Assembly: GCA_964388265.1 (NCBI GenBank) | Contig: CAYLXZ010000010.1 | Location: 1-25,796, forward strand | DNA length: 25,796 bases | Source: Candidatus Micrarchaeota archaeon | GTDB lineage: Archaea; B1Sed10-29 | Direction of reading: 5' to 3' | Shown: positions 1 through 25,796 of the stretch, piece after piece | How the letters are laid out: each line of letters begins with the position of its first letter | Position numbering within the stretch: the stretch's first letter is position 1 | Position numbers and translations under genes: made by a program | The notes under the pieces: generated by a model | The model's input: the letters and a program-made list of their open reading frames with translations, nothing else | Database searches by the model: none | Told to the model about the DNA's origin: nothing

Positions 1-2
1 AC

Positions 3-119
3 AGAATACACATAGGAAGAACATACACAGCCTTCTACACAATATTAAGAGAAGAAAAAATCGTCCGAATAGCAGAGATACTACCCATAGACAAAGCCCA
101 TAAAAAATACGGATACTAA
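3..119 (+). CDS. 3' end of a probable RelE/ParE-family toxin (truncated by window start)
   Basis: Manual translation RIHIGRTYTAFYTILREEKIVRIAEILPIDKAHKKYGY*, resembling the C-terminus of archaeal RelE-like toxins; not in the ORF track. Confidence 0.6.
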   Translation, partial: RIHIGRTYTAFYTILREEKIVRIAEILPIDKAHKKYGY

Positions 120-151
120 CCTACCTACTTCCCACAAACATAGTTCTTAAT

Positions 152-227
152 CGCCCTCGCGGGGATTTGAACCCCGGGCAACATCCTCCGCAAGGATGCG
201 TTCTCATCCGGACTGAACTACAAGGGC
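152..227 (-). tRNA. tRNA-Arg(GCG)
   Basis: Cloverleaf: acceptor GCCCTTG/CGAGGGC, anticodon arm CATCC-TT-GCG-GA-GGATG, T-loop TTCAAAT; CCA not encoded. Confidence 0.95.
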
Positions 228-314
228 ATACCAAGATACTGAAATCCAACCAACCTATTTATACACCCGGAGTAAAAAAATACTTAACTAACTAATCCTA
301 AGGAAAGTGATTCT

Positions 315-470
315 ATGATAAGATGCACATCATGCAACAAAGAAGTCACGGACAACTACGTGAAATTCAAATGCCCAGAAGGCGGAGAAACAGAAATAAT
401 AAGATGCGACAAATGCAGACAAAACATAGTAACCTACGAATGCCCAGAATGCGGATTCGAAGGACCATAA
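315..470 (+). CDS. DUF1610/COG2888 zinc-ribbon protein (51 aa)
   Basis: MIRCTSCNKEVTDNYVKFKCPEGGETEIIRCDKCRQNIVTYECPECGFEGP*; typical CGFEGP terminus and the conserved position upstream of aEF-1beta; not in the ORF track. Confidence 0.92.
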   Translation: MIRCTSCNKEVTDNYVKFKCPEGGETEIIRCDKCRQNIVTYECPECGFEGP

Positions 471-491
471 AACAATAAAGGAGATGTAACC

Positions 492-746
492 ATGGGAAAA
501 GTAATGGTAGTATTCAAAATATATCCAGAAGAAGGAAAAGATGCAAAAGACATAATGGATCAACTCGACGGAATGAAAGACATAAAGAGCGCAAAGAAAG
601 AACCAGTAGCATTCGGACTAAACATAGTGAAAGCCGGAGCACTACTCAAAGACGATGACGACCCAGACAGAGTACAAAAAGAACTAGAAGAAGAAATCGA
701 AGGATACAGAAACATAGAACAAGGCGAAGCAACACTAATCTCCTGA
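492..746 (+). CDS. ef1b: Archaeal translation elongation factor 1-beta
   Basis: MGKVMVVFKIYPE...EPVAFGL motif, 84 aa, SD AAGGAG, synteny with DUF1610. Confidence 0.92.
   Translation: MGKVMVVFKIYPEEGKDAKDIMDQLDGMKDIKSAKKEPVAFGLNIVKAGALLKDDDDPDRVQKELEEEIEGYRNIEQGEATLIS
711..742 (+). repeat. 32-bp direct repeat, copy 1 (attL-like), in the aEF-1beta 3' end
   Basis: AACATAGAACAAGGCGAAGCAACACTAATCTC identical to 2249-2280. Confidence 0.95.
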
Positions 747-786
747 ACTCTGGAGATAACCTAACTCTCACCAAAAACCATAAATA

Positions 787-823
787 GTATTGTCCACACA
801 ATAATAGTATGGACAATAAAAAA
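787..823. promoter_or_regulatory. Dyad site 1, overlapping the ATPase start codon
   Basis: TATTGTCCA(788-796)-N13-TGGACAATA(810-818), directly after the TATA-like AAAAACCATAAATAG. Confidence 0.7.
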
Positions 824-2197
824 TTCGTAGATAGAGAAGATGAACTAAAAACACTAGAAGAACTATACAAATCCAGCAAATTCGAATTCATCTCCATAAC
901 CGGTAGAAGAAGAATAGGTAAAACCGAGCTAGCTAAGAAATTTCTAGATAAGAAAAAAGGAATCTACCTCTACATCTCATTAAGCGATGACAAACAACTA
1001 AGACTACACATAGCTAAACAACTTAACCAAAAACTAGAAACAAGCCTAGTAGGAGAACCTACCTGGAGAAAAATAATAGAAGAACTATTCAAATACAGCC
1101 AAGATAAAAAACTATGCGTTGTAATAGATGAATTCCAACGCCTCCTAAACATAAACAAAGCTGTTCCTTCATTACTTCAAGAAGCAATCGATAACTACAA
1201 AAACTCCTCAAATATGCTCCTCTGTATTTCAGGATCCTCCATCGGAATGATGGATAAGATGTTTAACTCCTCGGCTCCACTCTACGGTCGGAGAACAGCA
1301 AAGCTAAATCTAAAGGCATTCGACTACGAAAACGTGAGGAAGTGGCTGGATGAAGACGAGGAAGAAACGATAAAAAAGTACGCGGTCTTCGGAGGCACAC
1401 CAAAATACCTGGAGTTCACGGAAAATATACCTATCCTTGAAAACATAGGTAAAACATTTCTAAGTTCCGATTCACTACTTTACGATGAACCCGAGACCCT
1501 ATTGAGCACAGAGCTAGATTCGCCTGAAGAGTATCTGGATATTCTGAAGCTCATTTCAATGGGGAAGGAAACTCCGAAAGAGATAACTGACCAGCTGGAA
1601 ATAGAAAGAACCTCCCTAGGTTACTACACCAAGAATCTAAGTAAAAACCTGAATTTAATTAGAAAAACTGTTCCGATAACAGAGAAAGTAAATAAAAGTA
1701 GAAAAACCAGATACAAGTTAACTGATAACTTCTTCTGGTTCTGGTTCCGTTTTATATATCCTCAAAGAGACCAATTAGAACTTGGAAATAGAAAAGGAGT
1801 AAAGGAGAATATCAAAAAAGAGTTCAACACCTACGTTGGAAGAGTATTCGAAGATGTAGTCAGAGAAATTCTGAGAAAGAAGAATGGAAAGAATTTGCTG
1901 GACTGGAAACTGAACCAGTACGAGAAAATAGGTCCATGGTGGGGTCGAGAAGGAGAGGAAATCGATCTATGCGGAGTTTCAAAGACAGACACTTTAGTTG
2001 GGGAAGTAAAGTGGAGTGAAGTAGGCAAGCAAAAGGCTAGAAAACTTCTGAATAAACTGGAAGAAAGTAAATTAGAGAAGAAATCCCAGTACACTATAGC
2101 AGCTAAAGAGTTCTCCAAAGAAGCAGAAAATTTCCTAGACCAAAATGGAGTTATACACTTCTCGGTAAAAGACTTTGATAAAATCCTCCAAAGATAG
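809..2197 (+). CDS. COG1672-type archaeal ATPase with wHTH and C-terminal DUF234/PD-(D/E)xK-like nuclease domain
   Basis: FVDREDEL, Walker A GRRRIGKT, Walker B VVIDEFQ, LYGRRT, GGTPKY, DNFFWFWFRF, FE..V, EIDL, GEVKW. Confidence 0.92.
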   Translation: MDNKKFVDREDELKTLEELYKSSKFEFISITGRRRIGKTELAKKFLDKKKGIYLYISLSDDKQLRLHIAKQLNQKLETSLVGEPTWRKIIEELFKYSQDKKLCVVIDEFQRLLNINKAVPSLLQEAIDNYKNSSNMLLCISGSSIGMMDKMFNSSAPLYGRRTAKLNLKAFDYENVRKWLDEDEEETIKKYAVFGGTPKYLEFTENIPILENIGKTFLSSDSLLYDEPETLLSTELDSPEEYLDILKLISMGKETPKEITDQLEIERTSLGYYTKNLSKNLNLIRKTVPITEKVNKSRKTRYKLTDNFFWFWFRFIYPQRDQLELGNRKGVKENIKKEFNTYVGRVFEDVVREILRKKNGKNLLDWKLNQYEKIGPWWGREGEEIDLCGVSKTDTLVGEVKWSEVGKQKARKLLNKLEESKLEKKSQYTIAAKEFSKEAENFLDQNGVIHFSVKDFDKILQR

Positions 2198-2237
2198 TTT
2201 GTATTGTCCAGACAATTATTGGGCAGACAATACAAAA
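2198..2237. promoter_or_regulatory. Dyad site 2, immediately after the ATPase stop
   Basis: TTTGTATTGTC(2198-2208)...GACAATACAAA(2226-2236); 29/37 ungapped identity to site 1. Confidence 0.7.
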
Positions 2238-2248
2238 AGATAGGGTGG

Positions 2249-2280
2249 AACATAGAACAAGGCGAAGCAACACTAATCTC
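2249..2280 (+). repeat. 32-bp direct repeat, copy 2 (attR-like)
   Basis: Identical to 711-742; followed by T-TAA, so it still reads NIEQGEATLIS*. Confidence 0.95.
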
Positions 2281-2686
2281 TTAATTCCTCTTTAATCTCT
2301 TCTATTCTCTTCCAGTGACTGCCCTTCCAGTACCTTTGACTGCAGCTATTACAGATCCAGCTTTCCTCACCAATTTTTTCGAGTTCTCCGTTGCAGTTAG
2401 GGCACCTCGAGTCCTCTGGAAACCTAGGTTCAAGATCTAAACGGTCAAAAACGCCTTTAATCTGCTCTTCAAAATTCTTAGTGTCCAGAAGAACCGTCTT
2501 TACCTCTGTATTCATCTTCTCTATATCGGTGTCCCTTGTAATTATCACTCTACCTTCCCTTTCCGCTTTATCAACCAGCTCCCTGTCGCTTAATTCATCT
2601 GAAGCTATCTTCGTGTCATAACCCATCATACGCATCCATCGCCCGAGTTTACCGAGCATCACATCAACCAAGAACCTCATCCACAA
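2273..2686 (-). CDS. Mut7-C RNase (PIN-like plus zinc ribbon) protein; start may be ATG 2680
   Basis: FLVDVMLGKLGRWMRMMGYDT, IITRD, RCPNCNG...CNSC, YWKGSHW. Confidence 0.9.
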   Translation of the reverse strand: MWMRFLVDVMLGKLGRWMRMMGYDTKIASDELSDRELVDKAEREGRVIITRDTDIEKMNTEVKTVLLDTKNFEEQIKGVFDRLDLEPRFPEDSRCPNCNGELEKIGEESWICNSCSQRYWKGSHWKRIEEIKEELRD

Positions 2687-2727
2687 CCAAGTTTATATAA
2701 ATCATCCTCATTTATTACCATGATACA

Positions 2728-3330
2728 ATGATAGGGAGATTCCTTCTACTAGCCTACACCGTTGGCCCAGCAGCCGCCATACCCTACGCATCCACACATA
2801 TATCAATGCATTGGATATTTCTATCTCTATTCATAGCCTACACCGCTCCACTCCCTCTACTATTCTTCATTCTAGATAGATTCCACTACCCATCCGCAAC
2901 AAAGAAACACTTAATCCACAGAATGATAGGGAAGCCAGTGAAGAAAGTTAAAGACAAGAACCTAATGAACAAGATCTACTGTTCCTTTGAAGGAAAATGG
3001 GGGTACCTAGGACACTACTTCGGTCTAGGTTCGCTCGCGTTCGCCTTTGGTTTCCTATGGGTAGCGATCCTAGCATACGTATTGAAGCTACCGAGAACCA
3101 GAAGCTACCTCGCAATAGGAATCGGAAACATCATAGGACTCATATTCTGGATATTCATAATAGTTCAAACCAAAGGATTTATAAAGCCAAAACGGGTAAT
3201 TATAATAGTACTTCTAGTAACATTCCTACTCTTCCTATACGGAGAAGCAAGAAAGAGGAAAATTCTCAAGAAACTTAAAAACACGAACAAAGAAATCCTA
3301 TCTCGAATCAAAAGCCAAACAACCAACTAA
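2728..3330 (+). CDS. Integral membrane protein, possibly small multidrug export (COG2426)-like
   Basis: Several hydrophobic segments; AIP near the N-terminus, WGYLG and AIGIG patterns. Confidence 0.6.
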   Translation: MIGRFLLLAYTVGPAAAIPYASTHISMHWIFLSLFIAYTAPLPLLFFILDRFHYPSATKKHLIHRMIGKPVKKVKDKNLMNKIYCSFEGKWGYLGHYFGLGSLAFAFGFLWVAILAYVLKLPRTRSYLAIGIGNIIGLIFWIFIIVQTKGFIKPKRVIIIVLLVTFLLFLYGEARKRKILKKLKNTNKEILSRIKSQTTN

Positions 3331-3361
3331 AAAATAAACTAATTATCTCTGAGGTACAAAC

Positions 3362-4273
3362 ATGGAAGAAGAGCCAAAATGCCCGAACTGCGGAGCCAAA
3401 AACACACGTAAAGACTACGAAAAAGGCGAAGTAATCTGCCAAGAATGCGGAACAATACTAGACGACTCAGTACTAGACAAAGGACCGGAATGGAGAGCGT
3501 TCACAACCGAAGAAATGGAAGAAAAACAAAGAACAGGCGGACCCAAAAAATACTCACGCATAGACAAAAACCTATCAACCGAAATAGATCAATTCAACAG
3601 AGACGCAAGAAGCAAGAAACTAAAAAGCGATGTATCCAGACAGATGCGGAAACTAAGAAGATGGCACAAAAAACTAACATACAACGACTCAAAAGCCAGA
3701 AACCTATCAGTAGCACTAAGCCAACTAAACAGAATCGCATCAGCACTATCACTACCCTCAAACATCATAGAACAAACAGCACTACTCTACAGAAAAATCC
3801 TGAACAAAGGACTGGTCAAAGGAAGAGTAATAGAAGAAGTCCTCGTAGCAACACTCTACATAATCTGCAGAAAAAGACAAATACCCAGAACACTACAAGA
3901 ACTAAGCGAAGTAGCAGGATCAGGAGCAAGTGAAAAAGCCATAGGAAGAACCTACAGAATGCTCAAAAACGAACTAGACATAGAAGTACCTCTACCAGAC
4001 CCAATAGAGTTCGTACCAAGATACGGCTCCGAACTAGAGCTCTCAGGAAAAGTACAAGAAAGAGCCAAGAGAATACTGAAAAAATCAAAAGAAAAAAGAC
4101 TAGTATCAGGAAAAGGACCAACAGGAGTAGCCGCAGCAGCACTCTACCTAGCAGCCAAAATAGAAGGAGAAAAAAGAACACAGAAAGAAGTATCAGAAGC
4201 AGCAAACGTCACAGAAGTAACAATAAGAAACAGATACAGAGAACTCAAAGAAAACCTAGACATAGAAGAATAA
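3362..4273 (+). CDS. tfb: Transcription initiation factor TFB
   Basis: Zinc ribbon CPNC/CQEC, B-reader GPEWRAF, two cyclin repeats, VTEVTIRNRY. Confidence 0.98.
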   Translation: MEEEPKCPNCGAKNTRKDYEKGEVICQECGTILDDSVLDKGPEWRAFTTEEMEEKQRTGGPKKYSRIDKNLSTEIDQFNRDARSKKLKSDVSRQMRKLRRWHKKLTYNDSKARNLSVALSQLNRIASALSLPSNIIEQTALLYRKILNKGLVKGRVIEEVLVATLYIICRKRQIPRTLQELSEVAGSGASEKAIGRTYRMLKNELDIEVPLPDPIEFVPRYGSELELSGKVQERAKRILKKSKEKRLVSGKGPTGVAAAALYLAAKIEGEKRTQKEVSEAANVTEVTIRNRYRELKENLDIEE

Positions 4274-4316
4274 CAAAACCCGAATATCTTTATTTTCCCA
4301 GAAAAGAATATAACAC

Positions 4317-6599
4317 ATGATAAAATCTCTTTCTCTCAAAAACTGGAAGAGCCACAAAGACACAGAACTAGACTTCACAGAAGAAACAAACGTCATAGTC
4401 GGAGAAATGGGCTCAGGGAAAACCAGCGCAATAGAAGCAATAAGCTACGGTTTGTTCGGAACATACCCAGCACTCAGATCCAGGAAAATAACCCTAGACG
4501 AAACCATAATGAACAAACCACAGAAAGAAAACCAAGCAGAAGTCAAAGTAGAATTCACAGCAAACCAAGAAACCTACACCGTGGAAAGAAAAATAGAAAG
4601 AGGAAAAACAACCAAAGCACAACTAAGAAAACAAGGAAAACTAATAGAAGGACCCAGCACCCGAAAAGTAACAGATACAATTGAAGAAATACTAGGAATA
4701 AACTACGAGCTATTCTCAAAAGCCGTATACGCCGAACAAAACCGAATGAACTACTTCCTAGAAATACCAAGAGGAAAAAGAAGAGAAAAAATAGATCAAC
4801 TGCTAGAACTGGACAGATGGGAAAACGCCAGAAAAAACCTAACAACAGTAGTAAACATACTAGAAGACAGAAAAAAAGAAAAAAAGAAGCAATCAAAAGA
4901 AACAGAAGAGACAGAGAACATAAAAGACCTAGAAACTAAAGTAAAAAGATTGAAACAAGAGATAAAGAAGAAAAAAAAGAAAAGAAACAAGATCAAGAAG
5001 AAACTGAAATCCATAAAGGAAAAACACCGGAAAGAGAAGAAGAAAAAGAAGAAGCATGAAAAACTCAAACAAGAGATAAATTCACTCAAGAATAAGACCC
5101 AGTACCTTGAAGAAGACCTAGAGCAACTGCCAAAAGCAGAAGACAAGGAAAAAATAAAAAAGAAACTACAAGAACTGAAGAAAAAGAAGAAAAAAGTAAA
5201 AAAGAAAACCAAGAAGAAGAATAAACTGGAAACACAGATAGAAACACTTCAAAAAAACCAGGAAGACCAAGAAAAAGAGATAAAATCCAAGAAAGAGAAG
5301 ATAAAGAAGATAAAACCAGAGGAAAAAGCAGAAAAGAAACTAGAACAAGTGAAAGAAAAGCTAGATGAACTGGAGAGCAAGGTGAAAGAGAACCAGGTGA
5401 AGAAGAACCAGCTAGAGAAAAACATGGAGAAAGAAGAGAAACACCTGGAGAAACTAAAAGCCGAAGAAGCCGAGTGCCCAGTATGCGGATCGGACCTAAC
5501 CGGAGGAAGAAAAGAAAAAGTAGTTCAAGACAAGAAAAAAGACATCAAGGACATAGAGAAAAAGAAACAAAAAAAGGAAAAAAAGATTAAAACACTCCAC
5601 AAAAAGATTAAAGAGAAAGAAAAAAGGAAGAAAGAACTAGAAAAAGAAAAGAAGAAGCTTGAAGAGAAAAAAGAAGAAAAAGAAGACCTGAAAGAACTTC
5701 AGAAAGAACTTAAAGAAACCAAGGAAAAAATAAAGAAACTAAAGAAAAAGAAAAAACAGATAGATATAAAGGAAAACGAAGAAGAGATAGAAAAAGAAAT
5801 AGATGAGACCGAAGAGAAACTAGAATACATAGAGAAATCAAAAAAGAAATCAAAGAAACAGAAAAAACTGAAAAAGAAAAAGAAGCAGAAGAAAGACCTG
5901 GAATTCAGTGAAGAGAAACTAGAAAAACTATACGATGAACTAAAATCCCTAGAAAACAAAGGCAATATACTAAGAGAGAAAGTGAATAGCGACAAAGAAC
6001 TTAAGAAAGAAAAAAACAAGAGACTGAAAGATCTTAAAGAAAAGAAAAAGAAAGCTGAAGAAGCTGAAAAGAAAGCAAAGTACCTAGAAGAACAACTTAA
6101 TTCATTGAAAAACCTCAAAGGATCTTTAAATAGAGTTCAAGATAAACTAAGAGAGAAGTTCACGGAAGAGACCAATATAGCTCTGGATAACGTCTGGAGA
6201 AAGATATACCCCTACGGAAACTACGAAACCCTCAGGCTAGGTGTAGAGGACGGAGACTACATCCTCCAAGCCAAGACCCAAAGCGGAGAATGGATTGACG
6301 TAGAAGGAAGAACCTCAGGAGGAGAAAGAAGCACTGCAGGACTCTGTCTAAGAATAGCTCTTGCACTCGTACTAACAGGAGATCTATCTTGGATCATACT
6401 GGATGAGCCAACCCATAACATGGATGAAAAAGCTATAGAGAACCTATCAGTAGCTCTAGGAAGCTATCTACATGAGATAATCGACCAAGTATTCATAATC
6501 ACACACGAACCAAAACTAAAGAAGGCTTCCTCTGGAACGTTCTACAGGTTCTCTAGAGATAAAGAAGAGAATGAACCCACGAACGTCCTGAGAGAATAA
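4317..6599 (+). CDS. rad50: DNA double-strand break repair ATPase Rad50
   Basis: Walker A GEMGSGKT, Q-loop, coiled coil with central zinc hook CPVCG, signature SGGE, LDEPT, ITH. Confidence 0.92.
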   Translation: MIKSLSLKNWKSHKDTELDFTEETNVIVGEMGSGKTSAIEAISYGLFGTYPALRSRKITLDETIMNKPQKENQAEVKVEFTANQETYTVERKIERGKTTKAQLRKQGKLIEGPSTRKVTDTIEEILGINYELFSKAVYAEQNRMNYFLEIPRGKRREKIDQLLELDRWENARKNLTTVVNILEDRKKEKKKQSKETEETENIKDLETKVKRLKQEIKKKKKKRNKIKKKLKSIKEKHRKEKKKKKKHEKLKQEINSLKNKTQYLEEDLEQLPKAEDKEKIKKKLQELKKKKKKVKKKTKKKNKLETQIETLQKNQEDQEKEIKSKKEKIKKIKPEEKAEKKLEQVKEKLDELESKVKENQVKKNQLEKNMEKEEKHLEKLKAEEAECPVCGSDLTGGRKEKVVQDKKKDIKDIEKKKQKKEKKIKTLHKKIKEKEKRKKELEKEKKKLEEKKEEKEDLKELQKELKETKEKIKKLKKKKKQIDIKENEEEIEKEIDETEEKLEYIEKSKKKSKKQKKLKKKKKQKKDLEFSEEKLEKLYDELKSLENKGNILREKVNSDKELKKEKNKRLKDLKEKKKKAEEAEKKAKYLEEQLNSLKNLKGSLNRVQDKLREKFTEETNIALDNVWRKIYPYGNYETLRLGVEDGDYILQAKTQSGEWIDVEGRTSGGERSTAGLCLRIALALVLTGDLSWIILDEPTHNMDEKAIENLSVALGSYLHEIIDQVFIITHEPKLKKASSGTFYRFSRDKEENEPTNVLRE

Positions 6600-6605
6600 A
6601 TCTAT

Positions 6606-6797
6606 CTAGAGCACTTCTTCTTGGGATAAATCGGTTAAATAGCCTGCTATGATGTTTCTATTAACCTTTGTCAGAGGAAGATCAAGTTCCTTTAACTCTT
6701 CCTTGTTCTCCTGGAAATCTGTAGAGAACCTCTCCGGTAGCTTTTCATAGATCTTCTGAGCTCTTCTTTTAACTATTCTGGTTCTCTGTTTACCCAA
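6606..6797 (-). CDS. rps17e: 30S ribosomal protein S17e (probable TTG start)
   Basis: GKQRT...FSTDFQENK...RNIIAGYLT; GGTGA SD upstream of TTG 6797. Confidence 0.92.
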   Translation of the reverse strand: MGKQRTRIVKRRAQKIYEKLPERFSTDFQENKEELKELDLPLTKVNRNIIAGYLTDLSQEEVL

Positions 6798-7008
6798 TTT
6801 CTTCACCTTGTAGATTTACTACTTCTTCTTCTCCGTTCGGGTATTTCCTGACAACGGATATAGGTAATACTTTTTCTTCAAATTCTTCTTTTGCTATTTC
6901 ATCGGATCTTGTTAGGTTCTTTGTATCTTCCAGTAGGACTGGGGCTCCCATTGATATCTGGAGAGCTCTGGCGGCTATTACTCTTGCTTCTTCGAATCTG
7001 GTTAACAC
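6790..7008 (-). CDS. rpoK: RNA polymerase subunit Rpo6/K (probable GTG start at 7008)
   Basis: LTRFE.AR.IAARALQISMGAP; GGTGA SD upstream of GTG 7008. Confidence 0.95.
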   Translation of the reverse strand: MLTRFEEARVIAARALQISMGAPVLLEDTKNLTRSDEIAKEEFEEKVLPISVVRKYPNGEEEVVNLQGEEIG

Positions 7009-7074
7009 TTTTATCACCGTGGTGGGTATCTATTTTACTCTTAGAGATTTAAAGGGTTTTGGAAAGATAAGGGG

Positions 7075-7347
7075 TTATTTTTCGATGTAGTCTTCGATTA
7101 ATTCGTATGCTCTGTTAACTGATTTCTCTACATCTTGTTCTTTTTCTCCTCCTGTGCAGATCATTTTTCCATTCTTGAATAAGAGGAGTGTTGTTCCAAG
7201 GTCTTTTAGTTTTAGTATTGCTCCTGGGAACTGTTCAGGTTCATATTCAACGTTTTCAACTTCCATCGCGATTCCGTATAGATCTAGCTCGACATCGAGG
7301 TTTGCTGATGCCACTATGTTCTCTATTTTGTAGTCTATTTTAGCCAT
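7075..7347 (-). CDS. Single-repeat TATA-binding protein-like protein (90 aa)
   Basis: IENIVAS, EYEPEQFPG, LLFKNGKMICTG form exactly one TBP repeat; SD AGGTGA; no second repeat. Confidence 0.9.
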   Translation of the reverse strand: MAKIDYKIENIVASANLDVELDLYGIAMEVENVEYEPEQFPGAILKLKDLGTTLLLFKNGKMICTGGEKEQDVEKSVNRAYELIEDYIEK

Positions 7348-7437
7348 GTTTTATCACCTTTTAAAAGTAGTTATTTATATTCCTATATCCGTCCTTTATA
7401 AAGGTTCAATCTTAGGGATTTTAGGCACTACATTTTC

Positions 7438-8046
7438 CTAAAGTTGGGAAAGAGATTCGATTATGTTTCCCTCTAAGTCTGGGTAGAGATCTTCAAGTAT
7501 CTGGAACGGTCTCTTGAGTCCCTTGAAGTTACTTACCATTTTATACGCTTCTTTATAGTGTTTTTCTCCAAATACTTGGGTAGATACTTTTCTGGTGACA
7601 GCGCATACTATAATATGTAGCCTTGTACGCGGCGCTTCATTAGGATAAATTTCTCTGAGGTGCTGGAGAACATCTGTAGTTGCTTCTCTGTTTTGAGTGA
7701 TTATTCTATGAGTTAATTCATGGACCAAAGTCTCGCAGACCAAGGCATACCTGTTGTCAATTTTTACTGTCAGAGGATCAGAAAAACCAGATACCGCTAG
7801 ATGGTTCACGAAGTACACTGGGATAGTTTCTTCTTTCCAATCAAGGCCTGTAGACTCTGATATGAATTTAAGAACAGTTTCTTCCTTTTCATCGGTCCAA
7901 TGCCCCTTCAAATCTTCTATGAAGTCGCTGTAGTTTTGTTCTGCTTCTTTTCTCTCGAAATTTTTTCCTTGAGATTTAGTTAGTTCTCTGTCGTAGGGTT
8001 TTGAGTACCTGAACTCTAACTCTGGCAAGTTATCCATATAATTCAC
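7438..8046 (-). CDS. Hypothetical protein with an HExxH (zincin-like) motif
   Basis: 202-aa ORF, ETLVHELTH; ATGA overlap with the herA stop. Confidence 0.65.
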   Translation of the reverse strand: MNYMDNLPELEFRYSKPYDRELTKSQGKNFERKEAEQNYSDFIEDLKGHWTDEKEETVLKFISESTGLDWKEETIPVYFVNHLAVSGFSDPLTVKIDNRYALVCETLVHELTHRIITQNREATTDVLQHLREIYPNEAPRTRLHIIVCAVTRKVSTQVFGEKHYKEAYKMVSNFKGLKRPFQILEDLYPDLEGNIIESLSQL

Positions 8047-9530
8047 ATGAATGCTTCGGCGTCTTTTTCTTGTTTTTCTTTGTTTTCTTCGAATCTCCTG
8101 GCTTGTTCTTCTAGGTTTTCTCCTAGTCCGATTTCGCTTGATTTCCTTTCCCTTATCTTTGCGAACACTGGGTTGCTTACTGCTTCTCCTACTATCAGGG
8201 ATTCTCCTACTCTAAGTGTGGTTAGTGATTCTAGTGAGTCTTGGTCTATTCCTTCACTTGTTTTGCTGATGTGATCTAGGTCGTGTGGGTTGGTTATTCT
8301 CATTATTATCTGGGTGTTGCATTGGCTGAGTGCTGTTGTGGATAGCTGCATTGGTCTTTGGCTTACTAGGCAGAGTGAGGCTCCGAACTTCCTTCCTTCT
8401 CTGGATATTGTTTCTATTATGTCTTTTGCTATTGCTTCTTCAGATTCTGCTCCTTCTTTGACGAAGTTATGTGCTTCTTCTACGAATAAGATGAATGGCG
8501 GTACATCTGTTTTTCTTCTTTTCTGGAATAGTCTTTCTGCGATGTAGGCTGTTAGCATTCTTCTTTCCTTCTGGCTAACCATTCTGCTTAAGTCTAAGAT
8601 GGTTAGTTCTCCTGGTGTGATTAATTGATCTATGCTTGATCCTGTTTCTGCGAATAAATCGCTTTCCAGGTTACGTAGCCATGCTACCAGCGCGTTCTGT
8701 AGTTTTTCATTCATTTCTTTGTCTTTCAGTATTTCTTCAACTATGTCTTCTATTCCGTATGGTCCTTCTCTCTGTCTGAGTGTGGTTATCGCGTTGTGTA
8801 GTTCTCTTTTTTGTGGTCTGCTCATTCCTGGTAGGAATACTGCGAAGTCTGATACGTTTAGTGATGATACTGGGATCTTGAAGTTCTTTCCGTCTATTTT
8901 GTTGGTTTTGGATCTGTATTTCTCGGATTCTGCGAAGCTCTTGTATTCTCCGTGTACGTCCATGACTATTGATGCTGGTCTTCCTTCTTCTCTTTCTCTA
9001 TCCAGCAGTTCTTCTATTAGTACAGATACTGTGTGGGTTTTTCCTGCTCCTGTTTGCGCTAGTACTGCTAGGTGTTTTTGGAATAGGTCGGTTAGGCTTA
9101 GTTTGGTTTCTATGTCATGGTGTTGTATTTTCCCTATGTTTAGTCCTTTTTCTTTGAATCCTAGGAAGTGTTTTAGTTCCTGTGGTTCTGGTTCTTTTAT
9201 CTCTGTGCCTGGTGATGGTGGCTGAGTGGGTCTTTTTATTAGTCCTTGTTGTTTGACTCCGAGTGCTTTTGCTTCTGCTACTGTGTATTCCCATTCTTCT
9301 GTTGGAAATTTTTCATCTAGCTTTGATCCGGTTCTTTCGATTTGGTGCATGGATTCTGGTTGATCGAAGTATTTGTTGGTTTTATGTAGGTCTTTTACCA
9401 TCGCGATGACTTTTCCTTGTGTTGATTGGTAGGATATGTATTGGTTTTTATCTGTGTCTTCTTTGTTGGCTAGGAAGTGTATCTCTGTGGGTGTTGGGGT
9501 TTCTTTGGTCGCGGTTATTCTTCCTATCAT
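8043..9530 (-). CDS. herA: HerA DNA translocase/helicase
   Basis: N-terminal HAS-barrel-like region, HLAVLAQTGAGKT, DVHGEY, VEEAHNF, REGRKFG, SQRP; adjacent to nurA. Confidence 0.93.
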   Translation of the reverse strand: MIGRITATKETPTPTEIHFLANKEDTDKNQYISYQSTQGKVIAMVKDLHKTNKYFDQPESMHQIERTGSKLDEKFPTEEWEYTVAEAKALGVKQQGLIKRPTQPPSPGTEIKEPEPQELKHFLGFKEKGLNIGKIQHHDIETKLSLTDLFQKHLAVLAQTGAGKTHTVSVLIEELLDREREEGRPASIVMDVHGEYKSFAESEKYRSKTNKIDGKNFKIPVSSLNVSDFAVFLPGMSRPQKRELHNAITTLRQREGPYGIEDIVEEILKDKEMNEKLQNALVAWLRNLESDLFAETGSSIDQLITPGELTILDLSRMVSQKERRMLTAYIAERLFQKRRKTDVPPFILFVEEAHNFVKEGAESEEAIAKDIIETISREGRKFGASLCLVSQRPMQLSTTALSQCNTQIIMRITNPHDLDHISKTSEGIDQDSLESLTTLRVGESLIVGEAVSNPVFAKIRERKSSEIGLGENLEEQARRFEENKEKQEKDAEAFM

Positions 9531-9562
9531 CTGTTTTCCTCCTGTTTATCTTTCTTGTTTTT

Positions 9563-10549
9563 CTACTTGAAGGGTCTTTTGTCTCTTCTTTCCTTCATCA
9601 TGAAGGGTTCTTCCCCTACGTATGTCTTTACTTCTTCTATGACTGAATCTGCTTCTTTTTCACTTATCTTTGCGTGTAAGTCGGCTTCTATTAGTGGTGC
9701 TGGATAGCTGTAGTCGCTTGATATCTTTGATAAAGACCCAAGTAAATCTATCATGTCACTTAAGTTTTTTTCTCCTTCTAGGTACTCTATTCTTAGTGGC
9801 TTGTCGTTTTTAACTAGCTTGAGGTAAACTACTTTTATCGCGTTTCTTATGTCGGGTGGTAGGTCCCTTAGTACTGGGTGGTTCCCGGGTTCGTCGGAGT
9901 AGTTGAACTTCTTGGTTCTTTCATCTTCCTCCAGAACGTAGTGCATGAGTATGGAGTCTAGTTTATCTTCTCCGTGTTTCTTGGCTATCTTCCTGGATTT
10001 ACTGTCCTCCACTACCCCTATGACCTGTGTTCCCTTATTTCTAGCTGTTTTAAATAACTTTTTATATTTCTCTATGAGTTCTTGGTATTTTTCTCTTTCT
10101 TTCTGGTTTTCTTCTTTTGGCTTGTCGCTTGGGTTTGGTACTATGGATCCGTCTAGTAGCAAGTAATCCGTAGGGTTATTTTCCAGTGACTCGCGGGCTG
10201 TTTCTATTTCTTTAATCGCTCTTAGTAGATTCGGTATCTTGTTTGATCTCTTTGGATCGATCGAGCTTACTTCTAGATCAGGTGAAGGGTTGGGGTAGTA
10301 GCTGTGATCTACTAGTCTTCCTTTCTTGTACTTCATGTTTGCTGCGCAGGCTCTTGTAACAACTATGCCAGTGCCCTGAAGATCCTGAGCTATAAGCCCC
10401 CCGTCCACTCCGGTCACGGTTCCGGTGAAGGAATCAATTTTGATTTCTCTTGCTATTTCTTCTTGTTCTCTTATCTTTCTGGCTTTTTCCTGAGTTCTCT
10501 GAGCCTGTTTCTTTATTTCTTGGGATAGGTTCTTTATCTCTTGCTCCAT
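9563..10549 (-). CDS. nurA: NurA 5'-3' nuclease
   Basis: GVDGG, LLDGS, GVVEDS, YPAPLIEAD; upstream of herA. Confidence 0.9.
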   Translation of the reverse strand: MEQEIKNLSQEIKKQAQRTQEKARKIREQEEIAREIKIDSFTGTVTGVDGGLIAQDLQGTGIVVTRACAANMKYKKGRLVDHSYYPNPSPDLEVSSIDPKRSNKIPNLLRAIKEIETARESLENNPTDYLLLDGSIVPNPSDKPKEENQKEREKYQELIEKYKKLFKTARNKGTQVIGVVEDSKSRKIAKKHGEDKLDSILMHYVLEEDERTKKFNYSDEPGNHPVLRDLPPDIRNAIKVVYLKLVKNDKPLRIEYLEGEKNLSDMIDLLGSLSKISSDYSYPAPLIEADLHAKISEKEADSVIEEVKTYVGEEPFMMKERRDKRPFK

Positions 10550-10607
10550 GTGTTAATTTGGTGCTGGAGGAATAAATCCTTTATTCCAGTGTGAGGGAAA
10601 GGTATAC

Positions 10608-11312
10608 ATGAAGTTCGTGTATAATGAACCAGCCGTGGTTTCAGGCGATAAACTAGTCATAGGAGACCTACATATAGGCTTGGAGTCCGAGTTAAGCAGA
10701 AGCGGAGTTAATGCTCCTAATCAGACCCAGGAGATGATGGATAGGGTCAGTAAGATGCTTTTCCAGAATAACTGCAGTGAATTAATCATCCTAGGTGACC
10801 TGAAACACGGAATACCCTGGGCAGAATGGGAAGAGAAGGAAAGCCTTAGAGACTTCGTTGAGGAGATGAAACGTAAAGCAGATCTAACAATAGTTAAAGG
10901 AAATCACGATGCCTCGATAGAAGAATACATCAACACAGAGGTAGCTGGTCCACATGGATATCGAAACGGAGACGAGTACTTTCTACATGGCCACGCGGAG
11001 CCCAGAGAGGAAGCATTCGAATGTAAGAAGATATATATGAGCCACCTACATGCTGTCTTGAAGTTGACAGACTCTCTTGGTAAGACAACCAGCCAGAAAA
11101 TATGGCTAACCGGAGAAACAGAGAAAGAAAGAGAGAAAGCAGAGTTAGTCATAGTACCCTCATTTAATAGATTGATATCCGGTCAAGATGTTAGAGAGAG
11201 TTTCATCGGGCCGATGAAGAAGTACCTAGACCCAGGTGAATTGAAAGCGCATTTACTGGACGGAACGGATCTAGGGAAACTCAGAGAACTGCCAAGGAAA
11301 AACTCCTCATAA
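10608..11312 (+). CDS. Calcineurin-like metallophosphoesterase (COG1407-like)
   Basis: GDLHIG, GDLKH, GNHD, HGH, HLH, VPSFN. Confidence 0.88.
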   Translation: MKFVYNEPAVVSGDKLVIGDLHIGLESELSRSGVNAPNQTQEMMDRVSKMLFQNNCSELIILGDLKHGIPWAEWEEKESLRDFVEEMKRKADLTIVKGNHDASIEEYINTEVAGPHGYRNGDEYFLHGHAEPREEAFECKKIYMSHLHAVLKLTDSLGKTTSQKIWLTGETEKEREKAELVIVPSFNRLISGQDVRESFIGPMKKYLDPGELKAHLLDGTDLGKLRELPRKNSS

Positions 11313-11338
11313 CAATTATATACCCAGAAACCGTTATT

Positions 11339-11695
11339 ATGAACATGTTCAAGCAAGTTATATTAATGCGTAAAGACCTGGAGATGACCAAGGGAAAACT
11401 AGCAGCACAAGCATGTCACGCTTCACTAGGAGCATACAGAGAAGCAATAGATCTCTATCCCTCTAAAACCAAGGAATGGCTAGGAGAAGGAGGAAAAAAG
11501 ATAATACTATGGGTAGAGGACAAAGCACATCTAGCGAAGCTAGATAAAGAGATACCGGACAAGATACCGAAACAAGGGGTCGTTGACGTAGGACACACAG
11601 AGATAGAGCCAGGTACAAAAACCTGTATAGCCCTGGGACCATGGGAAGAAGAAAAACTAGATAGATACACCGGAGACCTAGAAACAGTTAAATAA
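11339..11695 (+). CDS. pth2: Peptidyl-tRNA hydrolase Pth2
   Basis: KQVI.MRKDL.M.KGKLAAQACHA, DVGHTEI.PGTKT..ALGP. Confidence 0.95.
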   Translation: MNMFKQVILMRKDLEMTKGKLAAQACHASLGAYREAIDLYPSKTKEWLGEGGKKIILWVEDKAHLAKLDKEIPDKIPKQGVVDVGHTEIEPGTKTCIALGPWEEEKLDRYTGDLETVK

Positions 11696-11710
11696 TCAAA
11701 AAGGATTAAA

Positions 11711-12064
11711 ATGACTCAGAATTACAAAAGAGGATATCAGTTCGAATACAAGACCAAACAGATATTTGAAGACCACGGATGGACAGCCACACGTTCACCA
11801 GCATCACAATCACCAGCAGACCTATACGTAATGGGAAAAAACGAAAACATGCTAGTCCAATGCAAGACCACGAAGAAAGATAAACTATACATATACGAAC
11901 TAGGAGACCTAATATCCAAAGCACAAGAAACCGGAGCAAAACCACTCCTAGTATACTCATTAAGATACACACCACCATACGTCAAAGAAATAAAGAAAGA
12001 AAAAGAGAAACTAAAGAGGGACGAAGACCATAAAGAATTAAAAGAATACCTAAAGGAAAAATAA
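11711..12064 (+). CDS. hjc: Holliday junction resolvase Hjc-like nuclease
   Basis: YKRG..FE, RSPAS, ADL, VQCK motifs. Confidence 0.8.
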   Translation: MTQNYKRGYQFEYKTKQIFEDHGWTATRSPASQSPADLYVMGKNENMLVQCKTTKKDKLYIYELGDLISKAQETGAKPLLVYSLRYTPPYVKEIKKEKEKLKRDEDHKELKEYLKEK

Positions 12065-12087
12065 ATCCACCCAAAGGAGGTTAAAAA

Positions 12088-12633
12088 ATGGGAGTAGGCA
12101 TCACCCTAGAAGAAATAATGAAGAAAGCAGTAGTAACCGTGAAACCAAGCGACTCAATCCAGAAAGTCGCAGACACAATGGCAAAAACCGGAATAGGCGG
12201 AGTAATAGCAACAGAACACAGCAAGATAAAAGGAATAGTCACAGAAGGAGACATAATCTCAGAAGTAGTCGCAGAACAAGAAAACTTCAAAGAAAAAACA
12301 GTTGAACAAGTAATGAAGACACCAGTCAAGACAGCTAAGAAACACACCGACGTGGAAGAAGCCCTAAAAATAATGAGAGACCTAGACATAGAAAGACTGC
12401 CAATAGAAGAAAACGGAGAACTCGTAGGAATAGTCACAGAAAGAGACCTAGTAAGAGTAGAACCAGCACTAATAGAGATGGCAAGAGAAAAACAAGCCGT
12501 GACAAACAGGCCAGAAATAGAAAAAGAAGTAGAAGTAACGGGAAAATGCGAAGAATGCGGAAACATATCAAACCACCTAAGAAGAATGGAAGGCAAGCTA
12601 CTCTGCCCAGAATGCAGAGACCTAGAACTATAA
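12088..12633 (+). CDS. CBS-pair protein with C-terminal zinc ribbon
   Basis: GIVTEGD and GIVTERD; GKCEEC...LCPEC. Confidence 0.9.
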   Translation: MGVGITLEEIMKKAVVTVKPSDSIQKVADTMAKTGIGGVIATEHSKIKGIVTEGDIISEVVAEQENFKEKTVEQVMKTPVKTAKKHTDVEEALKIMRDLDIERLPIEENGELVGIVTERDLVRVEPALIEMAREKQAVTNRPEIEKEVEVTGKCEECGNISNHLRRMEGKLLCPECRDLEL

Positions 12634-12643
12634 AGGGATCAAA

Positions 12644-13552
12644 ATGAAAAGAACAGCAGAAAGAACCAGAAAAAGATTCAACATCCCAAAAAAAGGATCA
12701 AGAAGAAAAGACACGGAGAAACACGAAACCAAGCCAGAGCTAGAGTACGTTATGGACAAAACAACTCCAATAACAGAGACAACCACAGTCAAGAAAACAG
12801 CTGAAAAAATGCTGGAAGAAAGAGAAAAAAGACTTCCAGTAACCGACCCAGGAACACAGAGACTAAAAGGAGACATAAAAGCACTGGATATCCTGGACCT
12901 ATTCGGAGGAGGAGTAAAGAGCAACATAATAGAACAAAAATTCAAAGGAAACATACCAGAAGCCCTGAATCTACAGATAAAGAAGATAATGAACCAAGAC
13001 CCCGAATCAATAGATTTAAAGACAAAACTCGAAGAATCAATAAAGAAACTGGTAGAAACCCATACCGACACGCTACACGTAACCCAAGAAAATAAGATAG
13101 TAGGAGAACTCACGGAAGAAAAAATAGTGGATATCCTAGCTAGCGTAGAAGGAGAAAAGAAAGTAGAAAAAGCAATGACATTCAACCCAGTGACCGCAGG
13201 ACCAGGATACAAAGTAGCGGACGCATGCAAAGTAATGGTAAGAAACAACTTCAACCGACTGCCAGTAGTATCAGAACACGAACTAAAAGGAATAGTAACT
13301 TACGCGGACCTACTAAAATACTTCTCCAAAGAAATGTTCACACTAAGCAACGCCACCATGGAACACGAAGCATTCAACGTAATCATAGAGAACATAATGA
13401 CACGTGAACCAGTTACAATATCCGTGAACGCAACTCTAGATGAAGCAGGTGAAAAAATGAAGGAAACAGGCCACGGAGGAATACCTGTGACCGAAGGAAA
13501 TCAAATTATAGGTATAATAACGAGAAGAGATATAATAAAGGTGATAAAATGA
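12644..13552 (+). CDS. Four-CBS-domain protein
   Basis: RLPV, GIVTYAD and GIITRRD CBS motifs. Confidence 0.88.
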   Translation: MKRTAERTRKRFNIPKKGSRRKDTEKHETKPELEYVMDKTTPITETTTVKKTAEKMLEEREKRLPVTDPGTQRLKGDIKALDILDLFGGGVKSNIIEQKFKGNIPEALNLQIKKIMNQDPESIDLKTKLEESIKKLVETHTDTLHVTQENKIVGELTEEKIVDILASVEGEKKVEKAMTFNPVTAGPGYKVADACKVMVRNNFNRLPVVSEHELKGIVTYADLLKYFSKEMFTLSNATMEHEAFNVIIENIMTREPVTISVNATLDEAGEKMKETGHGGIPVTEGNQIIGIITRRDIIKVIK

Positions 13553-14379
13553 ATTCAAATATAGAAGTAAAAGATATAATGACACGGGAAGTGCCTGTAG
13601 TATCCGAAGAAGACCCAGTAGCAAGGATAAGAAACATATTCCTAAACAAAAACATCTCAAGCATACTCGTATACGAAGACGAGCCAAAAGGAATAATAAC
13701 AAAAGGAGACATATCCAGAGCATTCGTAGAAGAAAGAAGAGGAATAGACGAAGTAAGAGTAAGAGAAATAATGACAAGATCCCTAGTAAAAACAGAAATG
13801 GAAGAAGAACCAGAGAAAGCAGCAAAAAAGATAATAGAACACAACATCTCATCACTACCAGTAATAGAGGATAAAGAAGTGAAAGGGATACTTACAAAGA
13901 ACGATCTAACCAGATACTACGCCAACCACTTCAGAGGAAAGAACCAAGTAAAGGATCTGATGACAGAAGACGTGGAAACAGTTCAAGAAAACCAGTCAAT
14001 ATTCCACGTAGCCAAAGAGATGAACGAGAAAAACATATCAAGACTAGTAGTCATAAGAAGCAAAGAACCAATAGGAATAATCACAGAGAAAGACATAACC
14101 CTAGCAACCCAAGGACTACACCCAAGCTCCATAAGCTATCAATCAACCGACGAAGAAGGACAGACACACAAAAGAAAAACAATGTACCCAATGATAGCAT
14201 CCGACATAATGCAAGAGAACCTGAAAACAACGGAGAAAAAAGAAGATAGCTCCAAAGCAGGAGAAAAAATGCTGGAACAAGAGATCGGGAGCCTAGTAGT
14301 AATAGAAAACAAAAGGCTGGAAGGAATAATAACGAAGACCGACTTCGTGAAACACCTAGCACAGAAAGATAAGGATTAA
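13549..14379 (+). CDS. Four-CBS-domain protein
   Basis: GIITKGD, GILTKND, GIITEKD, GIITKTD. Confidence 0.9.
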   Translation: MNSNIEVKDIMTREVPVVSEEDPVARIRNIFLNKNISSILVYEDEPKGIITKGDISRAFVEERRGIDEVRVREIMTRSLVKTEMEEEPEKAAKKIIEHNISSLPVIEDKEVKGILTKNDLTRYYANHFRGKNQVKDLMTEDVETVQENQSIFHVAKEMNEKNISRLVVIRSKEPIGIITEKDITLATQGLHPSSISYQSTDEEGQTHKRKTMYPMIASDIMQENLKTTEKKEDSSKAGEKMLEQEIGSLVVIENKRLEGIITKTDFVKHLAQKDKD

Positions 14380-14563
14380 AAAGAACGGGTTTCAAAAATT
14401 ATACACATTAAAGGTTATTCCCTCACGGTTTGATCAAAAGAATCACACCAGTCACCCGTCACCAATAAAGCTCATCATCCAAAGGAAGAAAGAAGCAGTA
14501 GAAGTAACAGCTCTTTTTGATCAAACTAAAGAGGAGAGCGTCAAATATCACCAGTGACCAATA

Positions 14564-14938
14564 ATGAAGTTCAAAGAACTGAAAAACACATTAGAAGAAC
14601 TCAAGAAAGACAAAAGAAAGAAACTAGTAGAAGGAAAAAGAGACAAAGAAGCACTAGAAGAATTCCAAGTCACAGAGATACAAAAGATAAACAAGCCACT
14701 GAGACAAGTAACATCAAACACAGAAGAAAAAGAAGTGATAATCCTAACAGACTACGATGAAACAGGTAAAAAACTCTCAAGCGAGTTAATAGACCTATAC
14801 AGAGCAGAAGGAATAAAAACAGACCTCTCCTACAAAAAGAAACTTGGAAAACTAAAGGGAATATCCGAAATAGAAGAAATACCCTCAAAGTACCGGGAAC
14901 TAAAGACCCGAGAAAAGAAAAAACAAAAATCAAGGTGA
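14564..14938 (+). CDS. Small toprim-domain protein (COG1658/RNase M5-like)
   Basis: LVEGKRD, LTDYDETG; upstream of dnaG. Confidence 0.85.
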   Translation: MKFKELKNTLEELKKDKRKKLVEGKRDKEALEEFQVTEIQKINKPLRQVTSNTEEKEVIILTDYDETGKKLSSELIDLYRAEGIKTDLSYKKKLGKLKGISEIEEIPSKYRELKTREKKKQKSR

Positions 14939-14943
14939 TAATA

Positions 14944-16086
14944 ATGGGAAAAACATACATAGACACGATAAAATACGTTATAAAAGCAAAGATAGAGACA
15001 GACGGAATAGTTGAAAAACCCGACGTAGTCGGAGCAATATTCGGACAGACAGAAGGATTACTAGGAGAAGAACTAGATCTAAGAGAACTTCAAAAAAGCG
15101 GAAGAATAGGGAGAATAGAAGTAGACATAGAAACCAAGTCAGGAAAATCAGTAGGATCAATAACAATACCATCAAGCCTAGACGCAGATAAAACAAGCGC
15201 ACTAGCAGCAGCATTAGAACAAATAGAAAGAGTAGGACCATCAAAAGCCGAGATAGAAATACAGGAAATAAAAGACACCAGATCAAACAAAAGAGAAAAC
15301 GTCATAGAAAGAGCAAAAGAACTAAGAAACTCACTAATGAAAGAATCAAGACCAGAATCCAAAGAAATAAGCAAAGCAATAAGAGAAGGAGTAAGACAAG
15401 CAGAAATACAAGAATACGGAGAAGACAACCTAGCAGCAGGACCAAAAATCGAAGAAAGCGATGAAATAATAGTAGTAGAAGGAAGAGCAGACGTAATAAC
15501 CCTCCTAAAATCAAACCTAAAAAACGTGATCTGCCTACACGGAAAGAAAGTACCAGAAACCATTAAAGAACTAAGCAAAAGAAAAACAGTAACCCTATTC
15601 GTAGACGGAGACAGAGGAGGAGACCTAGTAGTAAAACAACTTCAAAACGAAGGCCACGTAGACTACGTAGCAAAAGCACCAGCAGGAAAAGAAGTAGAAG
15701 AACTAACACAGAAAGAAATACTCAAAAGCCTAAGAAAGAAAAAGACACTGGACGAATACCAAGGAGAAACAACCAGCAAGAAACAAAAAAAGAAAACCAA
15801 GAAGAAAAGAGAAGGAAAGAGCTTCGGAGAAGTAATGGAAAACCTAAAAGGAGAATTAAAAGGAGTTCTAATGGATAAAAACGATGAAATAATGGCAAAA
15901 ACAGAAGTAAAAGACCTAGCAGAAGAAATGAAGAAACACCAAGACATCAAAGCAGTAGTATTCGACGGGATAATAACCCAGAAACTAGTGGACACAGCCA
16001 ACAAACAGAACATAAACTACCTAGTAGGAACAAAGAAAGGAAAAGTAAAAGACAGCAAAGGAGTAAAACTCCTTATAAGAAACTAA
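14944..16086 (+). CDS. dnaG: Archaeal DnaG (bacterial-type primase / exosome-associated)
   Basis: EKPDVVGAIFGQTEGLLG, VVEGRADV, DGDRGG, DGIITQ; GGTGA SD favours ATG 14944. Confidence 0.96.
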   Translation: MGKTYIDTIKYVIKAKIETDGIVEKPDVVGAIFGQTEGLLGEELDLRELQKSGRIGRIEVDIETKSGKSVGSITIPSSLDADKTSALAAALEQIERVGPSKAEIEIQEIKDTRSNKRENVIERAKELRNSLMKESRPESKEISKAIREGVRQAEIQEYGEDNLAAGPKIEESDEIIVVEGRADVITLLKSNLKNVICLHGKKVPETIKELSKRKTVTLFVDGDRGGDLVVKQLQNEGHVDYVAKAPAGKEVEELTQKEILKSLRKKKTLDEYQGETTSKKQKKKTKKKREGKSFGEVMENLKGELKGVLMDKNDEIMAKTEVKDLAEEMKKHQDIKAVVFDGIITQKLVDTANKQNINYLVGTKKGKVKDSKGVKLLIRN

Positions 16087-16589
16087 CTATGTTCCTTGCC
16101 CTGGTGAATATGGAGCCCACGCTCTGAATCGAACTCCTTACCACATTCAGGGCACGCGTACTTTCCTTTAACTTTTTTATATCTTTCTCTACCAGGAGAA
16201 ACCTCTTCAGATTCTTCTTTACTGGGTTTCTCTTCTTCACTTATCTTCTTCAGTTTCTCTCTAATAGGTAGAGTTATTCCTCCTGATTTATATATCACTG
16301 TTCCAAGAGCCACTACTGCAGCCCAGAACATGACTCTAGCAAGCGGTAAAAGCACTAAACCTGCTTTAGCTCCCGCGTCAAGGTTTCCAAGAGTCTCCTG
16401 CATCGTTAAACCATAGAAATTCAGGGTAACCGATTGTCCTGCAGGGCCACCCATGACTGAAGCTATGGACATCAACTGATAGATATCGCTAAGAAGCATT
16501 AAAGCCGATCCTAGGACTACAAAAGCACCTATTAACTTCACGAGATGAAGTTTCCTTGAACCGATTCGAAGCATGATTTTCTCTTCCAT
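16083..16589 (-). CDS. Membrane protein with C-terminal C2H2 zinc finger
   Basis: Two hydrophobic segments; YACPECGKEFDSERGLHIHQGKEH. Confidence 0.8.
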   Translation of the reverse strand: MEEKIMLRIGSRKLHLVKLIGAFVVLGSALMLLSDIYQLMSIASVMGGPAGQSVTLNFYGLTMQETLGNLDAGAKAGLVLLPLARVMFWAAVVALGTVIYKSGGITLPIREKLKKISEEEKPSKEESEEVSPGRERYKKVKGKYACPECGKEFDSERGLHIHQGKEHS

Positions 16590-16665
16590 TAAAACACCTC
16601 ACACTAAACCTGTTTCCATCAATATTAAAAACATTCGCCTATATAAAACCCTTGAAGATCATTCT

Positions 16666-16739
16666 GGGTCCGTAGTCCAGTGGTTTAAGACGCTACCCTT
16701 ACAAGGTAGAGATCGGTGGTTCAAATCCGCCCGGACCCA
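16666..16739 (+). tRNA. tRNA-Val(TAC)
   Basis: GGGTCCG/CGGACCC, CTACC-CT-TAC-AA-GGTAG, TTCAAAT; TATA-like TATATAAAA at 16640-16648. Confidence 0.96.
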
Positions 16740-16744
16740 TAACA

Positions 16745-16815
16745 GCGCCGGTGATCCAGTGGTAAGATACGAGATTGCCATTCTCGTAACACGGGTTCGA
16801 ATCCCGTCCGGCGCA
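16745..16815 (+). tRNA. tRNA-Gly(GCC)
   Basis: GCGCCGG/CCGGCGC, CGAGA-TT-GCC-AT-TCTCG, TTCGAAT. Confidence 0.96.
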
Positions 16816-16831
16816 CTGGAAAACGATTAAA

Positions 16832-18100
16832 ATGATTCCAATAGACACAATAAGAAACGAGCCAGATAAAATAAAGGAAAACCTGGAGAAAAGAGGATTA
16901 GATTTCCCTCTAGACGAACTTAGAGAACTAGATAAAAAATGGAGAAAAAAGAAGAAAAAACTCAATCAACTCAGGCATGAGAAAAACGAAGCAGAGGAAA
17001 AAATAAGAGAGAAAAAGAAAGAAGGAAAGAAAGCAAAGAAACAGATAAAGCAGATGAAGAAGAAAAAGAAGAAACTGGAGAAACTGGAAAAAGAAACAGA
17101 AGAACTGGAAACAGAGAGAAAAGAGCTCTGGATGAATCTACCAAATCTATTGGACGAGGACGTGCCGGAAGGAGAAGACGAATCCGACAACGAGGAACTA
17201 AGAAAAGAAGGAGAACCACCTGAATTCAGTTTCGAACCAAAGACCCATTTAGAGCTCGGAGAAGAACTAGATTTAATGGATAGGAAAGCAAGTGAAGTAG
17301 CTGGAGAAGGTTTCTACTATCTGAAAAAAGACCTAGCTCAACTGGATTATGCATTGCAGATGTATACAGTGGATAAACTACTTGACAAAGACTACAGTTT
17401 AATAGAACCTCCGTTGATGATGAGGGAAGAAATATACAAGGAAGCAACGAATGTGGATAAATTCAAAGAAGACATGTACGGGGTTAAAGACACGGATAAA
17501 TACTTAATCGGCACCTCAGAGCACCCTATAGTCGCGATGCATAGAGGAGATGTATTCAGTAAAGACGAGCTTCCAAAGAAATACATAGGGATAAGCCCCT
17601 GCTTCAGGAAAGAAGCCGGAACACATGGAAAATACAGAAAAGGACTCTACAGAATGCATCAGTTCAATAAGATCGAGATGGTAATATTCTGCAAGCCAGA
17701 AAAATCATCAAAATACCTCTCAGAGCTACAGCAGAACACGGAAGAAATATATCAAGATCTAAATCTACCTTACAGAGTTGTCAAAGCATGTGGTGGGGAC
17801 ACCTCAAAGACCCAGGCAAAGACCCTGGACACCGAGCTATGGATGGCTGACGGAGAATACAGAGAAGCAGGATCAAACAGCAAGACAAAAGCCTATCAAT
17901 CAAGAAGACTCAACATAAAATACGAGAAAGAGAAATACGGAGAAAGAGAATACGTTCACACCCTTAACAGCACGGCTGTAGCTACAAGTAGGACAATGCT
18001 CAGCCTCATGGAAACACATCAAACTCAAGACGGAGAGATAAGGATACCTAAAGTGCTTCAACCCTACATGAACTGCAAGGAAAAAATAAAGAAAGATTAA
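16832..18100 (+). CDS. serS: Serine--tRNA ligase
   Basis: N-terminal coiled coil, GTSE, FRKEAG...YRMHQFNKIE, HTLNSTAVATSR. Confidence 0.96.
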   Translation: MIPIDTIRNEPDKIKENLEKRGLDFPLDELRELDKKWRKKKKKLNQLRHEKNEAEEKIREKKKEGKKAKKQIKQMKKKKKKLEKLEKETEELETERKELWMNLPNLLDEDVPEGEDESDNEELRKEGEPPEFSFEPKTHLELGEELDLMDRKASEVAGEGFYYLKKDLAQLDYALQMYTVDKLLDKDYSLIEPPLMMREEIYKEATNVDKFKEDMYGVKDTDKYLIGTSEHPIVAMHRGDVFSKDELPKKYIGISPCFRKEAGTHGKYRKGLYRMHQFNKIEMVIFCKPEKSSKYLSELQQNTEEIYQDLNLPYRVVKACGGDTSKTQAKTLDTELWMADGEYREAGSNSKTKAYQSRRLNIKYEKEKYGEREYVHTLNSTAVATSRTMLSLMETHQTQDGEIRIPKVLQPYMNCKEKIKKD

Positions 18101-18101
18101 C

Positions 18102-18201
18102 GGGCCGGTAGCTCAGTCTGGGAGAGCACCAGGCTCTTACCAAAACTCCAAGAGTTTTGAGAGACACCTGGTAGCCGCGGGTTCAAACCCCGTCCGGCCC
18201 A
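18102..18201 (+). tRNA. tRNA-Lys(CTT) with a 26-nt intron at position 37/38 (18140-18165)
   Basis: GGGCCGG/CCGGCCC; canonical BHB with CUCU/AGAG central helix, bulges UAC and ACA, intron stem CAAAACTC/GAGTTTTG. Confidence 0.95.
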
Positions 18202-18214
18202 TGGAGAAACAAAG

Positions 18215-19759
18215 ATGGCTGAAACAAGACACTGGGCAGACAAATACGCAGAAAAACTGGTTGATAGAAAACCTGATAAAGAAGAATATACAATAGAAGC
18301 AGCTATAACACCATCAGGAGTAGTTCATGCAGGTAACTTCAGAGAAATACTCACACAGGACTTCGTATACAACGCACTCAAAGAAAAAGGAGAAAAAGCC
18401 AGATACCTATACTTCTGGGATGACTACGACCGATTCAGAAAAGTACCTGAAGATATAGATCAATCATGGGAAAAATACATAGGCCTACCAGTAAGCGAAA
18501 CACCCGACCCTTGGGAATGTCATGATTCTTACGCTGAACACTTCAAAAGCCAAGTAAAGGAAGATCTAGAAGCCCTAAATATCAAAGACATAGACTTCAA
18601 ATCCGCCTCAGAAGAATACAAGAAAGGAACATTCACCAAACTAATCAAAAAAGCACTTCAAAACCAAGAAAAAATCCGAGAGATACTAAACAAATACAGG
18701 AAAGAACCACATGGAGAAGAATGGATACCAATAAGAGTTTACTGCCAAGAATGCGGAAAGGACACAACCACAGCCGAATATAACGGAGGATACGAACTCA
18801 AGTACAGTTGTAAATGTGGTGAAGAGTCAACCGTGAACTTCAAGAAAAAACCAGGCAGCGCGAAGCTACCTTGGAGAATAGACTGGCCAATGAGATGGGT
18901 TCATTACGATATAGATTTCGAGTCTTCAGGCAAAGAACACCAAGCCTCAGGAGGAAGCGTGGACACAGCAATACCAATCTGTAAGAAAGTGTTTGATCAC
19001 AACCCCCCAATACAGCCAATGTACGAATTCATATCTATCAAAGGACAGAAAGAAAAAATGAGCTCCTCAAAAGGAAATGTAGTGGAAATAAAAGAACTTC
19101 TAGAAATATACGAACCAAGCGTGGTTCAATACATGTATACATCTAAGATAAACAAAGCATTCGACATAGCGTTCGATGAAGAAATAATAAATGAATATAA
19201 AAGATTTGACAAAGCTGAAGAAGCATACTTCGAAGATGGAGATGAAAATAAATCCCGTAGATACGAGTTATCAATGCAGGAAATTCCTGATGAACAACCA
19301 CAAAGAATTCCTTATGGATTCTGCTCAACCATAGCACAAGTAGCTGAAGATGAAGGAAAAAGAAAAGAAATCCTAAAGAGAACCGGACACCTGGAGAACC
19401 CAAGTGAAAGAGACATAGAGCTAGCTCTCAAAAGAATAGAACTAGCTGGAAACTGGATAGAAAGATACGCCCCGGATAAATACATATACGAAGTTGAGGA
19501 GGAGCTTCCTGAAGTAGATATGGATGGAGAGATCTTAGAATTATATGAAGAGGTAGCTGATAAGGTAAAGAGAATGAATGGACAGGAACTACAGCAATTT
19601 ATCTACGAAACAGCCAAGGAAAGAGACCTAGACCTAGGAGAAGTATTCAAATCCGGATACAGGTTAATTCTCGATCAGGACCAAGGACCCAGACTCGGTC
19701 CATTCCTAGCTACACTAGACGAAGATTTCGTGAAGAAAAGACTGAAAAAAGAAGGTTAG
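18215..19759 (+). CDS. lysS: Class I lysine--tRNA ligase
   Basis: HWAD, TPSGVVHAGNFRE, WRIDWPMRW, KMSSSKG, GPRLG. Confidence 0.97.
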   Translation: MAETRHWADKYAEKLVDRKPDKEEYTIEAAITPSGVVHAGNFREILTQDFVYNALKEKGEKARYLYFWDDYDRFRKVPEDIDQSWEKYIGLPVSETPDPWECHDSYAEHFKSQVKEDLEALNIKDIDFKSASEEYKKGTFTKLIKKALQNQEKIREILNKYRKEPHGEEWIPIRVYCQECGKDTTTAEYNGGYELKYSCKCGEESTVNFKKKPGSAKLPWRIDWPMRWVHYDIDFESSGKEHQASGGSVDTAIPICKKVFDHNPPIQPMYEFISIKGQKEKMSSSKGNVVEIKELLEIYEPSVVQYMYTSKINKAFDIAFDEEIINEYKRFDKAEEAYFEDGDENKSRRYELSMQEIPDEQPQRIPYGFCSTIAQVAEDEGKRKEILKRTGHLENPSERDIELALKRIELAGNWIERYAPDKYIYEVEEELPEVDMDGEILELYEEVADKVKRMNGQELQQFIYETAKERDLDLGEVFKSGYRLILDQDQGPRLGPFLATLDEDFVKKRLKKEG

Positions 19760-20079
19760 ATTTCAGCACTCATGAGGCTAAGAGCTTTCTCTCCGCTACT
19801 CTTGATCTCCTGGTATCTGTCCTCTTCTTTGCTGATCAAGAAATCCACGACGTACTGAGGATCTGTGGCCACGTGTCTTTTTGGTCTCCCTAAGCCAGAG
19901 TTAACGAAGTTCATGTCCTCAAGCGAGTCAATAACATCATATACCTTGGTGTAAGGGATGTCTGCTCCATTGGATATATCTCTAGCCGTACACTCTGGGT
20001 TCTTCATTATATAAGCCAGTGCCTTGGATTTGTATTTCGTTAAACCAAGTTTCTGTAGATGTATAGCCAGATCATACAT
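19756..20079 (-). CDS. TrmB-family wHTH regulator (DNA-binding domain only)
   Basis: LGLTKY, TARDIS..ADIPYTKVYDVIDSL, GRPK. Confidence 0.88.
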   Translation of the reverse strand: MYDLAIHLQKLGLTKYKSKALAYIMKNPECTARDISNGADIPYTKVYDVIDSLEDMNFVNSGLGRPKRHVATDPQYVVDFLISKEEDRYQEIKSSGEKALSLMSAEI

Positions 20080-20317
20080 TTAACCTCCTCCTATGTTAAC
20101 CAGTTAATTACATTTCCACAAGAAAAAGTTAAATAGTTTTTGCAACTCCTGTGCGTTAAAACCAGATTAAACCAACCAGAAGTTCACCTACAAAGACCAT
20201 AATCTACGGCGTTTGACGTTAAGAAACTTTATAAACGTGGAAAACAGAGTTATAACAGAGTAAAAGCCGCCCTAAATATCAAAGAAAAGAATTCAGAATA
20301 AAAAATGAGGTGAAATA

Positions 20318-21442
20318 ATGAGTTCTACTAACACACCAAACGTAAATGTAGATAAAGAAAGAATGAACAAAGCTGTAAACACTCTTAAATCCTGGAGAGA
20401 TAGAATTAACGAAATACTAGAAAAAGAATTCGATGACCACATCAGAAGAGCTGAAAAACTCCATCCAGAAGGAGCTAGAATAGTAAAATACCTAAAAGAA
20501 TACACACTAAGAAGCGGAAAAAGAGTAAGACCAGCCTGCATGATAGCAGGATACAAAGCAGTCGGAGGCAAAGACGATGAAAAAATATTCCCAGCATCAA
20601 CATCAGTAGAAGCACTCCAAACCTATCTACTAATCCACGACGACATAATGGATCAAGACGAACTAAGAAGAGGAGGACCAACCCTCCACAAAATGTACAG
20701 GAAATTCCACGAAGAAAACAAATACAGAGGAGACTCTAAAAGATTTGGAGAAACCCTAGGGATAAACGCAGGAGACCTAGCCAACTCATACGCAGTAGAT
20801 CAACTTGTAAAAAGCGATTTCCCTGCAGAGAGAAAAATAAAAGCACTTAGAAAACTAGAAAACATACACAGACACACAGGATTCGGTCAGGTCCTAGACG
20901 TCATGTTCAACTTCAGAAAAACAGCCAACGTAGAAGAAAGCGACACAGACCAAGTATACAAACTCAAAACCGCCCATTACACCATAGCAGGACCCCTAGA
21001 ACTAGGAGCAATCCTAGGAGGAGGAACAGAAGAACAGATAGAAGCACTTAAAGAATACGGAATGAAAGCAGGAAGAGCATTCCAACTGAGCGATGATCTC
21101 CTAGTAATGTACGGAGATGAAGAAAAAATAGGTAAACACGTTGGAACAGACCTAGAAGAAGGAAACAAAACCATACCCATACTCAAAGCATACGAAATGG
21201 GAAATAAAGAACAAAAACAGAAAATAAAAGACGCAATGGGTAACAAAAATTTATCTAAAGAAGAAGTACAGAAAATAGGTGAAATAATAGAAGAAACAGG
21301 AGCATACGAATACTGCAAACAAAAAGTCGAGAAGCTAGCGAAAGAAGGAAAACAAGCAATAAAAAACGCGGAAAACATAGACCCTGAAATAAAAGAATTC
21401 CTACTTGGAATCGCAGACTACATAATCGCAAGAGAAAAATGA
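20318..21442 (+). CDS. idsA: Short-chain isoprenyl diphosphate (GGPP-type) synthase
   Basis: GKRVRP, FARM YLLIHDDIMD with an aromatic residue at -5, RRG, GQ..D, KT, FQLSDD. Confidence 0.9.
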   Translation: MSSTNTPNVNVDKERMNKAVNTLKSWRDRINEILEKEFDDHIRRAEKLHPEGARIVKYLKEYTLRSGKRVRPACMIAGYKAVGGKDDEKIFPASTSVEALQTYLLIHDDIMDQDELRRGGPTLHKMYRKFHEENKYRGDSKRFGETLGINAGDLANSYAVDQLVKSDFPAERKIKALRKLENIHRHTGFGQVLDVMFNFRKTANVEESDTDQVYKLKTAHYTIAGPLELGAILGGGTEEQIEALKEYGMKAGRAFQLSDDLLVMYGDEEKIGKHVGTDLEEGNKTIPILKAYEMGNKEQKQKIKDAMGNKNLSKEEVQKIGEIIEETGAYEYCKQKVEKLAKEGKQAIKNAENIDPEIKEFLLGIADYIIAREK

Positions 21443-21452
21443 AGATTCAGAG

Positions 21453-21498
21453 AGAATTTGCCTCCCCTGGTTTCAGCCAGGGGAGGAAGGCTCACCCA
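21453..21498 (+). repeat. 46-bp solo IS200/IS605 end-like hairpin, copy 1
   Basis: AGAATTTG-CCTCCCCTGG-TTTCAG-CCAGGGGAGG-AAGGCTCAC-CCA; identical to 23601-23646. Confidence 0.8.
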
Positions 21499-21582
21499 GT
21501 TTCCCTTAGAAAAACTCTATATCAATAGTGCCAGAACTAACTTAAATAGATTTTGCAACGGTTTCAAGTTTACTTCAGTTTA

Positions 21583-21735
21583 CTATTCAAATAAATCATA
21601 GACTAGCGATATAATCCAAAGAACCAAAGCAGGATAGAGAAAGTAGGTCTTCCAGAAAGATAAAATCATAAAGGGCAACATAGCAAGGAAAGTAATATGA
21701 TCCAACTGAAGCCAGTGACTGATACTATTATCCAC
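21583..21735 (-). CDS. Small hydrophobic protein (50 aa)
   Basis: GTG start with GAGGT SD, 10 nt after the KaiC-like stop; MDNSISHWLQLDHITFLAMLPFMILSFWKTYFLYPALVLWIISLVYDLFE. Confidence 0.6.
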   Translation of the reverse strand: MDNSISHWLQLDHITFLAMLPFMILSFWKTYFLYPALVLWIISLVYDLFE

Positions 21736-21745
21736 TCAAATACCT

Positions 21746-22507
21746 CTATTCAAACTGTTTCTCTATCTTCTCTACCTTTAATCCCTCTCCTGTGATATCT
21801 AGGGCTGCTTCATCTTCGTAGTGTTCTGTGGATCTCATCTTCTCTATTGAAAGAGTTCTCTTGACATTTCCACCAAGATACTTGAGTAAGACGACTCCAT
21901 CCGAGAGAAATTCACTCACGTGATCGCTTGACATCCAGTCGCTGTTCTTATTTATCTCCGAGACAAGTAGAACTGTGCAGTCAGCTTCTCTAACCACATT
22001 TATCAGTTTATGTATCTGTAGTCTGATTAGGAGATCTTGTTGTATTCCTATGGGTGAGAAGTTATCGAACTCGGTTGCTAGACCGTATTGAGCTAGTTCT
22101 TCAAAGGACACAGGGAAATCAGATAAGGGAGTTAATGAATCTATAACCAACCTATCCGGGTTGTACCTGTCAATCTGTCCCTTCAACACATCTATATAGG
22201 TTTCGTTTTCCTCTAGAGTTCTCTTTGTTATGTCGTTGTATACCAATTTGAGTTTGTTCTGGGCTTGGAGTGACTTGAAGTCCCATCCGAACTGTTCTGT
22301 TTGTTTAAGAACTTGTTTTGGTTCTTCTTCGAATGATATGTATAGTCCTTTTTGATCGTGGTTCTCTGCCCCTTCTTTCAAGAAATGTAGTGAGAATATG
22401 GATTTACCTGTACCTGGAGACCCTGAAACCAGAGTGACTGAGTCCTGGGGAATGCCTCCTTGGATGAGGTCATCCATCCCTGGAATTCCAGTGGGTTCTC
22501 TGTCCAT
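21746..22507 (-). CDS. Single-domain KaiC-like RecA-superfamily ATPase (COG0467)
   Basis: TGIPGMD...GGIP, GSPGTGKS, SFEE, VIDS, EFLSDGVV, EKMR. Confidence 0.92.
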   Translation of the reverse strand: MDREPTGIPGMDDLIQGGIPQDSVTLVSGSPGTGKSIFSLHFLKEGAENHDQKGLYISFEEEPKQVLKQTEQFGWDFKSLQAQNKLKLVYNDITKRTLEENETYIDVLKGQIDRYNPDRLVIDSLTPLSDFPVSFEELAQYGLATEFDNFSPIGIQQDLLIRLQIHKLINVVREADCTVLLVSEINKNSDWMSSDHVSEFLSDGVVLLKYLGGNVKRTLSIEKMRSTEHYEDEAALDITGEGLKVEKIEKQFE

Positions 22508-22539
22508 GTTTAGAGATAAGAAGATAAGGTATATAAAAG

Positions 22540-23475
22540 TTATTCTTCTAGGAAACCTGAAACTAAGAGAGGTAGTAGGGCTGTGGCCTCTCCTTCTATT
22601 GTCACGTGGTCCGCTTCTTTCTTTATCTTGCTCCAGCTTATTGCTTCACGCGTCTTTGCTCCAGATAGTGATCCATCCCATTCTGGCGCGGTTGTTATGT
22701 ATACTGCTCTGTCTAATCCGTCTTTGAATTGATTCCACCAGATTGTATGGTGTTTACTTATTCCTCCACCAATCATCAGTGCTGAGGTGTCTTCTTTGTC
22801 GAATACTATGTCTGCTAGTTCGTCTTCGTCTTTCCATACATTGACGTTGAAGTCTCTATCTTGGCTGTAGGTCCAGATCTGTGTCCCTACTGCTCCGTCA
22901 GTTATTCCTGGAACGAATACATCCACATCATTCTCAGCTGCCCAGTAAAGTATGCTGTCCGTATCATCTATCCTTTTCCCGATTTCCTTTATTAAAGCGT
23001 TAGTAGATAGTTCTTCGTATTCTTTGTTTATCTCCTTGAAAATTGGCTGTAGATGATCTTCAAGAACTGGTCCGTAGCACTCTTCAGGTATCAGGATGTT
23101 TCCTAGCCTGAATATATCCATTTCTTTTAGTTCCTTGTCATTTAGTTGGAATGAACCGTGGTAGTAGTCTTCCCATACTCTAGCTAGGTCGTGGTCGAGT
23201 GTTCCGCATGTAGTGATTATTGAGTCTACTTCACCTGACTTAACTAGCTCTTTGATAACTCCTCTTGTGCCTGTGGATACTATACATGCTGGGAAAGAGA
23301 GGAAAAGATGAGTTTCTTCCTGCCTGATATCTTTCAGTATTTCTCGTGCTGTGCCTAGTTTCTTTGCTGTGAACCCTCCGCTTGCCTTGTATCTTTCAAG
23401 GATTTCTTTGGTGTTGAATTCATTTGGATTTATATCTTCCACTGGTGTTAGAGTTTCTCTATCCATCTGCATCAC
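22540..23475 (-). CDS. dys: Deoxyhypusine synthase
   Basis: GFTA, RLGNI, PGITDG, GGGISKH, DGSLSGA, EAISWSK. Confidence 0.95.
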   Translation of the reverse strand: MMQMDRETLTPVEDINPNEFNTKEILERYKASGGFTAKKLGTAREILKDIRQEETHLFLSFPACIVSTGTRGVIKELVKSGEVDSIITTCGTLDHDLARVWEDYYHGSFQLNDKELKEMDIFRLGNILIPEECYGPVLEDHLQPIFKEINKEYEELSTNALIKEIGKRIDDTDSILYWAAENDVDVFVPGITDGAVGTQIWTYSQDRDFNVNVWKDEDELADIVFDKEDTSALMIGGGISKHHTIWWNQFKDGLDRAVYITTAPEWDGSLSGAKTREAISWSKIKKEADHVTIEGEATALLPLLVSGFLEE

Positions 23476-23600
23476 ATCTACTCTTGGTTATTTTTTATTT
23501 AATGTCTGAATCCTAATTAAGGGATAGCACGTAAACATATAAAAGAAAGGAGTTTCGTTAAGTATACGTGGAATTCTCCCTGGGAAAAGTGTTTGAATGT

Positions 23601-23646
23601 AGAATTTGCCTCCCCTGGTTTCAGCCAGGGGAGGAAGGCTCACCCA
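23601..23646 (+). repeat. 46-bp solo IS200/IS605 end-like hairpin, copy 2
   Basis: Identical to 21453-21498. Confidence 0.8.
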
Positions 23647-23815
23647 AAGGACATAGAATTTGCGTGTTTTAATTATAGATCATCTCTTTTATAAGAGTTT
23701 GGAATATCTACAAAATTATTTTGAAATAATTACCGTAAATAAAATATCTATTGAAAATTTTTTGGGAGAATTTTTAATTGAAAAAAAATACAGGTTGAGA
23801 AGTGATAAATCGTAA

Positions 23816-24238
23816 TTATTCCGAATATATAATCATTTCCAGGTAACTTGCTATGGAATCCAGGGATTTTCTAGCTATTTCTTCAGATGAGGCCACCAGA
23901 ACCACGAGGTCTCTGGGATCTGCATTTAGTTTTGATCTTAACTTATCAACTTCGCTTTGGGATATACCGTAGGCTGGTAGCTCGTCCGTGGTAATGAACC
24001 CACATTTATTCATCTTCTTTATCTGATCGCATAAAGTGACTGCGAAGGATCTCTGTGGCTCTTCTTCCTTTGTGAATAAATTCTTCATGTTAGGTATCTT
24101 AAGAGCGAGTACTTTTCCTCCTTTCTTGATTTCTCTACGGATGAAGTTGCAGTCCGTTCCATTGAAGAGGTAGGTTACGTCGAAGAAGTTTCTTTCTATC
24201 TTTTCTATGCCTGCTTCCTCTGCTCTTTCCTTTATCAT
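23816..24238 (-). CDS. Stand-alone GatE insertion (GAD/AspRS-like) domain protein
   Basis: DVT.LF..T...I...IKKGGKVLALK and DELPAYGISQSEV...D.VVLVA match the GatE insertion domain as I recall it; no catalytic regions. Confidence 0.75.
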   Translation of the reverse strand: MIKERAEEAGIEKIERNFFDVTYLFNGTDCNFIRREIKKGGKVLALKIPNMKNLFTKEEEPQRSFAVTLCDQIKKMNKCGFITTDELPAYGISQSEVDKLRSKLNADPRDLVVLVASSEEIARKSLDSIASYLEMIIYSE

Positions 24239-24269
24239 TTCCTCGATGCTTTTTTCATCGTTGATGGTA

Positions 24270-24710
24270 TCATACCTCCATTCCGTAGCTCTTTGGAGCC
24301 ATCATACCTATCACTTCTGTTAGTTCAGGTATTTTAACCAGTCTTTCTCCTGATATCTCGTAGTATTCATCAAGGTTTTTAACTTTCAGCTTTAGGAGGA
24401 AGTACCATTCTCCTGTGGTGAAGTAAACTTCTTTAACTTGCTCTATCTCGGATAGTTTTTCCCCTAGGTCGTCTGGGTCTACTCCTGTTTTAGCTTTGAG
24501 TAATATGAAGGCTGTTATTTTTTCTTCTTCCTCCTCTGTGGTTATTATTGGTTTATATCCTTTTATGATTCCTTTTGATGTTAGTTTGTCTATTCTTGAG
24601 TGGATGGTGGTAACTGGTTTATCTAGGTTTCTCGCGATTTCACTCACGTTCGGTGAGACGCTTCCTTCTTTCTTGATCTGCTCCACTATCTTCTCGTCAA
24701 GTTCATCCAT
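24270..24710 (-). CDS. Lrp/AsnC family regulator
   Basis: MDELDEKI, HTH SEIARNL...TIHSRI, GIIKGY, TGEWY; SD AGGTAG favours ATG 24710. Confidence 0.9.
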   Translation of the reverse strand: MDELDEKIVEQIKKEGSVSPNVSEIARNLDKPVTTIHSRIDKLTSKGIIKGYKPIITTEEEEEKITAFILLKAKTGVDPDDLGEKLSEIEQVKEVYFTTGEWYFLLKLKVKNLDEYYEISGERLVKIPELTEVIGMMAPKSYGMEV

Positions 24711-24746
24711 ACTACCTATCTTCATTATATTGGGTAAAAAATTTAA

Positions 24747-25796
24747 CTCTTTTGGGTGAGAAGCCCCTATCCTCAATCTTTAATTTAGGTTAGGGATGAA
24801 TCACCATTATTAACTCATAAGAGTTAAAAAAAGGTTAAATAAGAAAAGAACACTAATATAGGTAGACTAAGATGAATTTAAGCTACAAATACCGCTTATA
24901 CCCATCCAAACAAGACAAACAGAGAATGAAGAAACACCTCGACCTATGCAGACAGGTTTATAATCACTTTCTTGAAAAATTGAATGAATTTGAGGAAATC
25001 CCTTCTTGTTATGATTTACAAGAAGAACTGCCAGAATTAAAACAAGAATGGGAAGAACTGCAACAAATACATAGTAAGACTTTACAGATGGTTCTCAAAC
25101 AACTTTACGACAACCTAAAATCCCTATCCAAGAGAAAAAAGAACGGTTATAAAGTAGGGAAACTAAGATATAAGGGCAAAGGATGGTTCAAAACCATAGA
25201 ATACAACCAATCAGGATTCAAACTCAAAAAAACAGAAAACAGACTCGACAAATTACAATTATCGAAGATAGGAGAAATACCCATCAGACTACACAGAAAA
25301 CTCAAAGGAGAAATCAAAGGAGTAATAATCAAGCGAGACAAAGCAGGAGACTGGTACGCAATATTCCAAACAAAACAAGAAACAGAAAAAACAGATATAA
25401 AGAAACAAGATAATGTCGAAGCAGTAGGTATTGACCTAGGAATCCGGAAATTCATAGTAGACAGCGAAGGTAACAGAATAGAACATCCAAAAAACGTAGA
25501 AAAAGCAGAAAAAAGACTAAAAAAAGAACAGAGAAACCTCTCACGAAAAGAAAAAGGAAGCAACAACTACGAAAAACAGAGAAAAAGAGTAGCAAAGATA
25601 CATAAACGCGTGAAAAACAGACGAATGGACTTCCTACACAAACTATCCAACGCCTACGTCAGAAAATACGACAAAATAATACTAGAAAACCTAAACATCT
25701 CAAAAATGGTTCAAGGTAAGATGAACAGTAAGAACACAATAGACTCTGCATGGAGAACATTCATCCAACTACTCCTGTACAAAGCCGAAAAAGCTG
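24747..25796 (+). mobile_element. IS200/IS605-family (IS1341-like, tnpB-only in view) element, left part
   Basis: Subterminal imperfect hairpin GAAG-CCCCTATCCT...AGGTTAGGG-ATGAATCAC (24760-24804) upstream of tnpB; left boundary inferred. Confidence 0.7.
24872..25796 (+). CDS. tnpB: TnpB RNA-guided nuclease (truncated by window end)
   Basis: Manual translation MNLSYKYRLYP...CRQVYN...LSKIGEI...VGIDLG (RuvC-I)...DFLHKLS...ILENL (RuvC-II)...YKAEKA; open to the window end. Confidence 0.95.
   Translation, partial: MNLSYKYRLYPSKQDKQRMKKHLDLCRQVYNHFLEKLNEFEEIPSCYDLQEELPELKQEWEELQQIHSKTLQMVLKQLYDNLKSLSKRKKNGYKVGKLRYKGKGWFKTIEYNQSGFKLKKTENRLDKLQLSKIGEIPIRLHRKLKGEIKGVIIKRDKAGDWYAIFQTKQETEKTDIKKQDNVEAVGIDLGIRKFIVDSEGNRIEHPKNVEKAEKRLKKEQRNLSRKEKGSNNYEKQRKRVAKIHKRVKNRRMDFLHKLSNAYVRKYDKIILENLNISKMVQGKMNSKNTIDSAWRTFIQLLLYKAEKA

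Follow-up and report, generated by a model that had tools for sequence, protein, structure and literature searches.

The question raised by this locus is how a single ATPase gene came to lie within the 3' end of ef1b, the gene for the translation factor aEF-1beta, in a small-genome Micrarchaeota archaeon, and by what agency it was placed there. The window analysed here is the whole stretch of 25,796 nucleotides that carries the locus, and it contains the 32-nt sequence AACATAGAACAAGGCGAAGCAACACTAATCTC as a perfect direct repeat at positions 711 to 742 and 2249 to 2280, at a spacing of 1538. By our own arithmetic, about 1e-11 perfect 32-mer pairs would be expected by chance in 25.8 kb, and the repeat occurs nowhere else in the 725,682-bp genome, even when three mismatches are allowed. 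One repeat and the interval together make up a unit of 1,538 bp. The unique part of the islet (743 to 2248, forward strand; 1506 bp) consists of a 66-nt leader, the ATPase gene and a 51-nt trailer, leaves no space for a second gene, and is absent from the empty junctions of relatives.

The two repeat copies tie the islet to its target gene in different ways. Copy 1, the attL-like junction, forms the last 10.7 codons of ef1b as it is now read (492 to 746, forward strand; PF00736) and is followed by C-TGA, with the final base and the stop codon coming from the islet side, and the protein is completed as ...LIS, no longer or shorter than its counterparts in relatives. After copy 2 comes T-TAA, the displaced original end of ef1b, with which this copy forms the attR-like junction (2249 to 2284, forward strand), and relative G003 carries ...ATCTCTTAA at the position matching this end. 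The TAG stop of the convergent Mut7-C gene (2273 to 2686, reverse strand; PF01927) lies at 2273 to 2275 within copy 2, along with the last two codons of that gene and part of a third. Removal of 1538 bp leaves ef1b, with its stop at 2282 to 2284, and mut7-C overlapping convergently by 12 nt. The junction is empty, with gaps of 5 to 20 nt, in all three same-family relatives that hold the locus (G001, G003 and G004). The aEF-1beta studied here is 82 to 86% identical to that of same-family relatives, which ends in ...NIEQGEATLIS or ...NIEQGEANLIS.

The islet is an insertion that enters aEF-1beta at its 3' end and restores the gene, with direct att-like repeats identical at 32 of 32 nt on both borders and the length of the translation factor preserved. 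This is what the initial annotation had proposed from the repeat and from the Mut7-C stop in its second copy, and our repeat and ORF searches and the empty junctions bear it out. The further point that both copies finish the gene as ...LIS followed by a stop is true but weaker than was claimed, since TCN encodes serine for any N and only the immediate stop codon is informative; we estimate that a stop would directly follow copy 1 by chance in roughly 5 to 8% of cases. A perfect repeat alone is no proof of insertion, since the window holds a second one of 46 nt, at 21453 and 23601, that flanks core genes. We considered this pair as the borders of a second cassette and rejected it, as the enclosed genes are syntenic in relatives.

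It is hardly credible that the insertion was created by the assembler, through the threading into the contig of a free circle of 1.5 kb that has 32 bp in common with an unoccupied chromosomal site. The genome is metagenome-assembled, and in the public Logan contigs, built with k=31, a 32-nt repeat leaves no diagnostic 31-mer, such that integrated, empty and circular forms look alike. These contigs collapse at the repeat, breaking exactly at both copies, as a true 32-nt repeat requires, and in run X1 the depth of the flanks (9.5 and 8.4) exceeds that of the islet (6.6 to 7.1). This difference amounts to noise, however, as other contigs along the stretch have depths of 5 to 6. Over its last 55 nt the contig matches the end of contig C4 in reverse complement, and overlaps of equal length join several other pairs of contigs, from which we infer an assembly k of 55; a 32-nt repeat is no graph repeat at this k, and both junctions would therefore have been spelled by repeat-spanning reads. 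Even a free circle would amount to a mobile element equipped with the ef1b site. In run X4, which belongs to another study, a relative with about 97% identity in ef1b is represented by a contig whose end falls within the repeat, and the islet has no cover.

The cargo gene (809 to 2197, forward strand) encodes 462 amino acids and is the sole ORF in the islet with a Pfam family match, in agreement with the earlier reading of one ATPase-wHTH-PD-(D/E)xK gene as the only cargo. It comprises an ATPase_2 domain (residues 6 to 202; 8e-26), a winged-helix region and a DUF234 domain (residues 312 to 412; 1e-25), and DUF234 is listed within the PD-(D/E)XK superfamily (PMC3424549). The motifs GRRRxGKT and DEFQ and the residue pairs E384/D386 and E399/K401 are invariant across 15 homologues. 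A PDB sequence search returned one Walker-type ATPase (2qen; 8e-07), and no NCBIfam family matched. The protein matches the PADLOC profile PDC-S27 (PDLC04985) over residues 1 to 459 (1.1e-46), and with this full-length match and the fusion of ATPase and PD-(D/E)xK domains it belongs to PDC-S27. PDC-S27 is described as a PADLOC candidate single-gene defence system that is abundant in archaea, Thermoplasmatota among them, and disseminated by horizontal transfer, and most such candidates have no validated defence activity (PMC12988326). Judged by its profile match and domain architecture, the cargo is a candidate antiviral defence gene. The text available from the same source says nothing of repeat-flanked single-gene cassettes or of insertion at gene or tRNA ends (PMC12988326), and repeat-flanked cassettes of the COG1672/DUF234/PDC-S27 family are undescribed in the literature that we searched, which took in few subscription journals.

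The ATPase gene is of foreign origin. It is present in none of five same-family genomes and in 6 of the 31 genomes of the host class, a class-wide search of which gave no further loci. The closest homologues are 58 to 68% identical, the next 51 to 53%, and all others at most 41%. In one Thermoplasmata class, sampled by 301 genomes, nine carry a homologue, at 60 to 63% identity to the islet ATPase. The third-position A/T skew of the gene, 0.38, lies between those of the nine Thermoplasmata homologues (-0.02 to 0.11) and the median of 0.77 in the 15 other forward-strand ORFs of the window, and its composition is partly ameliorated. The distribution had been called patchy and expanded; the latter term does not apply here since the genome has a single copy. 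Family members were found in 149 plasmid records, none above 38% identity, and in eight phage records, all distant, and a scan of IMG/VR with the subfamily alignment found relatives in none of 29 pattern-matched stretches. In genome G109 the ATPase gene is inserted in a junction of rSAM and cyclophilin genes that is empty in G274, G298, G170 and G256; no repeat is visible there, and the intergenic DNA is too diverged for the borders of the insertion to be placed.

An ancestral position of the gene between ef1b and mut7-C, with loss in relatives through recombination between the repeats, is very improbable. Recombination readily deletes the DNA between 32-bp repeats, and at this locus the family is represented by just one other genus. 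However, the tight junction extends to order- and class-level relatives, in which 14 of 28 Mut7-C loci have ef1b in convergent orientation, the two 3' ends lying no more than 103 nt apart; the nearest kin include the Thermoplasmata genes, with the same promoter motif; and the composition is intermediate rather than host-like.

This motif, M44 (780 to 823, forward strand), overlaps the ATG at 809 and contains palindromic half-sites, ATTGTCC/GACAAT. A second copy, M44' (2194 to 2237, forward strand), lies directly past the stop codon, is 75% identical to M44 and, by reading of the sequences, is nearer to the Thermoplasmata consensus. A motif scan gave 4 matches against 0.06 expected, and M44 and M44' are present nowhere else in the genome. 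They lie 37 and 11 nt, respectively, inside the repeats. In 11 homologous loci the motif likewise lies immediately before the ATG, at a fixed distance, and it precedes each of the nine Thermoplasmata genes. By its position and conservation, M44 is promoter/operator-like and may control the cargo gene.

The islet was said to be integrase-less, and a search for PF00589 and PF00239 recombinases found neither in it nor in the 82%-complete genome, whereas control genomes were matched. The islet has no match to a transposase family either. A scan of IMG/VR with a degenerate pattern of the ef1b end gave 0 matches, and no recombinase-bearing element sharing the att site was found in the archaeon's own genome, in IMG/VR or at the junctions of relatives, in what are incomplete data. 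Neither a circular form, nor a read from an empty site, nor another copy of this cassette came to light, and no larger element was found at the ef1b/mut7-C junction in the relatives' loci examined. The 69 ORFs within about 8 kb of seven Thermoplasmata homologues (one G018-islet neighbour included) comprised no recombinase, and the only transposase among them was one IS481-like rve gene.

A survey of flanking repeats around family members shows that similar units recur. We scored 86 gene copies against 586 null comparisons; near-duplicate contigs are included, and the counts are not independent. Six of the 86 copies reached a score of 17 or more, compared to a null maximum of 15: the islet under study, L044 (a tandem gene pair), L072, L035, L070 and L069. 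At least 78 of the 86 scored below 14. With L072, L035, L070 and L069 counted, there are five further units of 1518 to 2117 bp with one gene each, the fifth being L076, with a score of 13 that equals the 99th percentile of the null. The repeat of L069 is the 3' end of a tRNA-Arg gene and that of L076 the 3' end of a tRNA-Pro gene, while that of L072 is the 5' end and promoter of a vapB-like gene and contains an indel, at odds with a simple target-site duplication. No recombinase was found among 20 neighbouring ORFs of the further units, and no terminal motif is common to the islets. At loci L052 and L054 a tRNA-like 3' end occurs three times around the homologue; this segment was considered as a tRNA target and rejected, being called neither by ARAGORN nor by Rfam at gathering score. 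The initial annotation had proposed looking at COG1672 loci for flanking duplications of neighbouring gene ends. Such duplications do recur at tRNA and gene ends, but among the closest Thermoplasmata loci the nine for which both flanks are available all failed to exceed the null (scores of 9 to 11). The survey suggests that the one-gene repeat-flanked format recurs at tRNA and gene ends in unrelated archaea.

The reading that we prefer, with a probability of roughly 0.45, is that the 1,538-bp unit is a horizontally acquired, recombinase-less single-gene cassette that was inserted in the manner of an att site and recombined in trans or by host homologous recombination. A free, probably circular cassette would have carried a 32-bp sequence identical to the 3' end of aEF-1beta, and one reciprocal crossover of the Campbell type (attP x attB) would have left the repeat on both sides. 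The sequence from the cassette side would provide the new serine and stop codon and leave the length of the translation factor unchanged, and the old end of ef1b would have been shifted 1.5 kb downstream, still overlapping the Mut7-C stop, with the cargo driven by its own conserved promoter/operator. Since the cassette encodes no recombinase, the crossover would have been made in trans, by the site-specific recombinase of a vanished element or by the homologous recombination machinery of the host, with the 32-bp identity as its substrate.

The main rival, which we consider rather unlikely, is that the islet is the relic of a larger recombinase-bearing plasmid or provirus at the 3' end of ef1b, reduced by a deletion that spared the defence gene and the att sites. 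Recombinase-less att-flanked islets, such as CIMEs, are known as decay products, defence genes are common as cargo, small genomes lose DNA fast, and the triple tRNA-like ends at L052 and L054 resemble tandem accretion and decay. Against such a history, only the 66 and 51 nt of non-coding DNA remain, without a pseudogene fragment, and there has been little time for decay since the repeat is identical throughout even though 24 nt of copy 2 are unconstrained. In addition, the one-gene format of 1.5 to 2.1 kb recurs in five other lineages, no relative was found with a larger element at the site, and the neighbourhoods of the seven Thermoplasmata homologues are free of recombinases. Mobilisation by the cargo itself is improbable: its product would bind the M44 sites and cut or synapse DNA, with a long staggered-cut duplication or nuclease-stimulated recombination serving insertion or excision. 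The unit encodes this protein alone, the nuclease motif is invariant in the 15 homologues, M44 and M44' sit just inside the repeats and nowhere else, and the Thermoplasmata homologues lie in varied housekeeping neighbourhoods as gene and promoter only. Yet the protein has no known transposase fold, the palindromes do not abut the repeats, and the fixed distance of M44 to the ATG in all homologues is that of a promoter/operator. Moreover, repeat length in the other islets varies between 19 and about 100 nt, and some repeats are imperfect or contain an indel, unlike target-site duplications; the islets lack a common terminal motif; and the family is elsewhere interpreted as a candidate for defence (PMC12988326).

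A broader version of the cassette reading, that genes of the PDC-S27 type travel as autonomous one-gene cassettes, a minimal class of integrative element, with a short captured piece of conserved host sequence, taken from the 3' end of a tRNA or from a core gene end such as that of aEF-1beta, and insert without a recombinase gene through host homologous recombination or through their own wHTH-nuclease at flanking palindromes, is unlikely. If true, it would explain the patchy spread of the family, even into archaeal genomes reduced to the size of symbiont genomes.

Several known systems come close to the recombinase-less cassette that we favour. The CIMEs of streptococci are flanked by att sites, lack recombination and transfer genes, and are moved in trans by the integrase of a related ICE or IME. 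The islet shares with them att-like direct repeats on both sides, a content of cargo only, without a recombination or transfer module, and a site at the 3' end of a conserved gene. However, CIMEs are bacterial, usually span several kilobases or more and are defined by a cognate integrase-bearing element, whereas the islet has one gene in 1.5 kb in a small-genome archaeon and its cognate element was not found in the genome or in IMG/VR. IMEXs exploit the host Xer recombinase at dif. Like the islet, they have no recombinase of their own, and they are integrated by a host enzyme, as the islet may have been, but the site of the islet is not dif-like and has no palindromic arms, and the 82%-complete genome yielded no Xer-type PF00589 protein. 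Integron cassettes carry one ORF of about 0.5 to 1.5 kb, pass through a circular intermediate and are inserted by a trans-acting recombinase that they do not encode. The islet likewise has one ORF and no recombinase, its presumed circular form and trans-acting enzyme would be further parallels, and palindrome-containing sites, M44 and M44', lie at both borders. It differs in that M44 precedes the ATG and is not a 3' attC, in that the target is a gene end, and in the lack of IntI, attI or an array, the islet being a single unit in a genome without a PF00589 match. Neither does it have the abutting terminal inverted repeats, fixed-length duplication and transposase of a transposon.

An archaeal parallel is found among integrated elements of Thaumarchaeota, 14 of 68 of which target the 3' ends of protein genes, including elongation factor 2 (PMC6563490, 2019). 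These elements have att direct repeats and supply their target with a new stop codon, and the integration site is validated by a relative in which it is unoccupied (PMC6563490). The element classes described there carry their own integration or transposition genes, and the smallest cryptic element has 2.6 kb and four genes, one of them an integrase (PMC6563490). The islet is like them in its protein-gene target, its repeats, its new stop codon and its empty site, and unlike those described in its size of 1.5 kb and in having no site-specific recombinase of its own.

In conclusion, the locus is a clear example of a unit of 1.5 kb and one gene whose borders are exact, whose site stands empty in relatives and whose insertion left an essential gene rebuilt. 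Defence genes move fast, and their usual vehicles are large islands, plasmids and proviruses. If units like this one are relics, selection keeps the defence gene while the remaining element is stripped, and the 3' end of aEF-1beta would still be marked as an integration site. If they are mobile in this form, few known integrative elements of archaea would be smaller, and they would offer a concrete route for the spread of PDC-S27, which ranks with the most abundant archaeal defence candidates, a route that reaches even small genomes in which no recombinase was found.

The islet in this archaeal genome (725,682 bp, 45 contigs, completeness 82%) is bracketed by a direct repeat of 32 nt at 711-742 and 2249-2280 that has zero mismatches and no third copy in the whole genome, with up to 3 mismatches tolerated. 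Copy 1 forms the final codons of aEF-1beta (ef1b; 492-746, PF00736), encoding NIEQGEATLI followed by TC, and continues with C-TGA; copy 2 continues with T-TAA, as the initial annotation had read them. The stop codon (TAG, 2273-2275) of the convergent Mut7-C gene (2273-2686, minus strand; PF01927, 3.5e-37) also lies within copy 2, and removal of the 1538 bp leaves a 12-nt overlap between ef1b and mut7-C, which agrees with the tight overlap initially proposed. The claim of a single cargo gene likewise holds, the only islet ORF with a family match being the ATPase gene at 809-2197 on the plus strand (ATPase_2, residues 6-202; DUF234, residues 312-412). It is flanked by 66 nt of noncoding DNA on its 5' side and 51 nt on its 3' side, and the islet contains nothing further.

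The empty junction for which the initial annotation proposed to look in relatives is found in three same-family genomes (G001, G003 and G004), where the gene order is Zn-finger protein, ef1b, convergent mut7-C, TFB and Rad50 and the ef1b-mut7-C gap is 20, 5 and 8 nt, respectively. The ef1b protein ends in NIEQGEATLIS in G001 and G003 and in NIEQGEANLIS in G004, and the G003 sequence, ...ATCTCTTAA, has the same end as copy 2 with its T-TAA. The tight convergent pair is widespread, the ef1b 3' end lying at most 103 nt from Mut7-C in 14 of 28 Mut7-C loci of relatives. A homologue of the ATPase was found in none of five same-family genomes, in 6 of 31 genomes of the class and in 9 of 41 relatives overall (the latter two counts include the window's own genome, which has one copy). 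The islet is thus an insertion at the 3' end of ef1b. In a genus belonging to the same order, the junction is occupied by coiled-coil paralogue genes (L019 420-1480 in G014; L021 1912-3188 in G010), two per locus and co-oriented with mut7-C (~180 aa in G014, ~186 and ~261 aa in G010), with no flanking repeats or recombinase beside them. In G036 (C1:1185023-1187560; L029, L047), an ATPase paralogue and a divergent Mut7-C gene have their starts 865 bp apart, probably by chance, since this distant 1.9-Mb archaeon has nine family copies. A second perfect direct repeat in the window, of 46 nt (21453-21498 and 23601-23646; two copies only in the genome), includes a 10-bp GC-rich hairpin (CCTCCCCTGG...CCAGGGGAGG) and encloses a KaiC-like ATPase gene and the deoxyhypusine synthase (DHS) gene. 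It does not mark an insertion of these genes, since they are adjacent in four same-family relatives, with a polyprenyl synthetase beside them in G002, the only relative locus extending that far; a second kaiC paralogue follows DHS in those relatives and is missing from the window.

Flanking duplications at other loci of the family, a further check proposed in the initial annotation, were surveyed by comparing the upstream and downstream flanks, each of up to 800 nt, of 86 gene copies of the family. These came from relatives, one genome-contig match and 80 metagenome loci, leaving out copies with <150 nt on either flank, matches of <330 residues and duplicate window loci. The null set, 500 cross-locus pairs together with 86 reversals of a copy's own flank, gave scores with a 99th percentile of 13 and a maximum of 15. 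Six copies, one of them the window and one a tandem pair, scored at least 17 and eight scored at least 14, counts that are not independent since the set contains near-duplicate contigs. The window scored highest (32; 32/32 nt, 3' end of aEF-1beta, 1538-bp unit), followed by L072 (25; 27/28 nt, resuming after a 19-nt indel; 1958 bp), where the repeat covers the promoter and first 8 codons of a vapB-like gene adjoining a PIN gene, the intergenic L035 in G018, of the same class (23; 25/26 nt; 1518 bp), L070 (22; 63 nt at 73%; 1980 bp) and L069 (17; 23/26 nt; 2117 bp), which lies at the 3' end of tRNA-Arg(gcg) (4875-4953). L068, homologous to L070, has a repeat of ~100 nt at ~72% identity and scored below 17, and L076, at the 3' end of tRNA-Pro (17/19 nt; 1850 bp), scored 13, the 99th percentile of the null. 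L044 (score 22) was ruled out as an islet and has no unit, its 22-nt repeat being the intergenic sequence (GAGGATTGAGGGATAGTAAAGA) that precedes each of two tandem family genes (G019:C39:813-3544; L038, L044). Each repeat-flanked unit carries the ATPase gene alone; no recombinase was found among 20 ORFs neighbouring these units, nor any terminal motif common to the islets. The tRNA 3' ends as targets, the widely varying repeat lengths and the indel in the L072 repeat are consistent with att-type recombination in which the element brings its own copy of the target sequence, and do not fit duplication by a staggered cut. The tRNA species targeted in L069, tRNA-Arg(gcg), also has a gene in the window (151-228), separated by 264 nt from the start of ef1b further downstream; this is probably a coincidence because the 3' end of the tRNA gene faces away from the islet.

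The closest proteins to the ATPase in a search among 5.8 billion were 58-68% identical, the next 51-53% and the rest at most 41%. Among 301 genomes from one Thermoplasmata class, nine contain a homologue with 60-63% identity, whose neighbours are housekeeping genes unrelated to it (a tRNA ligase; gyrase and histidine kinases; ETF and acyl-CoA dehydrogenase; IMP dehydrogenase and cyclophilin). A scan of 69 ORFs, taken from around seven Thermoplasmata copies and, in one case, from beside the G018 islet, yielded a single IS481-like rve gene and no site-specific recombinase. The gene occupies the radical-SAM|cyclophilin junction in G109, whereas this junction is empty (139-147 nt) in G274, G298, G170 and G256, and the gene with its promoter therefore relocates in Thermoplasmata too; no flanking repeat is visible at the nine loci (scores 9-11). 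At third codon positions, the A/T skew is 0.38 for the window ATPase, -0.02 to 0.11 in the nine Thermoplasmata homologues and 0.77 (median) in the 15 other plus-strand ORFs of the window, the ATPase being second lowest of the 16. This intermediate value indicates a foreign gene partly adapted to an A-rich host, and suggests that it has resided in such genomes for longer than the flawless repeat implies for the ef1b site. Most plus-strand genes of the window have an extreme A excess (0.5-0.97), and in several minus-strand genes it is far less marked; the bias may hence be strand-linked. The single in-frame TGA reported within the G041 match to the Thermoplasmata ATPase (C128:413-1795; L134/L052) may be the gene's own stop codon and not a break, as the L052 ORF (table 11) terminates at TGA 1793-1795. 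Thermoplasmata homologues also adjoin a tRNA-like T-arm/acceptor segment (GGTTCAAATCCCCGTGCCCCCA; L052 100-310 and 1880-1900, L054 30-165), the end of which is repeated perfectly in L052 over 16 nt, 141 nt downstream, while a third, degenerate copy lies beyond the ATPase gene; neither ARAGORN nor Rfam calls a tRNA in the L052 or L054 segment, within which the contigs begin.

By its full-length match to the PADLOC profile PDC-S27 (1.1e-46), the cargo is a member of this candidate single-gene defence system, in which an ATPase and a PD-(D/E)xK domain are fused; DUF234 appears in the PD-(D/E)XK superfamily listing of PMC3424549. Walker A (GRRRxGKT), DEFQ, E384/D386 and E399/K401 are invariant across 15 homologues, whose precomputed Pfam matches include winged-helix families and Mrr_cat. 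Directly 5' of the ATG, 11 homologous loci share a TATA-like box followed by ATTGT...ACAAT palindromes (consensus ~TTTATGTATTGAGTACACAATTATTGTGTAGACAAT). This motif is present in the window as M44 (780-823) and again directly after the ATPase stop as M44' (2194-2237), a second copy seen in this islet only among those compared, and nowhere else in the genome. In our reading of the sequences, M44' is nearer than M44 to the Thermoplasmata consensus. It may be a remnant of a tandem arrangement that existed in the donor; tandem arrays such as that in G019 could explain a promoter copy behind the gene. In a circle, the order would be M44', 11 nt, the 32-bp site, 37 nt and M44, so that the palindromes would bracket the crossover site, and the two copies may be binding sites with a role in recombination.

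Public k=31 contigs of the sequencing run containing the window (192-740, 773-1438, 1433-2278 and 2249-3049) break exactly at both repeat copies, as a genuine 32-nt repeat must cause, and hence cannot distinguish an integrated islet from a circle coexisting with an empty site. In the window's contig, C10, the final 55 nt (25742-25796) match the end of C4 in reverse complement, and an equal length of sequence is shared by several further contig pairs, which suggests de Bruijn assembly at k=55. Single words would then span the repeat and both junctions would be spelled by reads, a conclusion from assembler behaviour and not proof at read level. With a word length exceeding the repeat, we give hardly any credence to a loop threaded into the contig by the assembler. 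It is also very improbable that the ATPase gene was ancestral at the junction and later lost from the relatives.

The observation of the islet is solid, and the reading we tentatively prefer (probability about 0.45) is that of a recombinase-less 1.5-kb cassette that crossed over once with the ef1b end, with the enzyme supplied in trans. A free, probably circular cassette with 32 bp identical to the ef1b end would be joined to the chromosome by a single recombination event, and the C-TGA on the cassette side would terminate ef1b without altering its length. Because TCN encodes Ser for any N, the information lies solely in the stop codon that follows at once, and we estimate its chance occurrence at roughly 5-8%. 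According to PMC6563490, archaeal elements integrating in the 3'-distal parts of protein genes likewise supply the gene's end. The enzyme could be the recombinase of a vanished element or host homologous recombination on 32 bp. The islet was initially described as integrase-less, and a profile search of the genome found no tyrosine (PF00589) or serine (PF00239) recombinase while control genomes were positive; at 82% completeness, this does not prove absence. IMG/VR contained neither a relative of the subfamily nor a sequence fitting the ef1b-end site. That the islet is the relic of a larger element has precedent and yet is less likely, given that the repeat is perfect, that no residual DNA is left and that other units have the same one-gene format, and mobilisation of the islet by its own wHTH-nuclease is less plausible still; other mechanisms take up the rest of the probability.

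The islet resembles cis-mobilizable elements (CIMEs) and integron cassettes in carrying cargo without a recombinase between att-like repeats, but differs from the former in having no cognate helper found in the genome or IMG/VR and from the latter in lacking attC/IntI. It shares a gene-end target with archaeal integrated elements but, unlike recombinase-bearing integrative elements, has no recombinase of its own, and unlike transposons it has no terminal inverted repeats abutting a fixed duplication. We found no published account of repeat-flanked one-gene cassettes in this family in the open-access literature, supplements aside. Distant family members (26-33% identity) occur in small (4.4-7.5 kb), unannotated faecal 'Bacteriophage sp.' records (MT838516.1, MT838402.1, MT839760.1, MT838022.1 and MT837173.1), so very small replicons or contigs carry the family as well. 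The 1.5-kb unit as such is a putative mobile unit, and the recurrence of the one-gene, repeat-flanked format across the family is suggestive.

Follow-up and report, generated by a model that had tools for sequence, protein, structure and literature searches.

The textbook view of TBP is of a universally two-lobed, pseudo-symmetric protein whose origin lies in the duplication of a single lobe. To our knowledge, a homodimeric stage of TBP has hitherto been hypothetical and was postulated only for the ancestor of the protein. The locus studied here raises the question of how an archaeon transcribes its genes with a TBP gene that encodes one lobe. It lies in a stretch of 25,796 nucleotides from a Candidatus Micrarchaeota archaeon (assembly GCA_964388265.1, contig CAYLXZ010000010.1), the whole of which is referred to below as the window. 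The gene is the following.

7075–7347, reverse strand: half-TBP coding sequence, 90 aa, ATG start, stop codon included, with a single PF00352 stretch.

The first-pass annotation of this DNA described an intact ORF of 90 aa that holds exactly one TBP repeat, and both the ORF listing and Pfam bear this out. The PF00352 match scores 96.8 bits against a cut-off of 22.9 and runs from residue 5 to residue 86, which is profile positions 1–84 of 85. The two tandem repeats per chain that characterize canonical TBP are absent; one repeat occupies the 90-aa ORF. The motifs singled out in the annotation are all found in the translation (ENIVAS, EYEPEQFPG, LLLFKNGK and ICTGG), and the good SD that it claimed is AGGTGAT at 7353–7359, 5 nt 5′ of the ATG. 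When the protein is mapped by alignment to 1mp9 and 2z8u, the DNA-kinking Phe pair and the central Asn/Thr are present at the sequence level. So is the acidic stirrup motif for TFB/TFIIB docking, and its EYEPEQFPG is identical to the C-lobe stirrup motif of both structures. The roles of the Phe kinks, the Asn/Thr and the stirrup glutamates we take to be those of eukaryotic and archaeal TBP structures, with the positions transferred by sequence alignment. Twenty alignment columns are invariant across 31 single-repeat relatives (alignment A1). These include N10, F40, F57 and the EYEPEQFPG stirrup, each conserved in 31 of 31; position 65 of the half-TBP is Thr. Some single-repeat TBPs carry N-terminal extensions of 70–135 aa, giving ORFs of 155–226 aa, and others have short lysine-rich N- or C-terminal tails (L121, L125, L123 and L021 of family f9; L018, L108, L110 and L023). 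The half-TBP of the window has neither extension nor tail.

The same gene has been assembled elsewhere. In a second sample of the same study, a 424-nt contig spans 7066–7489 with 0 differences, and a 745-nt contig from a different study spans 6820–7435 with 53 substitutions and three one-base gaps, all of these gaps outside the ORF. Runs X3 and X4 returned identical figures and are probably one data set filed twice. Sediment and brine are the habitats of these contigs. For 6400–8200, a search for runs that contain the locus listed no RNA data set. Against a ~91%-identical relative, all 13 of the ORF differences listed are silent, comprising 12 synonymous third-position changes and one change of TAA to TGA; this tally covers the 13 differences listed, and there are four further differences in the same stretch. 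Synonymous sites have reached or almost reached saturation between the family orthologues. For the pairs that allow an estimate of dS, dN/dS is 0.07 (L025 versus L027, dS 1.14) and 0.08–0.09 (the window versus L025, L027 and L024, dS 2.0–2.9). Judged by these substitutions, the half-TBP is under purifying selection.

The predicted fold is that of one lobe. The AF2 monomer model (pLDDT 92.6) has the element order S1-H1-S2-S3-S4-S5-H2, which is the topology of a TBP lobe, and it superimposes on single lobes of 2z8u, 1mp9 and 1ytb with TMq 0.85–0.90 and rmsd 1.0–1.5 Å. At E ≤ 1e-3, all 44 Foldseek matches to the model are TBPs, each covering one lobe. Residues 1–11 of the model have no strand, and the first ten have a pLDDT of 76; this unstranded N-terminus would be compatible with an interface strand and proves nothing. 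The half-TBP matches both lobes of a canonical protein equally well, with 67.1 and 63.0 bits to the two lobes of 1mp9 and 58.2 and 62.2 bits to those of 2z8u.

We then asked whether this is the sole TBP of the genome. The assembly (G000) has 725,682 bases in 45 contigs and is 82% complete. It was searched in six frames, filters off, with two HMMs, one built from the single-repeat relatives and one from all repeats. The half-TBP frame alone was returned (E 2e-46 and 6e-37), and the next best match had E > 1. The annotation had reported no second repeat near rpoK, and this holds for the flanks and for the rest of the 725 kb. The search that it proposed for a full-length TBP or another half found neither in this 82%-complete assembly. 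A 14-bit Pfam TBP match on contig C11 is antisense to a 194-aa ORF and is read as chance. Five relatives that are 91–96% complete, one of them (G011) in 2 contigs, were searched with the A1 profile of 31 single-repeat proteins, and four of the five have exactly one single-repeat frame and nothing else. The fifth, G010, has one half-TBP plus a fragment of 17–24 bits at profile positions 39–87, broken by a TAA (G010:C3:8924-9055), which may be the trace of a second lobe that was lost, or a chance match. An 18-bit TBP match in G003 and G005 was considered as a partner and rejected, since it is the C-terminal part of a 323-aa frame that is ThiF/MoeB-like, a label read from sequence alone (L139, G003:C6 1266-2237, reverse strand). 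The C-terminal segment of that frame resembles S4-S5-H2 of a TBP lobe, and the same is seen in G005.

The surroundings of the gene bear on both its integrity and its history. The neighbouring features are as follows.

6790–7017, reverse strand: rpoK, an Rpb6/omega-like RNA polymerase subunit (PF01192, 33.9 bits), immediately downstream of the half-TBP.
6606–6806, reverse strand: rps17e (PF00833, 38.9 bits), identified also by synteny, the last gene of the TBP-rpoK-rps17e cluster.
3362–4270, forward strand: TFB, 303 aa, with Zn ribbon and two cyclin repeats (PF08271, PF00382).
4317–6599, forward strand: Rad50, of the repair cluster.
7438–8046, reverse strand: 202-aa ORF without a Pfam match, between HerA and the half-TBP.
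8043–9530: HerA, of the repair cluster.
9563–10549: NurA, of the repair cluster.
10608–11312: Mre11-like phosphoesterase, of the repair cluster.

TBP-rpoK-rps17e is thus embedded in a double-strand-break repair cluster (window 4317–11312), an arrangement conserved in the family. The order TBP-rpoK-rps17e is kept in all four family relatives with an uncut locus, the fifth relative being cut by contig ends, and so is the longer order NurA-HerA-halfTBP-rpoK-rps17e, converging on Rad50. Because HerA directly precedes the TBP gene in the four uncut relatives, the 202-aa ORF is an insertion specific to the window's genome. The annotation took the position beside rpoK and rps17e and near tfb as an argument for function. 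Pfam confirms the genes, but the rpoK/rps17e context is specific to this family and is no general TBP context. A second TFB gene is on contig C5, and both TFBs of the genome keep two cyclin repeats. In the ~91%-identical relative, one of the one-base gaps falls at 7011, within the first codons of the reading of rpoK from GTG 7017; therefore, the true start is probably GTG 7008, giving 72 aa. The rpoK genes of relatives encode 64–71 aa. The spacer of 66 bp that had been reported before rpoK is correct for a start at GTG 7008, while a start at GTG 7017 would make it 57 bp. Elsewhere in the window, the Rad50 coiled coil is extremely lysine-rich, with many runs of 4–7 K that produce long spurious antisense ORFs rich in F, S and L; three consecutive CBS-domain genes (181, 302 and 276 aa) occupy 12088–14379 on the forward strand; and an IS605-family OrfB/TnpB-type gene (PF01385, PF12323) begins at 24872 on the forward strand and runs off the end at 25796.

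Outside the family, single-repeat genes (L013, L015, L108 and L024) adjoin a divergently transcribed rpl21e. Two-repeat genes (L009, L127, L032, L038, L041 and L128) also adjoin divergent rpl21e, and the same slot often holds rpoF and a small membrane-protein ORF as well. It is beside rpl21e that TBP genes of the group commonly sit. An ORF conserved upstream of the TBP gene in relatives was considered as a TBP partner and rejected; it encodes a hydrophobic small membrane protein and also adjoins two-repeat TBPs. The window's genome keeps the rpl21e slot on contig C2, in the order DUF655, rpoF, rpl21e, a 109-aa membrane ORF, a 224-aa ORF and THUMP. That slot (L138, G000:C2 3569-4573) is empty: 0 nt separate the membrane ORF from the 224-aa ORF that converges on it. 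The 224-aa ORF shares 34% identity with the next gene downstream of TBP in G010. With the slot kept but empty, it follows that the half-TBP moved into the DNA-repair cluster and that no second lobe gene was left behind. What is new in this family is the move of the gene from the ancestral rpl21e slot to the HerA/rpoK site.

The single-repeat form extends well beyond this genome. The seven closest public loci (64–75% identity) are all single-repeat ORFs of 91–108 aa, and the next tier (about 58% identity) consists of two-repeat ORFs of 191–214 aa. The closest public records are labelled as Candidatus Micrarchaeota or Iainarchaeum MAGs. Among 21 genomes of the class at set completeness, nine have just one single-repeat gene, seven have two or three that are unlinked, four have a fused two-repeat gene, and one has pieces at two contig ends. 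This makes 16 of 21 genomes that have single-repeat genes only, with one of the 16 (G023) also having a highly diverged 217-aa two-repeat frame. A canonical-type TBP is absent from all 21. In a collection of 5.8 billion proteins, 991 of 997 candidates of 49–158 aa match at E ≤ 1e-10. Most of these are named ‘hypothetical protein’ or ‘TATA-box-binding protein’, and several are on contigs of 0.27–1.08 Mb. Of the top 150 representatives at 50% clustering, 8 show a single matched stretch and all others two to four. Four TBP repeats per chain occur in L129 (G012:C8 2985-5144, 719 aa) and in P0001, P0008 and P0029 (376, 702 and 329 aa), and three in P0002 (272 aa). A one-lobe TBP is the rule in this DPANN class. 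In the library of papers that was searched, no lineage was found described with a one-repeat TBP as its sole TBP. None is described in the available parts of PMC7221094, PMC13257274, PMC8407392, PMC12917281, PMC3597702, PMC4910066 and PMC5501381.

To place the single lobes relative to the N and C lobes of canonical TBP, 199 distinct repeats were extracted from all fetched loci. A quick tree of 114 repeats included 11 of the 57 distant canonical loci and excluded the others, together with the four-repeat protein and one protein that is very diverged. For an IQ-TREE tree of 88 repeats, near-duplicates, fragments at contig ends and six loci with long branches (ten rows) were removed as well. In the latter tree, 32 canonical repeats (16 N and 16 C) are split from 56 repeats of the group (35 single, 10 N and 11 C) by a branch supported at 100/99, and the canonical C lobes form a clade (99/92). 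A tree with all C lobes apart from all N lobes is rejected by the AU test (lnL difference 84.6, p 0.0026), a result that applies to an unrooted tree and to a grouping chosen after sight of the quick tree. The half-TBP sits in a clade of single-copy genomes (96/96), and the unlinked half-genes of the class fall in two paralogue clades, A and B. In the fused genes of the group, the N and C lobes pair within lineages (L019, 95/85; L041/L042, 99/100; L038/L039, 99/82). The identity of the N lobe to the C lobe is 70–79% in the fused genes of the window's order, as against 36–55% in most canonical TBPs (63% in one).

A lobe score, taken as HMM bits to a canonical N model minus bits to a canonical C model, gives the same picture. 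Held-out canonical lobes score +15.6 bits (N) and −18.0 bits (C). The single lobes of the group average +3.9 ± 4.3 bits, neither N-like nor C-like, and the group's own fused lobes score +2.1 bits (N) and +0.2 bits (C). The half-TBP of the window scores 98.1 bits with the N model and 101.0 with the C model. Since these scores are neither N-like nor C-like, the lobes of the class are undifferentiated, and the fused and paired forms derive from a single lobe and not from a canonical N/C gene. Fission of a canonical gene was considered as the source of the unlinked pairs and rejected. The two paralogue clades score +3.0 and +6.8 bits; because A and B do not divide into an N-like and a C-like set, they come from the duplication of a lobe that was undifferentiated. 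In sequence, fold and locus, the half-TBP is a TBP; its architecture is new.

Since only half of a two-lobed TBP is encoded, the transcription factor probably works as a pair of identical halves. We consider it likely that the sole TBP of the organism is a symmetric homodimeric saddle, with the direction of transcription set by TFB and BRE. The annotation had offered three options, namely a homodimer, a split TBP and a regulatory paralogue, and the homodimer is the best supported of them because no other TBP-domain gene is found in the genome or in four of the five near-complete relatives. Two identical chains would pair through their S1 strands and H2 helices to form the ten-stranded saddle of canonical TBP. 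Each chain would bring one DNA-kinking Phe pair (F40 and F57), the central Asn/Thr (N10 and T65) and one acidic stirrup (EYEPEQ). That head-to-tail fused relatives exist with lobes 70–79% identical suggests, by analogy, that two such lobes can pack as a saddle, and the near-equal N and C scores of the group's lobes would fit a symmetric TBP. TFB is the expected partner of TBP in archaeal pre-initiation complexes, and we presume that the half-TBP dimerizes, binds DNA and recruits TFB. The symmetric dimer would bind TATA boxes of the TTTAAA/TTTATAAA type. Which way transcription runs would be decided by TFB, which would read the flanking BRE and dock on the stirrup that faces it. According to the part of PMC5501381 available, which cites Bell et al. 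1999, the archaeal pre-initiation complex is oriented by contacts between TFB and the BRE.

Two upstream regions in the window have BRE/TATA-like elements.

7348–7437, reverse strand: half-TBP 5′ region, with the SD, an AT-rich element ATATAAATAACT and a BRE/TATA-like palindrome CCTTTATAAAGG at 7393–7404.
7047–7060, reverse strand: BRE/TATA-like element AAAACCCTTTAAAT in the spacer before rpoK, of putative function.

In the 5′ regions of the family, the conserved order is ACCTTTATAAA and then ATATAAATAACT..CTTTTAAA.AGGTGAT. The ACCTTTATAAA stretch is invariant in all five family upstream regions, although the synonymous sites of the half-TBP gene are saturated, and the SD site is kept in four of the five. 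CCTTTATAAAGG is a perfect palindrome, unique in the window, and 0 of 100 shuffles match it. The half-TBP appears to have its own conserved putative promoter. The promoter-like sequence noted earlier before rpoK is indeed there, with AAAACCCTTTAAAT occurring once in the window. It scores 10.3 bits, the 98th percentile of 381 upstream regions, on a weak genome-wide promoter motif. That motif, found by EM, is AAA..TTTAAAT.CC; it amounts to about 4.6 bits, with a broad distribution of positions, and the forward strand beats the reverse in only 229 of the 381 regions. It speaks neither for nor against an unusually palindromic TATA box. Because the genome-wide motif is weak and favours the forward strand in just those 229 regions, a BRE able to orient a symmetric TBP stays putative.

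The strongest competitor is a split TBP like those of other families of the class, with the partner half-gene in the 18% of the genome that is missing from the assembly, and we regard it as unlikely. It draws on the 82% completeness of G000 and on the seven of 21 class genomes that have two or three unlinked single-repeat genes in two paralogue clades; given those seven genomes with different half-genes, heterodimers are a viable design in the lineage. The pairing with a second half-gene that had been proposed is therefore real in other families of the class, but no such gene was found in this genome or this family. No second frame appears in 725 kb. All four family relatives with an uncut locus have one copy, including G001 at 91% completeness, as do G011 in its 2 contigs, G014 and G019, and G010 adds only the stop-bearing fragment of 17 bits. 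The position of the half-TBP within the clade of single-copy genomes points the same way.

It is also quite improbable, in our estimation, that the protein forms no saddle and is a monomeric nucleic-acid-binding or regulatory protein, with promoters recognized by TFB or by an unrecognized factor. Monopartite TBP-domain proteins do exist in Archaea, namely Halobacterium TbpA and the 82–136-aa proteins of Thermococcales (Brindefalk et al. 2013, PMC3597702), and the part of that article available to us describes functionally uncharacterized stand-alone TBP-fold proteins in Thermococcales and single TBP-like domains acting in RNase HIII. However, those monopartite proteins, as there described, all co-exist with at least one full-length TBP, the Thermococcales proteins have diverged far from TBP, and TbpA is dispensable. 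The half-TBP is a stand-alone single TBP domain like them, but it is undiverged at 96.8 bits and has no full-length TBP beside it, so that it departs from them in two of three features. All of its DNA-contact and stirrup motifs are invariant, and in relatives, the half-TBP is found at the locus that in other relatives holds a two-repeat TBP.

It seems very improbable that the half-TBP is an accessory paralogue of a canonical two-repeat TBP missing from the assembly. The support for this is solely the 82% completeness of the genome, together with the precedent of Halobacterium TbpA as a truncated paralogue in the part of PMC3597702 available. The idea of a regulatory paralogue raised in the annotation is unsupported because there is no full-length TBP for the half-TBP to regulate. 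A canonical-type TBP occurs in none of the 21 genomes of the class, the lobes of the four fused genes come from the same clade, and the sole other two-repeat frame, in G023, is highly diverged. Finally, an artefact or decaying remnant, whether by recent deletion, misassembly or pseudogene formation, is barely conceivable and is refuted as far as sequence data can do so: nothing was found in its support, two further assemblies reproduce the gene and its flanks, the gene is intact and single-repeat in every family member at the same HerA/rpoK site, with no close relative having a two-repeat TBP there, and synonymous sites are saturated, yet dN/dS is low and the putative promoter is conserved.

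As to how the class came to this state, its ancestor would have lost either the differentiation of the lobes or one lobe. In some families, duplication of the single lobe would later have given unlinked pairs, and in others, a tandem re-fusion. By organism phylogeny, the class is nested among archaea with canonical N and C lobes; the canonical-lobe archaea in our tree include other DPANN, such as the Aenigmatarchaeota rows. Because of this nesting, secondary loss is the more economical history. The opposite history, in which the group is a direct survivor of the state before duplication, the N/C duplication and fusion seen in all other archaeal and eukaryotic TBPs came after the divergence of this lineage, and the fusions within the class are independent, later re-inventions, we hold to be very unlikely. 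In that history, the late duplication would be the reason that the group's lobes branch apart from the canonical N and C lobes alike and score as neither. The annotation had noted the resemblance to the proposed ancestor of TBP. The resemblance stands as a functional analogy; for descent, organism phylogeny favours secondary reduction.

Set against known systems, the half-TBP is closest in kind to canonical archaeal TBP (S. acidocaldarius 1MP9, M. jannaschii 2Z8U and P. woesei 1AIS/1PCZ). It shares with these the Pfam family, the lobe fold and the DNA-contact and stirrup motifs, with about 41–43% identity to either lobe, and its relatives share the slot beside rpl21e. Unlike canonical TBP, it has one lobe per chain, which is neither N-type nor C-type, and a saddle would need non-covalent homodimerization. 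The unlinked half-TBP pairs and re-fused TBPs of sister families belong to the same lobe clade (100/99) and are 53–70% identical to the half-TBP of the window. In the sister families, half-genes come as two or three paralogues or as a tandem fusion with lobes 70–79% identical, whereas the window's family has a single gene, moved to HerA/rpoK. The TBP-fold domains of larger enzymes likewise work as a single unit without a tandem partner, but their sequence similarity is remote (18 bits for the ThiF-like protein of G003 and G005), and they are not transcription factors. In the part of Adachi et al. 2016 (PMC4910066) available, all TBP repeats of 34 species are derived from one duplication. The group studied here, on its repeat sequences, departs from that pattern.

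A whole archaeal class, then, appears to run its transcription on a one-lobe TBP. One clade offers three natural states, namely a single gene, for which a homodimer is expected, unlinked genes, for which a heterodimer is expected, and re-fused tandem genes. The fused architecture of TBP would thus be reversible and re-evolvable. This affects the use of the split between N and C repeats as an ‘internal clock’ or as the root of TBP trees, for which one duplication is assumed in the available part of PMC4910066. With small and easily expressed proteins, it becomes possible to test whether a symmetric TBP can initiate directionally, what share of the polarity belongs to TFB-BRE, and why fusion and lobe differentiation were favoured elsewhere.
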